From sequence record OP380604.1: a stretch of DNA of 64,000 nucleotides. The stretch is one strand, 5' to 3'. A program made the translations under genes and the position numbers. Positions 1-64,000 of the stretch are shown one piece after another. The first letter of the stretch is position 1. Each line of letters starts with the position of its first letter. The notes beneath the pieces were generated by a model. The model was not told where the DNA came from. It made no database searches and saw nothing but the letters and a program-made list of their open reading frames with translations.

Positions 1-3000
1 ACTAACTCTTGCTCCGGATCCTTTCGGTCTAAAAACAACTTTCTTGGTTGAGTTCAACTCGCTAAACCAAGTTTTAACAGTTTCGTTTTCCGGAATTCCA
101 TATCCAAACGCATCAACTGATTGATTTGCGTTGAATGTTCCGATTAACTGTTCGTTATTATTGTTGTCGATCTGGTACAACTCAACATCAACGGAATTAA
201 ATGGTCTTTTATTTCCTACAAATCTCAAGTAGGCAGTATACCCACTCTTATTTATAGTAGTGAAAAGATCCATTTGATGCCCGTCAATAAACCATGAGTC
301 TTTCATTCTTCCTATTTGGAATTCTTCTCCTTTGGTTCCGTCCCATCCAAATATTCCTTCTTTCGCGTCAATCTCTGCGATTCTCACGTATTTAATTGCA
401 CCGAGTTCGTTTTCAATAACGGTGAAAGTAGGCTGCACGGTTGAATAATAAGAGAGATCGTAACGTCTGCTATTGCAGAGTTTTGTGCTACTGTCGATAA
501 GTTCAACGAGATAAATGTCGTTGTTATATCTTAATCCAGTTTCTCTTGCTCCGATAAGTTTGACGTATTCTGTTCCGTCCGGATTCCACGCTCCACTAAC
601 AGATTTCCCGTTCACATTTAACGTGACGTTATTCCCTGTTACTTTAACAAAGATGTCCAAAACGTCTCCCACTTTAGCTCCGGTTTTCAGCGTTACCCCG
701 GTATTCAATACTTTTTTGGAGTTATAAGAGAATACACGTATATCGCCAACGCTACCAAACTGATCAATGTTGATTGTACTTGTATCGTACTTATCGCCGC
801 TGATAATAGGATTAACAGAATCTCGCAATTCACCGACTTTACATTTTACCCTAATAGCCCAGTCTTTTGGATCTGGTTTCCATGCGTTTTCTACTAACAG
901 ATACCCTTTGTTCGTTGCATTGAACTGCGGTACCCATTGTAGTCTTGCATTTGTTTTCATGACAGGAGATTCTCTTTCGTCCAGCTTATATTCTTTGCCT
1001 TCGGTATTACTAATGATTGCGTGGGTGTATACCTCGCTCACATTAAGTCTACTAACAAAAACAGTCTCATTCGCTTTAGGACTAATTGTGCGAATGTAGA
1101 TTCCGTGATTATCTGTGGTCACGTTATAGCACAACGATCCCCTATTACGACCAGCCGGAAGACGTTTTATAACCGGAGCGTTACCGTCATGGGTATTAGA
1201 GTATCTTAGTTCATATTCCGTTTCTCCGGAAATATCAAAATCGATCCTCAACATCATTCCTTTCTTTGCGTCTATTTTAAGAACTGATCCACTCGGAGTT
1301 GTAGCGGTATTGAACTTATAAGACTTTGTATTCTGCTTCACAGCGGTAGTAAAGAAAGAAAAGTCATTTAGATTCACATTGGAATAAATTGTTCTGGACT
1401 TTCCTAATTCGTCTCTGATATAGTTGTTATATGCATCATAACGACTCACGTTATAATTTTTGTAATAACGATCATCGGCAGATCCGTCAAATGAGAGATC
1501 CCAGATATAGCCTTTGAAATACTCAATATTGTTATATCGAGCGCCAATTCGGTTTACTTGGTTTCCTTCTCTGATATAACCACAAATCAGATAGTCTGTG
1601 TTAGGAACAACTTTCATTCCGTTGGTATACGGCATGCCGTTAATAGTAGATACAACAATAGACCCGCCTACGTTAATAGAGTCCGCGCTATTAATATAGA
1701 TATAGCCGTATTTGTTATCTGTTTCGGTAGACGTTCTTCCTTCTAACACGTATTGGGCTTGTCCGGTTTTCTCATAGTTGAACTTAACTTGAAACTCTCC
1801 CGGGCCTTTCCACATGGGAATATCCGCGCATTGATTGACTCCATTGAATCCAGCGATTTGCTTGTTAATATCGATCCAGTCAACGTTGGTAACGGTTCCG
1901 TTTATTTTTGGCGATGTAACACATTCTATTCTGACTTTCATAGTCTTTGCGTTTTTACCAGCTTCTTCAACAATCCAAGCTCCCGACGTTGGAGACAGTG
2001 GATTTCTCAGTGCAAATTGACTTTGAGATTGTACCCAATCCAGTCTGGGGTTATCTAGCCACTTAGGTTGACATAGATATCGCTTATTAAGCTCTAGTCC
2101 GTGCGCCAACGTGTTTCCACCCGCATCTAGTATCGTGACATATACATCCGTGCTATCATCGCTTAGGCCGCCTGGCACAAGCTTTGACCCAGCTCCACAG
2201 TAAAGAGTGTTCGCGCTATCATCCGGCGTAACGTTATCGGCAAAGTATTCGATGCCGGACCAACGAGATTTTCCAGGAACTGTTCTTTTATCATCGAGTT
2301 GTCCAGGACGAACAAAGTTATAATAACGATCATTTGTTCCGTTTGTTCTTGTCTTATCAATCATATTAAGTTCATGAACGGAACCACGAATACGATGGAT
2401 ATATGTATTTCCTCGCTTTTCTGCTCCAACCGCGAAATGGGTTACTTGTCTAAACGGAGTTGTTGTTCCAATTTTAGGTTGCTCTACGCCGTCAATAAAG
2501 AATTGGACATTTGCTCCGTCAACAACAATTTTATATGTATATGGTCTACCATATTCAATTGTTGCTTTTGTGTCGGATCTCGCACCTGCGTAAAATAAAG
2601 AATGTGCTTCTCCGTCTGGATGATTAATGGTACGGATTCCCATCTTCAAACTACGATCTTCTTTTCCGTCGGTAACTCCACCCATTCCGGAACGCATCCA
2701 AGTTTCTCCGTTAACAGGATAATCATATGAAATAGTCTGGCTGATTTCAAATTTAGATCCTGGAATCCAATCTGGAATATCAAAATGTCCGTCTTGATTA
2801 AATTGAGGTAGCCATTCTTGATCCAATTCTTCATATGAATGAGTAATCAAATCTTGTCCTTTGGAACTCGCTACCCAGTTAGCAGAACTTTCGGCTGCAT
2901 TCGCATTCGCAGTAATAAAACCCCACTGACCAACAGTACCGTTTGAACGTTGTTTAACAACATCCGGCTTTTTGAGTTTAATCATAACATCGCGGATACC

Positions 3001-3924
3001 AATTTTTGCACTGCTATTTTTATTAGGATATCGGTATAGAGTCGCCTCTATTCTTGTACATGCAGCAGGAACAATCGCGCTACTTGTTCCTTTTTCCCAA
3101 GTTTCAACTCCTTTGGCATTAACGCTAAACGAGCTAATATATCTTGAGCCCGGATTTCCGGTTGCAGGAGGAATTGGGTCTCCCCAAAATTGAACAATCA
3201 ATGCGGAACCAGTTCCAACGGTGTGCGCTTCTTTTGATTTCCAAACTTCGGCATTTATCTCAATCATTTCACCCGGTTTAATATTCAACGATTGTGGCTT
3301 AGAGTCGAAATACTTAACCACTCCATATCCGGGTGTTTCAACAAATACCTCATTTTCTTCCCACGCGAGCATATCACCATAACCGGTAACACCAATGTCC
3401 GAGAATGTATCAAATACGACACATAGCTGGGCTTGCATTGTTGTTTTACCATGACCCATAAACTGTTCGGTCATGATCTTTTTCAGTGGACAATCAATAA
3501 TAGCGACATAAGAACTACGGTGAGTTCCCTTGTCTGGATTCCAATAATATTTCCAGCCAACACTTCCTATTTGGTCAAAATACGTGTTTAGCTTATCGTT
3601 GGTAACGTTTTCGGTATGACTCATTAGAAGAATAATACCCTTTGAAATTCCGTTTACCCAATTGATAAATCGATCTGTGTCCGTTGACACACTAAAATCA
3701 AACGTCATAGCGGTTGATTTGAAATCTTCTGTTAAATGAATGCAGTTTAAGCCCTTCAAATTTGAAGGGCTAAGGCTGACTCCATTTAGGGTGGCAACGC
3801 AAGTTCCCCCTGCGTTGCCTTGTTGACCCTTAATGATCAACTCGTTATCGCCAGAAAATGTTTCCGACAGATCACGCGCTTGTATACCCTGTTCAGTAAC
3901 ACGGGCAATAACTAATTCAGCCAT
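1..3924 (-). CDS. 35: Long tail fibre hinge gp35-like protein with large C-terminal extension (at least 1308 aa; 3' end outside window)
   Basis: ATG at 3924, 10 nt after the gene 34 stop; manual translation is open to base 1. N-terminal SSYVAII...VVFDTFSDIGVTG resembles T4 gp35 (VSYAAFY...VVFDSLEDVGATG); position matches gene 35. Confidence 0.8.
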   Translation of the reverse strand, partial: MAELVIARVTEQGIQARDLSETFSGDNELIIKGQQGNAGGTCVATLNGVSLSPSNLKGLNCIHLTEDFKSTAMTFDFSVSTDTDRFINWVNGISKGIILLMSHTENVTNDKLNTYFDQIGSVGWKYYWNPDKGTHRSSYVAIIDCPLKKIMTEQFMGHGKTTMQAQLCVVFDTFSDIGVTGYGDMLAWEENEVFVETPGYGVVKYFDSKPQSLNIKPGEMIEINAEVWKSKEAHTVGTGSALIVQFWGDPIPPATGNPGSRYISSFSVNAKGVETWEKGTSSAIVPAACTRIEATLYRYPNKNSSAKIGIRDVMIKLKKPDVVKQRSNGTVGQWGFITANANAAESSANWVASSKGQDLITHSYEELDQEWLPQFNQDGHFDIPDWIPGSKFEISQTISYDYPVNGETWMRSGMGGVTDGKEDRSLKMGIRTINHPDGEAHSLFYAGARSDTKATIEYGRPYTYKIVVDGANVQFFIDGVEQPKIGTTTPFRQVTHFAVGAEKRGNTYIHRIRGSVHELNMIDKTRTNGTNDRYYNFVRPGQLDDKRTVPGKSRWSGIEYFADNVTPDDSANTLYCGAGSKLVPGGLSDDSTDVYVTILDAGGNTLAHGLELNKRYLCQPKWLDNPRLDWVQSQSQFALRNPLSPTSGAWIVEEAGKNAKTMKVRIECVTSPKINGTVTNVDWIDINKQIAGFNGVNQCADIPMWKGPGEFQVKFNYEKTGQAQYVLEGRTSTETDNKYGYIYINSADSINVGGSIVVSTINGMPYTNGMKVVPNTDYLICGYIREGNQVNRIGARYNNIEYFKGYIWDLSFDGSADDRYYKNYNVSRYDAYNNYIRDELGKSRTIYSNVNLNDFSFFTTAVKQNTKSYKFNTATTPSGSVLKIDAKKGMMLRIDFDISGETEYELRYSNTHDGNAPVIKRLPAGRNRGSLCYNVTTDNHGIYIRTISPKANETVFVSRLNVSEVYTHAIISNTEGKEYKLDERESPVMKTNARLQWVPQFNATNKGYLLVENAWKPDPKDWAIRVKCKVGELRDSVNPIISGDKYDTSTINIDQFGSVGDIRVFSYNSKKVLNTGVTLKTGAKVGDVLDIFVKVTGNNVTLNVNGKSVSGAWNPDGTEYVKLIGARETGLRYNNDIYLVELIDSSTKLCNSRRYDLSYYSTVQPTFTVIENELGAIKYVRIAEIDAKEGIFGWDGTKGEEFQIGRMKDSWFIDGHQMDLFTTINKSGYTAYLRFVGNKRPFNSVDVELYQIDNNNNEQLIGTFNANQSVDAFGYGIPENETVKTWFSELNSTKKVVFRPKGSGARVS

Positions 3925-3934
3925 TTGGCCTCCG

Positions 3935-6900
3935 TTAACTAATCCATACGAAATCAACAGATCTGGTTGTTGCGTTTGGTCTGATTTCCAAGAACTCGCC
4001 GTTACCGACTTCAATTCTCAGACGTTTAACTGTTAGCAATTCTTTGATAGTCACATCACCGTTTGCTGTAATAGCTTGCGGAGACGTAATAATCAATTCA
4101 CCAGTCATGTTGTCACCTTTCTTATTTACGCGACTATCAGCAGACTTGGTAACATCATCAACGAGAGTATCGACGTAATCCTTCCGAGTTAAATCGTTAG
4201 GATCTTTTGGTGCAGTTGCCAAAGATTTAACTTGACTTGCAACTGTCATTACGCCGTTTGTGTCAATAGATGTTTGATTGGTAGCATCTGTCATTGAACG
4301 AGGACGCAATCTCAGAGTTCCGTTTGAACCAATAGCAAGTGTTCCGTCTGGATGGGCATACAATCCAGCTTTTTCGGAATCCGGACCAACTTTAATGCTG
4401 AATGCGTTGCCGGCGCCAGCACTAAACGTTGTGTTATTCTGGAATGTCTTGAAACCGGTAATAGTTTCAGCAAAGTTTCCAGTCTTGCGCATATAACGAT
4501 TTTCGGTATAATCCCAACGTGTCAAATGATTAGCGTTAGTTGGATCTTGTCCGCCGTTCAATACATGATTAAAGAAAGATGTTGTTCCGTCACGCGCTAT
4601 TAGCTGACGAATACTAAACACGTCTCCAACTGTAGAACTTATTTGGAATGCACCGTCAAGTGTGTGAACTCCAGCATACCAGCCGTTAGTATTTGTGTTG
4701 TTTTTGAAAGCAATCGCGGTATCTTGTGCGCCGTCTGTTGCTCTAAGTTCCAGACGTACAACTTTGGCTCTTTCGATAAGAGGACTTTCTTTGAAAGTCA
4801 TGAAGCCTGTAATAGTCTGTGCGACGGTACGACGAATCCAATCATCCGCTTTTACTCTTGTTCCGTCTGCGGTGTCCATAGAACGTGAACTTTCAGCAAC
4901 ACCGAGAATAGGCAAATAATGAGACAACGCGGTATTCAATGCTCTTGGACTAACAACGATATTATCATTTGCGTAGTTGCCAATAGGACGAGTTGATCCC
5001 TTAATATCATCACCTTGCCAAACTGTATTTGCGCTTGCGTCATTTGCCAACACACACATCATACCAACACCATAGCGACTTTCTGACATTCTGTGATTTG
5101 CGCTTGTGCGAATTGAATCAAGTACACGAATTGGAGTCATAGCTCTGGTAGCGTCGGTGCCTGCGTCCGATTCTGCTTTAGTTGCAATCTCAATAATACC
5201 AGTCAAAGTCTCACTGGCGACTCTGGCATTAAGCTTTTTCGGCGTAATAACAGCATCGTCGATTGGATTGATCATTGTGTTGCTTTCTGCTTGGGTAGCT
5301 ACTCGCAATGATCCGCGTTGTGTTTCTGTTGCTAGTTTAATATCAAACTTTTGGCCTTTCCAAATCGTTCCGTCTGTAGCCAAACCACTTGACTCTTCAA
5401 CTGTCAGTCGTGTGCCGTCTAGCCATACTTTGTTTGTCAGTGGAGTGATAAAGTAGCGATCATGCAAAACACCGGCATCAACTTCTGCTTGAGTTGCGGT
5501 TTCTGCCAGACCCCAGCGAGTTTCGTTTGCTGTGCGTTTAACAATCGCGTCCGGTGTAACGTGAACGTTATCTCCAGTTGGAGGAGTGTTAGAACTCATT
5601 TCAGCATCGGTAACAGCTCTTGACAGTCCGGTTAGTGATGTAGTAGCTTGTCTACCATGTAGAGTCTTAGCAGTAACGAACAGAGGACCGTTCGCGTGAT
5701 TATCTGTGCCTGCGTTAGCTTCTGCTTGAGTTGCGGTGAATCCCATACCCTGTGAGGTATCAGTTGCTACTTTCTCAAACAGAGTTTTTGGTGTTACGTA
5801 GCGGTAATGTTCATCGAAATCATGAACACCAACACCCTTTGTTCCACGCTCTGCTTGTTTTGCACCGGCTTGGATTACTTGATAAGTAATACCGGTTTGG
5901 GTTTCGGTTGCTTTACGTCCGTCAAGAACTTTTGGAGTAATTGCAGTCTGTGCCCACATTTCACCGGTTCCGCTCATAGCGTTAGCTTGTGCTTGAGTCG
6001 CTACAGTCATGACACCGCGCATTGTCTCGGTAGCCAGTCTGTTGTTGACTTTTTCTGGAGTCATGATAACTCCGTTCCAAGCCTCGTTGTTGCCAGAAGT
6101 TGCTTTACTTTCGGCGTCAGTTGCGATACGAGCGATACCGCGCATTGTCATTGTAGCGATTTTGTTTGCCAATGTTTCTGGTGTAACAAATGCTTCACAA
6201 TCGCGATTTTGTCCGGCACTAATTTGTTCTTTGTTTTTGTTCACTTCCGCTTGGTTAGCGATTGCAGCTAGACCAACAAATGATGTATCATTGCGATCAA
6301 CACGGAAAGGAACAGGAGAGTTGGTAATCAACACCCATGTATCAAGTCCAGTGTTCAGTGCATTTCGGAAGTAAGTGAATTCCCACTGGTGAGAACGTCC
6401 GTCAATAGTAAATGTCTCTGACTTAGTTGTGAACTTAGTTAGATCTTTTACGATATCACGATATTTTGTGACATAAGGAGTTGACAAAGCGTTATCATCT
6501 GGTACAATGTAGTCATTAGCTTGTGCATCCGGAATCTTGAGAACAATCTTAGAACCCTGTACCATATAGCTTGTATCAATGATGAAACTATCACCGTTTG
6601 ATGCATCCTGTGGGAAAGTAACTGTGATTGTATCTGTTGATTTCGCAGCATGAACTGCCAATTTTTCGCCAAGAATCGCGGTGTAATTGGACTCAATCAT
6701 GTTCCAACGAACTGCTTTATCTCCTTCGAAAATTCTCCACTGATTTGTGCGAGCGTCGAAGATGAAATAACCCCATCCAGTTGTGTCGGATTTTACCGAG
6801 TCAACAGGAGTTGCTCCAACTTCGGTCAAAATTTTATGTCCGCTGTTTGGATAAACAAACAACTCAGTTTTGGTTACTGGGTTTAATCCGTCCAAGTCAT

Positions 6901-7645
6901 AAGTGACAATTGTATCGCCGTGATTAGCATAGCGTGGCAAACGAATACGAATACCGCCACCGTACTGAGTTTCACGAACAAGATGATCACCAACTTTAGC
7001 ACGGAACCAGTTTTCTCCTGGAATATAGCTTGACGAACTAACGTAAGTTCTGTTATGCTCTCCAGGTGACCAAACTTGAGCTACCCACTCGGTACCATTG
7101 TAAATGAAAACAGTGGTTGACCCAGCAAGGGTAATGCGATATGTTGGATGTCCGTTGATGTTTTTACCGTTACCGTTAACAACGATTTCATAATCGTGTG
7201 TAGCGAATCCGTTATCTTTGATAACCACGGTATCACCAGCAGCAGGAATACCGTTTGCGGCATCGAACGGCATAGTGTATACTGAGTTTGCACCAACAAC
7301 TTGGGATAGGATGTATTCACCCTGACGAACGTTGCCCTGCAAGTTAGCGGTAGAAGTAACAACTCTCCAAGATGGGTCAACGCGAGTTGCTTTCCACTTG
7401 TTGAGATTGAATGCTTCTGGTGCGGTAATTGCTACTTGACTGATATAGATACGGTCATTGTATACTACTGCGAAATCTTTTGGATATGTTCTGCTCGGAC
7501 TATGAGGTTGAATTGTGTTTTCGTAGATAAAGAAATCAACGTTAACGCCGTCTCCACCGAATGACTTGTCCGGGTAGCCGAAGTTTATAGCGCGTTTACC
7601 AGCAGCATCCAAACCTGCCGTTGCGCGAAGTGGTTGTAAAGCCAT
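3935..7645 (-). CDS. 34: Long tail fibre proximal subunit gp34
   Basis: 1236 aa; ATQAExxAG-type repeats, LTRKDYVD motifs; divergent from rnh as in T4. Confidence 0.93.
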   Translation of the reverse strand: MALQPLRATAGLDAAGKRAINFGYPDKSFGGDGVNVDFFIYENTIQPHSPSRTYPKDFAVVYNDRIYISQVAITAPEAFNLNKWKATRVDPSWRVVTSTANLQGNVRQGEYILSQVVGANSVYTMPFDAANGIPAAGDTVVIKDNGFATHDYEIVVNGNGKNINGHPTYRITLAGSTTVFIYNGTEWVAQVWSPGEHNRTYVSSSSYIPGENWFRAKVGDHLVRETQYGGGIRIRLPRYANHGDTIVTYDLDGLNPVTKTELFVYPNSGHKILTEVGATPVDSVKSDTTGWGYFIFDARTNQWRIFEGDKAVRWNMIESNYTAILGEKLAVHAAKSTDTITVTFPQDASNGDSFIIDTSYMVQGSKIVLKIPDAQANDYIVPDDNALSTPYVTKYRDIVKDLTKFTTKSETFTIDGRSHQWEFTYFRNALNTGLDTWVLITNSPVPFRVDRNDTSFVGLAAIANQAEVNKNKEQISAGQNRDCEAFVTPETLANKIATMTMRGIARIATDAESKATSGNNEAWNGVIMTPEKVNNRLATETMRGVMTVATQAQANAMSGTGEMWAQTAITPKVLDGRKATETQTGITYQVIQAGAKQAERGTKGVGVHDFDEHYRYVTPKTLFEKVATDTSQGMGFTATQAEANAGTDNHANGPLFVTAKTLHGRQATTSLTGLSRAVTDAEMSSNTPPTGDNVHVTPDAIVKRTANETRWGLAETATQAEVDAGVLHDRYFITPLTNKVWLDGTRLTVEESSGLATDGTIWKGQKFDIKLATETQRGSLRVATQAESNTMINPIDDAVITPKKLNARVASETLTGIIEIATKAESDAGTDATRAMTPIRVLDSIRTSANHRMSESRYGVGMMCVLANDASANTVWQGDDIKGSTRPIGNYANDNIVVSPRALNTALSHYLPILGVAESSRSMDTADGTRVKADDWIRRTVAQTITGFMTFKESPLIERAKVVRLELRATDGAQDTAIAFKNNTNTNGWYAGVHTLDGAFQISSTVGDVFSIRQLIARDGTTSFFNHVLNGGQDPTNANHLTRWDYTENRYMRKTGNFAETITGFKTFQNNTTFSAGAGNAFSIKVGPDSEKAGLYAHPDGTLAIGSNGTLRLRPRSMTDATNQTSIDTNGVMTVASQVKSLATAPKDPNDLTRKDYVDTLVDDVTKSADSRVNKKGDNMTGELIITSPQAITANGDVTIKELLTVKRLRIEVGNGEFLEIRPNATTRSVDFVWIS

Positions 7646-7675
7646 TGCGTTACCTCGTTTTGTGTGTTATGCTAT

Positions 7676-7683
7676 TATTTAGT
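7676..7683 (-). promoter_or_regulatory. T4-type late promoter (ACTAAATA) for gene 34
   Basis: TATAAATA-like box about 30 nt upstream of the gene 34 start. Confidence 0.65.
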
Positions 7684-7723
7684 AACAAGCTTATAAAAAG
7701 CAGCACCTTTGAAAAGGAGAAAC

Positions 7724-8644
7724 ATGAGTTTAGCACAGTTTATGGATGAAGCTGATAGCCAAGGATTCTGCATCTTTGACTTTAGCCAAATCGCTATTGC
7801 AACAATCATGCAAACATATGAGCCGACTGATAAGATTGATGCCAATCTGGTCCGTCACCTCATTCTAAGTTCGTTGAAATACAACGTGCTTAACCGCAAG
7901 CAAGAGTATCCTAATATCATCATTGCTGTGGATAACAGTGCTGACGGTGGATACTGGAGACGTCAAAAATATTACTTCTATAAGAAGCATCGAGAGAAAG
8001 ATCGCAAAGAGTCCGATTGGGATTGGGAGTCAATTTTTGACAGTATTAAAACGGTAGCGTATGAACTCCGTGAAAACATGCCGTACAAAACTTTGATCTT
8101 GCCTCATACCGAAGCAGATGATATTATCGGTGTTCTGTGTAAGTATCTGGATGAAAAATTCCCTGATGCTCCGGTGTTGGTAGTATCTTCCGATGGCGAT
8201 ATGACACAAACACAACGTTACAAGAACGTTAAACAGTGGAGCCCAGGTCAGAAGAAGTGGGTCAAACCCAAAGAAGGCACTTGGCGCAAAGATCTGATTA
8301 CCAAGATCATCAAAGGTGATAGTGGTGACGGTATTGCTAACATCAAGTCGCGTTCTGATTTTATTCTCACAAAACTTGACGGCGAGCGTCAGAAGTCAAT
8401 AAGCTCTAAGCTGTTGGCGCAAGCGTTTGAAGAGAAAGACCCGTCCGTTCTGTTTACAGGTGACGAGTTCACACGTTATAATGAGAACCGTGAATTAGTT
8501 GACTTTGAAATGATTCCTGATAACATTCGCCAAGCGATTATCAATGAGTTTGAGACAATCAAAGTCCCAGGTCGTAGCAAGATTTACCCATATTTCGTGA
8601 AGAAAGCAATCAAAAAACTGCTTGACCACGTAAACGAGTTTTGA
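7724..8644 (+). CDS. rnh: RNase H / 5'-3' exonuclease
   Basis: EADDIIG, SSDGD and GDSGDGI motifs; SD AAGGAG before ATG 7724; synteny. Confidence 0.95.
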   Translation: MSLAQFMDEADSQGFCIFDFSQIAIATIMQTYEPTDKIDANLVRHLILSSLKYNVLNRKQEYPNIIIAVDNSADGGYWRRQKYYFYKKHREKDRKESDWDWESIFDSIKTVAYELRENMPYKTLILPHTEADDIIGVLCKYLDEKFPDAPVLVVSSDGDMTQTQRYKNVKQWSPGQKKWVKPKEGTWRKDLITKIIKGDSGDGIANIKSRSDFILTKLDGERQKSISSKLLAQAFEEKDPSVLFTGDEFTRYNENRELVDFEMIPDNIRQAIINEFETIKVPGRSKIYPYFVKKAIKKLLDHVNEF

Positions 8645-8680
8645 TAAGATAAACGAACTTAATAACAGAGAGAACTGAAA

Positions 8681-8968
8681 ATGACTACTGAAAAGAAAGC
8701 AAAAAAGCCGAAAGTTGAATTTAACGTTAACGCGCATTCTGAGCGTCTGGCAGAAATGATTCAAGAAGCCGAAGGTCACTTGACCCAGATCGAATCTTTC
8801 AAAGAAAAGATCAAAGAGATTCGCGACGGTGCTAAGGCTGAACTTGGTCTGGAAGGTAAAGAGTTCAACAAAATGCTGAAAATCTACTTCAAGCGTGAGC
8901 GCGATCAAGTAGAAGCTGAGAACGACGAGATTCTGGAAAAGTACGACGCTGCTTTCCCGCGTAAGTAA
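8681..8968 (+). CDS. dsbA: Double-stranded DNA binding protein
   Basis: 95 aa, AKAELGLEGKEFNKMLKIY; rnh-dsbA-33-59-32 synteny. Confidence 0.9.
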   Translation: MTTEKKAKKPKVEFNVNAHSERLAEMIQEAEGHLTQIESFKEKIKEIRDGAKAELGLEGKEFNKMLKIYFKRERDQVEAENDEILEKYDAAFPRK

Positions 8969-8975
8969 GGATATC

Positions 8976-9206
8976 ATGGCAGAGATCAGTAAAATTGATT
9001 TCAGCATGAAAGTGGAAGAGAGGGCTCGCGAAAAGGAGCTCTCCCTTATCGAATCTTGCTTAGAAATCGCCGAAGAAATGGATATTGATCCGAACGATAT
9101 TCCAAAGTATATTTATCCAGCGTTGAAGGATAAAATCGAAGAAGAAGGAATTGAGAGTCGGACAATTAAACCCACTCATAATGCAACGTTGGCATTTTTA
9201 GAATGA
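8976..9206 (+). CDS. 33: Late transcription coactivator gp33
   Basis: 76 aa acidic protein, IPKYIYPALKDKIEEE; synteny. Confidence 0.88.
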   Translation: MAEISKIDFSMKVEERAREKELSLIESCLEIAEEMDIDPNDIPKYIYPALKDKIEEEGIESRTIKPTHNATLAFLE

Positions 9207-9850
9207 TTGAACTGGTGTTACCGCCCAAGCCGAAAATGATGATCAACGGCATTAGTGTATATCGTCTTTATCTGACGCTTAAAAATCACTTTGCTGGTAA
9301 GTATGACATTCTCAAGTACCAGTGGGCTCCTATCAGGGCATCCGAACAAAGTTTCGTCAAACATCGTAGTCGAGCTATCTACGAAAGATTAGCAAAAAAG
9401 TTTACTCTTGGTGAACTAGCTGCTATTATGACTGTGAACTTTGCAGCGAACCCAGACGCTTGGAGCGGTGACATTGCTAACGCTGATGCCGTTACGTTCT
9501 ATCGTACTGCACTCGGTCGCTATGAGCGAATGAGTTCGGTGTTTAAAGAAGAAGTAGAACAAATGTTTTACTTTGCCCGTAAAAAGGACATGAGATTCAA
9601 GGATCTGATTTACTCAACAAACGGGCAGCCATGGATATTCAAGTTTGTTCAAACTGGTACAATCAGTTATGAAACAATGATTATTCTCGATTCTTTGTTT
9701 AGATTCGTTGATAGTTATGATACACTTGAAGACCATGTATGGGCTAACGGTTACGCGGCTAGAATTAAAGCCTATCGCCAACTGACGCTCATAAATAAAG
9801 AACAAGCGAAAGCTTGTTTTATCGAGATAGCTAATCAAAACAAGCTATAA
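9203..9850 (+). CDS. 59: Helicase loader gp59
   Basis: VYRLYLTLKNHFAGKYD motif; synteny. Confidence 0.93.
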   Translation: MIELVLPPKPKMMINGISVYRLYLTLKNHFAGKYDILKYQWAPIRASEQSFVKHRSRAIYERLAKKFTLGELAAIMTVNFAANPDAWSGDIANADAVTFYRTALGRYERMSSVFKEEVEQMFYFARKKDMRFKDLIYSTNGQPWIFKFVQTGTISYETMIILDSLFRFVDSYDTLEDHVWANGYAARIKAYRQLTLINKEQAKACFIEIANQNKL

Positions 9851-9871
9851 CATAAATCTGAGGAATATATT

Positions 9872-9994
9872 ATGAAGCATACCAACCAAACTAAATCAAA
9901 CTGTAAAACTGATAAAAGGAAAAACTGTAATGTCTATTTTCAAGCGCAAAGACCCGTCCCAACTGCAACAACAACTGGCTGCCTTCTCTGCTAA
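9872..9994 (+). CDS. Putative 40-aa upstream ORF overlapping the gene 32 start out of frame
   Basis: CTGAGGAA SD 7 nt before ATG 9872; below the ORF-track size cut-off. Confidence 0.3.
   Translation: MKHTNQTKSNCKTDKRKNCNVYFQAQRPVPTATTTGCLLC
9881..9929 (+). promoter_or_regulatory. Gene 32 A-rich leader, candidate autogenous translational operator
   Basis: G-poor leader with four AAACT units directly before the gene 32 ATG; T4 gp32 represses its own A/U-rich leader. Confidence 0.5.
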
Positions 9995-10838
9995 GAAAGG
10001 TTTCGAATCTGATGCCACTGAGTGGAAACTGGTTCAAGACAAACAAGGTAACGGTGCTGCTGTTATTCGTTTCTTGCCTGCTAAGGGTGATAACGCTACC
10101 ACTTTCGTTAAGCTCGTAAATCACGGTTTCCAGCGCAACGGTAAATGGTATATCGAGAATTGCTCCAGCACTCACGGTGATTACGATAACTGCCCAGCTT
10201 GCCAGTGGATCAAAGATCAAAACTGGGATTACAACAACGAAGCCGACAAGAAAGCTATGTATGCTTCCGGTGTAACTCGTAAGACCGCGTTCTGGGCAAA
10301 CATTCTGGTAATCAAAGATCCGGCTAACCCAGACAACGAAGGCAAAGTTTTCAAGTTCCGATTCGGTAAGAAAATCATGGACAAGATTCAAGCTGAGGTC
10401 GATGTTAACACCGATCTGGGTGAAGAACCGTGCGACGTAACTTGCCCGTTTGAAGGTAAGAACTTCACCATCAAGATCAAGAAAGTTGGTGGTAACAATA
10501 ACTATGATGACTCTGTTTTCGGTAAAGTAACTCCGATTGCAAACATCGAAGATGAAGCTTATCAAGCTCAGTTGTTCGAACAAATGCACGATATCATGAG
10601 TCTGATTGCCAAAGACAAATTCAAGTCCATGGAAGATCTGACCACTGTGTTCAATCGTGTTATGGGTGCCGAGAAGCGTTCTAACGCTCGCGCTGCTGAT
10701 GACTTCGAAAAACAGATGGAACAGTTTGAAAATACTCCGGCTTTCAAGTCTGAGAAAGATGACGACGACGTTCCGTTCAATACCGGCTCCGCTGGTACTG
10801 TAGACACCGATCTGGATGATCTGCTGAACGAAATCTAA
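9930..10838 (+). CDS. 32: Single-stranded DNA binding protein gp32
   Basis: YIENCSSTHGDYDNCPACQ zinc site and acidic C-terminal tail (DLDDLLNEI). Confidence 0.97.
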   Translation: MSIFKRKDPSQLQQQLAAFSAKKGFESDATEWKLVQDKQGNGAAVIRFLPAKGDNATTFVKLVNHGFQRNGKWYIENCSSTHGDYDNCPACQWIKDQNWDYNNEADKKAMYASGVTRKTAFWANILVIKDPANPDNEGKVFKFRFGKKIMDKIQAEVDVNTDLGEEPCDVTCPFEGKNFTIKIKKVGGNNNYDDSVFGKVTPIANIEDEAYQAQLFEQMHDIMSLIAKDKFKSMEDLTTVFNRVMGAEKRSNARAADDFEKQMEQFENTPAFKSEKDDDDVPFNTGSAGTVDTDLDDLLNEI

Positions 10839-10843
10839 AAACT

Positions 10844-10867
10844 AAGGCACCTTCGGGTGCCTTTTTT
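10844..10867 (+). terminator. Rho-independent terminator
   Basis: AAGGCACC-TTCG-GGTGCCTT followed by a T tract. Confidence 0.9.
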
Positions 10868-10888
10868 ATTAAGTGAGAGGTGATAAAA

Positions 10889-11407
10889 ATGATTAGATTG
10901 GTTTTCGCAACAGGTAAATTCGGCGAGTTCGGCAACAAGAACGGACTTCCGTGGGGACATTGTAGAGTTGATATGCTCAACTTTATGGAAACAACCAAAG
11001 ATTCATGCTTGCTCATGGGAGCAAAAACATTCATGAGTCTTCCGACAAAATTAAAGAACAGGGTAAACGTGGTATTGAGTACGTCAAACGACACAAGCCG
11101 CGTTGTGGCGAAGAACGGCGAGCGACCCGATATGTTCATGCACGGAGATGTTACTCAAGCTCTAAACGAACTCCAGACGCTTTATGACAACATCTGTGTT
11201 ATCGGTGGAATGACTGTGTTAAAGGAAGCGATTGACATGGCAGACCAGGTAGTTCATACTGTCATTCTCAACGAAGAAAAATTAGAGTGCGACGTTGAAC
11301 TAGACGAAACGGTACAAGAGAAAATCACATCCGATTTCTATGTACTGTCCAACAAGTTATTGGGAGACGAAGCAATTACATACACATCCGTTAGGAAAAA
11401 GAAATGA
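10889..11407 (+). CDS. frd: Dihydrofolate reductase
   Basis: FGNKNGLPW, LLMGAKTF, RVNVVLS and VIGG motifs; SD GAGG. Confidence 0.92.
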   Translation: MIRLVFATGKFGEFGNKNGLPWGHCRVDMLNFMETTKDSCLLMGAKTFMSLPTKLKNRVNVVLSTSNDTSRVVAKNGERPDMFMHGDVTQALNELQTLYDNICVIGGMTVLKEAIDMADQVVHTVILNEEKLECDVELDETVQEKITSDFYVLSNKLLGDEAITYTSVRKKK

Positions 11408-11877
11408 GCATCATAGATACCAGACTAACACAATATTCGAAGGATCAACTTCTACCAATAATCCGAGATATCGAGATTATTGGTATGCGAGAAGATTACA
11501 AGCGTAAACGTAATTGGTGTATTGTGATCGATCAAACAACTGGACAGATTAAGACTGGCTATTATGGTCGTTATTACTATCGTCCTGACGAACACGCACC
11601 GGCGTTGGAGCGTTCATATCATCCGGTGTTTCGCGCTGAACTCGCTATCAAAGATATGTACCGAGGACAGAGTTCATTTCAAATCGATTTTAATACTCCA
11701 CACGACGATCAAACAATTCAGTTTGGTGCAACCGGTGTTCATATGCTGCTTAGTGCGCTTGCGGAACAAAAGATTGATGTTGTTGCTGGACGTTTTGTAT
11801 TGAATTTCGTTCTTGAAAAGAAAGGCGAAAATGTATATGCTGAACCATATTTTGGTGAAATAAAGGATCTCATTTAA
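11404..11877 (+). CDS. Hypothetical protein
   Basis: 157-aa ORF translationally coupled to frd. Confidence 0.75.
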   Translation: MSIIDTRLTQYSKDQLLPIIRDIEIIGMREDYKRKRNWCIVIDQTTGQIKTGYYGRYYYRPDEHAPALERSYHPVFRAELAIKDMYRGQSSFQIDFNTPHDDQTIQFGATGVHMLLSALAEQKIDVVAGRFVLNFVLEKKGENVYAEPYFGEIKDLI

Positions 11878-12326
11878 TGTTTATTAGTGTCGATGAAGCT
11901 GATAAGATTGCACCCGTGATTGAAGTTCTTGGCGTTCGTAAGGACGCTAAGAAGCGAAAGTGGAGCCTGAGTGTTTATGACGGTATTCCACGGACAGGCG
12001 AATACAGTAATTATTTTCATGGTGCGTCTGAAATTCCAGGCACAAAGAATGCTCATTTCGTGTACAAAGCGAATATGAAAATCGGTGATATTCGTTCGCA
12101 TTCTGGTACCGCATATTATATCGATGCCGAAGTTTTGCACGACGGTAGATATCGCAAGATCGCAATTAGTACAAACAGTTTCAACAAGCTAATGCACGGA
12201 ATTGCAAACAAGACTATTCCTATCGTTGATTATTCCGAGTTGGTAGTCGAAATCAAGTTTATTTTAGAAAAGTATGGCCGTTATGTTATGGCTGAAATTA
12301 TCGAGGACGAATCTGAGTGGATGTAA
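11877..12326 (+). CDS. Hypothetical protein, likely paralogue of the preceding gene
   Basis: 149-aa coupled ORF; C-terminal FILEKYGRYVMAE versus FVLEKKGENVYAE. Confidence 0.75.
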   Translation: MFISVDEADKIAPVIEVLGVRKDAKKRKWSLSVYDGIPRTGEYSNYFHGASEIPGTKNAHFVYKANMKIGDIRSHSGTAYYIDAEVLHDGRYRKIAISTNSFNKLMHGIANKTIPIVDYSELVVEIKFILEKYGRYVMAEIIEDESEWM

Positions 12327-12616
12327 ACATTCAAACGCTTCTGGAAAAAGATCCAGAACAAATGACGCAAGAAGAAACGAATACCCTGTTTTTCTATCTG
12401 TTGGAAAACATGACAAACAAGATTGAGAGTCAAAGCGAGACAATCAAAGTTATCAACAAGCGTTTACAAGAAGCTTCCGAAGTCTTTAAACTGCATGAGA
12501 AATGCATCGGCGAACTTCAAGAGGGATTGATCGAACTGCGTAAGCAACTCGATGTAATCAAGGGAGCTGGTGAAATGGGGTCAACTCGTTCCGAAGGTGG
12601 TATTCTGCTGCTATGA
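12317..12616 (+). CDS. Hypothetical coiled-coil protein
   Basis: 99-aa ORF with GTG start; overlaps the td start (ATGA). Confidence 0.7.
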   Translation: MDVNIQTLLEKDPEQMTQEETNTLFFYLLENMTNKIESQSETIKVINKRLQEASEVFKLHEKCIGELQEGLIELRKQLDVIKGAGEMGSTRSEGGILLL

Positions 12617-13446
12617 AAGCTTATATCGATATCATCAAACATACATTCTGGAACGGTGAAGATGAAATGGATCGGACGGGTGTAGGTACCCGTTCTGTTC
12701 TGGGTCAAGTGTTTCGCCATGACATGGCAGACGGATTCCCAGCCGTTACCACAAAGACACTAGCGTGGAAAGCCGTTCGCGGAGAACTACTTTGGTTTAT
12801 GAACGGGTTTACAAACGTCGAAACTCTGCGAGCAATGACATATGGTGTTGGATCATCGGCCAAAACGATTTGGGACGATAATTTCAATCATCAAGGGGTA
12901 GCACTGGGTTATACAGACGGTGAGCTTGGTCCTGTTTATGGCAAGCAATGGCGCGACTTTAACGGCGTAGATCAACTGGCTAAAGCTATTGAACGAATCA
13001 AGACTAATCCAGAATGCCGCCGTAATATCGTTTGTGCTTGGAACCCCGTTGATCTCGACAAAATGGCTCTGCCACCGTGTCACGTTCTGTTCCGTTTCAG
13101 CGTGAAGAAAGGCCGCTTGAATCTGACTTGGTATCAGCGTTCTGTAGATACATTCTTGGGCTTGCCTTTCAATATCGCCAGTTACGGCTTGCTACTTGAA
13201 ATGGTAGCTCATATCACCGGGTATCGCGCTGGTATTCTTACCGGTATGCTCGATGATACCCATATCTATCACAATCACTTTGATCAGGTTCAAGAGCAGT
13301 TACAGCGTGAGCCATACAAGCTTCCGACATTGAAATTCAAAAAACGCTTTACAACTCTGGAAGAAGCGTGTAATCTGTCTTTGGATGATATTGAACTAGA
13401 GGATTACAAGTGCCACCCAGCTATCAAAGCACCTATGGCAGTGTAA
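12613..13446 (+). CDS. td: Thymidylate synthase (intronless)
   Basis: LGPVYGKQW, MALPPCH and YQRSVDTFLGLPFNIASY motifs. Confidence 0.97.
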   Translation: MKAYIDIIKHTFWNGEDEMDRTGVGTRSVLGQVFRHDMADGFPAVTTKTLAWKAVRGELLWFMNGFTNVETLRAMTYGVGSSAKTIWDDNFNHQGVALGYTDGELGPVYGKQWRDFNGVDQLAKAIERIKTNPECRRNIVCAWNPVDLDKMALPPCHVLFRFSVKKGRLNLTWYQRSVDTFLGLPFNIASYGLLLEMVAHITGYRAGILTGMLDDTHIYHNHFDQVQEQLQREPYKLPTLKFKKRFTTLEEACNLSLDDIELEDYKCHPAIKAPMAV

Positions 13447-13913
13447 TCTATCTTGATATCGACGGCGTATTGAATTCGTATTCCGAACTTGATACGCTTG
13501 TCAAAAAAGAGAATGACGCAAGAGTGTTCCGATTGTACGGCAAACTGGATTGGATTTATGTTCCAATGCTTGAACGTCTGCATCGGATCATTCGCGAGAC
13601 TAACGCGAAAGTCGTTGGTATTAGCTCTTGGTTCAAAGTTGGAGACGACAAAAGAACTAAAAAGATTGCTGAATTTCTTGACATTGAAATCGTTGATCTG
13701 ATAGATTACACCGGTGGCGGATATCATCGAGTTGAATCGGTAATTCGCCACATCAAAGAACATAGCATTATCGATTTCGTTATTCTGGACGACATTCCGA
13801 TGTTTTCTGAATATGAAGAGTTGGCAGATAGGCACATTTGTCCAAAGCGATATGGTCTAACTGAAAACTTGACGGAGAAAGCAATTTATGTGCTATGTGG
13901 TAAACAAGTATAA
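13410..13913 (+). CDS. HAD-superfamily phosphatase (Swiss-Army-Knife RNA-repair-like)
   Basis: YLDIDGVLN, ISSW and VILDD motifs; GAGGA before GTG. Confidence 0.75.
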   Translation: MPPSYQSTYGSVIYLDIDGVLNSYSELDTLVKKENDARVFRLYGKLDWIYVPMLERLHRIIRETNAKVVGISSWFKVGDDKRTKKIAEFLDIEIVDLIDYTGGGYHRVESVIRHIKEHSIIDFVILDDIPMFSEYEELADRHICPKRYGLTENLTEKAIYVLCGKQV

Positions 13914-14172
13914 AACGGAGTTCGACGTTGACATTCAACGAGGAACGATCTGGGGAAATCCTCACAAAGACGGGACTCGAACAGAAAACATCGAACAATT
14001 TAAAAATCACTTGAAAGACGAAATCAGGCGCGGTAATATAACAAAAGAAATGTTATTGAGTCTGCATGGAAAGCGTTTGGGATGTACCTGCTCGCCTCTT
14101 CCGTGTCACGGTGATATCATTGCTGTGTTAGTCAACAAGTTAGCTGGAACTCATACCGAGCTGGATATATGA
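13888..14172 (+). CDS. DUF4326-like protein
   Basis: DIQRGTIWGNP...LHGKRLGCTCSPLPCHGDII pattern. Confidence 0.75.
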   Translation: MCYVVNKYKTEFDVDIQRGTIWGNPHKDGTRTENIEQFKNHLKDEIRRGNITKEMLLSLHGKRLGCTCSPLPCHGDIIAVLVNKLAGTHTELDI

Positions 14173-14606
14173 GCGATCTCACCAAGTTCGGGTTCAAAAA
14201 GCTGTGCGATCTTTCTCTCGACTCAGAGGGAATGATTGATAGATCATTCGTTAAACCTAAACAGTTGACTTTTGTCCTGTATGCTTTTGTTGTTGGCGGA
14301 CAAGTCAAATACGTGGGTCGGACACTTGATCTTTGGAAGCGATTCGACACATACAGAAATTCCAAAAACTGGAAGAATGCGTTTGTTTCTAATCAAATCA
14401 AAACGGATTTACTCGAAAAAACGATTGCCAAAACCGGCGTTGAATTATACGTCAAAGAATGTCCGACTATCTTTATAGGTAGCGATTCTAAAGCAATAAC
14501 AGTAACATCCATGCACTTGGAAGAACCCAAAGTAATCAAACACTTTAACCCTGAATGGAATAAACATTATGCAAAGTATCAAAGAGCTGTACCAAAATCT
14601 TATTAA
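14169..14606 (+). CDS. denA: Endonuclease II (GIY-YIG)
   Basis: LYAF...KYVGRT..L.KR and EEPKVIKHFNPEWN resemble T4 DenA; lies upstream of rnlA. Confidence 0.85.
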   Translation: MSDLTKFGFKKLCDLSLDSEGMIDRSFVKPKQLTFVLYAFVVGGQVKYVGRTLDLWKRFDTYRNSKNWKNAFVSNQIKTDLLEKTIAKTGVELYVKECPTIFIGSDSKAITVTSMHLEEPKVIKHFNPEWNKHYAKYQRAVPKSY

Positions 14607-15738
14607 TCTGTGTGTTGACGACAACACCAAGTTTTATTTCGCTGAAACTGTTACCAGTCTGGGTACCAAAGTTCGTATCTTCGATTATCACGTTGCCGGT
14701 TACAATGATTGGATTCGTCCGGACGCTATGGCTTGTCGTGGTATCATGTTCGAAATGAACGGCGAAATTCCGGTGCGTATCATGAGCCGTCCGATGGACA
14801 AGTTCTTCAACTACAGCGAAGTTATCGGCTGGGAAAAACTCGAAACTCATGGAAACATGAAAATGCCAGATCTGAACAAGATCGCTTATGTTATCGACAA
14901 GCGCGACGGCTCCCTGATCTCTACCTATCTCGATATTAGCGGTGATACCAAAAATCTTCTGCTGAAATCCAAAGCGTCCATTCGTAGCAATCAAGCGAAT
15001 GATGCCAGCGTGTGGCTGTATCAAGAAGATCATAAGGATCTGCTTGACTTCTGTACCGTATATGCAGAAAACGGATTTACTGTGAATATGGAGTGGACTG
15101 CTCCCCACAATCAAATCGTACTGTGCTACAACGAACACCAGCTCCGTATTCTGAACATCCGTCACAACGAAACCGGCGAATACGTTGATTTCGGTGAACT
15201 ACAAAAAGATCCGACTTTCGTGAAATACGCTGCCGACTTCTTTGAAGTTCCTGGCGATGGCAAAGCTTGGATCGATGAAGTCTATCAAATGACTGGAATC
15301 GAAGGCTTCGTGGTAGTTATGGAAGACTATCAAATGTTCAAACTGAAAACTGATTGGTATGTTGCTCTGCATCACACCAAAGACAGTATCAACAACAGCG
15401 AGCGGCTGATTTACGCATGTGCTGAAAACTGCACTGACGATCTGCGTCAGATGTTCCGAGACGATCCGAACAGTCTACAAAAGATCGAGATATTCGATAA
15501 TCACTTCCGTGACGTTGTTATGGATGCAATGAAGAAGCTTACCGAAGCTTATGAAAAGTATCGTGGCATGGAGCGTCGTGATTACGCGATCAACATGAAC
15601 AACGATTTCAAAAACGAGCGTCATTGGTTTAACATCGCCATGCAGATGTTCGCACAACGTCCTGAATTCAGTATGACAGACGAAATTGTGGCAGTGGTCA
15701 AGAAGTATCCAAAGACTTTTATTCCGAAGGGATTCTGA
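14569..15738 (+). CDS. rnlA: RNA ligase 1 / tail fibre attachment protein
   Basis: CRGIMFE, RPMDKFFN, KRDGSLI and EGFVV motifs. Confidence 0.95.
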   Translation: MQSIKELYQNLINLCVDDNTKFYFAETVTSLGTKVRIFDYHVAGYNDWIRPDAMACRGIMFEMNGEIPVRIMSRPMDKFFNYSEVIGWEKLETHGNMKMPDLNKIAYVIDKRDGSLISTYLDISGDTKNLLLKSKASIRSNQANDASVWLYQEDHKDLLDFCTVYAENGFTVNMEWTAPHNQIVLCYNEHQLRILNIRHNETGEYVDFGELQKDPTFVKYAADFFEVPGDGKAWIDEVYQMTGIEGFVVVMEDYQMFKLKTDWYVALHHTKDSINNSERLIYACAENCTDDLRQMFRDDPNSLQKIEIFDNHFRDVVMDAMKKLTEAYEKYRGMERRDYAINMNNDFKNERHWFNIAMQMFAQRPEFSMTDEIVAVVKKYPKTFIPKGF

Positions 15739-15971
15739 TGAAAAAGATTGATTGGAACGATATGTCCTCATTGGGGCTTATCAAGCGTATTAATGAACAA
15801 GTTTTACATCCACTCGGGTTAGCGATGACCCGAAATCCCGAAACGGGGTCAAGTGATTATGTTCTGATTGCACCCGACGGTGTTTTTGAATATGACGAAA
15901 CAATCAAGAGTCGTTCGACTTTAACAGACGAACAAATCAAACAAAGAGCTAACGAGCTAGGTCGCTTCTAA
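15738..15971 (+). CDS. Hypothetical protein
   Basis: 77-aa ORF coupled to rnlA and followed by a terminator. Confidence 0.7.
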   Translation: MKKIDWNDMSSLGLIKRINEQVLHPLGLAMTRNPETGSSDYVLIAPDGVFEYDETIKSRSTLTDEQIKQRANELGRF

Positions 15972-15973
15972 CT

Positions 15974-16001
15974 AAATCCACCTTCGGGTGGATTTTTTTT
16001 T
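15974..16001 (+). terminator. Rho-independent terminator
   Basis: AAATCCACC-TTCG-GGTGGATTT plus a T tract. Confidence 0.9.
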
Positions 16002-16010
16002 GGAAAAAGC

Positions 16011-16038
16011 TTGCATCGAAATCCAGTCCTGTTATTAT
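16011..16038 (+). promoter_or_regulatory. Sigma70-like early promoter
   Basis: TTGCAT-N16-TATTAT with extended -10 TG; near-identical to 20911. Confidence 0.75.
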
Positions 16039-16078
16039 GACCACATCGAAACGAGATACACCAACTGAGGAAATGATT

Positions 16079-16408
16079 ATGAACATGTACGGCCCAACCG
16101 GTTACAAACTGACTTACTTCGGACTGAGTGGTTGTGAGCGTTTTGAAGCTAACGGTCGTGAGACTGCAATCCGCACCGGCAAAGGTTGCGCTTCTGTCAA
16201 AACTCTGGTAAAGAAAGCTATCAAGAAAGGCGAGTTTCCTTTCTCCGAAAAAGCTAATCTGTGTCTGAACAACGAAGAAATCAAGTTCAACGACATGGTA
16301 GAAGGTCAACAAGCTGGTATGACTCTGCGAGTTGGCAAAAGCGATATCCGTGTTTGCGCTGATGTATGCGACGGTATCCTGCGTATCGATATCATTCGCG
16401 TAGGCTAA
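16079..16408 (+). CDS. Hypothetical early protein
   Basis: SD GAGG 8 nt before ATG 16079; the track start at 16037 lies inside the -10 box. Confidence 0.75.
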   Translation: MNMYGPTGYKLTYFGLSGCERFEANGRETAIRTGKGCASVKTLVKKAIKKGEFPFSEKANLCLNNEEIKFNDMVEGQQAGMTLRVGKSDIRVCADVCDGILRIDIIRVG

Positions 16409-16417
16409 AAACTAACT

Positions 16418-16433
16418 GAGGGCTTCGGCCCTC
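16418..16433 (+). other. UUCG hairpin GAGGGC-TTCG-GCCCTC (terminator or processing site)
   Basis: Identical copy at 49945-49960. Confidence 0.7.
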
Positions 16434-16448
16434 TCTTTGGAGAAAATT

Positions 16449-16706
16449 ATGATTCCAGCATCTAAAGCAAGAGAAAATCTAAAGTTTGATCGAGCACTCC
16501 GTATGCGAGAGGCTATCAATAACGCAAGCAAGAAAATCGAGGCAGCTTCTGTTCAAGGTAAGCGTGTTGTCTATGTGTATGACGTTGGTTCTGATATTCG
16601 TAGGGAAGTAGTCAACGAGATTACCAAACACGGATATGAAGTTGAATTCACTACGGAATCCGATTACAGATCAGCTACCGGCGATTATCTGAAAATTTCT
16701 TGGTAA
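16449..16706 (+). CDS. Hypothetical protein (paralogue of 49978-50235)
   Basis: SD GGAG; C-terminal GY...YLKISW versus GY...YLEIKW. Confidence 0.75.
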   Translation: MIPASKARENLKFDRALRMREAINNASKKIEAASVQGKRVVYVYDVGSDIRREVVNEITKHGYEVEFTTESDYRSATGDYLKISW

Positions 16707-16721
16707 TTTTTAAAAAAGTAG

Positions 16722-16749
16722 TTGACGTGGTCCTAGTACCTGTTATTAT
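16722..16749 (+). promoter_or_regulatory. Sigma70-like early promoter
   Basis: TTGACG-N16-TATTAT, followed by the same ACCACATC start region as the other cassettes. Confidence 0.8.
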
Positions 16750-16798
16750 GACCACATCAAGACGCAAGACGTCAAACAAACACTCTGAGGAAAACATC

Positions 16799-17056
16799 AT
16801 GAAAAACGTACAAATCCAAGCTTATGTTTCTGTAGTTCGTAAAAACATCACCAAAGCCCAAGTCGCCCGTGAACTGGAAGTTTCTCCTCGCACCATCGGT
16901 CGCTGGGTAGAACAAGGCCGCGAAGCTGTTAAATCTCAAATCGCCGCTGATCTGGAAGTGAAGTTCGCTGGTATCAAACGTGGTAACAAGAAAGTGATGT
17001 TTGTTGGCACCAAGCCGAGCACTGTAACCCGTCGTCAAAACAAAAAGGCAGCATAA
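16799..17056 (+). CDS. Small basic helix-turn-helix protein
   Basis: TKAQVARELEVSPRTIGRW; SD CTGAGGAA. Confidence 0.75.
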   Translation: MKNVQIQAYVSVVRKNITKAQVARELEVSPRTIGRWVEQGREAVKSQIAADLEVKFAGIKRGNKKVMFVGTKPSTVTRRQNKKAA

Positions 17057-17286
17057 TGAACGTACAAATCTCCTACGAAGTTGGTTATCAACTGTTACAC
17101 AAAATGTCTCTTATGTCGCGTGAACAGTGGAATGAGTTTGATAACAAACAGAGAATGAAAATGGAATCCATGAAATCCAAGTTAGACATTTTCAAACGAG
17201 TATGTCACCTGACACACGACACAAAGAGCACATTCCCGATCTATATCGATGACATGCCTCTTGTTCTGGAGATTCTGAAAAAATGA
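17056..17286 (+). CDS. Hypothetical protein
   Basis: 76-aa coupled ORF. Confidence 0.65.
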   Translation: MNVQISYEVGYQLLHKMSLMSREQWNEFDNKQRMKMESMKSKLDIFKRVCHLTHDTKSTFPIYIDDMPLVLEILKK

Positions 17287-17561
17287 TCGTAGATCTGAAA
17301 TCAGCAGCAGAAATTCGATACTACATCAATAGAGCATCCGTTCTGGTAGATAATGGCAAAATTGATTGGAACAACAGTCGCAACGAGTTGTTCCACCTTA
17401 GAAACTTCGTTCGTGATGAAATCGAGCCTTTTCTCTCTCTGTGTGAGCTTATCGGCACCACACTGATGAACAAAACGGAAAATCGACTTGACATTGAAGC
17501 GCGTTATGTGCCGTTCATTGTTCACGCTATGGTAAATGTGAAAAACTACGAAAGGAGTTAA
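17283..17561 (+). CDS. Hypothetical protein
   Basis: 92-aa coupled ORF. Confidence 0.65.
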   Translation: MIVDLKSAAEIRYYINRASVLVDNGKIDWNNSRNELFHLRNFVRDEIEPFLSLCELIGTTLMNKTENRLDIEARYVPFIVHAMVNVKNYERS

Positions 17562-17562
17562 T

Positions 17563-17712
17563 ATGTTGAAATCAATGTCACAAACACTGGCTATGATGTT
17601 GGGTATGCTTGCTGGCATGACTATCGTACAAAACGGGTATGAACTCAACTGGATTATTGCCGGCGAGCTGATTGCATCTATGGCACTGTTTTACGTTCAC
17701 CACAAACTATAA
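17563..17712 (+). CDS. Small membrane protein (49 aa)
   Basis: SD AAGGAG; two hydrophobic stretches; below the track cut-off. Confidence 0.6.
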   Translation: MLKSMSQTLAMMLGMLAGMTIVQNGYELNWIIAGELIASMALFYVHHKL

Positions 17713-17721
17713 GGATCGCTC

Positions 17722-17979
17722 ATGTTTGGATATACTCTCGGATATAATACCGCGAAAAAAGTTAATGAACTAATCGAAACGATGTTGAATGATCGAGAAA
17801 AACAACGTAAAGTTGGCAGTCTTGATGCCTCTCTGTTGGAGAGAATCGGTAAAAAGATCGATAATCTGATTTATGTTGTAGAAACTCTGGAAACATCCGT
17901 TGGCGGCACTACGTTGACTATGGATACCCGTTCGTTCGAAGCAATTAAAAATCTGATAACCGTCAGTAAGGATTGGTAA
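17722..17979 (+). CDS. Hypothetical protein
   Basis: 85-aa ORF, SD AAGGA. Confidence 0.65.
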   Translation: MFGYTLGYNTAKKVNELIETMLNDREKQRKVGSLDASLLERIGKKIDNLIYVVETLETSVGGTTLTMDTRSFEAIKNLITVSKDW

Positions 17980-18209
17980 TGATTATCTTTACATATGATC
18001 AAGCGTACAAACTTCGATATGACGTTAAAGAATCGATGACGAAAAACGATCCTGCCATCAAATTACTAGCGGTGGAAACGTTTGATAAACTTGACAGCTA
18101 TATCACCATGTGTCAAAATATCCCACGTGGTAATGGTAATCCCACATTGTCGGTTCATGATAACTGGGGTCGTTACTTAACTGAATTCTATCAAGCGAGG
18201 ATACGATAA
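17973..18209 (+). CDS. Hypothetical protein
   Basis: 78-aa ORF coupled to cca. Confidence 0.65.
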   Translation: MVMIIFTYDQAYKLRYDVKESMTKNDPAIKLLAVETFDKLDSYITMCQNIPRGNGNPTLSVHDNWGRYLTEFYQARIR

Positions 18210-19222
18210 TGAACATCTATTTGGTAGGCGGCGCTGTTCGCGATATGGTAATGAATCGTGAGCCAAAAGACCGAGATTACGTTGTCGTGGGTTCTACTCA
18301 CGATGAAATGATCGCTAAAGGATACAAGCAAGTAGGCGCAGATTTTCCGGTTTATCTCGATGATCTGGGTCAAGAATATGCACTTGCTCGTACCGAACGT
18401 TCTACTGGCAAAGGCTATAACGATTTCGTTACCGACTTTAACCCGAATGTGACACTCGAACAAGATTTGTTGCGTCGTGACTTTACAATGAATGCAATGG
18501 CTCTTGGTATGAATGGTGTACTCGTTGACCCTTACAACGGCCAACAGGATATCAAAGATCGCGTGGTAAATGTAGTTAATCCACAAGCGTTTCACGAGGA
18601 CCCAGTACGTGTTCTCCGTGCTTGTCGATTTGCAGCACGTTATGATTTCCGTCTGTCTACGCTCACGCTGGAATGCATTCTACGATGCATCAAAGATGGT
18701 CGAATGGATCACTTGACCTCGGAGCGAATCTGGCTTGAGTTTGAAAAGTCATTCGGCAAAAATATGTCCGATTTCCTTATGAACATGCATTGCACCGGTG
18801 CATTCAAAGCACTAGGTATTCATGCGGGATGGACAATTCATCGTCATGGTAATGGTGCTCCTGTTGAGCAATTCGCGGCAATCGCATATGATATGAACAC
18901 GGAGCAACTTGCCAAGTTTTATTCAGTTGTGAAAGTACCAAGTGAGTTCAAAAAGTTCGCTGATATCGTGAAAAACAGCTTGCAAGATACAGCGTTGAAT
19001 GTTAGATTGTATACAGCACTGAACGCGACTCGGAATAAGTTCCGAGAAGAGATCAAAAACTACTTTGTTGATGAAAATCAAGTTAGCAAAGAAAAGTTCG
19101 AATCCGCTGAAAAAGCATTTGACTCTGTGGTTGCTTCCGCGTATAGTGAACAAGGTAAAGAACTTGGACGTGTGATGATGTGTGATCGCATTAACAGGAT
19201 CGCAGATGCATTAGTAAAATGA
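18209..19222 (+). CDS. cca: tRNA nucleotidyltransferase (CCA-adding, class II)
   Basis: YLVGGAVRD, DRDYVV, DLLRRDFTMNAMA and EDPVRVLRACRFAAR motifs. Confidence 0.92.
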   Translation: MNIYLVGGAVRDMVMNREPKDRDYVVVGSTHDEMIAKGYKQVGADFPVYLDDLGQEYALARTERSTGKGYNDFVTDFNPNVTLEQDLLRRDFTMNAMALGMNGVLVDPYNGQQDIKDRVVNVVNPQAFHEDPVRVLRACRFAARYDFRLSTLTLECILRCIKDGRMDHLTSERIWLEFEKSFGKNMSDFLMNMHCTGAFKALGIHAGWTIHRHGNGAPVEQFAAIAYDMNTEQLAKFYSVVKVPSEFKKFADIVKNSLQDTALNVRLYTALNATRNKFREEIKNYFVDENQVSKEKFESAEKAFDSVVASAYSEQGKELGRVMMCDRINRIADALVK

Positions 19223-19232
19223 GGATAACATA

Positions 19233-20288
19233 ATGTTCTATTTGATTTTGATCGTGCCACTGCTTGTGCCGTTCATATACAAGTTTTGGTTCAAACGCGA
19301 GTATACCTATGGCGAAATGGCGGCAAACGCCGCCATAGCTGTGGCATTGACTGGAATGGTGTATGGACTCGGTACTTATCGTGCGATGTACGATACCGAA
19401 ATTCTGAGTGGTTACGTGACGTCAAAGGAACAAACTTATGTTAGTTGTTCCCATAGTTATGATTGTCGTTGCCGTAATGTTCGCTCATGCTCTGGCTCCG
19501 GTAAAAGTCGTTCATGCTCTACCACTCGGGTATGCGATACCTGTTATGAGCATTCAAACGACTGGGATTGGGATGTTCACACTACCGTAGGCACTTTTGA
19601 AATTGATCGGATTGATCGTCGTGGTAGTCTTGAGCCGCCGCGTTTCTCTAAAGTTCAAATCGGAGATCCGGCTGCTAAAGAACACGCTTATACCAACTAT
19701 ATCAAAGCGGCACCAGATTCTCTGTTTGCTCATGACAAGAATTTGATTGAAAAGTATAAGAACGAGATCCCGAAATACCCAGAAGTGTTTGATTACTATA
19801 ATGTTAATCGCGTTATCAATATGTCCGGTGCGGATACCCGAGACTGGAACACTTACCTGGAAACTGTTCTGAAATCTTTGGGTAAAGAGAAACAGATCAA
19901 CATTATTGCGGTATTGACAAAAAATCCTATTGACTATGCCGACGCACTGATTTACAATTGGTCCGGTGGCAAGAAAAACGATGTTATCATGATTTATGGA
20001 GTAGACGGCAATAAAGTCTCTTGGTTCCAGAGCACTAGCTTAGGCAACGGCATGGGAAATCAAGAACTTCATGTTACTCTGCGAAATGAATCGGTAGACA
20101 AAGAAATAACGCTTGACTTGTTGAAATCTCAAGTTAATATTATAGCCAACAAGTATAACAGACTTCCTATGGAACAGTTTGAATACTTGAAAGATCAAGT
20201 AGAGCCTCCGATGTGGGTAATTATTCTGTCACTTATCGTTGGTATTGGTTCTTCAATCGCTGTTGGTTACTTCTTCACTAAAAACTAA
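19233..20288 (+). CDS. Membrane protein with Cys-rich extracytoplasmic segment (TPM-like fold suspected)
   Basis: Two N-terminal and one C-terminal hydrophobic helices; eight-Cys cluster. Confidence 0.7.
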   Translation: MFYLILIVPLLVPFIYKFWFKREYTYGEMAANAAIAVALTGMVYGLGTYRAMYDTEILSGYVTSKEQTYVSCSHSYDCRCRNVRSCSGSGKSRSCSTTRVCDTCYEHSNDWDWDVHTTVGTFEIDRIDRRGSLEPPRFSKVQIGDPAAKEHAYTNYIKAAPDSLFAHDKNLIEKYKNEIPKYPEVFDYYNVNRVINMSGADTRDWNTYLETVLKSLGKEKQINIIAVLTKNPIDYADALIYNWSGGKKNDVIMIYGVDGNKVSWFQSTSLGNGMGNQELHVTLRNESVDKEITLDLLKSQVNIIANKYNRLPMEQFEYLKDQVEPPMWVIILSLIVGIGSSIAVGYFFTKN

Positions 20289-20298
20289 GGTACTAAAA

Positions 20299-20862
20299 AT
20301 GAATAAAACTTTGATTGCTGTTATCGTGTTTGTTCTGGGTCTGGTTGTTGTTCCTGTTGTTGGTTTTGTTGGCATGTATGTCAGCACTTCTAATACCAAC
20401 ACTCAGTTTGAAAGCAACATCGAGAAGTTCCATAAAGCGAGCCAGAACACTCTGAGCAACTATACGCTCAAGATTCGCGATATGGCACAGATTCCGGATA
20501 TGTACACCGCTGACCTGAAAAAGATCATCGACGCAACTTTCCAGGGTCGCTACGGCAAAGACGGTTCAAAGGCTGTTACCCAGTTTATGACTGAAAACAA
20601 CCTGCAATTTGATAGCTCTATGTATAAGAGTCTGCAAGTAGCGATGGAAGCTGGTCGTAATGAGTTCAAACTGAGTCAAGACAAAAAGTTGGATGTTTGT
20701 GCTGGCTATGAAAATCAGCGTAACTTTGTAATGTCTGGCTTCTTCTCTCGCATGGCAGGCTTCCCGAAGAAAGATGTGGATTCTCTGTGTAAGATTGTGC
20801 TGGACAAAGAGACTAACAAAGCTTTCGAAACTGGCGAAGCTGAGACTATCAAGCTCCGCTAA
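20299..20862 (+). CDS. Membrane-anchored LemA-like protein
   Basis: N-terminal TM helix, then a helical body (YVSTSN...ESNIE); LemA likeness judged by eye. Confidence 0.6.
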   Translation: MNKTLIAVIVFVLGLVVVPVVGFVGMYVSTSNTNTQFESNIEKFHKASQNTLSNYTLKIRDMAQIPDMYTADLKKIIDATFQGRYGKDGSKAVTQFMTENNLQFDSSMYKSLQVAMEAGRNEFKLSQDKKLDVCAGYENQRNFVMSGFFSRMAGFPKKDVDSLCKIVLDKETNKAFETGEAETIKLR

Positions 20863-20871
20863 TGAATCAAG

Positions 20872-20895
20872 AATCCCGCTTCGGCGGGATTTTTA
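20872..20895 (+). terminator. Rho-independent terminator
   Basis: AATCCCGC-TTCG-GCGGGATT plus T tract; same sequence at 24563 and 52085. Confidence 0.9.
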
Positions 20896-20910
20896 TTTTC
20901 CAGAAAGTTC

Positions 20911-20938
20911 TTGCATCAAAATCTAGTCCTGTTATTAT
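20911..20938 (+). promoter_or_regulatory. Sigma70-like early promoter
   Basis: TTGCAT-N16-TATTAT. Confidence 0.75.
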
Positions 20939-20973
20939 AGCCACATCGAAACACACCATCTGAGGAAGTTATC

Positions 20974-21333
20974 GTGAGCAAGCAAAACGTAATGAATGTT
21001 AAAGGTCTGCAAACTCTGAAAGAACTGGAAGCAGCGAAGAAACTCGGATTTCACGTTTATGATAACACTCAACAATTTGTTATGCCGTCTTATATGTTGC
21101 TTGACTCTGATGGTAAAGTTGCTGTAATCTCTCACAGTAGCGAATACGAGATTTACAAGAAGCTGTTTGGAAAAACTCCAGTACAAGCTGGCAAGAAATA
21201 CCGTTACAAAACTAGCTTCAACGTCATGGATCGCAAGTTCAAAACTCAGCAATTCCAAGTCGTTCATATCGTTAGCAACACCGAAATCACTGTACTGTGC
21301 GAAAACGGCACCGAAATCACTTTCAAAAAATAA
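20974..21333 (+). CDS. Hypothetical early protein
   Basis: SD GAGGAA, GTG start. Confidence 0.7.
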   Translation: MSKQNVMNVKGLQTLKELEAAKKLGFHVYDNTQQFVMPSYMLLDSDGKVAVISHSSEYEIYKKLFGKTPVQAGKKYRYKTSFNVMDRKFKTQQFQVVHIVSNTEITVLCENGTEITFKK

Positions 21334-21343
21334 GGAGATTATC

Positions 21344-21559
21344 ATGCACGACTTTATGATCAAAATCGGTTACACTCTTCTGAACACAAAAGCTGAATAT
21401 CTGGGTTTCTTGACCGAAGTTGGCTACTATGATTTCGTTGCCCGAGAGTATAGCAAGTTTGACTTTCCAATGTATATGAAACCGGTTTTCACCGATGACA
21501 ACGGATACGGACAAACTATTCTGAATTTCGCTACTGTTAAACCGGAGACCCTGAAATGA
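21344..21559 (+). CDS. Hypothetical protein
   Basis: SD AAGGAG before ATG 21344. Confidence 0.65.
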   Translation: MHDFMIKIGYTLLNTKAEYLGFLTEVGYYDFVAREYSKFDFPMYMKPVFTDDNGYGQTILNFATVKPETLK

Positions 21560-21984
21560 AACGATACAAAGTAGCACTATTAGGAACAATCATTTTCTGT
21601 GGAGCTTTTATTGCTGGCGCTGCTTATCAAGAACACCGAGCGATCAGCTATGAAATGAATGTTCCAATGATTTGGTCTGTAGAGCAAGAATACGTAAACG
21701 AGATCATAAAGCGCCATATCGATCTGAAAGAAGACCGTAAAAAGTATTACGAGGAAGAAATCGGGTTGATTGGCTCAATGAGCGTTGATAATCTGAGAAA
21801 AGTTCAGGAAATCAATCGAAATATGATTGATAACGCACACCGTCAGATTTATTATACATGCAAGATATATCGCACACAGGACGAACGTACCGAGATTGAT
21901 ATGAAAGACGGCACTAAGTTCATGCAAGACGTTATTGAAGCCAACAAAATTTGTAAGGCTCATGGAGTAGATTTGGATGAATAA
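21556..21984 (+). CDS. Single-pass membrane protein with C-terminal Cys pair
   Basis: N-terminal hydrophobic helix; coupled ORF. Confidence 0.7.
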   Translation: MKRYKVALLGTIIFCGAFIAGAAYQEHRAISYEMNVPMIWSVEQEYVNEIIKRHIDLKEDRKKYYEEEIGLIGSMSVDNLRKVQEINRNMIDNAHRQIYYTCKIYRTQDERTEIDMKDGTKFMQDVIEANKICKAHGVDLDE

Positions 21985-22330
21985 TTGGAAGACTTATCTT
22001 GGATTGGTTGGATTCGCTGCTATAATCGGCACCGGTATCATGTTCACGGAAAAGCAGTTTGATAAAATGTATGTTTCGGAGTTGATCCGACTTGAAGGTG
22101 ATGTGATTCGCAATCGAGACGATTTTGTCCATGTTGACGATCAAATCACATATCAAGAACAACAAGACATTTATGATAGAAACACTATGGCTTTGTCCGA
22201 AGCAAGAGGACAATATCGGGTGTATCTGAAAAACGCTTGTTACAAACTGACACTCAGGACCGAGCTTGCAGTTAAACTCAAACGGGATATGGATGTCTAT
22301 AATTATTGTCTCAATGAGGTTAACCGATGA
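21977..22330 (+). CDS. Single-pass membrane protein with C-terminal Cys pair
   Basis: N-terminal hydrophobic helix; SD GGAG. Confidence 0.7.
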   Translation: MNNWKTYLGLVGFAAIIGTGIMFTEKQFDKMYVSELIRLEGDVIRNRDDFVHVDDQITYQEQQDIYDRNTMALSEARGQYRVYLKNACYKLTLRTELAVKLKRDMDVYNYCLNEVNR

Positions 22331-22584
22331 ATGATATAACTCGCGGTCTGTTAATTTTGATTCTGGCTTTCGCGTCTAGTGCTGTTGTTTCCGCATTGAT
22401 GTTAAGAAGCGATACCGAAAAGTTGATGAATCGTATGGAGAATGCGATCCTAGAAGGTAATCCTCCCGCGCACTTGTGTGAGCTGCACAGTCGAATTGGG
22501 TTAGTTTCGATTTACGTTATCTCTAACCCTTTCCGTGATTATTCTAAGTTTCAGGAGGCAAACGCGGTTTGTAAAAACAAATGA
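22327..22584 (+). CDS. Single-pass membrane protein with C-terminal Cys pair
   Basis: N-terminal hydrophobic helix; SD GAGG. Confidence 0.7.
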   Translation: MNDITRGLLILILAFASSAVVSALMLRSDTEKLMNRMENAILEGNPPAHLCELHSRIGLVSIYVISNPFRDYSKFQEANAVCKNK

Positions 22585-22778
22585 GCTTGAGATACGGATT
22601 AAAACAATACAAAGTCGGTAACCCGTGTAAAGTGTTAATTAGCGGCTATAGCTATCAGGCCGCTATTCAACGAGACTTGGGAGATCGCATAGAGGTAACT
22701 ACGGAGAAAGGTGTTTCCGTCGTTCCAAAGTCGAATACGTTCCCCTGTAGTTATTACTGGTACAAAGATAATGTTTGA
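22581..22778 (+). CDS. Hypothetical protein
   Basis: 65-aa coupled ORF. Confidence 0.6.
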   Translation: MSLRYGLKQYKVGNPCKVLISGYSYQAAIQRDLGDRIEVTTEKGVSVVPKSNTFPCSYYWYKDNV

Positions 22779-23211
22779 AGAAATTAAATTTATATGGACA
22801 TTATGTCGGAAATACTCTCTCGTTTTTTCTGCTATGATGTATGTTATACCCGCTTTTACCGGTTATATAATATCGGTAAGAGACTCAATTTCATATCGGT
22901 CTACCGCATTAGAGGCAATACAAGAAGTTGAGACAACATATGGTGCTTATAACAATGCAATGAAAGAAATGTTACCTGTCCTGAAAAATGGCAAAGCACC
23001 TAGGGTAAACATATTGGAACTAGAAATACGACTTGTATTATCGGATTACCAGAAAGAAGTTATCAAAGATATAATATTGCAGTTAAAGGAGAGTATCATA
23101 CTTTCGTGCCAACGAGAAAAAATGTATGGAAAATATGTGTATATGATTGGAATGTCGAACGAGAATATCCGTTCAATATGCAATAAACACAATATAAACG
23201 TAATTGAGTGA
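22771..23211 (+). CDS. Membrane-anchored protein with C-terminal Cys pair
   Basis: Hydrophobic segment near the N-terminus; ICNKHNI resembles ICKAHGV of 21556. Confidence 0.6.
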   Translation: MFEEIKFIWTLCRKYSLVFSAMMYVIPAFTGYIISVRDSISYRSTALEAIQEVETTYGAYNNAMKEMLPVLKNGKAPRVNILELEIRLVLSDYQKEVIKDIILQLKESIILSCQREKMYGKYVYMIGMSNENIRSICNKHNINVIE

Positions 23212-23440
23212 AATAATGTTTGAAGAAAATGAAATAGTGCTTGCACTCTATGATGGAGTGATGTATCTTGGATCATATGTGAGGCAGTGTGGCGATTGTC
23301 ACATTGTTAAACTGGAAGCACGGAACTTGACTACCTCTATCTTGCGCAATAACATATGGGACACTTGCTGTTTCAATCTGCCAGATAGTTTTAGAAAAGA
23401 TGCGATAAATCTCTTGATGAATGTCGCAAATCGTGTATAA
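23204..23440 (+). CDS. Hypothetical protein
   Basis: 78-aa coupled ORF, GTG start. Confidence 0.6.
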   Translation: MSEIMFEENEIVLALYDGVMYLGSYVRQCGDCHIVKLEARNLTTSILRNNIWDTCCFNLPDSFRKDAINLLMNVANRV

Positions 23441-23441
23441 T
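23414..23441 (+). promoter_or_regulatory. Sigma70-like promoter
   Basis: TTGATG-N16-TATAAT upstream of the NadM-Nudix gene. Confidence 0.55.
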
Positions 23442-23498
23442 GTGTTTATGAGTTAAGCCACCGCTCCGAGTGTGGCATTACCAAAGGAGTTTTGGGAA

Positions 23499-24554
23499 AT
23501 GAATAAAGTATATGACAAAGCAGTGGTAAACGGCAGATACCAGATCAACCATATCGGCCACCTGGAAATGATTCGCGTTGCAATGAGCGTTGCAAAAAAG
23601 GTATATATTATCTTGGGTTCCGCGAATGCATATCCAAACATGAAAAACCCGTTTCGTCCTGCCGAACGCGAAGCGATGCTCCGTATCGGCATGAAAGATT
23701 ACGGACTTGACCCGAATAAAGTAAACTTCCGTTATGTTGATGACAGCAATTACACCAACGAACGTTGGCAAGCTGATATCCGCGACGCGGTAGACGAACA
23801 AATGGGAGACAAGATCACCATGGTTGGTAACAAGAAAGACAAGAACAGTTGGTGGCTGGAGACTTTCGGCTGGGAACTCACTGAAATTGATTGTCAGATG
23901 CACAACGGCAAGCCGATCAGTGCGACGTTCATCCGTGATTCTTTCTTTGATCCGGAGTTTGATTTCACCAGTCTGCATAGCGAGATTGTTACTCCTGGCG
24001 TGATTGAGTGGCTGAAATCCTACAAGATCAAGAAATCAGAAGAGTATGATCGACTGGCGAAAGAACACCAGCACAATATCAAAGAACTCAAGAAGATGGA
24101 AGCGTATCCATATCGTGAGGCTCTGAACTGTTCTACAGGTGATGCCGTAGTTACTTGCAACGGTCATTTGCTCGTTACAATTCGTGGAAATATGCCTGGT
24201 CTCGGTGCGTATGCTCTGCCAGGTGGACATAAGAACGAAGACGAAACCTATAAAGAGTGTGCGATTCGTGAGCTCCGAGAGGAAGTTCGTCTAAAAGTTC
24301 CCGAGCGGGTGATTCGCGGGTCCGTCAAGAAAGAAAAGATTTTCGACTATCCGGGTCGCAGTTATCCGATTTGTAAGCCGACTTTGGCTCTGTATATTGA
24401 ATTGCAGCCGGATAACGACGGAAAGCTACCTGCTGTTAAGCCGCGTGATGAAGTTCGCGATGTGTTCTGGATGCCGATGCATATGGTACGCCGAAATCGA
24501 CATAACTTCTTTGATGATCATTATGAGGTCATACAGCATTTTACGGGTATCTAA
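23499..24554 (+). CDS. Bifunctional NMN adenylyltransferase / ADP-ribose pyrophosphatase (NadM-Nudix, NatV-like)
   Basis: GRYQINHIGH nucleotidyltransferase motif, KNPF, and Nudix box LPGGHKNEDETYKECAIRELREE. Confidence 0.92.
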   Translation: MNKVYDKAVVNGRYQINHIGHLEMIRVAMSVAKKVYIILGSANAYPNMKNPFRPAEREAMLRIGMKDYGLDPNKVNFRYVDDSNYTNERWQADIRDAVDEQMGDKITMVGNKKDKNSWWLETFGWELTEIDCQMHNGKPISATFIRDSFFDPEFDFTSLHSEIVTPGVIEWLKSYKIKKSEEYDRLAKEHQHNIKELKKMEAYPYREALNCSTGDAVVTCNGHLLVTIRGNMPGLGAYALPGGHKNEDETYKECAIRELREEVRLKVPERVIRGSVKKEKIFDYPGRSYPICKPTLALYIELQPDNDGKLPAVKPRDEVRDVFWMPMHMVRRNRHNFFDDHYEVIQHFTGI

Positions 24555-24561
24555 TTAACTC

Positions 24562-24585
24562 AAATCCCGCTTCGGCGGGATTTTT
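24562..24585 (+). terminator. Rho-independent terminator
   Basis: AAATCCCGC-TTCG-GCGGGATTT plus T tract. Confidence 0.9.
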
Positions 24586-24600
24586 CATTTGGAAATCAAC

Positions 24601-24756
24601 ATGATAAAAGTTTTAATGTGTATTGTCGTTAATGTTCTATGTTTCGTTATGGTACATTTCTTCGGAAAAATCGGACTTTTGTTCGCTGTAGTGTTGACAT
24701 TGACTACCGCAGGTGCTATGGTATACGTACCAAAACTAATGAGGAAAACGTCATGA
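24601..24756 (+). CDS. Small two-TM membrane protein (51 aa)
   Basis: MIKVLMCIVVNVLCFVMVHFFGKIGLLFAVVLTLTTAGAMV...; ATGA overlap with the next gene. Confidence 0.55.
   Translation: MIKVLMCIVVNVLCFVMVHFFGKIGLLFAVVLTLTTAGAMVYVPKLMRKTS
24694..24722 (+). promoter_or_regulatory. Sigma70-like promoter
   Basis: TTGACA-N17-TATGGT with extended TG. Confidence 0.55.
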
Positions 24757-25160
24757 ATAAAATCGAAAAGACTGGAATTGGCATGATTGTGGGTGGGTTG
24801 CTTTCATTCGCAGTCGGTGCAGGCGGATTTATCTACGCCGGGTGTCAGGATAAAGAAATGGTAAGTATGCCACTTGACGGCTGCTATACCAGACTCGAAG
24901 GTAGTAAACACAGCGTATCACAGCGATTTTTGTGTCGTTTTATTGACGATAGGGTTAACGAATATGTTGAAAACAGCTATCACCCACTTGCATATCAAGA
25001 AATGGCAAAACATCCGGTTGGCACTCATTTCATGATTGAAGCGGATTCAATGAAATCTAAGAATGTTCTTGACAAATCGGCACCGGCTTTTCTGCTTGGT
25101 CTTCTGACTGCATTCATTGGGTGTATTGTCGCAATCTACGGTAGCACTCGTAAATCATGA
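24753..25160 (+). CDS. Membrane protein (two TM helices)
   Basis: SD GAGGAA; hydrophobic termini. Confidence 0.7.
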   Translation: MNKIEKTGIGMIVGGLLSFAVGAGGFIYAGCQDKEMVSMPLDGCYTRLEGSKHSVSQRFLCRFIDDRVNEYVENSYHPLAYQEMAKHPVGTHFMIEADSMKSKNVLDKSAPAFLLGLLTAFIGCIVAIYGSTRKS

Positions 25161-25351
25161 AAAAACTCAAATTTAGACTACTGAAAAACATCCATGACGT
25201 AAAAGCGGGATCTTTGGTAGAAGATGTTATGTTTACTCCGTGTCTTTGGCTAAGAAAAGACATGAGTATATTGACATTCTTCTATCAAGGACGTAAAATC
25301 ATCAAGGTAGTCACAGGAGATATGGAAGACTATCTAAGGAGAGTTCAATGA
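25157..25351 (+). CDS. Hypothetical protein
   Basis: 64-aa coupled ORF. Confidence 0.6.
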   Translation: MKKLKFRLLKNIHDVKAGSLVEDVMFTPCLWLRKDMSILTFFYQGRKIIKVVTGDMEDYLRRVQ

Positions 25352-25698
25352 TAGACCGAGTTTATGACGGACAACAGATCCGTTTTATTAGCGATGAACA
25401 CAAAAAGCAGTATTTTGAAAATCTGGGTCTAGCGAGTGGAACAAGCGCGTATCGCAAGATTCACAACGTAATGAATCAGCCTGTTATCGTTGTTGACTCT
25501 GTGATTGAGGGTTGCGTTGATAAGCTGAACGGTGTTACAATGACGTATAATCCGATTCTGCAATCAGATTACGTTTACTTTGAGGAAGCCGAACAATCGA
25601 CTATGAATAAGTTGATCGAAAAAATCAAGGCAGCATTCAAAGCGGGACGCGAGTCTGAAATCATGGAAATAAGTTTGATTGAAATTCTTAAAGATTAA
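25348..25698 (+). CDS. Hypothetical protein (GKTYKF-type family)
   Basis: GQQIRFISDEHKKQYF; SD GGAG. Confidence 0.7.
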   Translation: MIDRVYDGQQIRFISDEHKKQYFENLGLASGTSAYRKIHNVMNQPVIVVDSVIEGCVDKLNGVTMTYNPILQSDYVYFEEAEQSTMNKLIEKIKAAFKAGRESEIMEISLIEILKD

Positions 25699-25700
25699 GC

Positions 25701-25729
25701 TTGACGAACAAAACGAGATTTGATACCTT
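25701..25729 (+). promoter_or_regulatory. Sigma70-like promoter
   Basis: TTGACG-N17-TACCTT with extended TG. Confidence 0.5.
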
Positions 25730-25761
25730 ATCCTTACTGAAACAAAACTGAGGAAATAAAA

Positions 25762-26037
25762 ATGACTATGACCATCGGTAAAACTTACAAGTTCGTCAAT
25801 CAAGAAGCAATGGAAAACTTCTGCTCGATGGATCATAACATAGAAATCGCAAGTCTCATTGTAAAAAACGGCGGTAAGTTTACCGTAACATGTGGTAACT
25901 CTTCCGCTGACTATCGCATAACAACAAAATTTGGCGCGGAAATAGCCGGTACATGCCGTATCGCATTCAATGGAGTTGAAATGCGTATGATGGTAGTTAT
26001 CGGCTATAAAGAAATGGAATTTTTCGAAGAAGCGTAA
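25762..26037 (+). CDS. Hypothetical protein (GKTYKF-type family)
   Basis: IGKTYKFVNQEAMENF; SD GAGGAA. Confidence 0.72.
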   Translation: MTMTIGKTYKFVNQEAMENFCSMDHNIEIASLIVKNGGKFTVTCGNSSADYRITTKFGAEIAGTCRIAFNGVEMRMMVVIGYKEMEFFEEA

Positions 26038-26066
26038 TATTTCAACAACCAAATGAGGAAATGAAA

Positions 26067-26576
26067 ATGCCTGTTATGAAAATCGGTGTGAACTATGAGT
26101 TCAAGAACGACAACGCAAAAGAGAACTATCGTACCTCTCATGACATCAATCGTCGGGTTACTAAAGCAATCGAAGCGGTCGGCGGTGTGTTCCAGATTGT
26201 AAGTGGTGAATTGAACGGAAATTTCATCGACACCAAAGGCGAGGTAGTTGATGATGTTATGACTTATCTTGCAGATCGTAACGGTAAAGTTATTCATACC
26301 GACAATGGTAAAACTCTGATCAATGAGCACGAAATGCAGTATTTCCAAGTCGAGGCAGAAAAACCAGAACTCGATCCAAATGTTCTGTATGCCAAAACTC
26401 CGTTTGAGAAACTGATGGCGATTTATAAATCCTATCATCCAGACGCTCCCGATTCCAAGATTACCGTAGTGGGTCTGCGTAAGTCATGGGATATGCACAA
26501 TCTGAACATTCGTGAAATCGAAGAGAAGATTGAGATTCTTACCAAGACTCTGGCACAGCGAAAAGAAATGCTGTAA
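26067..26576 (+). CDS. Hypothetical protein (GKTYKF-type family)
   Basis: IGVNYEFKNDNAKENY; SD GAGGAA. Confidence 0.72.
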   Translation: MPVMKIGVNYEFKNDNAKENYRTSHDINRRVTKAIEAVGGVFQIVSGELNGNFIDTKGEVVDDVMTYLADRNGKVIHTDNGKTLINEHEMQYFQVEAEKPELDPNVLYAKTPFEKLMAIYKSYHPDAPDSKITVVGLRKSWDMHNLNIREIEEKIEILTKTLAQRKEML

Positions 26577-26579
26577 GTA

Positions 26580-26613
26580 TTGACACTTGGGCGATTGTGA
26601 TAGATAATCGCCC
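26580..26613 (+). promoter_or_regulatory. Sigma70-like promoter with overlapping inverted repeat
   Basis: TTGACA-N17-GATAAT; GGGCGATT...AATCGCCC. Confidence 0.65.
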
Positions 26614-26636
26614 TATAAAACATCATAGGAACAAAA

Positions 26637-27416
26637 ATGATTACTCTGTATCGCATCAAGTCGATGCATCCGAAGTTATTGGACAAGTTTACCGATACCA
26701 AACGTCACTTCGAACTGGTAAAGTGGACACAAGAAAATAAAGAGTTCGAATTCCGTCTATTGGACGAGAAAGACGGCGTTTATATGACTGTAGCGAGTGC
26801 TGACGGTAAAAAGCGTGAGACCGCTCAACGGGGTTGGATCTCTGTAAAAGCTGCCAAGCAATTTACTACCAGTCGTCAGGTATCATTTGTTCTTGGGGTT
26901 GGCAAAACTTACAAGTTCAAAGATGAAGCTTCCAAGAATGCATACAAGATCAAGTGTTCCGAGAATACTGATTTTGTGAACATCGTTGGCGACGAAGTAT
27001 TCGAGGTCGTTAACCACAACAGTCTGAGTGCCGTTGTTGAAGTGCTGATTGGTGACAAGAAGGTGAAGTACAGTCCGAAATATCCTATCATCATGCCGTC
27101 TGAGGTACACTTCTTCAAAGAGGTAGTTCGGATCGATATTGAGAAAGCACAGCGGGCAATCGAGTTGTATCAACGCGATTTTGGCGCACAGGTGTTTGAT
27201 GCCACTATGCGTCGGATTCTTGCTCACTATGATAGTTTTGATGCGGAACGGAAGAAGCTACAAGCCGAACTCAACGCTACTGAACAACGTATCCAGCAAG
27301 AAGAATTGAACATGAACAAGATCAACGAACAACTGGAACTTTCCAAGCGTAATATGCAGATCTATTCTAACGGTATTGCAACCATCAAGAACAAACTGAA
27401 AAAGTTGGGCGACTAA
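26637..27416 (+). CDS. Hypothetical protein (GKTYKF-type domain plus C-terminal coiled coil)
   Basis: VGKTYKFKDEASKNAY; heptad-rich C-terminus. Confidence 0.75.
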   Translation: MITLYRIKSMHPKLLDKFTDTKRHFELVKWTQENKEFEFRLLDEKDGVYMTVASADGKKRETAQRGWISVKAAKQFTTSRQVSFVLGVGKTYKFKDEASKNAYKIKCSENTDFVNIVGDEVFEVVNHNSLSAVVEVLIGDKKVKYSPKYPIIMPSEVHFFKEVVRIDIEKAQRAIELYQRDFGAQVFDATMRRILAHYDSFDAERKKLQAELNATEQRIQQEELNMNKINEQLELSKRNMQIYSNGIATIKNKLKKLGD

Positions 27417-27904
27417 TGGCAGAATATAAGTACGTTCCTTGGAAACATCGCCATACATGGAGAGAGCCTACCCCGGCAATGCAGAACAGAGAACATCAAT
27501 CGGACGCGATCAAATGTCGGCTTGAATCTCTAGTTGAATTCATGAATGCACTTGGATTTGATGTTGCAAATGGTCAACCATGGCGTGGGTTCAAGCGCGG
27601 TAATCAGCAAATCAGTTTCTACATTGCTAAGAACATGATTGATTTCGCTTGCATCGACGGCTCTTTTATGTATCGTTTTGCAAGTCAAACTCCGAATCTC
27701 GTTATCATTAACGAATTCGTATTGACAGGCAAGAACAGAGAGTATAAATTCCCGAAAGCGGTGTGGAATAATGCGGTACGCACAAAGAGATCGTTTTTAG
27801 GGTGCCGTGACATTCTAGTTGACAAAAAGAATCGTTGTCTCTTCACAGAACACGAATTCTACCAATATGGCTCAGATAGTGAGCATATAAATAAGCAAGA
27901 TTAA
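27416..27904 (+). CDS. Hypothetical protein
   Basis: 162-aa coupled ORF. Confidence 0.7.
   Translation: MAEYKYVPWKHRHTWREPTPAMQNREHQSDAIKCRLESLVEFMNALGFDVANGQPWRGFKRGNQQISFYIAKNMIDFACIDGSFMYRFASQTPNLVIINEFVLTGKNREYKFPKAVWNNAVRTKRSFLGCRDILVDKKNRCLFTEHEFYQYGSDSEHINKQD
27886..27893 (+). promoter_or_regulatory. T4-type late promoter TATAAATA
   Basis: Perfect consensus upstream of the zinc-ribbon micro-ORF. Confidence 0.65.
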
Positions 27905-27977
27905 TTGTCTATAATATAGACAACCGGCATTAGCCGGGTGACGTTTGAGTTACATTCATTATCTAAGAGGAAAGAAA

Positions 27978-28082
27978 ATGTTAGTACATATATGCAATCG
28001 TTGTTCGGCTAGTCTGTTTCATGCCGATATTTCTGACGGTAGTTGCCCATTCTGTGGTAACGAAGATATGGAGCCTCCCTAG
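27978..28082 (+). CDS. 34-aa zinc-ribbon microprotein
   Basis: SD GAGGAA; MLVHICNRCSASLFHADISDGSCPFCGNEDMEPP (CxxC...CxxC). Confidence 0.7.
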   Translation: MLVHICNRCSASLFHADISDGSCPFCGNEDMEPP

Positions 28083-28093
28083 GGAGGCTTTTT
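28072..28093 (+). terminator. Rho-independent terminator
   Basis: AGCCTCC-CTAG-GGAGGCT plus T tract; the stop codon lies in the loop. Confidence 0.85.
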
Positions 28094-28108
28094 ATTTTCC
28101 AAAAACAG

Positions 28109-28137
28109 TTGACATAAACGTGAGAAGTTGATAGGAT
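28109..28137 (+). promoter_or_regulatory. Sigma70-like early promoter
   Basis: TTTTCCAAAA upstream; TTGACA-N17-TAGGAT with extended TG. Confidence 0.75.
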
Positions 28138-28164
28138 AAGCTATCTTTTAATTGAGGTGTGAAA

Positions 28165-28764
28165 ATGATTCATTATTTGGAAGCTAACTTGATCGAAGTA
28201 ATCAACAAGCTTATTAAAGATCGGAAAGAAGGCATCAACACGGACGCCAAAATATTCGTAGCGCAGGGTTGTAACTGTTATGCGGCAATGGGGGCTGGTT
28301 TTGCTGCTCAAGTAGCTCGAAATTACCCGGAAGCAGCAAAGGCAGATGAAGAATATGCCGCTGAGTTTAAAACGGATGAAGAAAAACTGGCTAACCAACT
28401 AGGAAGTCTCAGTGCTGCGTCAATCGGTGGTGGCGTTGTGATGTTCAATCTATATTCACAACTTTACGGTGGTCCTGATTTCCGACTGGAAGCATTCGAA
28501 CGCGCATTTGATGAAATGATGCTGAGAATCGAAGAAGCTACGGTAAACGACACCAATAATCCAGTCATTCTGATGCCACGAATTGGTGCTGGTATAGGTG
28601 GTGGCAAATGGGAAGAGATCGTGAAAGTGCTGAAAGCTTATCCTGCATTTGATTTCATGGTATTCGACTACAAGCCAAAGATGATCATTAGCTCTTGGCG
28701 AAATCAGTATCATGACGATCATGATGTATCGCGTTACATGATTGAAGATGTAGAACGAGATTAA
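28165..28764 (+). CDS. Macrodomain protein (ADP-ribose binding/hydrolase, tk.4-like)
   Basis: AQGCNCYAAMGAGFAAQVARNYP, FNLYSQ and MPRIGAGIGGGKW motifs. Confidence 0.88.
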   Translation: MIHYLEANLIEVINKLIKDRKEGINTDAKIFVAQGCNCYAAMGAGFAAQVARNYPEAAKADEEYAAEFKTDEEKLANQLGSLSAASIGGGVVMFNLYSQLYGGPDFRLEAFERAFDEMMLRIEEATVNDTNNPVILMPRIGAGIGGGKWEEIVKVLKAYPAFDFMVFDYKPKMIISSWRNQYHDDHDVSRYMIEDVERD

Positions 28765-28768
28765 TTTT

Positions 28769-28791
28769 GGGCACCTTCGGGTGCCTTTTTT
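28769..28791 (+). terminator. Rho-independent terminator
   Basis: GGGCACC-TTCG-GGTGCCT plus T tract. Confidence 0.88.
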
Positions 28792-28793
28792 AT

Positions 28794-28830
28794 TTGTAAT
28801 GTTTACCGAGCTATGATAGTATGTTAGCTC
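28794..28830 (+). promoter_or_regulatory. Sigma70-like promoter with -10 inside an inverted repeat
   Basis: TTGTAA-N17-TAGTAT; GAGCTA...TAGCTC flanks the -10. Confidence 0.55.
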
Positions 28831-28851
28831 ATTAACTATGAGGAATTTCGT

Positions 28852-29346
28852 ATGTTTAGCATGAAAGATATTGATAAAGACGGCAAACTGTACTTGGTAC
28901 ACAAGCAGAAGATCAACAAAGTCGGTATCGTTGAATACACCAAGAATCCGTTGCATCCGTTTATCGTGCATGGTGATATACCGTCTGTATGCGCTATGGA
29001 ATGCGATGCCAACGTTTTCTTTAAGAAGCTGAACGAGTATATGGCTGATTATGAAAAAGCTGAGGTAATCGATCCTAGCGTCGCTACCGATGTGTTCCCG
29101 ATCAAGGCTTATGGCATCAAGTCAACTGATAGCACTTTCTATAAAGGCAAACGTCATTACATCGTCAATTGTCGCAATCTGTATGCAATCAGTCGGAAGG
29201 GTAATAAGTTCTTTATCAAGGATTTCATTACCGGTGCGCTCGAACTGAACACAAAAGAAACGGTTCAGTTGTTCGTAAATAGTAATGTTCTTGTTCATAA
29301 AGTCATGAGACATAGGGAGAAATATGTTAGGTTTATTAGCGAATAA
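28852..29346 (+). CDS. Hypothetical protein
   Basis: 164-aa ORF, SD GAGGAA. Confidence 0.72.
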   Translation: MFSMKDIDKDGKLYLVHKQKINKVGIVEYTKNPLHPFIVHGDIPSVCAMECDANVFFKKLNEYMADYEKAEVIDPSVATDVFPIKAYGIKSTDSTFYKGKRHYIVNCRNLYAISRKGNKFFIKDFITGALELNTKETVQLFVNSNVLVHKVMRHREKYVRFISE

Positions 29347-29710
29347 GTGGACTACTGTTGTAATCGGAATTGCTTTGCTTGCTGGAGTTTTCTGGTATAT
29401 GAGCGACACGATAGAGGATCAGAGAAAAGAGATATCGAGTTTATCAACTCAAATCGAAAGCCAGGAGCGTTTGGCGAAAGAGTTACAGGCGAACATTGCG
29501 GAGCTATCGACTCAGAGCCAAACGTTTGGAAAACGCATTGGAGAGCTTAATACGAAGCTTGATAACAAAGTGTCTGGTCTTGAGAAAATGATCGGAAGAG
29601 GCGATGTTATCGCAAAGAAACCCAAGCTGGTAGAGAAGAAGATCAATACCAGTTATCAGGGATTTAGTGATACCGCGGATTGTATCATGGGAGCGAAGAA
29701 ATGCAAATGA
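29324..29710 (+). CDS. pseT.3: Inner-membrane spanin (Rz / pseT.3-like)
   Basis: N-terminal TM helix, long coiled coil, C-terminal Cys; adjacent to a lipoprotein gene. Confidence 0.82.
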   Translation: MLGLLANKWTTVVIGIALLAGVFWYMSDTIEDQRKEISSLSTQIESQERLAKELQANIAELSTQSQTFGKRIGELNTKLDNKVSGLEKMIGRGDVIAKKPKLVEKKINTSYQGFSDTADCIMGAKKCK

Positions 29711-29991
29711 AACATGCATTGATTGGGCTAACTCTGATGTTGGGTGGGTGTGCGCAACATCAACAGGAGATCAAGCCAGTTGTTTATCATCCACCGCGTC
29801 CTGAAGTAGTAGAGACATATCGACCAGAGTGGCGCGTAATTCTTGATGACGGTAAGCCGTATGTAGCAATGAGTTATGACGATTCGGTGAGATATCGTAT
29901 CTGGCTTGAAAAAGTGTTCAACTATATTCAGAAGCAAAACGAGATCATTTGCCACTATAGGAAAGAAATCAAGGAAGAAGAGTGTCGATAG
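29707..29991 (+). CDS. pseT.2: Outer-membrane spanin lipoprotein (Rz1 / pseT.2-like)
   Basis: Lipobox LGGC, Pro-rich HPPRP and YVAMSYDDSVRYRIWL as in T4 pseT.2. Confidence 0.85.
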   Translation: MKHALIGLTLMLGGCAQHQQEIKPVVYHPPRPEVVETYRPEWRVILDDGKPYVAMSYDDSVRYRIWLEKVFNYIQKQNEIICHYRKEIKEEECR

Positions 29992-30052
29992 ACTGCGGCG
30001 TAGCCGCTAGTTTGTTAATACCTTGTTATAAATGTTAATTAAATGATCTAAA

Positions 30053-30125
30053 AAGACAAAATAAAATCTCTTATAATACTTTAATGAGAATCTATTTTGT
30101 CTTCTTCAATGAAATCAATAAGTTA
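30053..30125. repeat. 18-bp imperfect inverted repeat plus IHF-consensus site in an AT-rich intergenic region
   Basis: AAGACAAAATAAAATCTC / GAGAATCTATTTTGTCTT (16/18); AATCAATAAGTTA matches WATCAANNNNTTR. Confidence 0.6.
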
Positions 30126-30208
30126 GCTCGCTACGCTCGCAATCTGTCGATATCTGATTTCTGGAGTAGATTATTTAATAATCAAATGAGATAAATCGAT
30201 TATACCGT

Positions 30209-30236
30209 TTGACATAGCTATTTCATCGTGTATAAT
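30209..30236 (+). promoter_or_regulatory. Sigma70-like promoter
   Basis: TTGACA-N16-TATAAT. Confidence 0.75.
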
Positions 30237-30318
30237 CACTAGGCAATCATCAACAACCACAACAAAGGAAGTGCATAGAAAAAGGTATCTTTCTATTCCA
30301 AACAAATAGAGGAAGAAA

Positions 30319-30843
30319 ATGTTAAAGAAAATCGGTATAGCACTACTGTTGGCAGTTAGTAGTGTTGGCGTTAATGCTGCGCCGTCTAGTCTTGATTTAA
30401 CTGATGACCAGTTGTATGTTCTTAATCGAGCATATGAGTTGGGTCAGAACATGGATTACGGCATGACTTTTGCTGCCATAGCTCTTACTGAGAGTCAAGC
30501 TGGAAAGGATCTCGTAAACAATGTTTCTGGTGACTATGGTGTTTTTCAGAATAATCTTCATTACACCGTAAGAGGACTGGAAAGGAAGCTTGGTTACAAG
30601 ATGACTGCCAAACAAGTTCGTGATCTCAAAAAGGGTCTAATCGAGAACATGGAGCTATCTGCTTCCATGACCGAAATGAACTTGAAATATTGGCAAGAAG
30701 TTCACGGTAAGAAAGCGTGGAGCAAGATCATTGCTTCATATAATGCCGGATTTAACTATCGTGGCAAAGACGGTCAGACTTACCTTTCTAAAGTCAAGGC
30801 CAACATGAGAAAGTTACAGAATTGTGACTGTATCGAGCAATAA
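30319..30843 (+). CDS. vs.1: Secreted lytic transglycosylase (SLT; vs.1-like)
   Basis: Signal peptide; AAIALTES catalytic Glu, GVFQ and SYNAG motifs. Confidence 0.82.
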   Translation: MLKKIGIALLLAVSSVGVNAAPSSLDLTDDQLYVLNRAYELGQNMDYGMTFAAIALTESQAGKDLVNNVSGDYGVFQNNLHYTVRGLERKLGYKMTAKQVRDLKKGLIENMELSASMTEMNLKYWQEVHGKKAWSKIIASYNAGFNYRGKDGQTYLSKVKANMRKLQNCDCIEQ

Positions 30844-30846
30844 TAT

Positions 30847-30875
30847 AAGTCCGGGCAGGAAACTGCCTGACTTTT
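30847..30875 (+). terminator. Probable terminator (GAAA loop)
   Basis: AAGTC-c-GGGCAG-GAAA-CTGCCT-GACTT plus T tract. Confidence 0.65.
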
Positions 30876-30923
30876 CAAGATAATTTGTTAAGTTGTCTTG
30901 CAAAGTCAAAAGGAGACTGTATA

Positions 30924-31418
30924 ATGAAAGCCAGATTGAATGCTTTCGAGGAAGATCAAGCTAGATTCGAAATTACCGATGTTGAGGTAGATTTCGACCG
31001 CGATTCCGTCTTGAATGCAATCGCACAGCTTCAACAAGAGCTGGATGATGACGAACACGGATATTATGATTCTCACTGTATTGAACTAGAAGTTCAAGAC
31101 GGCAAGGATTATTACTGTGAACGTATCTTTAGTGATGACGGCGCACAGGAGTTCGAGGAAATCAGTGATAAGATGCAGATCGTCAAATACGTTCGGGATG
31201 CATTTGGTCCAAACTCAGTGCGAGTGATAACAAACGCGCTTTATCTCGATGTTGGTATCTACCGGTTCTATGTCGTGTATAAAGAGAATGAAAAAGTGGT
31301 TTACCTGAATGATCAAACTCCGTATAATCGGATGTTCGGGATGCATGGTAAACATAGCAAGAACGTGAGACACGATGAAATTGTTCCGTATCTCGCTGAA
31401 TTAGTCAATAAGGAATAA
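30924..31418 (+). CDS. Hypothetical acidic protein
   Basis: SD AAGGAG before ATG 30924. Confidence 0.72.
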   Translation: MKARLNAFEEDQARFEITDVEVDFDRDSVLNAIAQLQQELDDDEHGYYDSHCIELEVQDGKDYYCERIFSDDGAQEFEEISDKMQIVKYVRDAFGPNSVRVITNALYLDVGIYRFYVVYKENEKVVYLNDQTPYNRMFGMHGKHSKNVRHDEIVPYLAELVNKE

Positions 31419-31419
31419 A

Positions 31420-32337
31420 ATGCCGTATATTGAATTAACTGTTGGTGTATCGTCTTCTGGCAAGAGCACCTACGCAAAAAGTGAAGTAAAGAAATCTCGT
31501 GGTCTACTCGTGGAAGTAAATCGAGATAACACCCGCAAGTCTCTGTTTGCAGTTGGTGGCTGGGGTGAATACAAGTTCAACAATGATCGCGAAAATCTCG
31601 TTAGTGAGATCAACAAAGCCGCTGTAAATTCTGCTGTTGCCGCTAAAAAGAATGTGATCATTTCTGATACCAACCTGAGTCCGGTATATCGGAAGTTCTG
31701 GCAAGAATTTGCCGCCAGTGTCGGCTACGAATACCGTGAACTGTGGTTCAACGTTGAGCTGGACGAGTTGCTTGCACGTAACAAAACTCGCGGTCCTTGG
31801 AAACTTGACCCCGAGCGTGTGAAAGCGATGCATGAACAATTTGTGGAGCAATTCAACCCGGAAGTTCACGCTTCTTATGTTCCCGATTATGCAGTCGAAA
31901 CCGAGCTGTATGAGCCGTCCACTAATCTGCCTAACGCTGTGATGTTCGATACTGACGGAACTACGGCTCATATGCACAATCGCGGTCCGTTCGAATGGGA
32001 CAAGGTTGGGCAAGATCTGCCGAAGTATAACGTAATCAATCACGCTAAAGATCTTAAAGCGCGCGGCGTAACTATCATCAACTTGAGTGGTCGTGACGGC
32101 TGTTGCAAAGAAGCCACCGCAGAGTGGTACAAGAAAGTCGGTATGCCGTGTGATTTTCACTTCCAGCGTGAAGCCGGGGATCAGCGTCCCGATGACGTTA
32201 TCAAGAAAGAAATTTTCTTCCGTGATATCGCACCAAAGTTCAACGTGCTGTATGCCGTAGATGATCGCAAGAAAGTGGTAGATATGTGGCGCTCGATTGG
32301 TCTTGAGTGCTGGGAAGTTCAAGATTCCAATTTCTAA
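31420..32337 (+). CDS. pseT: Polynucleotide 5'-kinase / 3'-phosphatase
   Basis: GVSSSGKST P-loop, NRD, DTNL and HAD motifs DTDGT, SGR, DDR. Confidence 0.95.
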   Translation: MPYIELTVGVSSSGKSTYAKSEVKKSRGLLVEVNRDNTRKSLFAVGGWGEYKFNNDRENLVSEINKAAVNSAVAAKKNVIISDTNLSPVYRKFWQEFAASVGYEYRELWFNVELDELLARNKTRGPWKLDPERVKAMHEQFVEQFNPEVHASYVPDYAVETELYEPSTNLPNAVMFDTDGTTAHMHNRGPFEWDKVGQDLPKYNVINHAKDLKARGVTIINLSGRDGCCKEATAEWYKKVGMPCDFHFQREAGDQRPDDVIKKEIFFRDIAPKFNVLYAVDDRKKVVDMWRSIGLECWEVQDSNF

Positions 32338-32340
32338 TCG

Positions 32341-32405
32341 CAAGGGGAGAAATCCCCTTGTTTCTTCTATGTTATTTTCGTGATAGCATAGAGAGAAACA
32401 AGGAG
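32341..32405 (+). promoter_or_regulatory. Two overlapping alternative hairpins; the second pairs with the downstream SD
   Basis: CAAGGGGA-GAAA-TCCCCTTG; CCTTGTTTCT pairs with AGAAACAAGG of the SD. Confidence 0.55.
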
Positions 32406-32410
32406 TTTTT

Positions 32411-32698
32411 ATGTACGCTATTACCTATTTCGATGACAACCAGAGAAGATCGGTTGTTCTACAAGACGGACGAGCTTGTATTTTTAAGACGAAAGAGCTT
32501 GCAAAAGATTACCAGGGTAGTATACTGGTACCTAAGCTGATAGAGCTAATTGAAAAGGGCGAGTTTGCTGGCAAAAGTATGTTTGGCAAACTCAAGTATA
32601 AACCAATAGCACTGGATGACGCCCGTCGTATCAAGCGAATGCTGGATACCATGATGATCGAAAGTGTTACTAAACTAACGTTTGGGAAAACAAGATGA
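32411..32698 (+). CDS. Hypothetical protein
   Basis: SD AAGGAG. Confidence 0.72.
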   Translation: MYAITYFDDNQRRSVVLQDGRACIFKTKELAKDYQGSILVPKLIELIEKGEFAGKSMFGKLKYKPIALDDARRIKRMLDTMMIESVTKLTFGKTR

Positions 32699-32952
32699 CT
32701 CCTACACAGTTTGAGACTGAAATCGAGGAGAAACTGATTCCTGTTCTTGCTTCTGAGTACGGACAGAGAGGCATTCCTTTTGGATATCGTCGCAATAGGC
32801 CAGATGAATATGAATTTAACATTCGAATTCCCCATCCTATGCATAACGGTATGATGGCGTTTCGAAACATGATTTATACCGTGTGGTATGTTGGCGATAA
32901 AATCGAATGGTGCGAAGGGCATTTGCCTCAAAACCCAACAAAGGACATTTAA
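32695..32952 (+). CDS. Hypothetical protein
   Basis: 85-aa coupled ORF. Confidence 0.65.
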   Translation: MTPTQFETEIEEKLIPVLASEYGQRGIPFGYRRNRPDEYEFNIRIPHPMHNGMMAFRNMIYTVWYVGDKIEWCEGHLPQNPTKDI

Positions 32953-33326
32953 TGGAAACGATTGATCTAAAAGGCAATTATGCTTTTTATGATACCGAGC
33001 ATAAGAAACTGATTCCAGTTGGTGGCGGTATCACATTTGGCAAGGGTGGTAATCCTACTCTCAAGCTTTACAACTCCGGTTTTTGGCATGAGCTGAAACA
33101 CCGAATCATTGCGCGTGAAGTCGGCGTGTGTCTTGACATTGCTCGCGAAGCGTGGACGGATTACAGTTGCCGAAATGCACACTGGCACACTATCAAGCAC
33201 CCGGACATTATCCGCGATCATGCTAATCTGTTTGAACGAGTTGGCAAACTTCTGTTCAAAGATCAAGATATCGTGATTAAAGTCGCGGTAGACTCTATCA
33301 TTATTGACCCGAAACCAGTAAAATGA
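32952..33326 (+). CDS. Hypothetical protein
   Basis: SD AAGGA before ATG 32952; coupled to cd. Confidence 0.68.
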   Translation: METIDLKGNYAFYDTEHKKLIPVGGGITFGKGGNPTLKLYNSGFWHELKHRIIAREVGVCLDIAREAWTDYSCRNAHWHTIKHPDIIRDHANLFERVGKLLFKDQDIVIKVAVDSIIIDPKPVK

Positions 33327-33871
33327 AGACAACTACCTTTTTGCAAAATGCTTTTCTTGTTGCACAGGAAAGCAAGTGTGTTAGCTATCGAGTTGGTGCG
33401 ATTATCTCTAAAGATGATCGTCCAATCAGTAGCGGCTACAACGGCACAATCTCCGGTCAACCGAACTGTGATGAAGTAGCAGAAGAAAACGGCTGGGCAG
33501 AATACGTCGATGTTCCTGGCGTGGGTAAAGAATTGAGACTCAGACAAGACAAGTCGGATGAATACTCCGCTTGGGCTAAGTCCAACGTTATTCATGCAGA
33601 AATGAACGCTATTCTGTTCGCTGCTCACGGTGGCAAGTCTATCGAAGGCGCTACCATGTATTGCACTATGGCACCGTGTCCAGAGTGTGCCAAGACGATT
33701 GCACAAGCTAAAATCAAAACGCTTGTGTATTGTGAAGATTATAACGGCTCAAACGCGGATTGGGCTGAAACGTTGACACGTAGCGGTATCAAAGTCATAA
33801 AGATTGACAAGAAATATCTGACTATGTTAAACTGGGAAAAAGTTTTATCTAAAAGGAAACGTATAGAATGA
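33323..33871 (+). CDS. cd: dCMP deaminase
   Basis: HAEMNA and PCPEC zinc motifs; GYNG. Confidence 0.95.
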   Translation: MKTTTFLQNAFLVAQESKCVSYRVGAIISKDDRPISSGYNGTISGQPNCDEVAEENGWAEYVDVPGVGKELRLRQDKSDEYSAWAKSNVIHAEMNAILFAAHGGKSIEGATMYCTMAPCPECAKTIAQAKIKTLVYCEDYNGSNADWAETLTRSGIKVIKIDKKYLTMLNWEKVLSKRKRIE

Positions 33872-34143
33872 AGTTTGATTTTACCCTGAGTGACCGTGCA
33901 AAGAAAGTCCTGTTCGGTGTTGTTGTGGTGCTTATGGCTATGCCTGCTGCATCTGAATACATGAGCAACGTGGTTGATACCGATGTTGATTGCAATGCAA
34001 CATACAAAGGCCGAACTGTGCATATCGAACAATCCAGATATGCTCCTGCTCCGACCAATAAAACATTCTTCTACTCTAGCGAGTCCGGCTGGATGAAAGA
34101 AACTGATATAACTGACAAAACCTGTAAGGAACTGAAAAAATGA
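33868..34143 (+). CDS. Hypothetical membrane-anchored protein
   Basis: N-terminal hydrophobic helix; coupled ORF. Confidence 0.65.
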   Translation: MKFDFTLSDRAKKVLFGVVVVLMAMPAASEYMSNVVDTDVDCNATYKGRTVHIEQSRYAPAPTNKTFFYSSESGWMKETDITDKTCKELKK

Positions 34144-34469
34144 GAAAGTGGGAAGATCTGACCGAAAACGAAAAAGTAATCGTAAAACGTTGCGTGGAAG
34201 CAATTCTGCGTCTGGGTGAACATCAAGTGGTGTTCGAAAAAGTTGACGGCTCCATCCGTGTAGCTCAAGCATCTTTGAATGAGCGCCTGATCACTACCGA
34301 ACTCGGTAAAGAGCTGTTCGAAAAAGAAGTTAAACCGTCTGTTGTGCGTCGCGAAAGCTTTGAGTCTTGCCGCTTCTATGAAGTTGGTACCAAAGAGTGG
34401 CGTAGCTTCCAGCTCAAGAAACTGATCTCCATCGGTTCTCTGAAAATCGAAGATTTGATTCGAATTTAA
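34140..34469 (+). CDS. 31.1: gp31.1-like SH3/WYL-like protein
   Basis: VVFEKVDGSIR...EWRSFQLKKLISI matches the T4 31.1 pattern. Confidence 0.85.
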   Translation: MRKWEDLTENEKVIVKRCVEAILRLGEHQVVFEKVDGSIRVAQASLNERLITTELGKELFEKEVKPSVVRRESFESCRFYEVGTKEWRSFQLKKLISIGSLKIEDLIRI

Positions 34470-34471
34470 TG

Positions 34472-34516
34472 TTTACGACTCGCGTCAACAATGATATTAT
34501 TACTTTGTTGACGCGA
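34472..34516 (+). promoter_or_regulatory. Sigma70-like promoter with -10 in the loop of a 12-bp inverted repeat
   Basis: TTTACG-N17-TATTAT; TCGCGTCAACAA / TTGTTGACGCGA. Confidence 0.65.
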
Positions 34517-34585
34517 CAAGCGAACAACAAAAGGGAGTTGTCCTGAGAGACAACGTATGTTAAACTCATTTAAAGAAGATCAATA

Positions 34586-34996
34586 ATGAGTGAATTAGGT
34601 TTTAGAGCATTTGACGAACAAGTTGTTCTCGAATGTAATGCAGCCCGAAAGGGTGAGGAACTGAAATCTGATGCCGGATTGATTCTCGGTGTTAGAAATC
34701 AAGGTGACATTCCTTTGTATGGAACTGTCGTTTCTGTTGGTGAAAACTGTCCAGAAAGTATCAAAGAGTTGATTGGAAAGGACGTTGCGCTGCCGCAAGG
34801 TGGTGGGATTTACAGTAACGTACCTGACCCGCGAATGGCCTACGGGCTTATCCCGCGTAACAGCACAGAAGCACGAATTTTCGTGACTATGCATTACAAA
34901 GGCATTCGTACAATCTATGATGGTAAGCCACAAGGCAAACCCGTAGAACAAAGTGAACAACCGTTCACATCTTCTCTTACTCTTCTGAATCGTTAA
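34586..34996 (+). CDS. 31: GroES-like co-chaperonin gp31
   Basis: RAFDEQVVL, SDAGLILG, GTVVSVG, VPDP and HYKGI motifs. Confidence 0.92.
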   Translation: MSELGFRAFDEQVVLECNAARKGEELKSDAGLILGVRNQGDIPLYGTVVSVGENCPESIKELIGKDVALPQGGGIYSNVPDPRMAYGLIPRNSTEARIFVTMHYKGIRTIYDGKPQGKPVEQSEQPFTSSLTLLNR

Positions 34997-35006
34997 GGAA
35001 AATAAA

Positions 35007-35291
35007 ATGTCTGTAAAAACTTTTGCTGAAACTCTGGTACGTGGTGGTGTTGTTGCTCAACGTCAAGCATGGAATGCCGGTCACGAAAACCAAGGCGCGT
35101 CTATCGACGTTCTGGCTTATGCTCTGGAAGTTGCTTCCGCTCTTCCCAAGAACAAGAAAGCCGTTGAACTGGTAGAATACATCAACCAGTGGGACATGGA
35201 ACAAGGATACGGTCTACGTTTCGCTAAAGAACTGGATAGCACTGTTGTTCGCGGTATCACTACCGAACTGAAAGACTACTTCAAATCCTGA
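35007..35291 (+). CDS. rIII: Lysis inhibition accessory protein RIII
   Basis: QRQAWNAGHENQGASIDV versus T4 QRNAWNNGHENYGASIDV. Confidence 0.9.
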   Translation: MSVKTFAETLVRGGVVAQRQAWNAGHENQGASIDVLAYALEVASALPKNKKAVELVEYINQWDMEQGYGLRFAKELDSTVVRGITTELKDYFKS

Positions 35292-35462
35292 ACTGATCAA
35301 TCACTGACATTCAGAGTCGAACGAGTCGTTGTTAAAGCTAAACCTAGAAAGCTTACGGCTCGTTGGACACTAGACGTCGAAAACATCGAAACTGAATTCG
35401 GTGATGACTGTGTTAAACAACTAATCGAATCTATACAAAAGGAAATTCAAAATGGCTGGTAA
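35292..35462 (+). other. Start-less gp23-like coding segment in frame after the rIII UGA (readthrough extension, non-canonical start or remnant)
   Basis: 56 open codons with no ATG/GTG/TTG; LTFRVERVVVKAKPRKLTARWTL aligns with this phage's gp23 MSFRIDKQVVEAKSRQLKAQYSI. Confidence 0.5.
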
Positions 35463-35883
35463 AAAATCTTCTCGTGGCAAGGGTCACTTCGCAACCTACA
35501 AAACCGCTGGTCTGTTTGTGAAAAACAAGACCCGGGATATCGAGCGTCATGTTGCCTCTAACCCGCAAGATGAAGTTGCTAAGGCAGCTCTGAAAAAGGT
35601 TCCCGCTAAGTCTTCTCGTTGGGGCTATGCCGGTCCGAAGAACCCGAAGAAAGGCGCACAAGAATCTCGTCTGGACGTTGCTCTGACTCGTCTGGTACGC
35701 AAAGCCGAGCGCGTATACAAGTACGTGAAAGATACCGAATCTCTGGTACTGGGCAAGCAAAATCGCATCGTTGATGCCGAAACCCAGCGTACCGAGTTCA
35801 AGTTCAAGCGTCACGCTCCACGTCCGACTGGTGCAGAAACTCAATCACCGGTTACCAAAAAGAAAGTTCGTCGCGGTAAGTGA
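35452..35883 (+). CDS. Highly basic hypothetical protein
   Basis: 143 aa, K/R-rich; SD AAGGA. Confidence 0.75.
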   Translation: MAGKKSSRGKGHFATYKTAGLFVKNKTRDIERHVASNPQDEVAKAALKKVPAKSSRWGYAGPKNPKKGAQESRLDVALTRLVRKAERVYKYVKDTESLVLGKQNRIVDAETQRTEFKFKRHAPRPTGAETQSPVTKKKVRRGK

Positions 35884-35944
35884 TTGACTTTGTAAATCAA
35901 GTTTAGTAAAATGGGGACAGTCGAAAGATTGTCCCCATTTTTAT
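35884..35944 (+). promoter_or_regulatory. Promoter overlapped by a long GAAA hairpin (also terminator-like)
   Basis: TTGACT-N17-TAAAAT; AAAATGGGGACAGTC-GAAA-GATTGTCCCCATTTT. Confidence 0.55.
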
Positions 35945-35954
35945 TGGTGAAAAC

Positions 35955-36161
35955 ATGAAATCGTTGATAATTATTCTCGCGTTTGCTATTGACTTTGCCA
36001 TGGTGAATGCTATGATTGGTATCAGTTATTATAAACAACTCGATTACGAAACATGTTTCGTTTTGGGGTATAGCCTGATCTTCTATGGACTAATTTGTTA
36101 TATAGGAGTTCAAGATACATTCGGTACTCACTTAATGAGATACCACAACCTATTGAGGTAA
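35955..36161 (+). CDS. Small membrane protein
   Basis: Two hydrophobic helices. Confidence 0.6.
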   Translation: MKSLIIILAFAIDFAMVNAMIGISYYKQLDYETCFVLGYSLIFYGLICYIGVQDTFGTHLMRYHNLLR

Positions 36162-36166
36162 TGAAA

Positions 36167-36598
36167 ATGGAAATGAATTTTGACGCTAAGATTATTCCGA
36201 TTGCTGTTCCGGAGGTTGGATACCGAGTTACCGGTCGTATCTTTGGAGATAAAGCCAAGCGTTTCGCTGACGGTACCAACGTCATGACTTCTACCGTTCA
36301 AGAAGTTGGTCAGGGTTGGTTTCGAACCCATAATACAGTTTATAAGATCATGACTCCGCAAGTTGAGCAAATGAGCACCCATGAGTTTGCTCAACTGCTT
36401 CTGAAATATGATGATGTTCCGATGTTTACGTGTGAATATGACGGAGATATTGAAAGCGACGACTATGAGATGGTATTGAGTCCGGTTCTTGGAGTTGATT
36501 TTGGTGTTGTTGCTGGTACCGCTGTTGTTTGTGTTGGTGAAGAAAGAATTGGATTTCAGGAGCTAGCGGATAAGCTGTACAATGAACGACTCGGCTAA
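36167..36598 (+). CDS. Hypothetical protein
   Basis: SD GAGGT before ATG 36167. Confidence 0.68.
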   Translation: MEMNFDAKIIPIAVPEVGYRVTGRIFGDKAKRFADGTNVMTSTVQEVGQGWFRTHNTVYKIMTPQVEQMSTHEFAQLLLKYDDVPMFTCEYDGDIESDDYEMVLSPVLGVDFGVVAGTAVVCVGEERIGFQELADKLYNERLG

Positions 36599-36755
36599 GT
36601 TGGCTAGACTAATGAAAGACGTAGAACGTCACGCCAGAAGACGCCAGAGACGTTCTGGCGTTATTCAGCCACGAATGAGCATGGATGCATTGTCTAAGCT
36701 TTTGAAACAGGCCAACGAGCGAACCAAGCTGTTGTATAGCGAGCTAACATGTTAG
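36582..36755 (+). CDS. Small basic hypothetical protein (57 aa)
   Basis: Fills the gap between two genes with overlaps at both ends; below the track cut-off. Confidence 0.5.
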   Translation: MNDSAKLARLMKDVERHARRRQRRSGVIQPRMSMDALSKLLKQANERTKLLYSELTC

Positions 36756-37213
36756 ATATTCATATCGGCACTGCGTACCCTGGTAACGTTTTGTCAAATC
36801 TCGCGCATAATTCATTTGTGTTTGATGATATCAGATGTGGTGGCATGGAGGGACTCTTGCAGTCCCTCAAGTTTCAAGAAGTTGATAAACAAATTCAGAT
36901 TGCCGCAATGAGTGGAACTGCCGCTAAGTTTCGCGGTGCGAAGAAGAAGTGGTATAACGATCAAACGCTATATTGGAAAGGTGTTCCGTTTAGTCGCCAT
37001 TCAGAAGCTTATCAGAATTTACTCGATAACGCTTATGATGAAATGTTTGTGCAAAACGAAAGTTTCCGAAAAGCTTTGACAGACTCCAAAAACACTGTAT
37101 TATGTCACTCTATCGGGCACACCGACCCACTTAGAACAATCTTAACCGTAGAGGAATTTTTATGTCGTCTGAACCGATTAAGGTCGCTATTATTGGTGGC
37201 GGCGAACGAATAG
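36749..37213 (+). CDS. 30.3: gp30.3-like NADAR-family protein
   Basis: LSNLAHNSF..D..GGMEGLLQSLK, TLYWKGVPFSRHS and NESFRKAL match T4 30.3. Confidence 0.88.
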   Translation: MLDIHIGTAYPGNVLSNLAHNSFVFDDIRCGGMEGLLQSLKFQEVDKQIQIAAMSGTAAKFRGAKKKWYNDQTLYWKGVPFSRHSEAYQNLLDNAYDEMFVQNESFRKALTDSKNTVLCHSIGHTDPLRTILTVEEFLCRLNRLRSLLLVAANE

Positions 37214-37500
37214 GAATGCGAGCTGAATTGGTCCGCATTCTTACCGAGAACGAAGATCTAAAGAAAGCTTTTGTTAGTCTTGAACTTACAGAGGAAGAAG
37301 TTTTGAATCAAATCGAAGAACTTCGTTCCGCCGAAGAAGAGAATAAGAAAATGCGGATTGTTATCTCTGATTCTCTCGCGATGTTAGATCATCTGATGTA
37401 TGAGCCAGCTCGCGAATTCAGTTGCAAACTCGAACAAGAAGTTCCGTTCTGGGCTATGCACGGTAACAAACGGAGCGTTTACAAATGTCACCGACGCTGA
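37162..37500 (+). CDS. Hypothetical protein
   Basis: 112-aa ORF overlapping the end of 30.3. Confidence 0.6.
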   Translation: MSSEPIKVAIIGGGERIGMRAELVRILTENEDLKKAFVSLELTEEEVLNQIEELRSAEEENKKMRIVISDSLAMLDHLMYEPAREFSCKLEQEVPFWAMHGNKRSVYKCHRR

Positions 37501-37739
37501 AATCGCATTATCGAGTGAACGGAAACTGGGTTAGCGGTTTCGAGTATCAATCATATCAACAAGGCAAACATGAGTGCGGTGAAACCGCTCTCTATACGAA
37601 CGATTATATTATCGTTACTTATTTCACGTTACAATCAACTATGGTGGTTACTTATGACAGACTTGGCAATCCAGTCTCAAACTCAACAACAGGACAAGAT
37701 GTACGGTTCCTTAAACCTAGATACGATCTTGTCGTCTAA
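37485..37739 (+). CDS. Hypothetical protein
   Basis: 84-aa ORF; SD GGAG. Confidence 0.55.
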   Translation: MSPTLKSHYRVNGNWVSGFEYQSYQQGKHECGETALYTNDYIIVTYFTLQSTMVVTYDRLGNPVSNSTTGQDVRFLKPRYDLVV

Positions 37740-38358
37740 GAAAAAGATTATCGTTACAGACGTTGACGGTGTATTGTTGTCATGGGCGTCAAATCTGCCG
37801 TTCTTCTGTGCTGAATACAATATCCCGACTGATGTTGTTATCGACTTGATTATCGATGAACGATTCCGCAAAGCCGGAGAGATCTTTCAGTGCAATCAAG
37901 AACACGGTGAAAATCTGATTCGGATGTACAACAATTCTAAGTGGTTCCGTGGACTTAAAGCATATGACGATGCTCTGTTGTGGGTAAATCGTCTCAAAAA
38001 GGACTTTGATTTCGTCGCTACTACCGCTATTGGGTCTGACTTCCAAGTTAGCGTCAATCGAATGTCAAATCTGAACGTGCTGTTTCCGAATGCGTTTAAA
38101 GAGATCTTGACTTGCGATCACAACGAGTCCAAAAGTAATATGTTCCGCCATGTTAAAGAACGATATGGCGAGGAAAACGTCGTTGGCTACGTTGATGATC
38201 TACATCATCATTTAGAATCATTTCATCGAGTTTTTGATTCCAAAAAGCTGAAATTCCATATTCTTCGTGGTCGCAATAAAAAGCTTGACTCTTCTATGAC
38301 TAACAAGCATAATGTTTGTAGTTGGGAACAGATCGCAAAAGCGGTGTACGAGGTATAA
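37699..38358 (+). CDS. 30.2: gp30.2-like HAD nucleotidase
   Basis: TDVDGVLLSWASNLPFF, LNVLFPNAF and YVDDL match T4 30.2. Confidence 0.88.
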   Translation: MYGSLNLDTILSSKKKIIVTDVDGVLLSWASNLPFFCAEYNIPTDVVIDLIIDERFRKAGEIFQCNQEHGENLIRMYNNSKWFRGLKAYDDALLWVNRLKKDFDFVATTAIGSDFQVSVNRMSNLNVLFPNAFKEILTCDHNESKSNMFRHVKERYGEENVVGYVDDLHHHLESFHRVFDSKKLKFHILRGRNKKLDSSMTNKHNVCSWEQIAKAVYEV

Positions 38359-38360
38359 TC

Positions 38361-38684
38361 ATGAAAGATATGTTCGGTAATATAGTTCGTCGTGGGTCGG
38401 TTGTGATTTACAATAGCGGAAGTGGCACAAAAATCTGCTTGGCTGTTACAGTTGCGAACGATAAATGTAGAATCATTCCTGCTGTAAAATCAGACGGCCA
38501 TGAAATGACGTTTACCGACATTACTTCAAACGGAATTGAAGTACCTTGTTCCTCTGTGTTTGTTACAAACACGTTCCTGTTTTATAAAACAAACTTGAAT
38601 ACTTGTAACATAGTGGACACGATTCAAAACACAATCATTAAAAATGTTAACATAAAAGAGGAATACTTGTCATGCCTTCGGTAA
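38361..38684 (+). CDS. Hypothetical protein
   Basis: SD GAGGT; KDMFGNIVRRGSVV motif. Confidence 0.65.
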   Translation: MKDMFGNIVRRGSVVIYNSGSGTKICLAVTVANDKCRIIPAVKSDGHEMTFTDITSNGIEVPCSSVFVTNTFLFYKTNLNTCNIVDTIQNTIIKNVNIKEEYLSCLR

Positions 38685-39067
38685 TTAAAGTTGAAAACGG
38701 GCGTCGCGTTTATGCATTCGGCAAACATGAGGACGTTTTCGGCAACGAAATGAAAGCAGGGGATCTGGTAGTTCATAGTGACAACGGATTCGGTATCGTC
38801 GTTAAGGTATGTGACGTATCCGTTCGAGTATACGAGATTCCAACAATTGAACTCGACAAAGAATATGAAGTTCAATTTGTGAAAGAAGCACCTCGCTGGA
38901 AAATGCCGGCTTGGAGTGACTCTAAGGTTGTCAAGTGTATGAACTGCACTCGTCGTATTGTTGAGACTCTGCCAAATCAGGACTTTGTTGTTGAATATAC
39001 GTTTTCAAACGGCGGTAAATTCTATACTAAGATGAACTGGCAGTATGAGGAAAAAGATTTCCAATGA
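38672..39067 (+). CDS. Hypothetical protein
   Basis: EDVFGNEMKAGDLVV motif. Confidence 0.65.
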   Translation: MPSVIKVENGRRVYAFGKHEDVFGNEMKAGDLVVHSDNGFGIVVKVCDVSVRVYEIPTIELDKEYEVQFVKEAPRWKMPAWSDSKVVKCMNCTRRIVETLPNQDFVVEYTFSNGGKFYTKMNWQYEEKDFQ

Positions 39068-39462
39068 AAAAGTGTTATGTCTTTATCAATCGCTACTTAG
39101 GCGATAAACAAGCTGGTATTCAAGCGGCACACGCAATCACTCGTATGATGATCAAACCTGAGTTTGATGTTGTTATGTGGGCAAGAGATCATGAGACTCT
39201 TGTTTTGCTTGACGGCGGAGATCATGATGATTTAAAATCTCTCGTAATCAAATACGGCATGTTTGGCAATGGTATGCGTAGCTTTAGCGAGCCGGGATTA
39301 AATCACGCTCTGACCGCTGTCGCTACTGTTCCGACTGCCAAGATGGAAGAGACGATTGACCAGTTCAAAGCTGCAATCAAAAATGGACAGACTGTTTATC
39401 CGGAAGGTGACATGGAAATAATCTGCCACAAAATTGCAACTGCTAGAAGTTTTAGGAGTTAA
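39064..39462 (+). CDS. Peptidyl-tRNA hydrolase type 2-like protein
   Basis: GIQAAHA, W...TLVLL and FSEPGLNHALTAVA pattern. Confidence 0.6.
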   Translation: MKKCYVFINRYLGDKQAGIQAAHAITRMMIKPEFDVVMWARDHETLVLLDGGDHDDLKSLVIKYGMFGNGMRSFSEPGLNHALTAVATVPTAKMEETIDQFKAAIKNGQTVYPEGDMEIICHKIATARSFRS

Positions 39463-39463
39463 T

Positions 39464-39832
39464 ATGGGATTTTTGGATGTATTTCGCAACAAAGCGAGAA
39501 TGTTTGCCAAAAACAGCGTGAACTTTACCGTTAACGGTAAAGTTCTGACCGGTAAGAATGTCGATATCGTTGGTGGTCGCGTTATGGTAGACGGCGAAGA
39601 AGTAGAAAACAGCTCTAAGCTTGTGATTCAGATTGTCGGCAACGTTGACAAACTGGAAGTTGGTGCCGGTGATGTTGAAATTAAAGGCGATGTTGTTAAC
39701 TGCGATGTTGATGCGGGTGACGTTGTGATTGGTGGTGACGTTGGTCGCTTGACTGTAGAATGTGGCGACGTTCGGGTTCAAGGCAAAAGCGGCAAATGTA
39801 ATGTTGCTTGTGGTGATCTGATTATTCATTGA
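39464..39832 (+). CDS. Beta-solenoid repeat protein
   Basis: Repeated V.AGDV.I.GDV units; SD AGGAG. Confidence 0.65.
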   Translation: MGFLDVFRNKARMFAKNSVNFTVNGKVLTGKNVDIVGGRVMVDGEEVENSSKLVIQIVGNVDKLEVGAGDVEIKGDVVNCDVDAGDVVIGGDVGRLTVECGDVRVQGKSGKCNVACGDLIIH

Positions 39833-39865
39833 CAACGTGTGGCACTATGATATAATGGTGCCACA
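39829..39865 (+). promoter_or_regulatory. Sigma70-like promoter of gene 30 with -10 in an inverted-repeat loop
   Basis: TTGACA-N16-TATAAT; TGTGGCAC / GTGCCACA. Confidence 0.7.
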
Positions 39866-39881
39866 TTTAAAGAGGGTTTAT

Positions 39882-41369
39882 ATGTTCGTATTAGACATTT
39901 TGAAAGCGATTGCTGCCGAAGATTCAACCAACAAAAAGCAACAAATCGTGGAGTATCACAAAAATGTTCCAGGTTTGAGCACTTGTTTTAAGTTCGCTTA
40001 CAACAAGCAAATTAACTTTGGCATAAACAAGAAGACTTTCCCAGTTGTTGTTGATTTTCATAACAAGACTGATATCATTGCAACTCTGACATTCATGGAA
40101 ACCTATCTGGTAACTCGCGCACTCACTGGCGGTACCGCTGTTGCTGAACTAGCGAAAGCGTTGTCCATGGGTAATGCTCATGATTATGAGGTTATTCGTC
40201 GCGTTATGTTCCGTGATCTCGAAATCGGCATCGGTGCAACAATCGCGAATAAAGTATGGGCAGATCTGTGTCCAAAACAGCCGCAAATGCTTGCACAGCC
40301 AGAAGATGATAAGCTTTCTATGGCTATTATCAATCGCGGCCACGCTATTGCAGAATTGAAAGCAGACGGTGCGCGTTGCTTTACTGATATCGACGCCGAT
40401 ACCGACTCTATCACTATGTATTCCCGTGCTGGCAACGAATACATGGGTCTGGATAAGCTGAAAGAAGCAATCAAGAAATCCGGTATGCAAAACTGGGTAA
40501 TCGACGGCGAGTTGGTATATCGCAAACAAAAAGCAGTAGCGACTGGTCTTAGCGCACTCATGGAAGATGACTCCGACGAATTTGACAAAGCCGAAGACGT
40601 GTCAGATCGCGAAGAAGGTAACGGCATCGTAAACAAGAGCCTGAAAAACTCAATCACTGTTGATGAAGCCGATTGCATCGTGTATCAAGTGTGGGACATT
40701 ATCCCGCGTGATGTTTATTACGGTCAGCGAGATTGTCCGAAAGACTTCTACTTTGAGAAGCGTCGGGAAATGCTGGAAGCGTTTGTATCGCGCTGCGATA
40801 GCTTCCGTGTGGAGATCATCGAACAGACTAAGGTAAGCACTCTGGCCGACGCCAAAGCAGTATACCAGCGTTATCGTGAACTCGGTTACGAAGGTATTAT
40901 TCTGAAATGTGGACTGAACATGTGGAAGAATACCCGTAGCAAAGATCAGGTTAAGTTCAAAGAAAAAATTCGGGTTGACGTTCGTGTGGTCGCTTTGTAT
41001 CCGCACGAAAAAGATCCGAACAAAGTTGGCGGATTCACAATCGAGACTGCCGACGGTAAAGTTCGCTGCAACTGTGGCTCCGGTTTTACCGATACAACTC
41101 AAGTCAAAGATAAGAAGACTAAGCAGTGGATTCCTATTCCTCTGCATGAGCGCGACTATCTGGATCGTGAATATCTCATGAGTATTGCCGATGAACTCAT
41201 TGGATCAATCTGGGAAATCGAGTGTAACGGGTTGACTCGCAACAAGAAAAACAAGAAGGAAGTCAGTTTCTTCCTGCCGATTATCAAACATCGTCGTATT
41301 GACAAAGACGAAGCTAACAACGTCGAACATGCATTCGACGAAAAGACAATCAAGAAGTTTTTCGGATAA
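39882..41369 (+). CDS. 30: ATP-dependent DNA ligase gp30
   Basis: KADGAR adenylation motif, IDGEL, EGIILK and CGSGF. Confidence 0.96.
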   Translation: MFVLDILKAIAAEDSTNKKQQIVEYHKNVPGLSTCFKFAYNKQINFGINKKTFPVVVDFHNKTDIIATLTFMETYLVTRALTGGTAVAELAKALSMGNAHDYEVIRRVMFRDLEIGIGATIANKVWADLCPKQPQMLAQPEDDKLSMAIINRGHAIAELKADGARCFTDIDADTDSITMYSRAGNEYMGLDKLKEAIKKSGMQNWVIDGELVYRKQKAVATGLSALMEDDSDEFDKAEDVSDREEGNGIVNKSLKNSITVDEADCIVYQVWDIIPRDVYYGQRDCPKDFYFEKRREMLEAFVSRCDSFRVEIIEQTKVSTLADAKAVYQRYRELGYEGIILKCGLNMWKNTRSKDQVKFKEKIRVDVRVVALYPHEKDPNKVGGFTIETADGKVRCNCGSGFTDTTQVKDKKTKQWIPIPLHERDYLDREYLMSIADELIGSIWEIECNGLTRNKKNKKEVSFFLPIIKHRRIDKDEANNVEHAFDEKTIKKFFG

Positions 41370-41373
41370 AAAT

Positions 41374-41398
41374 AAAGGGAGCCGTTGGCTCCCTTTTT
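41374..41398. terminator. Bidirectional terminator between gene 30 and alt
   Basis: AAAGGGAGCC-GTT-GGCTCCCTTT. Confidence 0.88.
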
Positions 41399-43338
41399 CA
41401 CATAATAGACCCGCAGTATTTGTCCGCGATTCGTTTCATTTCTTCTTTCTCTTTCTTGCTCATTTGCTTGGTGAATGACTCGCTGTTAACAGCGGCAGTG
41501 AACAACATAGCGGCTTTTACTTTGCTATCTGCTTTGTCTGCTTTCTTCTTAGCTTCTACCAATTCATTTTGATGATCTGAGAATCGAGAGAATTCTACCA
41601 GTCTTCCGGTATTCATGAATTCATCGCCGTCATAAACGACTTCATTAATGCTTACTTCTGACGGTGCGACACCCTTGCAAACGAAAAGAATATTGGTAAG
41701 TGTCTTTGTGAACTTATTAAAGTTCGCTGTTGCCATATCTTCGATTCGAATAGTGGTGCCACGAGGCAAAACAACTTCACATTCTCTTTCATATGGACTA
41801 TAATCACCTGGAATAATAACAGGAATCTTATCGAGTCCGCTGATCATAAATGCAGCAGTCATTGGGTCTTGCATAGGCTCGGTATCATCGATCTTGTCTC
41901 TTCGATTTGTGCTAGTCAATACTCTGGCAATATCGTGTTTGTCGTTACCACCAAAACTAAATCCAGTTCTGGGGTTCAATGACGTACTAACAAACGCTCT
42001 AAAGTGGAAAAGCTTGCCAACCGTGATATCAAAGACTTCCGAGCTAGGCAGCTTACTACCACGATAGACTGTAAGCTCCGGATTCACGCGAACGCCAGAA
42101 CGTTCAAACGCTTCATCGAGTTTCTTGATCCACTCGGTAGCAGCAGGAGTAACAAGTCCGTGAATGAGCTGATTATTAATTTGAGAATATCCTGAGCCGC
42201 AATAACGCTCAATAATAGCAACATCTTCCTTTGCAATATAAGTAGGACGGAAGCTTGCGTATGCCCCTGTAATCTTATCCGAAATAGATTCAACGATTCC
42301 GTGAGTAAATACTGCCTGTACAATGTTTTCAATCTCGGTAGCATTACCAGTGATTTCTTCCTCGATGAACTTTTTCAGATTAGTCATTTTATCGCCGTTT
42401 TCCAAGAAGTCTCTCATGGTGATATTCATTTCACCAATCTGTGCTGCAAGCTGTTTGGCTTCAACGCTATCTGCCATAGAGTTCATGGAAATAATACCCG
42501 CGATATTGCTTGTTTTCGCTGGGCGATCACCGGTTGGGTTAGTTGATGACATAAACACATTACTTGAATCAAGTTCATACTTAGCAAACAGGTCCGCAAC
42601 TTTAAATTCTGTTTTCTTGCTAACATCCACGTTACCCAACACAGGTGGATTATCTTTGATAAACTTGGCTGCGTTTTCCGGAACATCGCTACCGCCAACG
42701 ATTTCAGAAACTTTGATCATTGAAGGAACTTGACGCTTGATTTGCGGCTCAAGTTTAGTTACAATCTTTTCCATAGTTGATTCGTTAGCAGACAAGTCGG
42801 CAAGTGTAATCACCTCGTCGTCTTTGATGCCAAACACTTGAGCAACTGTTGGATTTTTGCCCTTGCGAGTCATGAAAATGTAGTTGAAACCTTTTTCGCC
42901 TACGTTGATTACTCCCTTCGGCTCAAACGGAACACCACTCTTTTTGACATATCGAGTTACGATAGCACTAACGCTTTCCGCTTTACCCATGCTAGACGGA
43001 ACACGGAAAATAACAACATCATTCAGCTTGTTTTCGTGAGTTTCGTTTGCTATAATCTCAGCAACGGTAGCAATTGCGTTAAGCGGCTTAGGAATAGATT
43101 TGATGTTCCTTGTTGTTTTACCACTTGACTCGATTTCGAACATGTGAAATACTGACGGTAGAGCTGACTTCTTGTAGGTAGCCAATCCGGTTGTTCGCAT
43201 ACTATTTGCTTTCACACCTAGGGTTTTGGGACCAACTGAGAAAGTCCATAGATCGTTGGACAGTGAGTTTTTGTTTGTTTTTGTAGAAGTGTATGGAACG
43301 GGCGATGCCTCGGTCATTAACATTTCTTTGATACTCAT
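41398..43338 (-). CDS. alt: Alt-like NAD:protein ADP-ribosyltransferase
   Basis: 646 aa; R-S-E motifs VYRG, FVSTSL and ERECEVVLPRG. Confidence 0.88.
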   Translation of the reverse strand: MSIKEMLMTEASPVPYTSTKTNKNSLSNDLWTFSVGPKTLGVKANSMRTTGLATYKKSALPSVFHMFEIESSGKTTRNIKSIPKPLNAIATVAEIIANETHENKLNDVVIFRVPSSMGKAESVSAIVTRYVKKSGVPFEPKGVINVGEKGFNYIFMTRKGKNPTVAQVFGIKDDEVITLADLSANESTMEKIVTKLEPQIKRQVPSMIKVSEIVGGSDVPENAAKFIKDNPPVLGNVDVSKKTEFKVADLFAKYELDSSNVFMSSTNPTGDRPAKTSNIAGIISMNSMADSVEAKQLAAQIGEMNITMRDFLENGDKMTNLKKFIEEEITGNATEIENIVQAVFTHGIVESISDKITGAYASFRPTYIAKEDVAIIERYCGSGYSQINNQLIHGLVTPAATEWIKKLDEAFERSGVRVNPELTVYRGSKLPSSEVFDITVGKLFHFRAFVSTSLNPRTGFSFGGNDKHDIARVLTSTNRRDKIDDTEPMQDPMTAAFMISGLDKIPVIIPGDYSPYERECEVVLPRGTTIRIEDMATANFNKFTKTLTNILFVCKGVAPSEVSINEVVYDGDEFMNTGRLVEFSRFSDHQNELVEAKKKADKADSKVKAAMLFTAAVNSESFTKQMSKKEKEEMKRIADKYCGSIM

Positions 43339-43363
43339 TTTTAACTCCTTACGTTATATTGCT

Positions 43364-43371
43364 TATTTAGA
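43364..43371 (-). promoter_or_regulatory. Late promoter (TCTAAATA) for alt
   Basis: Late box about 25 nt upstream of the alt start. Confidence 0.6.
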
Positions 43372-43381
43372 GGATTTCATC

Positions 43382-43711
43382 ATGGAAAACAGTCTGTTGT
43401 TTGCTTACAATCTGCGTCGCCAACTGCCGTCTGGTATCGTTGAAGACGTCGGTAACTTCCCTATCGTTGTTCATGTGAGCGACGACGAAATGGAAGATGG
43501 TATGATTCAACTCGAATCTCTGATTGATGTAATGCGGGATTCACTAGAAGGAAAACACGGATCCAAACTTCTGGGATTGACAATTGGTGACATTTGGGTA
43601 ACTCATATCGAAAACGAGTTTAATCCGTTCACGTTTGACATTAACGGTCAGACATATTTTTGTATTCAAAATCTCGAACAAGAGGTAGTTGAATCATTCT
43701 TTGAGGAGTAA
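43382..43711 (+). CDS. Hypothetical acidic protein
   Basis: SD GAGGA before ATG 43382. Confidence 0.7.
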   Translation: MENSLLFAYNLRRQLPSGIVEDVGNFPIVVHVSDDEMEDGMIQLESLIDVMRDSLEGKHGSKLLGLTIGDIWVTHIENEFNPFTFDINGQTYFCIQNLEQEVVESFFEE

Positions 43712-43713
43712 CA

Positions 43714-45078
43714 ATGAGCGAGGCAGCGAGCCTATTAGCTAAAATTATTCTTACCGACTGCCAGAAAGCTGCTATTGATGCAGTTTTAACAGACAAGAAA
43801 CATATCACGATTTCTGGTCCTGCGGGTAGCGGTAAGTCATTTTTGACTAAGATTCTGATTCAAAAATTGCTTGACCTGAATAACGGCGCTGTAATAACAT
43901 GTGCCCCAACTCACCAAGCCAAGATCGTTCTTAGCAAAATGAGCGGATTCACCGCAAGCACGATTCATAGTGTATTGAAGATTCATCCAGATACATATGA
44001 AGATGTTCGGGAATTCAAACAATCAAAAAGCGATAAAGCAAAGGAAGATCTCAAAGCCGTTCGGTACCTGATCGTTGATGAAGCGAGTATGGTAGATAAC
44101 GATCTATTTGAAATTCTTCTGAAATCAGTGCATCCGTTTTGTCAGATTATCGCTATCGGTGACAAACACCAGATTCAGCCAGTTCGTCATGCGCCGGGAG
44201 AGATTAGTCCTTTCTTTACCGACAAGCGTTTCCGTTTGGCAGAGCTGAAAACCGTTGTTCGTCAGCAAGCCGGCAACCCGATTATTCAAGTCGCGACTAA
44301 GATCCGCAACGGCGGCTGGTTCGAGACGAATTGGGACAAAACAACCGGAACAGGTGTGCTTGATGTAAAAACGATTGCAAAGATGATGCAAATCTATCTT
44401 TCGAAAGTAAAAACGCCAGAAGACTTGCTAAACTACCGCATGTTGGCGTATACTAACGATGTGGTGAATAGCTTCAATCGCGTAATCAGAAAACACGTTT
44501 ACAAGACTACCGAGCCGTTCGTTGATAACGAATATCTGGTAATGCAAGAACCGGTTATGCGAGAAGAAGAGATTGGTGGAGAAACTTTCACGGAGACGTT
44601 GCTAAACAACGGCGAAACTGTTAAGATTATTCCAGGATCAATCAAGCGACAACTGAAATATATCAGCTTGCCGTATGTTGATCCAATTCAAATCGAAGTC
44701 GCAACAATGTTGGTAGAGCGCCAGGAAACCGATGTTACCGAAGGCGTTGATAGCGACAAAGAGGTAGAAATCTCTGTTGTATGGGATGCAAGTAGCCAAG
44801 TTCTATTGGATGAAGCGTTGTCCTATGCTGCTAGTCAGTACAAACAGATGGGTAGTGGCAAAGCTACTTCCAGACTCTGGGAAGCTTTCTGGCAAGTAAA
44901 AGGGATGTTCGTTAATACCAAGAGCTTAGGCGCATCGACTTTCCACAAGAGTCAGGGAACGACTGTTATCGGTGTTTGTGTTTATACCGGTGATATGAAT
45001 TTCGCCCAATTTGAAATCCAAACGCAACTCGGCTATGTCGGTTGCACACGCGCCCAGAAATGGGTAATATATTGCTAA
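43714..45078 (+). CDS. dda: Dda-like SF1 DNA helicase
   Basis: GPAGSGKS, APTHQA, VDEASM, GDKHQ, HKSQG and YVGCTRA motifs. Confidence 0.9.
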   Translation: MSEAASLLAKIILTDCQKAAIDAVLTDKKHITISGPAGSGKSFLTKILIQKLLDLNNGAVITCAPTHQAKIVLSKMSGFTASTIHSVLKIHPDTYEDVREFKQSKSDKAKEDLKAVRYLIVDEASMVDNDLFEILLKSVHPFCQIIAIGDKHQIQPVRHAPGEISPFFTDKRFRLAELKTVVRQQAGNPIIQVATKIRNGGWFETNWDKTTGTGVLDVKTIAKMMQIYLSKVKTPEDLLNYRMLAYTNDVVNSFNRVIRKHVYKTTEPFVDNEYLVMQEPVMREEEIGGETFTETLLNNGETVKIIPGSIKRQLKYISLPYVDPIQIEVATMLVERQETDVTEGVDSDKEVEISVVWDASSQVLLDEALSYAASQYKQMGSGKATSRLWEAFWQVKGMFVNTKSLGASTFHKSQGTTVIGVCVYTGDMNFAQFEIQTQLGYVGCTRAQKWVIYC

Positions 45079-45092
45079 GGGGCTACGGCCCC
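45079..45092 (+). other. UNCG hairpin GGGGC-TACG-GCCCC
   Basis: Stable tetraloop hairpin with no T tract, between dda and the next gene. Confidence 0.55.
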
Positions 45093-45106
45093 TATAAGGA
45101 AAAATA

Positions 45107-45589
45107 ATGTCTCTGCTTGAACAACTGAAAAAAGATCAAATCGCACTGCGGAAATCCGAAGATCGTAATACCGAAGTTGGCAAAATCAAAATCAATGCGT
45201 TGACCACTCTTATTGGAGAAGCTTCACCTGCTGGCAACGCTACTGTGTCCGACGAACAGGTACAAGCTGTCATTCGTAAGTTTCTCAAGAACTTGGATGA
45301 GGCACTTGCTGCTTCTTTTGCCCGAGCAAAGAAGATTTCCATGGAAATGAACAACAAAGAAGTGTTGGAAATTCTTAAAGATGATGTTCGCCACTGTAAT
45401 ATGTTGATCGAACGTCTGCTTTATGTTAGTTATCTGCCGCAAGTGTTTGATTCTGCCGATATTCGTGCTATCATTGTAAATATGAGTGGTGCCAACATTG
45501 GTCAAGTCATGGGCGCTTGTAAGAAAGCCGCTCAAGAACAAGGCAAGATGTTTGACGGTGCTCTTGTTCGCAAAGAAATGGGAGTATAA
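45107..45589 (+). CDS. GatB/YqeY-domain protein
   Basis: LKKDQIALRK...VSDEQVQAVIRKF...YLPQ...NIGQVMG pattern. Confidence 0.75.
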   Translation: MSLLEQLKKDQIALRKSEDRNTEVGKIKINALTTLIGEASPAGNATVSDEQVQAVIRKFLKNLDEALAASFARAKKISMEMNNKEVLEILKDDVRHCNMLIERLLYVSYLPQVFDSADIRAIIVNMSGANIGQVMGACKKAAQEQGKMFDGALVRKEMGV

Positions 45590-45590
45590 A

Positions 45591-45761
45591 ATGGAGAAGT
45601 GTGCTGTTTGTAAACAACACCTGCTGCCAACAGATCGAGTTGAAACTGTTGACGGCAAAAAAGTTCACAAAGAAGTTTGCAAGAGTTACCTAGAAGACGT
45701 ACAATCTTCGGTAAATGAGAGCAACGGTAGTTTTGACCTCGACGAGGTAGAACTGCTTTGA
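45591..45761 (+). CDS. uvsY.-2: UvsY.-2-like small Cys/His protein
   Basis: CAVCK...VH..C...LDEVELL pattern; next to uvsY. Confidence 0.75.
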   Translation: MEKCAVCKQHLLPTDRVETVDGKKVHKEVCKSYLEDVQSSVNESNGSFDLDEVELL

Positions 45762-46168
45762 CTCTTGATGAACTAAAGGAAGAGCTTAAGGCAGATTTGC
45801 CAATTAAGTTGACTGCGGTTCAAACTGAGGTAGCAGAGAATCCGGTTCTTTATGGAAAGTGGAACCGGTATCTCGCTGACATAAATCGGGAAATCACTAG
45901 ACTTGATGCCGAGCGCAAAAAGATGTTACGCGACCGATTTATGTTCTATACCGGAAGAAGTGAGGATGAAGTATGCATGGACGTATACAGTCCCACTGAA
46001 CTAAAAACTGTTATCGCGGGTGACGAGGACGTTATCAAGAAAAACGCGGCAGTAGAACTCAGTCAAGCAAAGGCCGATTTTTGTCGCCAAGCAATGGAAG
46101 CCGTTCGACAACGTGGCTTTTCACTGCGAGCGATTATAGATTGTCGCAAACTGGAAGCGGGTGAATAA
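45758..46168 (+). CDS. uvsY: Recombination mediator UvsY
   Basis: ENPVLYGKW, YTGR and RGFSLRAIID..KLEAGE. Confidence 0.92.
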   Translation: MTLDELKEELKADLPIKLTAVQTEVAENPVLYGKWNRYLADINREITRLDAERKKMLRDRFMFYTGRSEDEVCMDVYSPTELKTVIAGDEDVIKKNAAVELSQAKADFCRQAMEAVRQRGFSLRAIIDCRKLEAGE

Positions 46169-46170
46169 AC

Positions 46171-46197
46171 AAAAAGGGAGCCATTGGCTCCCTTTTT
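46171..46197. terminator. Bidirectional terminator between uvsY and uvsW.1
   Basis: AAAAAGGGAGCC-ATT-GGCTCCCTTTTT. Confidence 0.88.
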
Positions 46198-46454
46198 CAT
46201 AGGTCAACTTTCTTGCCTTCTGCTTCCGCACTGTCTTGAGATTCAATCTCTTTTTTGCGTCCGCTCAGTGCATCGCGAATCTGAATATCTTCCGAATCGC
46301 TAATGTTAACTTCCTTCTTGCGTTTGGCGTAGAATTTCTCCAACTCACAAACTCCGTCTACTGTTTTGCAGTTATAGATCTTATCGAGAAAGCCCTCGAT
46401 TGCTACACGGGCTTTCTCTTCTGCTTCTGCCAAAAATGAATCAAACTGTTTCAA
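46197..46454 (-). CDS. uvsW.1: UvsW.1-like protein
   Basis: KIYNCKTVDGVCELEKFYAKRKKE; follows uvsW. Confidence 0.82.
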   Translation of the reverse strand: MKQFDSFLAEAEEKARVAIEGFLDKIYNCKTVDGVCELEKFYAKRKKEVNISDSEDIQIRDALSGRKKEIESQDSAEAEGKKVDL

Positions 46455-47952
46455 GTGCCACCTCTTTTATCCGATAGTTAAAGTTTTCTGAACTGTATCT
46501 TTGGATCCGTTCTAGCCCATGAGTGTAAGCATAGTTTTTATGGACATACTTCTTCTTCGAATTGGCGCTCTTTGGCTTAACACAGATATCGTCAATGATA
46601 TCCCAAAGGGTAGCTACGTCTTTGCTGCTATGTTTGCGGAGAACGCGGCCTATCGACTGGAGAACGAGGATTTTACTCTTAGTCGGCGCAGAGAAGATTA
46701 CGTGGTGCAATTTCTTGATACTGATACCAGTAGAGAACACACCCAGAGACGCGACGATAATCAATCCGTCTTCGTTTTCTGCATCGCCTTTTAACTTGAC
46801 TCGTTGATCAGTCTTAGTCTCGCCGGAAACAAAGTGAACTTTTTCACCGTATTTCTTTTTCAGAGCTTCATACAACCACTTGCCATGAGCAACGTGTTTA
46901 AACATAATAAGCACGTTTTCATTGCGATCTTTGGCAAGTTTCAACGCAAGTCTACAAATCCAAGCATTTCGTTTCGTATGATTGTTAATGACTTTGATTT
47001 CGTCCGCATACGATTTACCCTTGTGCAAAATTGTTTCGTGTTCTGGGTAACGTAAGAATACAGCGTTGATATCCAAGTCTGTTACTTGTCCGTCTTCCAT
47101 AAGTTTCTTAGTTGTTACCGGACGGAACACATCACCAAACATGCCAATATATTGCAAAACGTTTGCTTTGCCGTCACGCAAAGAACCACTCATGCCAATT
47201 TTGAAACGACAGTCAGCCATACCTTTAATGATAGTTGTTAGCTCTTTAGCAGTTGACAGATGACATTCATCAACTATAATCATGCCAAATTGCTTAAACC
47301 AGTCTGAACTCATTTTACAGGCACTTTGCCATGTAGAAACAACGATTGGCTCGCTTCCGTTCTTTCTTGTGCCGGCCATAACGCCTAGACAAGCTTGACG
47401 CGGAATCAGACGATAATCTGCGAAGTCGCCAATCATCTGCTCAACGAGTGCAGTTGTTGGAACGAGTACAAGAACTTTGCCTTCGTATCGTTGCAAGTAC
47501 CAGTAGGTAAGCAAACAAGCAATCAGTGATTTACCAGCAGACGTTGGCAAGTTGCCAATCATACGGTTTTTGTTGATTGCGTTGAATACGGTATCGGCTT
47601 GGTACCAATGAGGAGTGATCTTGTTCTGACCGGAATAAATTTCAAGTTCGGACAACCAAGTATCAAACTCTTCTCTAGTCATTTCGGTTTCGGGAGTAAA
47701 TTCCGAATCCACGTTGACTTCCAAATCGTTTTCTTTACAATATCGGACGAGTGTATCTACCAGACCAATCGGTAGAAGTCCTTCGTTGGATAGCATACGG
47801 ATTTTACCGTCCCATGTTCCGTAGCGGAATTTTGGGTTAAACCGTGCGCCGTCAACATCGAAGGTAAAATAGTTGCGCAATTCCATAAAAATATTGTTGT
47901 CACAATCAATGAATGCGTTGCTATAGTCTCTAAATTTTACGTTTACGTGCAT
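46441..47952 (-). CDS. uvsW: SF2 helicase UvsW
   Basis: LPTSAGKS, DECH and QSIGRVLR motifs. Confidence 0.95.
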   Translation of the reverse strand: MHVNVKFRDYSNAFIDCDNNIFMELRNYFTFDVDGARFNPKFRYGTWDGKIRMLSNEGLLPIGLVDTLVRYCKENDLEVNVDSEFTPETEMTREEFDTWLSELEIYSGQNKITPHWYQADTVFNAINKNRMIGNLPTSAGKSLIACLLTYWYLQRYEGKVLVLVPTTALVEQMIGDFADYRLIPRQACLGVMAGTRKNGSEPIVVSTWQSACKMSSDWFKQFGMIIVDECHLSTAKELTTIIKGMADCRFKIGMSGSLRDGKANVLQYIGMFGDVFRPVTTKKLMEDGQVTDLDINAVFLRYPEHETILHKGKSYADEIKVINNHTKRNAWICRLALKLAKDRNENVLIMFKHVAHGKWLYEALKKKYGEKVHFVSGETKTDQRVKLKGDAENEDGLIIVASLGVFSTGISIKKLHHVIFSAPTKSKILVLQSIGRVLRKHSSKDVATLWDIIDDICVKPKSANSKKKYVHKNYAYTHGLERIQRYSSENFNYRIKEVALETV

Positions 47953-47977
47953 CAAACAGTTCCTAACAGTTTTGTTT

Positions 47978-47985
47978 TATTTAGC
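47978..47985 (-). promoter_or_regulatory. Late promoter (GCTAAATA) for uvsW
   Basis: Late box upstream of the uvsW SD. Confidence 0.55.
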
Positions 47986-48070
47986 GGCTTTGTTCCATGA
48001 TTATAGCATGAACCGTCTAAATCATAAACAATAAATAGTATTGTAACTTAATTACAAGTTGCGGTAAGGA

Positions 48071-48469
48071 GTGTTTGTAGTGAACATAAAAGAAAACGTT
48101 ATTTCGACGTTGACTTTGTTTGTTACGATCTGGGGAGCGGTATTTACCTACAACTCGTTTATCGGCGATCAGCGCGATTACAAGTTAAAGGAAGAAATCA
48201 CTGCCCATTTCGATCAATCAGTGTCGGCGTTGAAAGATGATATTTCAAAGCTACCGACACACACCGACGTTGAAAACGCGCAGTTAAAGTCTATGCTATA
48301 CGCAAAGGACATAAGCGACGCGAGATCGGCCGATGAAAAAGAACTTCTTCGGGCGATGCAAGCTAAAATAGATGATCTATCTAGGAGAGTTGAAGATAAT
48401 CAACGCAGACCGGGTGAGGTAGCGCCAATAACGGATCGTTGGCAGAATACAGATAGACAACAACAATAA
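48071..48469 (+). CDS. Membrane-anchored coiled-coil protein
   Basis: SD AAGGAG, TM helix; AATAAATA late-like box at 48030-48037. Confidence 0.68.
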   Translation: MFVVNIKENVISTLTLFVTIWGAVFTYNSFIGDQRDYKLKEEITAHFDQSVSALKDDISKLPTHTDVENAQLKSMLYAKDISDARSADEKELLRAMQAKIDDLSRRVEDNQRRPGEVAPITDRWQNTDRQQQ

Positions 48470-48495
48470 TAACAGTGTATCTACAATGGAATGTC

Positions 48496-48535
48496 AAAGC
48501 GGGAAGTCTAGCACGGGCTTCCCGCTTTTATTTTT
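48496..48535 (+). terminator. Rho-independent terminator
   Basis: AAAGCGGGAAG...CTTCCCGCTTT plus T tract, followed by TTTTCCAAAA and TTGACG. Confidence 0.8.
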
Positions 48536-48599
48536 CCAAAAGTGTTTGACGATTCGAATCTAATGTGCGAGAATTACATCATCAAATAGGAGACGAACT

Positions 48600-48908
48600 A
48601 TGATTTTTGATATGAACGAGTTCGGAGGACTAGCTGTTCTTGGAACTATAATCGGTGTCGTTTACCTTTTGCAAAAAGGTGTTGACGGCGCATTCGATTC
48701 CGACAATAATAAAAAGACGTTAGCAGATACGATTCGTGAACTAAATGAGACTCGACGGATCGGTAACTTTCAACACCGAAACTGTATTAGTCACAAGATC
48801 AGTGGAAAAGCAACGGTAAAATCAAAGGGGTTTGGTGTTGCAACAGACACAATCCCCAACGGTGAAATCAACTCAAACAAAAACAAAAGACGTAAGAAGA
48901 GGAAATAA
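48600..48908 (+). CDS. Membrane-anchored hypothetical protein with basic tail
   Basis: SD AGGAG. Confidence 0.65.
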   Translation: MIFDMNEFGGLAVLGTIIGVVYLLQKGVDGAFDSDNNKKTLADTIRELNETRRIGNFQHRNCISHKISGKATVKSKGFGVATDTIPNGEINSNKNKRRKKRK

Positions 48909-48910
48909 AG

Positions 48911-49936
48911 ATGAAATTTCAAGGCTACCCAGAAATGGAAAATCACACCAAGCAGAAGGTGATTTTCGCTGTTCAAGAACAAGGTTTTGCAGAAAAGAAT
49001 ATCGTGTGGACCGCCCGCGAGAAAATCCATGGTACCAACTTCTCTATGTGGACTAACGGAGTCGATTTCACTGCCGGTAAGCGTTCCAGCTTCCTAGGAG
49101 AAGCTTCTAGTTTCTATGATCATCAAGTGATTGTTGGACGATACGAAAAACAAATCCGTCAACTACATGAATGTCTTGTTCATCTGGACATTATTAACAA
49201 AGAAGACTCTATCGGCGTGTTTGGTGAATATGCTGGCATCATGAGCTATGGCAAGTGGATCCAGACTGGTATCGAGTACGGTCCACAAGATTTCTATGTG
49301 TTTGATATCATCGTGCAGCCTATTCACGGCGATCAATTCATGTTGGAAGATTTGCAAGTTGAAGAACTTTGCAAAGCAATGAGTCTGAAAACTGCACCGC
49401 TTCTGAAAGTCGGTACTTTCGCCGAGATCATGAAAATCCCGGTAGATCTGCAATCTGTTGTCATGGAAGTCAATGCGGGTAAGCCGATTGACATTCGCGT
49501 TGGCACTGATAATATCGCAGAAGGATACGTGGCTAAGCCAAACGTACCAGCTCGTTTCCGTAACGGCAATCGTGTTGCAATCAAGTGCAAAAACGAGAAA
49601 TGGAGCGAAACTGGTAAAGGTCGTGCTGTTCAAGTAGAAGTTAAAGAACTGTCTGAAAAAGACAAGGCACTTGTACTTGACATTAGCCGCTATATCACTG
49701 ATAACCGTCTCAAGAATGTGCTGTCCAAAATGGATACACCGAAAACCAATGAGTTTGGTAAAGTTCTGGGTCTGATGTCCAAAGACGTTCAGAAAGACTA
49801 TGAGCGCGACGAACTGGACGGCGTATCTGTCAAAGAAGCGGCAGATGAAGCTGGACGAGTTATGCGAATGATCAACACTGAGATCGGAAACATGATTCGC
49901 CCAAATTGGGTTTCTATCTGCGACGGCGACTGGTAA
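48911..49936 (+). CDS. rnlB: RNA ligase 2
   Basis: REKIHGTNF, FGEYAG, FDI, EGYV and AIKCKN motifs. Confidence 0.93.
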   Translation: MKFQGYPEMENHTKQKVIFAVQEQGFAEKNIVWTAREKIHGTNFSMWTNGVDFTAGKRSSFLGEASSFYDHQVIVGRYEKQIRQLHECLVHLDIINKEDSIGVFGEYAGIMSYGKWIQTGIEYGPQDFYVFDIIVQPIHGDQFMLEDLQVEELCKAMSLKTAPLLKVGTFAEIMKIPVDLQSVVMEVNAGKPIDIRVGTDNIAEGYVAKPNVPARFRNGNRVAIKCKNEKWSETGKGRAVQVEVKELSEKDKALVLDISRYITDNRLKNVLSKMDTPKTNEFGKVLGLMSKDVQKDYERDELDGVSVKEAADEAGRVMRMINTEIGNMIRPNWVSICDGDW

Positions 49937-49944
49937 TAACATTT

Positions 49945-49960
49945 GAGGGCTTCGGCCCTC
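49945..49960 (+). other. UUCG hairpin identical to 16418-16433
   Basis: GAGGGC-TTCG-GCCCTC. Confidence 0.7.
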
Positions 49961-49977
49961 TTCATCGGGAGATTAAA

Positions 49978-50235
49978 ATGTTCACCGCAAAAGAAGCGAT
50001 CAAAATGACGGAAGAGAATAGCGTTGCTATGATCTCCGAGTACATGACTAATACAATAGAGCCTGCAATCAAGGCTGCTGCCAAGCGCGGACTTCGAATT
50101 TGTAATATCACTGCCGTTCCTCGTTATGAAGTTCGGGAACTAATTCTTCGTGAGTTGTTGAACGCCGGATATTCTGCTAAAATTCACACCGGCATGAATC
50201 AACTAGATCAATCATATCTGGAAATCAAATGGTAA
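49978..50235 (+). CDS. Hypothetical protein (paralogue of 16449-16706)
   Basis: SD GGAG; C-terminal YLEIKW. Confidence 0.72.
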   Translation: MFTAKEAIKMTEENSVAMISEYMTNTIEPAIKAAAKRGLRICNITAVPRYEVRELILRELLNAGYSAKIHTGMNQLDQSYLEIKW

Positions 50236-50456
50236 AGTTTCTTCTCTTTATAAAGAAATACTGTATGGGAGCTAACGGCATGATTGCTTCCATGTTGGGA
50301 TATATCTTTGCAATCATTTGCGTTTCACTGTACAATAGAGATATCCCAAATCTGGGAATGTGTTATACCATCATGGTACTTATTGCAGGTCCGATATGTG
50401 GAGCTGGGTACTACGCAAAACATTTACTGGAGACAAAATACAATGGCCGAGTATAA
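50229..50456 (+). CDS. Small membrane protein
   Basis: Two hydrophobic helices. Confidence 0.6.
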   Translation: MVKFLLFIKKYCMGANGMIASMLGYIFAIICVSLYNRDIPNLGMCYTIMVLIAGPICGAGYYAKHLLETKYNGRV

Positions 50457-50871
50457 GAATGATCGTCAAGATTGGTTCAAGAATTATCCGATCTTAAAAT
50501 CCGATTCGGATAACAACTATGCACACCACAAACCAGGTGCGATTGCGATTCATCGTGGCAATGAGGGTTTCAAGTTCTACGTTATTCGTGCTACCAAGAT
50601 TGTGCCGGTTAATCAGTATGGACGAACGTACATGAGCAATAAGGCTTTTGTGCAGTTGATCCAATGTCCGGAACGTGAGAGCGCAGATACCGCACCTCGC
50701 AAGCGTGTTACCGAGCGAGGTTTTCATGAATTGTATATTCTTGATACCGATCGGTATATTGAAAATGAAATTCGCGTGTTTACTGACATGATGGATCTTG
50801 CTAAACTACGTCTTACACAAACGGACACGATTGATAAACTCGTGACCAAACACGGAGATTTAAACGTTTGA
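50443..50871 (+). CDS. Hypothetical protein
   Basis: SD GGAG before ATG 50443. Confidence 0.65.
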   Translation: MAEYKNDRQDWFKNYPILKSDSDNNYAHHKPGAIAIHRGNEGFKFYVIRATKIVPVNQYGRTYMSNKAFVQLIQCPERESADTAPRKRVTERGFHELYILDTDRYIENEIRVFTDMMDLAKLRLTQTDTIDKLVTKHGDLNV

Positions 50872-51566
50872 TTGATATTGAACAAATATACAAGTTCAAA
50901 GATGAACTACCAGCGGCAGACGCAAAGGCCGCTATTCAGAAGTATTGCAAAGACCACGGCATCAAAGTACCGAAGACTGGTATTAGTGTCAAAGATCAGA
51001 TTAGTCTGATTATGGACAAACTCGACGCTATGGCAAACGGTGTTGCTGAAACTTCTAGTTTTGGACCTCCTGAAATTGACGATGAAATAACAGTCGATGT
51101 AACTCCGATTACCGAAGTTCCTGAGTGTGACGGCGCTTGTCCAATCGATCTTGGAACTGATATCGAAGAAGTCAAACCAACCGGTACTTATACCGTTGCT
51201 GATTTCCTGAAAGATCAAGTGATCGATGTTTCTACTCCCAAAGTGAATTTCACTCAAATGGAAGCATCGGGGATTCTTAAAAACATTGGCAACGATTTGC
51301 CTCCTAGTGGTCATCATGTTGTTCACATTGGCAACGATTATCGTCCAAAGTCTGATCTCATTGGCTACGGCAAAGATGCGTACTTGAATCTGCCATATTG
51401 GATTCTTGATTGGATTCTTGAGCAGCCAAGGGACTGGAAGATCAACGTTATGAACTATAAAGGAAATGACCGAGATTTTCTGTATGATATGCTCTATTAT
51501 ATTCAGATGAACGGCAAAGTCATAGTTCGTGAATCCAGAAACAGCCAGTATCACCATTTCTTCTAA
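50868..51566 (+). CDS. inh: Inhibitor of prohead protease
   Basis: LPYWILDWI..W...LYYIQMNGKVIVRESRNS matches T4 Inh. Confidence 0.88.
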   Translation: MIDIEQIYKFKDELPAADAKAAIQKYCKDHGIKVPKTGISVKDQISLIMDKLDAMANGVAETSSFGPPEIDDEITVDVTPITEVPECDGACPIDLGTDIEEVKPTGTYTVADFLKDQVIDVSTPKVNFTQMEASGILKNIGNDLPPSGHHVVHIGNDYRPKSDLIGYGKDAYLNLPYWILDWILEQPRDWKINVMNYKGNDRDFLYDMLYYIQMNGKVIVRESRNSQYHHFF

Positions 51567-51615
51567 ATAAAGATATAGCCCACATTGGTGGGCTTTATCC
51601 AATAAGGAGAAATTA

Positions 51616-52083
51616 ATGGCTAAGAAAAGCAAGGCGCAAGATGTTGTGCCGTCAGAGGTAGAAATTGTTAAAGAGAGTATTGTTCCTGCTGTTGAAGAGG
51701 TTGCTCAGGAAGTTATTCCCGCTCCTATTGAACTGGTTGAAATCCAAGAGAAGGTAGAACCTGTTAAGAGTGTGGAAAAACCGGCTACTAAGCCAGCTCA
51801 GGTCATTAGCAAAGAAATCCCATCCATGGCATTTGATGTAATGGGAGAATCTTTCCCATGGGCTTGGAATATGAGCAATATCAATAACAAATATTGGTTT
51901 AGCTGTATCGATTCTGCCCAGTATGCGGACTTGAAATCAGAGCGAGATTCCGAGTTCAAGTCTTTTGTCCGCGGCTTGATCGAGAAAACTGGTATGACGG
52001 TTGTTGTTCGCGAGCCCCGCAACAGCATGTTTGTTCACATCGACGGAACCGAAATCACTGAATCTACCGTGATCTACCTATAA
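51616..52083 (+). CDS. Hoc/Inh C-terminal-domain-like protein with P/E/V/K-rich N-terminus
   Basis: VVVREPRNSMFVH resembles the Hoc/Inh C-terminal V..ESRN motif; late box TCTAAATA at 51562-51569. Confidence 0.6.
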   Translation: MAKKSKAQDVVPSEVEIVKESIVPAVEEVAQEVIPAPIELVEIQEKVEPVKSVEKPATKPAQVISKEIPSMAFDVMGESFPWAWNMSNINNKYWFSCIDSAQYADLKSERDSEFKSFVRGLIEKTGMTVVVREPRNSMFVHIDGTEITESTVIYL

Positions 52084-52084
52084 G

Positions 52085-52113
52085 AATCCCGCTTCGGCGG
52101 GATTTTTTTTTTT
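52085..52113 (+). terminator. Rho-independent terminator
   Basis: AATCCCGC-TTCG-GCGGGATT plus a long T tract. Confidence 0.9.
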
Positions 52114-52133
52114 AATTATTTTCCAAAAAGTCG

Positions 52134-52161
52134 TTGACGCATTGGAACAACCTGTTATTAT
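52134..52161 (+). promoter_or_regulatory. Sigma70-like early promoter
   Basis: TTTTCCAAAAA upstream; TTGACG-N16-TATTAT. Confidence 0.8.
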
Positions 52162-52218
52162 AGCTACATCGAAACGCGAGACGCGATTCACAACGAAACA
52201 AACTCTGAGGAAAACATC

Positions 52219-52446
52219 ATGAACAACATCGAAATCAAAGCCTACTTTGCTGTTACCGCTTCTAAGAAAACCAAAGCTCAAGTTGCCCGTGAACTCAAGG
52301 TATCCCCGCGCACTGTTGGCCGTTACATCGATAAAGTGAATGATATGCGTCGTGAATCAGTAGCTAACAAACTGGAAGCTGAGTTTGCCGGTAAAGTTCA
52401 GCGTCGCGCCAAGTATGTTTACAACAACCCGAAGAAAGCAGCATAA
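52219..52446 (+). CDS. Small basic helix-turn-helix protein
   Basis: TKAQVARELKVSPRTVGRY; paralogue of 16799. Confidence 0.75.
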   Translation: MNNIEIKAYFAVTASKKTKAQVARELKVSPRTVGRYIDKVNDMRRESVANKLEAEFAGKVQRRAKYVYNNPKKAA

Positions 52447-52453
52447 GGACAAA

Positions 52454-52801
52454 ATGATGAACAACGCTACCAAAATCAAAGCACACTTCATGAATGAAAA
52501 CGGTGTTGCTAAAGTAGAAATCGCTCGCCAACTGGAAGTTTCCGCATCAACTGTAAGTCGCTGGATCAAAGAGGTCGAACAAGCGCGAGTGAAGGCAGCA
52601 ACTATTACCGTGATTGATGATCAGGAAGAAGATGTTGAAATCGAAGTTCCGGCGAAAGTTGTACAACGTCGCAAGATCTGGACTTTCACTCCAACAAAAG
52701 TAGAGCGTAAGCAGCGAATCGAGAAGCGCGAACAACAAAAGCAAGCAATGCCGCAAACTGCAATGAGCATGGCATTCGAAAAAGCAGTAATCGCGGGTTA
52801 A
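52454..52801 (+). CDS. Helix-turn-helix protein
   Basis: AKVEIARQLEVSASTVSRW. Confidence 0.72.
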   Translation: MMNNATKIKAHFMNENGVAKVEIARQLEVSASTVSRWIKEVEQARVKAATITVIDDQEEDVEIEVPAKVVQRRKIWTFTPTKVERKQRIEKREQQKQAMPQTAMSMAFEKAVIAG

Positions 52802-52852
52802 TGAGCAGTGGACCAGAATATCTGGTCCATATCAATAATAATGAGGATAAAC

Positions 52853-53032
52853 GTGTATATTTGCGATATTTGTAGCGAAAAAGAAGCAACGACGCTGGCA
52901 GATGTAGTTTTGCCACATATCGGAAATCTGTGTGTAATCATTTGCGAGGAGTGTTGTGAAAAAAATTGTGACACTGATCGGAACGAGATACCCACCCAAG
53001 TTGATCGTCCCGTCAGTCAATCAAATCGGTAA
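52853..53032 (+). CDS. Small Cys-rich protein
   Basis: SD GAGGA before GTG 52853; CxxC...CxxC. Confidence 0.5.
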   Translation: MYICDICSEKEATTLADVVLPHIGNLCVIICEECCEKNCDTDRNEIPTQVDRPVSQSNR

Positions 53033-53513
53033 AGCATTCTCAGATAAAGGCTGGGTCGGAAGATCGGGTCGTGCTATTGGCATGGATTATGAGTTCATGA
53101 AACTATATGATCCCAAACTAGCAGAGATATACCGTCCAGACGACAAATATCCAGAGGGAATAAACGTTACTAAGTTTGAAAACTTCTTTGAAGCAGAAGA
53201 AATTGTAAAGAATATTTTGCCACATTTTCAATACCTAGATTTTTATTCCCAATGGCTTCATGTTCGAAACGCTTATCAAATTTTAGGCAGAGATCTGAAT
53301 ACTCCTTCCGACTTGGTGATATGCTATTCTACCGAGAGACGTGGTATTATTCAGGGTGGAACAAGAACGGCAACGACTATAGCCAAACGTAGAGGAATTC
53401 CTGTTGTCAATTTGTGGCATTATGACAATATGAAAAAGATCTGCGACAAGTTTGATATAGAAGTTCCTGAATTTGAAACGCATAAACAGATCGATCTATC
53501 CTTCTTAGAATAA
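52956..53513 (+). CDS. DprA/SMF-like SLOG Rossmann protein
   Basis: IGTR, SGRAIGMD, RNAYQILG.DLNTPSDLVICY and GGTRTA...GIPVVNL. Confidence 0.72.
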   Translation: MKKIVTLIGTRYPPKLIVPSVNQIGKAFSDKGWVGRSGRAIGMDYEFMKLYDPKLAEIYRPDDKYPEGINVTKFENFFEAEEIVKNILPHFQYLDFYSQWLHVRNAYQILGRDLNTPSDLVICYSTERRGIIQGGTRTATTIAKRRGIPVVNLWHYDNMKKICDKFDIEVPEFETHKQIDLSFLE

Positions 53514-53550
53514 ATACATGTAGATAAACCTACATAGAAGGAACTTTGAA

Positions 53551-53892
53551 ATGTTAACAGTTGAACAAATTGCCGCAGTCTGCCACGAAATGAACCGTCA
53601 TTATTGCCTACTATTGGGCGACGACTCTATTAAGCCATGGAAAGAAGCAGAAGAACAACAGAGACAATCCTGTATTCTTGGTGTTAAATCTGTTATGGCT
53701 GATCCAGACAAGACTGCCGAGCAACTTCATCATGAGTGGAAATCGCATAAGATTTCCGAAGGGTGGAAATATGGCGAGACAAAAGATTCAAAACTAAAAA
53801 CTCATCCATGTATTGTTGACTATGAAGATCTGCCAATCGAGCAGCGAATTAAAGACGAACTATTCGGTTCTATCGTTGTATCTTTGATGTAA
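53551..53892 (+). CDS. RyR-domain protein
   Basis: HHEW...GWKYGETKD..KTHPCIVDYEDLP..R.KD; AATAAATA late-like box at 53509-53516. Confidence 0.82.
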   Translation: MLTVEQIAAVCHEMNRHYCLLLGDDSIKPWKEAEEQQRQSCILGVKSVMADPDKTAEQLHHEWKSHKISEGWKYGETKDSKLKTHPCIVDYEDLPIEQRIKDELFGSIVVSLM

Positions 53893-53896
53893 AAAG

Positions 53897-53924
53897 AAAG
53901 GCCACTCGTTTGAGTGGCCTTTTT
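53897..53924. terminator. Bidirectional terminator
   Basis: AAAGGCCACTC-GTTT-GAGTGGCCTTT between convergent genes. Confidence 0.85.
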
Positions 53925-53925
53925 G

Positions 53926-54138
53926 TTATCTAATACTCTGTAGGAATCGCTGGCGTTGATTCTCACTCAGAGTTGATAGGAATGCACGGGTCTTAGCGAT
54001 GCCGTCTTCCAAACGTCTCTCATTAAGCGCCTTAGCTTCTGCCAGACGTTCTTTCTCTTTCTGTTCTGGACTCTTATTCAGAATCGATTCGGCGATCAAA
54101 GTGGTGATATGATCGGAGTTAAACATTGATGTTGACAT
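53926..54138 (-). CDS. Hypothetical protein
   Basis: 70-aa ORF after gene 24; SD AAGGAA. Confidence 0.65.
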   Translation of the reverse strand: MSTSMFNSDHITTLIAESILNKSPEQKEKERLAEAKALNERRLEDGIAKTRAFLSTLSENQRQRFLQSIR

Positions 54139-54149
54139 TTTAATATTCC

Positions 54150-55328
54150 TTATTGTACAACGACTGGAGTTAGTCGAACGAACATGCTACGATTTGCAGC
54201 TTTTTGCCAATCTTCGCCATTTGGCTTTGCACCCTGTGCAACGTCAGCATAATCTGGGAAGCAGCTCAGAGCATAACGACTAATAACACCAACAACTGGC
54301 TGAATTGCACCAGGCTCAGATGTTACCAAGAAAGTGCCTGCTTCATCATCTTCCTGATACGGAGAATAGAATACGCCACTTGCGTTATCCATGCTATTTG
54401 GACCACCGTCAACTTTTGAACCTACCATGAAATAGTCAACAATAGCGTTTCCGTCCATAATAAGTTTTAGTTTCGTCCCCTTGATAGTTCCGTCACTTTC
54501 AACTTGTCCACTCGCACGAATAATACCAGCCACTTTAAAACTTGCTACCAAGTACGTTGCCGGGAAAGAAGTCCACCATTCTACTTCTGCCGCCATACGA
54601 CAAGCTTTATTAATGATCTCACGGCCTTGGAAATAAGTTGTTTCGTAGTTGATCAAGTTCAATTCTTCTTCTTTGGTACTAATACAAATCAGTTTAGAAA
54701 TAATATCGCTATTGACTTCTTCTGAAATTGCAGTGGCCAATAGATCTTCGATTGCGTCATTGGAATTAAGATGTTCACGTTCCATATCTTGAAGCAATTC
54801 GATAGTGATCGGACATTTCATCTTGCGAGCGCGAACTAGAGCAGACCAACGATTCAAAGTAAACTTAACTTCGGGAACAATTTCATTTCCGTCTTGTTCG
54901 TTTGCATAATCGATTCCGTCTGCCAATAGACGTAGATCCCCGCGCATCATAGCTCGGTGATAATCTTCGTCAGTTGTATATCCGTCTACATAGTTGCCAG
55001 CATTAATAACTTCGTATGCATATCCGTTAAATTGGAATTGATTTCCTTTTGTTGCATTTGTTGACGGAGCTGGAAGAGTTGAATATCCAATCTTGTACGC
55101 GCCTCCATGAGTGCGGTGATCGAGTTGAATATCATACGTGCGACCGTCAGAGGCAACGTAGTCCAAACGCATTCCATAGACTGTAGCGAGAGGCTGTTTA
55201 GTCGGCTGAATTGATACCAGTTCTTTATAGATTTTTTCTTGAGTTTTTCTAGTCAGAGCAACTAGAGTAGGACGTCCAGCTTCGATGCTCGATGCACCGC
55301 TAGACTCCGCGATTAAGTCTTTTAACAT
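54150..55328 (-). CDS. 24: Capsid vertex protein gp24
   Basis: gp23-like fold motifs (ESSGASSIEAGRP, VKFTLNRW...RARKMK); synteny. Confidence 0.92.
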   Translation of the reverse strand: MLKDLIAESSGASSIEAGRPTLVALTRKTQEKIYKELVSIQPTKQPLATVYGMRLDYVASDGRTYDIQLDHRTHGGAYKIGYSTLPAPSTNATKGNQFQFNGYAYEVINAGNYVDGYTTDEDYHRAMMRGDLRLLADGIDYANEQDGNEIVPEVKFTLNRWSALVRARKMKCPITIELLQDMEREHLNSNDAIEDLLATAISEEVNSDIISKLICISTKEEELNLINYETTYFQGREIINKACRMAAEVEWWTSFPATYLVASFKVAGIIRASGQVESDGTIKGTKLKLIMDGNAIVDYFMVGSKVDGGPNSMDNASGVFYSPYQEDDEAGTFLVTSEPGAIQPVVGVISRYALSCFPDYADVAQGAKPNGEDWQKAANRSMFVRLTPVVVQ

Positions 55329-55356
55329 TTAATGACTCCCTGTGGGTTTCTTGTGT

Positions 55357-55364
55357 TATTTATA
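55357..55364 (-). promoter_or_regulatory. Late promoter TATAAATA for gene 24
   Basis: Perfect consensus directly after the gene 23 terminator. Confidence 0.75.
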
Positions 55365-55367
55365 AAC

Positions 55368-55393
55368 AAAAAGGGAGAGCTTGCGCCCTCCCT
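55368..55393 (-). terminator. Gene 23 terminator
   Basis: AGGGAGGGC-GCAA-GCTCTCCCT plus T tract on the minus strand. Confidence 0.8.
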
Positions 55394-55414
55394 CTTGTTG
55401 TGTTATCTTAACGA

Positions 55415-57028
55415 TTAAACACCAGCTACCAGTACACGACGGAAGAACGCATTCTTACCGAACATGTTGGTGTGTTGCGGCATACCGTTGCTGATCTTAG
55501 CGAACCCTTTATTCTGGGTAGCGTCAGCCATCGGGTGCAGTTTAACACCGTAACGAGTCTTGAAGCCCAGAACAGGTTGGAAGTTCTTAGGATCGGTACC
55601 ACGCAGCGGAGTCAGCGCAACGTATGGGCAGTAGTACAGGCCAGCATCCATTTCAGAAGCGCCTTTGTAACCCACGGTGAAGTAATCTTCAACAGCGTAC
55701 TGATCGATATACACACGATACTTACCAGCCAGAACACCAGCGAACAGGCTAGAAGTGGTGTCGGTGTTCATAGTGGTGTTAGCACCCAGAGCAGCCGGGG
55801 TAACCAGCATGTCGGTGTGACCCAGAGCAGCGGCAACGTTACGTGAACAGATGATGAAGTTACCTTGACCGCGACCGGTTTGACGGGCGATTTCGTTAGC
55901 TTCTTTGTCGATCTGAACTACCAGAGCTTTGTAGCTTTCACCAGCCCAACGAGCACCACGAATATCTTTGGTGTCTTGGAAGTCGAACACACCAGCTTTA
56001 CCGCCGTGCATGTTAGTCCAGCCAGTCTTACCTACTTTAGCAGTAGCGTTAATCCACAGAACCATTTCACGGTTGATTTCGTGCATGATTTCATTAGCCA
56101 GAATGCTAGACAGTTCGCTGTCAGCGTCCAGACCGTGAACCGCGCGCAGGTCTTGTGCCATTTCGATAGAGTATTGAGCTTTCAGTTGGCGAGATTTAGC
56201 TTCAACAACTTGCTTGTCAATACGGAAGGACATTTCGTTCCACTCGTTATCGGTAGAACCGTTGAAACCTTGTTGCAGTTCAGCAAAAGCGGTAGCCATT
56301 GCAGAGCTGGTTTCTACAGCGTAACCGTTAGCCAGCAGCCACTTGTAAGCCAGACCGGCTTCAACTTGATCGGCAGGCAGAGCGTCGATAGCATAGTCCT
56401 TGATAAACTGAACAGTCTTGGTACCAGCTTGAACACCGGTAGCAGCTTCGATGTGCAGTTTAGCGAACGCGCCGGTAGCGAATGCAGTACCACGGGCAAA
56501 CTCAGCGATATCTTGAGCAGCGCCACGACCGGAGAAATCAGCGTCTGGGCCGAAAGTCGGGTGGAAAGCTTCGCGAGCGTTAGCGTCTTGAGAGTTGCCG
56601 CCGTAAATGGCACGCAGAGTAAACACTTGACCGGTAGAGCTAGTCATTGGCTGAACACCGCAAATATCAAACGCAATCAGTTGCGGAATAGCGCGACGCA
56701 CCAGACCCATAACAGCAGGACCAACGTTGGTGATAGAACCAGTAGTTTCACCAGATGCAATCTTAGCAGCATCGTAGCCGTGATCACCGCCGATGTTGGC
56801 TTCTGCCAGTGCTTTTTCTTTAGCTTCGTTGATACGACCTTTAACGTCGATCATGGAGTTAACAACTACCTGATCAGTATATACACCACCTTCGTTATGT
56901 GCAATATCTTCGTCCTGGTTTTCGAAGATACGAGCGACGATATCCTTACGCTTCATAGAAGCAATAGCAGGCATACCTTCACTTTCTACCAGCGGCTGCC
57001 ATTTTTTCAGGAGAGATTTCTTAGACAT
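55415..57028 (-). CDS. 23: Major capsid protein gp23
   Basis: LIAFDICGVQPM, EMSFRIDKQVVEAKSRQLKA and FQPVLGFKTRYG. Confidence 0.98.
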   Translation of the reverse strand: MSKKSLLKKWQPLVESEGMPAIASMKRKDIVARIFENQDEDIAHNEGGVYTDQVVVNSMIDVKGRINEAKEKALAEANIGGDHGYDAAKIASGETTGSITNVGPAVMGLVRRAIPQLIAFDICGVQPMTSSTGQVFTLRAIYGGNSQDANAREAFHPTFGPDADFSGRGAAQDIAEFARGTAFATGAFAKLHIEAATGVQAGTKTVQFIKDYAIDALPADQVEAGLAYKWLLANGYAVETSSAMATAFAELQQGFNGSTDNEWNEMSFRIDKQVVEAKSRQLKAQYSIEMAQDLRAVHGLDADSELSSILANEIMHEINREMVLWINATAKVGKTGWTNMHGGKAGVFDFQDTKDIRGARWAGESYKALVVQIDKEANEIARQTGRGQGNFIICSRNVAAALGHTDMLVTPAALGANTTMNTDTTSSLFAGVLAGKYRVYIDQYAVEDYFTVGYKGASEMDAGLYYCPYVALTPLRGTDPKNFQPVLGFKTRYGVKLHPMADATQNKGFAKISNGMPQHTNMFGKNAFFRRVLVAGV

Positions 57029-57075
57029 TCTTTTGTTTCCTTATGAAAAAGTTTTTTATTAAAGACAATCATTCT

Positions 57076-57101
57076 TATCTGATAGTATTTAGTATCAGAT
57101 A
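57076..57101 (-). promoter_or_regulatory. Gene 23 late promoter (ACTAAATA) in the loop of a 9-bp inverted repeat
   Basis: TATCTGATA-GTATTTAG-TATCAGATA. Confidence 0.7.
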
Positions 57102-57892
57102 AAGTTCAGATAACCAGCGACGGCAGGATCAATTTGCGGAGCGGTAGAAGTTTCTTTATTTTCTACAATCGGCTCAACAGTTGTTTCCGGTTCAACGAAA
57201 TTCAGATTTTCGTTTACTTGAGTTACTGGCTGTTCTTGCGGTTTAACCGCACTTACCATCTCAACAATGGCAGTCAGCTTATCAGAGAAAGTTTCGCCAA
57301 ATGGGATACCCTCGGACAGTGACATTACTTTACCTTTTTGAATCTCAGTCAGATCTTTAGTTGCTTCGGCAACAATTTGATCGCGCTTAATTGAAACAAT
57401 GCTTTCTTTCAGTTCGGAAACTTTATCCAGCGCACCATTCAGTTCTTGACGAGCTTCTCGGAGTTCTTCTTCCATCTCTGCAACTACATCAACGGATTCC
57501 TCAGGAACAACAACGTTGTGTTCTACAAAAACAGCTTTCATTGAGCCCAGCAAAGATTCAAACATTTGAACCTTAATACCGTTATCAACTGCGATTTTGT
57601 TTTCTTCCATCCAGTTTTCGACAAGATGGTCGAAATACTTGTTTACTTGCTCAGAAAGCTGTTCAACTTTCTCGGCAGATTTTTCTTCAACCAGACGATC
57701 AGCTTCTTCGGCAATTTGCTCAACGTGTGACTCGGCCAGTTTTACGGCGTGTTCTTTAACAACGGATTCGAAAACGGTGCTGAACTTGGCCTTAACTTCT
57801 GGTGCCAGTTCAACGGACTCGAAAATGCTGTCCAGTTCAACGCCAAGGGTAATATTCTTTGCTTCTGAAAGCAGTTGGTCTTTAATAGACAT
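57095..57892 (-). CDS. 22: Prohead core scaffold gp22
   Basis: Acidic coiled coil; SD GAGGA before ATG 57892; synteny. Confidence 0.93.
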   Translation of the reverse strand: MSIKDQLLSEAKNITLGVELDSIFESVELAPEVKAKFSTVFESVVKEHAVKLAESHVEQIAEEADRLVEEKSAEKVEQLSEQVNKYFDHLVENWMEENKIAVDNGIKVQMFESLLGSMKAVFVEHNVVVPEESVDVVAEMEEELREARQELNGALDKVSELKESIVSIKRDQIVAEATKDLTEIQKGKVMSLSEGIPFGETFSDKLTAIVEMVSAVKPQEQPVTQVNENLNFVEPETTVEPIVENKETSTAPQIDPAVAGYLNFI

Positions 57893-57920
57893 TTTAAATC
57901 CTCGGTAGTTGTTATACATG

Positions 57921-57928
57921 TATTTAGT
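57921..57928 (-). promoter_or_regulatory. Late promoter (ACTAAATA) for gene 22
   Basis: Overlaps the gene 21 stop. Confidence 0.6.
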
Positions 57929-58553
57929 TAAGGTTTTTTAACGCTTCCGCCAATGCCAGAAAAGCTTCGTCATTATTAACTTTCTTCTTTTCCTCAATAT
58001 TAGCAGACAGAGATTCCACTACCGGTTTAACATATGCATTAGGCGCACTTGGCCCCCAAACAACATCAACACCAACAGTTAATCTAAAACCTTCTTGAAC
58101 CTCGTTAATACCATAACGATTCGCTTTTACGGTACCCAAACCACGCGAGCTTACGCCAGGAATCCAACCAGCACGAATTAGAGCGGCAGTTTTATCGCCT
58201 TCCGCATAATCGCCTTCGATAACTCTGGCACGTCCCCAAACGTCATTTCCGCGCATTTCCAGCTTTTCGATAATGATTGCTGCATGTAGCGGATCAACGT
58301 TAGCGCGAGCTGGGTGATTTAATTCACCAAGAGCCTGTTTTGTATCAACCTGTTCTTTAATGTATTTAGCAACGGCTTCCTGCAATACTTTTTTCGGGTA
58401 CATCCGTTTGTTGCCATTAACAACTTCGGATTGCATGAAAATACCCTCGATATAAAGTTTGCCGTCACTTTCAATTGATTCAACGACAACATTAGCATCG
58501 CCGACTCTACCAGGTTGTCCCCAGTCTTCGGTTAACAGATACGGCTCAGTCAT
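57924..58553 (-). CDS. 21: Prohead protease gp21
   Basis: LGELNHP, GVSSRGLG and DVVWGPSAPNA. Confidence 0.95.
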   Translation of the reverse strand: MTEPYLLTEDWGQPGRVGDANVVVESIESDGKLYIEGIFMQSEVVNGNKRMYPKKVLQEAVAKYIKEQVDTKQALGELNHPARANVDPLHAAIIIEKLEMRGNDVWGRARVIEGDYAEGDKTAALIRAGWIPGVSSRGLGTVKANRYGINEVQEGFRLTVGVDVVWGPSAPNAYVKPVVESLSANIEEKKKVNNDEAFLALAEALKNLN

Positions 58554-58555
58554 AT

Positions 58556-59029
58556 TTACAGCCCCATCTGGTGACGTTTTTTCATTGCCTTTTTCTGCTT
58601 ACGAACCGCTTTCCGAGTGATATTCGGATGTGCGCGTTTTGTTTTAGCAGCTTTACGGGCAATTTGACGTCTTGCGGCTTTAGATAGGCCAGTTGTTTGT
58701 GTTGCTTGACGTTCGCGAGTCTTACGATCTTTTAGACGAGTTACGATTCCAAGAGCGTCAACGCGCTTGACGATTGCTTCCTGAATTTCTTCCGCATCGT
58801 TAATCGACAACATGGCAAACGCTTCAATTGCTTCATCTGTATTTAGCATGTTTTCCAGCACGGTATTCACAGAATCGCCAAGAATCTTTTTCATTTCTTC
58901 CAGACGGCCAGCAACGCTAGGTTTGCATTCTGATACCAGTTCTTCGAGAATACTTAGTTCCTCATCCGACTCGATAATACGACCATGCACGGAAGCTTTC
59001 CACTTTGCTGTCACAAGTTCTTTTGACAT
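58556..59029 (-). CDS. 68: Prohead core protein gp68
   Basis: RERQATQTTGLSKAARRQIARKA; synteny. Confidence 0.9.
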   Translation of the reverse strand: MSKELVTAKWKASVHGRIIESDEELSILEELVSECKPSVAGRLEEMKKILGDSVNTVLENMLNTDEAIEAFAMLSINDAEEIQEAIVKRVDALGIVTRLKDRKTRERQATQTTGLSKAARRQIARKAAKTKRAHPNITRKAVRKQKKAMKKRHQMGL

Positions 59030-59073
59030 TGGTCACCTTCTTAGTTTACAAGCGGGAATTATTCCCGCTCTTA

Positions 59074-59235
59074 TTATTCATCGCAGCTATAATCGGACAT
59101 CGGAGCCGCAGTTGCCGCGATTTCTTCTCTACGGCGTTGTACCGCAGCGGCAGTGCGAATGGACATTTCGTTATTAAACGCGGTCTTTGCGGAGACAAAA
59201 TCTCCTTCTGATACTGCTTTCATAAATTCATTCAT
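59074..59235 (-). CDS. 67: Prohead core protein gp67 (53 aa)
   Basis: MNEFMKAVSEGDFVSAKTAF...; lies between genes 20 and 68; below the track cut-off. Confidence 0.78.
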   Translation of the reverse strand: MNEFMKAVSEGDFVSAKTAFNNEMSIRTAAAVQRRREEIAATAAPMSDYSCDE

Positions 59236-60801
59236 TTAAAATTCCTCCATAGGATCATCTGGGTTTTTATAAACGGAATCTTTTAGTTCACCGTCAATCT
59301 TTTCCCGCTCAGTCTTAATATCTTCGTCGCTCATACGCAGAATGTTTTTCATCACGTATTCATGAGACAAATACTTACCAGTGACTTCCGCGGAAGCAAG
59401 GGTTTGCACTAAATTGACTCGACGTTCCAGAATCTCAACATCTTTAATCTCTTCGTAATAAGAGTCCTTTGAGAAAACAACCTTGATATTCTCTGCCTGT
59501 TCTTCCCACTCCAAATCACTCATTTTGCCTTTTAGCATCAGATTTGTTTTAAGCGGATTCAAGAAAATAGGCTCAAACTGTTGTTGTAGACCTCTTATAA
59601 ACTTGGTAAATTGCAGTTCGTCGCGAGTGATATCATTACCAGCACCGAATGTAACACCAGCTCCTTCTTGCGGCAAACGACTAAGCGGAATTTTCATAGA
59701 TTCATATAGTTTACGATTAAACCAACGAACATCATCCATTTCGCCCATGGATTGCGCACCAGGAAGCGTGGAAACTTCGGTAGTAGCTTTACCGTCTCTA
59801 CGCATCAACCAGTAATCTTCCGTCATGGAGAGATTATTGGAGCTGTTTTTGACTTTACCAGTAGAGCTATCGTAAACAACGCGATTCTTTAGTCCCTGCA
59901 TAACGTTATTTAGATGTTGCGTTGCCTTCTTATTCGGCATGTTACCAACGTCGATGTAGAAAACACGACGCTCAGGAGCGCGAGTGATACGGTAAATTAC
60001 CATTGCATCTTCGAGCATTTTGAGTTGGTTGGCTGGCTTAATTACGTTATGAAGATAACCAACGATTGTTTTGCCGTCGATATCAACTTTGCCACTATGA
60101 GCATATACGATTGCGTCAATCGGAATCTGAACAAGATTATTGGAGTTACCGCTAATGTTGTATCTGTTATCTTCCGTTGCGCCGTAAGTGAAAAATTCTT
60201 TCACTCCCTTATAAACATCATTGCCGTTTTCGTTTGATTTCAAGTTAACGCGATAGTATTCAACGTTACGCGGATCAAGCAAACGCAGTTCTTTTATTCC
60301 GTCTTTTGGACGAGCCGGGTCAATCATCTTGTGGAAGTAGATACGACTATCGACATACCAACGTCTGAAATGACGCTTTCCTTCTCGCTCAAACTTCAAC
60401 AGTTTTAGAATAGTACGGAATTCTTCTCGTACCATTTCTTTGACACTTTCGTTCCAATCAGTCTTATCGAGATCCAAATAAACGGTATCGCGGTTGTCTT
60501 CTTGAACGATTGCATCATTAATAATTTCATCAATTGCATTATCAACTTCGTGATATTTAGAAAGACTACGATATTGGTTAATCAAGTCCTTGGTATTTTG
60601 TATTTTCGGAGCGTATCCGAGAACAGACTGAACAATTGCCGTTTTTGGAGCAGTTGTGTCAATTTGTTTATCAACTTCGATTGCACCGTCGGCATTATCA
60701 GGAACAGCGAATGAATCGATACGATCTGAAATATCGGATTGAACTCGTTTTTCGTCGTCCTTCATCCAAGGCTGCAATAGCTTTAGAAAAATAGTGTTCA
60801 T
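59236..60801 (-). CDS. 20: Portal protein gp20
   Basis: ANQLKMLEDAMVIYRITRAPERRVFYIDVGNMP. Confidence 0.97.
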   Translation of the reverse strand: MNTIFLKLLQPWMKDDEKRVQSDISDRIDSFAVPDNADGAIEVDKQIDTTAPKTAIVQSVLGYAPKIQNTKDLINQYRSLSKYHEVDNAIDEIINDAIVQEDNRDTVYLDLDKTDWNESVKEMVREEFRTILKLLKFEREGKRHFRRWYVDSRIYFHKMIDPARPKDGIKELRLLDPRNVEYYRVNLKSNENGNDVYKGVKEFFTYGATEDNRYNISGNSNNLVQIPIDAIVYAHSGKVDIDGKTIVGYLHNVIKPANQLKMLEDAMVIYRITRAPERRVFYIDVGNMPNKKATQHLNNVMQGLKNRVVYDSSTGKVKNSSNNLSMTEDYWLMRRDGKATTEVSTLPGAQSMGEMDDVRWFNRKLYESMKIPLSRLPQEGAGVTFGAGNDITRDELQFTKFIRGLQQQFEPIFLNPLKTNLMLKGKMSDLEWEEQAENIKVVFSKDSYYEEIKDVEILERRVNLVQTLASAEVTGKYLSHEYVMKNILRMSDEDIKTEREKIDGELKDSVYKNPDDPMEEF

Positions 60802-60820
60802 TAATGTCTCCTCTTTGGAT

Positions 60821-60828
60821 TATTTATG
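60821..60828 (-). promoter_or_regulatory. Late promoter variant (CATAAATA) for gene 20
   Basis: Overlaps the endonuclease stop, upstream of the gene 20 SD. Confidence 0.55.
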
Positions 60829-61432
60829 TGCCTTCTTTTCGACACTTCTCTCCAAAAAGTCCGTGGTATCTTTTAACCGCAGACACGCGAGACGTCATGC
60901 CGCATTTTGGACAAGTTGCATAGGTTGTCGTTAATGATTTCCCCTTATTAGGATGTTCTTTTCCGAACATAGGATTCAACTCACCAATCATTCTTTTAGA
61001 TTGTTCCGGGCGTTTTCTTCCAGTCATAATAGCAGAATGATGTGGACGAGATTTGCCTTTCCACGCGCTATTTTTGCGCATTAGTTCTAATGATTCTTCT
61101 GTATGCTTTCTTCCGGCGGTTGACATTCCAAAAAATCCATGTTTTTGTGCATAAGACATATTGACAAAATCGGAAGATCTAACAACATCGCATCTTTTTT
61201 GCCAATAAAGTTCTCGTTCCAATGCAAGCAGTCTAGTATCACATTCCTCTATTATAACGACGTCGAATAGATCGGGATTAGTGGCGAGTTCTTGCTTCCA
61301 AATTTGTCCGTATTTCTTCGACTGGACAGATCCTCTGTATCCATTGTTTATTTTATCAACAGATGAACTCCCGATATAATATGGAGGCAATTTATCTCCG
61401 GAGTATATTGTCAGATATACACAAAAACACAT
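60824..61432 (-). mobile_element. Free-standing GIY-YIG (Seg-like) homing endonuclease gene
   Basis: VYLT...YYIGSS...GYRGS catalytic module; NUMOD3-like GRKHTEESLELMRK; inserted between genes 19 and 20. Confidence 0.85.
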
Positions 61433-61452
61433 AATTCTTTTTTACCTTTTAA

Positions 61453-61484
61453 ATGGGGAGAATATTCTCCCCATTATATTTATA
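61453..61484 (-). promoter_or_regulatory. Late promoter TATAAATA plus palindromic hairpin upstream of the endonuclease
   Basis: TATAAATA at 61484-61477; ATGGGGAGAATATTCTCCCCAT. Confidence 0.7.
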
Positions 61485-61973
61485 TTACTGCCACCAGTCA
61501 ATAGACAAAGTGACTTCAAACGTTTCAACTTCGTTCGACTGATCCCATGACAGAGCAATCTCAGCAATATTAGTTGGCCATGCGCCATAAACGGTATATT
61601 GGCGAGTTTGTCTTCCTTTACGATCAAGTTGACGAACGGTAGCCTCTTTCTTGTAAGACGCAGGAGCTTCGCCCAGAATATTACGATCAAGAGCTTGTGC
61701 CAGATTTTGCCACTCAATGAATTGTTGGCGTGTGTTGTGTGCTTCGTCGTTATAGACGGTAATAGTCCAGTCTTCGAATGTACGATCTCCTGCCAGCTTC
61801 ATCTTTTTATTCTGATAGCTTACAGGAACTGGCTCTACTACACCAGGAGGCATCGACGCACCTTTACATTTAAATTTGAAATCTTTGCCCATAAATGGAA
61901 TTTCAACTTCAAACAAGTTAGGACGCGCAAAGTCCCCATTGGAATATGCACGGGTGATATCCGTTAGTTCCAT
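61485..61973 (-). CDS. 19: Tail tube protein gp19
   Basis: ARPNLFEV, AGDRTFEDWTITVYND and GAWPTNI. Confidence 0.96.
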   Translation of the reverse strand: MELTDITRAYSNGDFARPNLFEVEIPFMGKDFKFKCKGASMPPGVVEPVPVSYQNKKMKLAGDRTFEDWTITVYNDEAHNTRQQFIEWQNLAQALDRNILGEAPASYKKEATVRQLDRKGRQTRQYTVYGAWPTNIAEIALSWDQSNEVETFEVTLSIDWWQ

Positions 61974-61992
61974 TTTTATTCCTCTGTGAAGT

Positions 61993-62000
61993 TATTTAGA
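61993..62000 (-). promoter_or_regulatory. Late promoter (TCTAAATA) for gene 19
   Basis: Follows a GAGGGG/CCCCTC hairpin after gene 18. Confidence 0.6.
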
Positions 62001-62023
62001 GGGGCGTTTCCACCCCTCATTGA

Positions 62024-64000
62024 TTACTGTTGAAAACTACCAACGAGTTCATCGAAATCTGCACCGGTGCTAGTGGCAACGAACGACAGAGTGATATAGT
62101 TGATAGAACGTGCTGGCTTGATCAGAATAGTAGCCACAAACTCGTTACGATCAATGATCGCAGGAGTGTTATTGCTTTCGTCACAAACAACGCGGAAATC
62201 ATAAATACCGCCCAACGAACGAATGGTATCCAGATAAGATCCAACTTCCGAACGGAAACTAGAGCGTGTGAATGCGTCGTTCAATTCGAACAGTTTATAT
62301 TTCGCGCTTTCGCTGATTGACTTTTTCAGCAAGTTAAACAGACGACGAACGTTTACACGATCAAACGGAGTCGGCGCTTGGCTTGCAGTCTTATCGCCGT
62401 ACAGGATATATCCCTGTCCAGCAAAGCCAACGATTGGGTTAATACCGTTGGTATACATTTCATCGCGGTGTGCTTGACGGGTATCAACTGCTAGTTTAAT
62501 AACGTTCACAATCTGTCCACGGTTAAATCCAGCAGGAGACTGCCATGGCTGTCCAACTGTATCGGTGCGAGCACACAGACCAGCAATATCAGCGGCAAGC
62601 GGAATCCAACGGTTAACGTCATTATACTTGTCATATTGATATTTGTAGTTACCGTCAATGAAAGCATAAGTAGTGCCGATATTCATGTTATCATCAAGAG
62701 AAATACCAGCTTGGTTAACACCACGTCTCCAGTCAACGAGTTTACGAACAACACTAGCCGCTGGCTGATTGATCATATATTCGCGAGGAGGAGAAATCAG
62801 CACAAGACAATCGCGACGCTCGTCCGCAATAGCGACAACTGCCTTTTGAACAGTAGACGCGATTTTAGCTCCTTCTCCCGCAACTGCACCAGCGATAAAC
62901 AAGTTAACGTCGGTGTGTTCGCGATCGGCAAACATATCCCAGCCCTTCATGAACTCAGCAGCAGTAATATCGGTATTAGCAGATTGTCCGCCACCTAGAG
63001 CAAGAACACCGGTATATCCAACAGGCCAAGACTCAGAAACGCCTTGTACGAATGCACTATATCCGTTGCCGAAATATTCGTCAATGAAGATACTTGTTCC
63101 GTAAATATCACGATCCCCTGGTTTGGTACTCAGAACTTTAGACTCAACAGCAACGCCGTTATTGAAAACAATGAAAGCAAACTGATTTTCATTCTGCGGA
63201 CCAAATTCCAGATAAGAACTAGGAGTTACGTTGCCGTAATCAAGTCCAGACGGGAATACTTTCGGATTAATAGTGTTAACGCTAACGATTTTACCCGCTT
63301 CGTTGAACTTGTAATAATCCTTATACGCAATCAACAACACTTTGATATTATCTCCGTATGTACCGGCATAACGAGCGGCAATAGCTGGAACTTTCATTTC
63401 TTCGCAAATATCAATGAAAGTGCGTTTAGTTTCGCTACGCTCAGAAATAGCAGACATTGCATATTCATCGTTAGGAACGAAAATTGTAGAGTCCAGATTG
63501 ATTCCAACGACGGTAGCAGTCGCAGCTTGTCCAGAACCAGGACCACCGGCAGCAAATTGAATTTGCCACGCATTATCAAGTGCAGGATAATCGTTAATCG
63601 CTTTTGCTCGGGTGATAATAGCAGCAGTTGGAACATAAAAAGCGACAATGCCGCCAGATGAACTAACTACGGTAACTTTACCACTCGCAATAACGTTTCC
63701 GCCTTGCAATACGTTTACCACATCACCGACTTTGTAATCAACGCCAGGAGAAGTGATTGTATAACTCAGACTCTCATACAGAGCAGAGGAGTTACGGCTC
63801 TTTGTTTCATTCAGAACACGGACAAGACGCAGATCGTTGCCGTAATTCAAGAAGTTGACTCCGCTAAAGAAACTATCAGCGGTTTGATCGTCGGGGCGAC
63901 CAAATTTATCTACCAAATCAACTTCTGAGACTACTTGGGAAATTTGATAAGCAGGACCCCAGTTGAACTTCCCTACAAGCGCGGCGCGCCCAGTAGAAGA
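62024..64000 (-). CDS. 18: Tail sheath protein gp18 (5' end outside window)
   Basis: Frame open to 64000 (STGRAALVGKFNWGP); PAGFNRG and RVNVRRLF. Confidence 0.97.
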   Translation of the reverse strand, partial: SSTGRAALVGKFNWGPAYQISQVVSEVDLVDKFGRPDDQTADSFFSGVNFLNYGNDLRLVRVLNETKSRNSSALYESLSYTITSPGVDYKVGDVVNVLQGGNVIASGKVTVVSSSGGIVAFYVPTAAIITRAKAINDYPALDNAWQIQFAAGGPGSGQAATATVVGINLDSTIFVPNDEYAMSAISERSETKRTFIDICEEMKVPAIAARYAGTYGDNIKVLLIAYKDYYKFNEAGKIVSVNTINPKVFPSGLDYGNVTPSSYLEFGPQNENQFAFIVFNNGVAVESKVLSTKPGDRDIYGTSIFIDEYFGNGYSAFVQGVSESWPVGYTGVLALGGGQSANTDITAAEFMKGWDMFADREHTDVNLFIAGAVAGEGAKIASTVQKAVVAIADERRDCLVLISPPREYMINQPAASVVRKLVDWRRGVNQAGISLDDNMNIGTTYAFIDGNYKYQYDKYNDVNRWIPLAADIAGLCARTDTVGQPWQSPAGFNRGQIVNVIKLAVDTRQAHRDEMYTNGINPIVGFAGQGYILYGDKTASQAPTPFDRVNVRRLFNLLKKSISESAKYKLFELNDAFTRSSFRSEVGSYLDTIRSLGGIYDFRVVCDESNNTPAIIDRNEFVATILIKPARSINYITLSFVATSTGADFDELVGSFQQ

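Follow-up and report, generated by a model that had tools for sequence, protein, structure and literature searches.

A putative capsid-fragment mini-gene behind the rIII stop codon of a T4-like Aeromonas phage

Introduction

[quoted passage not shown] The original prediction for this DNA regarded the segment as a candidate readthrough extension of RIII, which could tie lysis timing to the status of the capsid or chaperonin (gp31) or serve as a decoy for capsid-sensing defences. The locus raises the question of how the segment is to be read: as the tail of an RIII fusion protein, as a small gene of its own, as the relic of such a gene, or as an RNA element whose open frame is incidental. The window analysed here is a stretch of 64,000 nucleotides from record OP380604.1; positions refer to this stretch, and features are on its plus strand unless stated otherwise.

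The rIII locus and the open frame behind its stop codon

The region between positions 34586 and 35900 was 100% identical to Aeromonas phage avDM12-TAAL (OP380604.1), a T4-like phage, and showed identities of 98.8% with Ah1, 90% with Aeh1, and approximately 83% with PX29 and AsFcp, all of which are T4-like Straboviridae. The gene order at the locus is T4-like (cd, 31.1, 31, rIII, and small genes towards 30.3). The upstream neighbour, at 34586-34996, is a homologue of gene 31, encoding the GroES-like co-chaperonin for gp23 (phrog_931, E = 1.2e-34; Pfam Cpn10, E = 2.8e-4), and it bears the same annotation in relatives. The rIII gene itself (35007-35291) encodes the lysis inhibition accessory protein of 94 aa (phrog_1457, E = 4e-27; PF27932 in relatives) and ends in TGA at 35289-35291 with A as the next base (TCC TGA A). 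Residues 4-89 of this 94-aa ORF cover the phrog_1457 profile in full, and the capsid-like extension is not part of the conserved RIII architecture (PF27932 / phrog_1457). The downstream gene, at 35452-35883, encodes a basic protein of 143 aa (DUF7022 / phrog_18475, E = 1.1e-79; PF22887 in relatives), and its Shine-Dalgarno sequence (SD; AAGGAA) and ATG (35452), read from the sequence at 35439-35454, lie within the 3' end of the segment.

Some features of the neighbouring genes were observed in passing. The 143-aa downstream protein is very basic, with both ends rich in Lys/Arg, and its first residues resemble those of T4 gp30.9, which is encoded at the same place after rIII in T4. In the PX29-type loci L050, L052, L054, L055, and L058, a gene of approximately 330 aa with a CapR domain (PF21817) was found between 31.1 and gene 31; neither the window nor Ah1 or Aeh1 has it, and in the PX29-type phages it may represent a mobile insertion. 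The gene 31 call in PX29 is longer (155 aa).

After the rIII TGA, the frame stays open for 56 codons (35292-35459) and is closed by TAA at 35460-35462, the overlap with the downstream gene, from its ATG at 35452, being 11 nt. The window sequence contains no in-frame ATG, GTG, or TTG in 35292-35459 and no purine-rich SD upstream of 35304. The original description of a 56-codon frame behind TGA-A with neither start nor SD, ending in the start region of the next gene, was therefore exact. In alignments, the frame begins with four codons (T D Q S; 35292-35303) that link the rIII stop to a candidate start; the fourth of these varies (TCA, GCA, GAA), and Aeh1 carries a 3-nt deletion in this linker. 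The candidate non-canonical start, located by allele alignments, is CTG at 35304-35306, the counterpart of the Met in the gp23 motif MSFRID. From this codon, a putative capsid-fragment mini-ORF of 52 codons plus TAA (LTFRVERVVVKAKPRKLTARWTLDVENIETEFGDDCVKQLIESIQKEIQNGW) extends over 35304-35462, supported by the coding signature and dN/dS values given below.

The mini-ORF is unannotated in all public records, and the gene callers applied to the metagenome contigs were also silent in this 160-nt gap, skipping it even in an allele that starts with ATG. If it is a gene, it is a conserved one that was missed in every public annotation of the phage group because it has no canonical start. An open frame in a gap is, as a caveat, common in this genome, where, of the 13 gaps that reach 100 nt or more, 8 are open over 85% or more of their length. 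Six annotation gaps of OP380604.1 (22780-23208, 24559-24750, 35910-36158, 45764-45922, 46203-46436, and 48068-48466) are nearly filled by open frames with canonical starts, for example a hydrophobic 68-aa ORF at 35955-36161, and these are probably further unannotated small genes. The gap at 20865-20960 of the window is the sole other one whose longest open stretch (32 codons) is without ATG, GTG, and TTG.

Homology of the segment to the major capsid protein

The phage's own gp23 (537 aa) is encoded on the minus strand at 55415-57028. Nine identities between the segment and residues 266-289 of this protein had been reported in the original prediction; the count was correct, and the matching region as a whole comprises gp23 residues 266-315 (56233-56085, minus strand), as determined by HMM and alignment with the mini-ORF. 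A single BLASTP comparison of the segment with gp23 gave E = 5, which is not significant and is too weak alone, and it was therefore replaced by profile tests. The matches to Pfam PF07068 (Gp23; E = 0.004, 17.1 bits with the cut-off at 24.4, over positions 134-170 of the 376 in the profile) and to PHROG 138 ('major head protein'; E = 0.0076) were both sub-threshold. With an HMM made from 121 gp23 proteins, the segment ranked third among the 1026 stop-to-stop ORFs of the window, behind gp23 and gp24, scoring 7 bits above noise and aligning to gp23 family positions 248-272. An HMM from the small homologues only (described below) matched the gp23 of the window at E = 2.3e-10 and that of five phage genomes at about 1e-11, and the top non-self tblastn matches of the segment included annotated capsid genes. 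Transitive support came from the homologues P0128 (52.7 bits), P0133 (40.4), and P0132 (32.1), which pass the Pfam Gp23 gathering score at the same profile positions. The profile tests agree with the predicted major-capsid-like character of the segment, which intermediate sequences link to Gp23, and by these sequence comparisons its homology to gp23 is real.

Other searches were negative or were set aside. The segment profile retrieved only a chance YbaK match in a PDB sequence search, and a word-index protein search with the segment alignment gave no match. A metagenome pattern scan yielded one unrelated coiled-coil ORF (L014), which was rejected as chance, and the ESM Atlas returned only unnamed clusters whose recognition was below the reliable level and which were not used.

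Two elements of gp23 are represented in the mini-ORF. The HMM alignment covers a strand motif at 35304-35378, homologous to I-domain linker 2 (the E-loop return strand, 'msfridkqvveaksrqlkaqysiel'), and a predicted helix at 35403-35450 (ORF residues 34-49) aligns with the start of the spine helix in the gp23 + gp24 alignment. AlphaFold2 modelled the 52-aa peptide as a hairpin and a helix with low confidence (pLDDT 53). At the protein level, conservation is greatest in the C-terminal half of the segment, which has synonymous changes. In the T4 capsid structure, I-domain linker 2 is the equivalent of the HK97 E-loop return strand and makes intercapsomer contacts, and the spine helix carries three gp31-bypass substitutions (PMC9546572). 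Relative to gp23 and gp24 (PF07068, PHROG 138), approximately 50 residues are homologous, namely the linker 2 strand with its AK.R.L.A motif and the start of the spine helix, whereas the A domain, the I domain, the N-arm, and the P-domain sheet are absent. With only 52 residues, about a tenth of gp23, the peptide would therefore have no HK97 fold and form no capsomer. The mini-ORF also differs from gp23 in location, lying in the early-type rIII region and not in the head gene cluster, and it is closer to some foreign gp23 (AKSRKLKARWTPE, 40% identity) than to that of its own phage (29%). [quoted passage not shown]

Coding signature and recent changes

The frame is kept in Ah1, Aeh1, PX29, AsFcp, and contigs from Logan/ENA metagenomes, which together represent 7 distinct alleles from 3-4 lineages. 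Compared with the most divergent allele, that of Aeh1, the segment shows 37 differences, distributed 12/6/19 over the three codon positions. This frame has 10 synonymous codon changes; the other two frames, which contain stops, have 3 and 1. When the same substitutions were placed at random, at least 35 of the 52 residues remained identical in a stop-free frame in 0.1% of the trials (permutation P = 0.001). The dN/dS ratio, which had been proposed along with the original prediction as a check on the segment, was 0.35-0.43 against Aeh1 (NG86), indicating purifying selection on this long branch; the values for rIII are 0.10-0.25. Such position-biased, synonymous-rich changes indicate that the segment is, or until recently was, translated in this frame.

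Among close relatives, the same check gave a different picture. The alleles of the window, Ah1, L043, X3, and the PX29 group differ by approximately 12 nonsynonymous and 3 synonymous changes, where the neutral expectation is 3.5 to 1, so that dN/dS is about 1. Between the window and Ah1, the segment has 4 nonsynonymous and 0 synonymous changes, and one codon occurs in three states (Cys, Gly, and Val) in the close alleles. In addition, an internal TGG is changed to TGA in the metagenome allele L055, and 1 nt is inserted near the 3' end of the ORF in X3; both are low-coverage metagenome assemblies, and these disruptions may be errors. The dN/dS of about 1 would reflect either relaxed constraint, with gene decay after loss of the ATG, or diversifying selection. 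The segment is missing in phiAS5, phiWae14, and T4, all of which keep rIII and end it in TAA, and no similarity to the segment was found in T4 gp30.9 or in the T4 rIII-30.9 spacer.

Start codon alleles and stand-alone homologues

At 35304, the window, Ah1, and the PX29 group share CTG, Aeh1 has ATA, and ATG occurs solely in L043 and X3, the three codons being single-base neighbours. In L043, a 36.8-kb Logan contig from two samples, the sequence CAA GAA ATG GCA corresponds to CAA TCA CTG ACA of the window, and its ATG gives a normal 52-aa ORF beginning MAFRV. X3, a contig from an independent wastewater run, shares these changes, among them C to A at 35304. A CTG start at 35304 had been mentioned in the original prediction as an alternative to readthrough, and ATG was found at exactly that codon in these two alleles. 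The rIII TGA, on the other hand, is kept in every carrier and is nowhere replaced by a sense codon; a small ATG-started gene in relatives, which had been named as evidence against a fusion, was found in part, namely in L043 and X3.

A search with the segment profile against 1.84 billion representatives gave eight proteins at E <= 0.001 (2.8e-5 to 8.9e-4), which were small proteins and two very long ones and nothing else. The distant homologues (P0128-P0134 and L064/L065) are stand-alone small ORFs with their own ATG, and none is fused to RIII. P0129, P0130, and P0133 begin within approximately ten residues upstream of an AK[PS]RKL motif, and the N-termini of P0128, P0132, P0134, and the L064/L065 ORF are longer and do not resemble RIII. 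In P0129, P0130, P0133, and P0134, whose contexts were fetched, there is an overlap of 1-4 nt between the ORF and the stop of the upstream gene, which, judged from the sequence, is the usual layout of translational coupling. These homologues resemble the mini-ORF in the AK[PS]RKL[TK]A.W motif followed by an acidic helix and in small size, and they lie among early or replication-type genes, apparently coupled to the upstream gene. They differ from the window copy in that they have their own ATG, several are approximately 110 aa long with an extra C-terminal part, and none stands beside rIII. The window mini-ORF thus fits the stand-alone set by motif, helix, and size, but not by a canonical start of its own. 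With the same near-even odds as the mini-gene reading, the mini-ORF may be one member of a sparse and unnamed group of capsid-fragment ORFs that stand alone in T4-like phages. The literature searched contained no description of free gp23-fragment proteins.

Two T4-like metagenomic contigs each carry two ORFs of approximately 110 aa that correspond to different pieces of gp23 (L059:813-1139 and 4001-4336; L060:1490-1831 and 2287-2619). At the start of one ORF in each pair stands the motif IAxDLxGxQPM, which belongs to gp23 residues 113-140 (BLASTP 1e-9) and thus to the first-quarter region where Gol has been reported (PMC3014915); the second ORF opens with the linker-2/spine-helix motif (2e-9). 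A weak resemblance to gp23 435-470 was seen at the C-terminus of P0133 (E = 1.7 in a single comparison), with which the C-termini of the other ORFs of about 110 aa align. On these similarities, the ORFs of this size may be 'mini capsid proteins'.

Recombination at the 3' end of rIII

The rIII gene of the window has a dS of 0.12 against Aeh1 and 0.59 against PX29, whereas the values for the segment are reversed, at 0.58 and 0.056. In a sliding comparison, the block 35185-35455, comprising the 3' end of rIII and the mini-ORF, was 93-97% identical to the PX29-type sequence between flanks of approximately 78%. In Aeh1, the block 35250-35600 (the mini-ORF and the first third of the next gene) was 65-78% identical between flanks of 93-100%. 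The breakpoints near the 3' end of rIII indicate that rIII and the segment have separate histories, and by its sequence the 3' end of rIII looks like a recombination hot spot.

A possible RNA hairpin within the segment

A possible RNA hairpin inside the ORF, at 35316-35368, consists of a 13-bp stem with an inner 5-bp stem (fold z-score -2.66) and starts 9 nt after the CTG and 24 nt after the rIII stop. Across the 7 alleles, 95% of the cells are paired, and two compensatory pairs were found, both from Aeh1; 36 of 500 shuffles matched the observed covariation score, so that the covariation is weak evidence. No Rfam family, SECIS included, matched at the segment, and no late promoter (TATAAATA) was found near it.

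It is very improbable that the segment is non-coding and owes its conservation to an RNA element of this kind, serving mRNA stability or processing or the regulation of the next gene, with the open frame incidental. The fold score and the compensatory pairs would suit such an element, as would the overlap of the 3' end of the segment with the ribosome-binding site of the next gene. However, the hairpin spans only a third of the segment, the greatest protein-level conservation, with synonymous changes, lies in the C-terminal half, and the homology to gp23 and to the small proteins is at the protein level; the lack of an Rfam match and the shuffled covariation scores point the same way.

Discussion

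The reading that best accounts for these results is that the segment is a separate 52-codon capsid-fragment mini-gene (35304-35462), re-initiated at CTG after rIII, and not a readthrough tail of RIII; we assign it a probability of about 0.47. It is supported by the coding frame conserved in 7 alleles with third-position-biased changes (P = 0.001), by ATG at the codon aligned to 35304 in L043 and X3, by homologues that stand alone and are never joined to RIII, by the differing histories of rIII and the segment with breakpoints near the 3' end of rIII, and by a pattern of presence and absence (missing in phiAS5, phiWae14, and T4) that is typical of an accessory gene. Against it, the window copy has neither a canonical start nor an SD, and bacteria initiate very poorly at CTG. 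The M/L/I at the 'start' position might instead be a hydrophobic residue that derives from the Met of gp23 and has been conserved, and gene callers leave the ORF uncalled even where it has ATG. The mini-ORF lies in frame behind rIII TGA-A in every carrier, with a sole linker indel of 3 nt, and a separate gene requires neither. The dN/dS of about 1 in the close cluster, together with the internal TGA of L055 and the 1-nt insertion of X3, also counts against a working gene: with near-neutral changes and two broken alleles, the gene may no longer be constrained. A rather unlikely explanation builds on this last point and holds that the segment is a decaying relic, which was once ATG-started and functional, whose start became CTG, and whose ORF is drifting, effectively unexpressed but not yet broken. 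Besides the ratio of approximately 12 to 3 in the close cluster, near the neutral 3.5 to 1, the 4 to 0 between the window and Ah1, and the two broken natural alleles, a relic would be consistent with the probability of 0.24 that a frame with 37 substitutions stays stop-free by chance, and with the loss of the segment in phiAS5 and T4 at no visible cost. Yet the long branch to Aeh1, which itself has no ATG, clearly shows purifying selection (dN/dS 0.35, 10 synonymous changes), and the CTG allele is widespread, its block being 93-97% identical between two phage genera with flanks at approximately 78%. Both disrupted alleles may be errors of low-coverage metagenome contigs, and a dN/dS near 1 is also expected of an arms-race gene.

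Programmed readthrough, in which a small proportion of ribosomes would decode the rIII UGA, most likely as Trp, to give a 151-aa RIII-capsid-fragment fusion as the functional form in this lineage, is not the best-supported reading, and we consider it still more doubtful than decay. Of the original proposal, the leaky-type TGA-A and the start-less in-frame segment held, while the ATG alleles, the stand-alone homologues, and the separate histories spoke against a fusion. In its favour, every carrier has the segment in frame behind TGA followed by A, never TAA or TAG, rIII genes without the segment end in TAA, and the sole indel between the stop and the motif is 3 nt. The absence of a canonical start and SD in the window and the stable hairpin downstream of the stop would also suit readthrough, and the nonsense allele of L055 (TGG to TGA) would itself be leaky to Trp. 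However, TGA makes up 35% of the stops in this genome, and TGA-A is the commonest TGA context (12 of 27); therefore, the identity and context of the stop carry little information. All carriers share ancestry, and the correlation between stop and segment therefore represents one or two events. The hairpin begins 24 nt after the stop, and known readthrough stimulators lie nearer the stop than this. The penultimate residue of RIII is Lys, which favours efficient UGA termination in E. coli. No UCA suppressor tRNA was found among the approximately 25 tRNAs of the phage (Trp-CCA is present), and the genome shows no change of genetic code. The A9C and G24A changes in tRNA-Trp that raise UGA reading (PMC13092985) are absent from the phage tRNA-Trp(CCA) (L016:1421-1492, outside the window). 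ATG alleles occur at 35304, all distant homologues are independent ORFs, and rIII and the segment recombine independently. The likeness to the Q-beta A1 protein lies in a UGA followed by A and an in-frame downstream segment that, in this genome, has no start of its own. Q-beta, however, is an RNA phage whose extension has no independent start in any relative, whereas in two relatives of the present phage the segment begins with ATG, and its homologues elsewhere are genes in their own right.

Two further observations were made on the tRNA genes of the phage. Atop the anticodon stem, its tRNA-Trp(CCA) has a G27.U43 wobble in place of the C27-G43 of E. coli. Within the phage tRNA cluster, ARAGORN called one tRNA-like gene (L034:1286-1361; OP380604.1 at approximately 171026-171098, outside the window) 'tRNA-???' with anticodon 'tg'; this gene scored 47.6 bits with the Rfam tRNA model, and its anticodon loop around UUUGAU apparently has 6 or 8 nt instead of 7.

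If the segment is a separate mini-gene, ribosomes terminating at the rIII TGA would re-initiate 12 nt downstream at the CTG. Such re-initiation by ribosomes finishing rIII would be needed because the mini-ORF follows the rIII stop by 12 nt and has no SD, and the hairpin at 35316-35368 might conceivably help to position them. Since the start is CTG here and ATG in two relatives, the output in this phage is probably low, and on our reading the mini-gene is here either weakly expressed or in decay. Small phage genes that lack an SD and are translationally coupled are known, such as gene VII of f1 and the lysis gene of MS2, and the mini-ORF is like them in lying close behind an upstream stop and depending on terminating ribosomes; by this analogy, initiation at the CTG would occur by translational coupling. 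Coupled phage genes of this type use AUG (GUG in some), and re-initiation at CUG 12 nt after a stop would differ from them in being unusual. Reports on non-canonical re-initiation (PMC4648390) and stop context (PMC9841425) concern eukaryotes and were not taken as bacterial evidence.

The product of the mini-gene, modelled as a strand and a helix, would mimic a very conserved element of the capsid protein and could compete for whatever binds that element, be it a host capsid sensor, a chaperone, or the capsid protein itself. Capsid proteins trigger bacterial defence systems including Lit/Gol and CapRel (PMC3014915, PMC9712102), and free capsid-like peptides are therefore plausible tools of counter-defence or of interference with assembly. 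The sporadic spread, recombinational mobility, fast recent evolution, and early accessory position of the mini-gene fit an accessory or counter-defence role. The Gol peptide of T4 gp23, the activator of the Lit protease, is likewise a short conserved stretch of gp23; it acts alone as a peptide recognised by other proteins and is a precedent for an active capsid fragment, but unlike the mini-ORF it is not a separate gene. A decoy of the Gol/Lit type was considered and rejected because the copied part lies elsewhere in gp23: the Gol region is the first quarter of gp23 (PMC3014915), and the segment aligns to residues 266-315 of 537.

A wider and unlikely proposal is that T4-like phages repeatedly carve conserved pieces of gp23 (the linker-2/spine-helix element in this phage, the first-quarter motif in other contigs) into free mini-proteins. 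These would act as decoys or competitors for factors that bind unassembled capsid protein, such as host immune sensors, the chaperonin, or the capsid assembly of a rival phage, and would be delivered here by non-AUG re-initiation and/or as a minor RIII readthrough fusion.

In summary, the mini-gene is, as it stands, an unannotated variant of the known Gp23 family in an unusual expression context, and it establishes no new principle. It offers a test case for distinguishing non-AUG or coupled initiation from UGA readthrough in a dsDNA phage, and it points to a scattered, undescribed set of small proteins that would copy fragments of the T4-type capsid. Should the segment be a relic, the locus would nonetheless document the origin of such mini-genes, their spread by recombination, and their demise.
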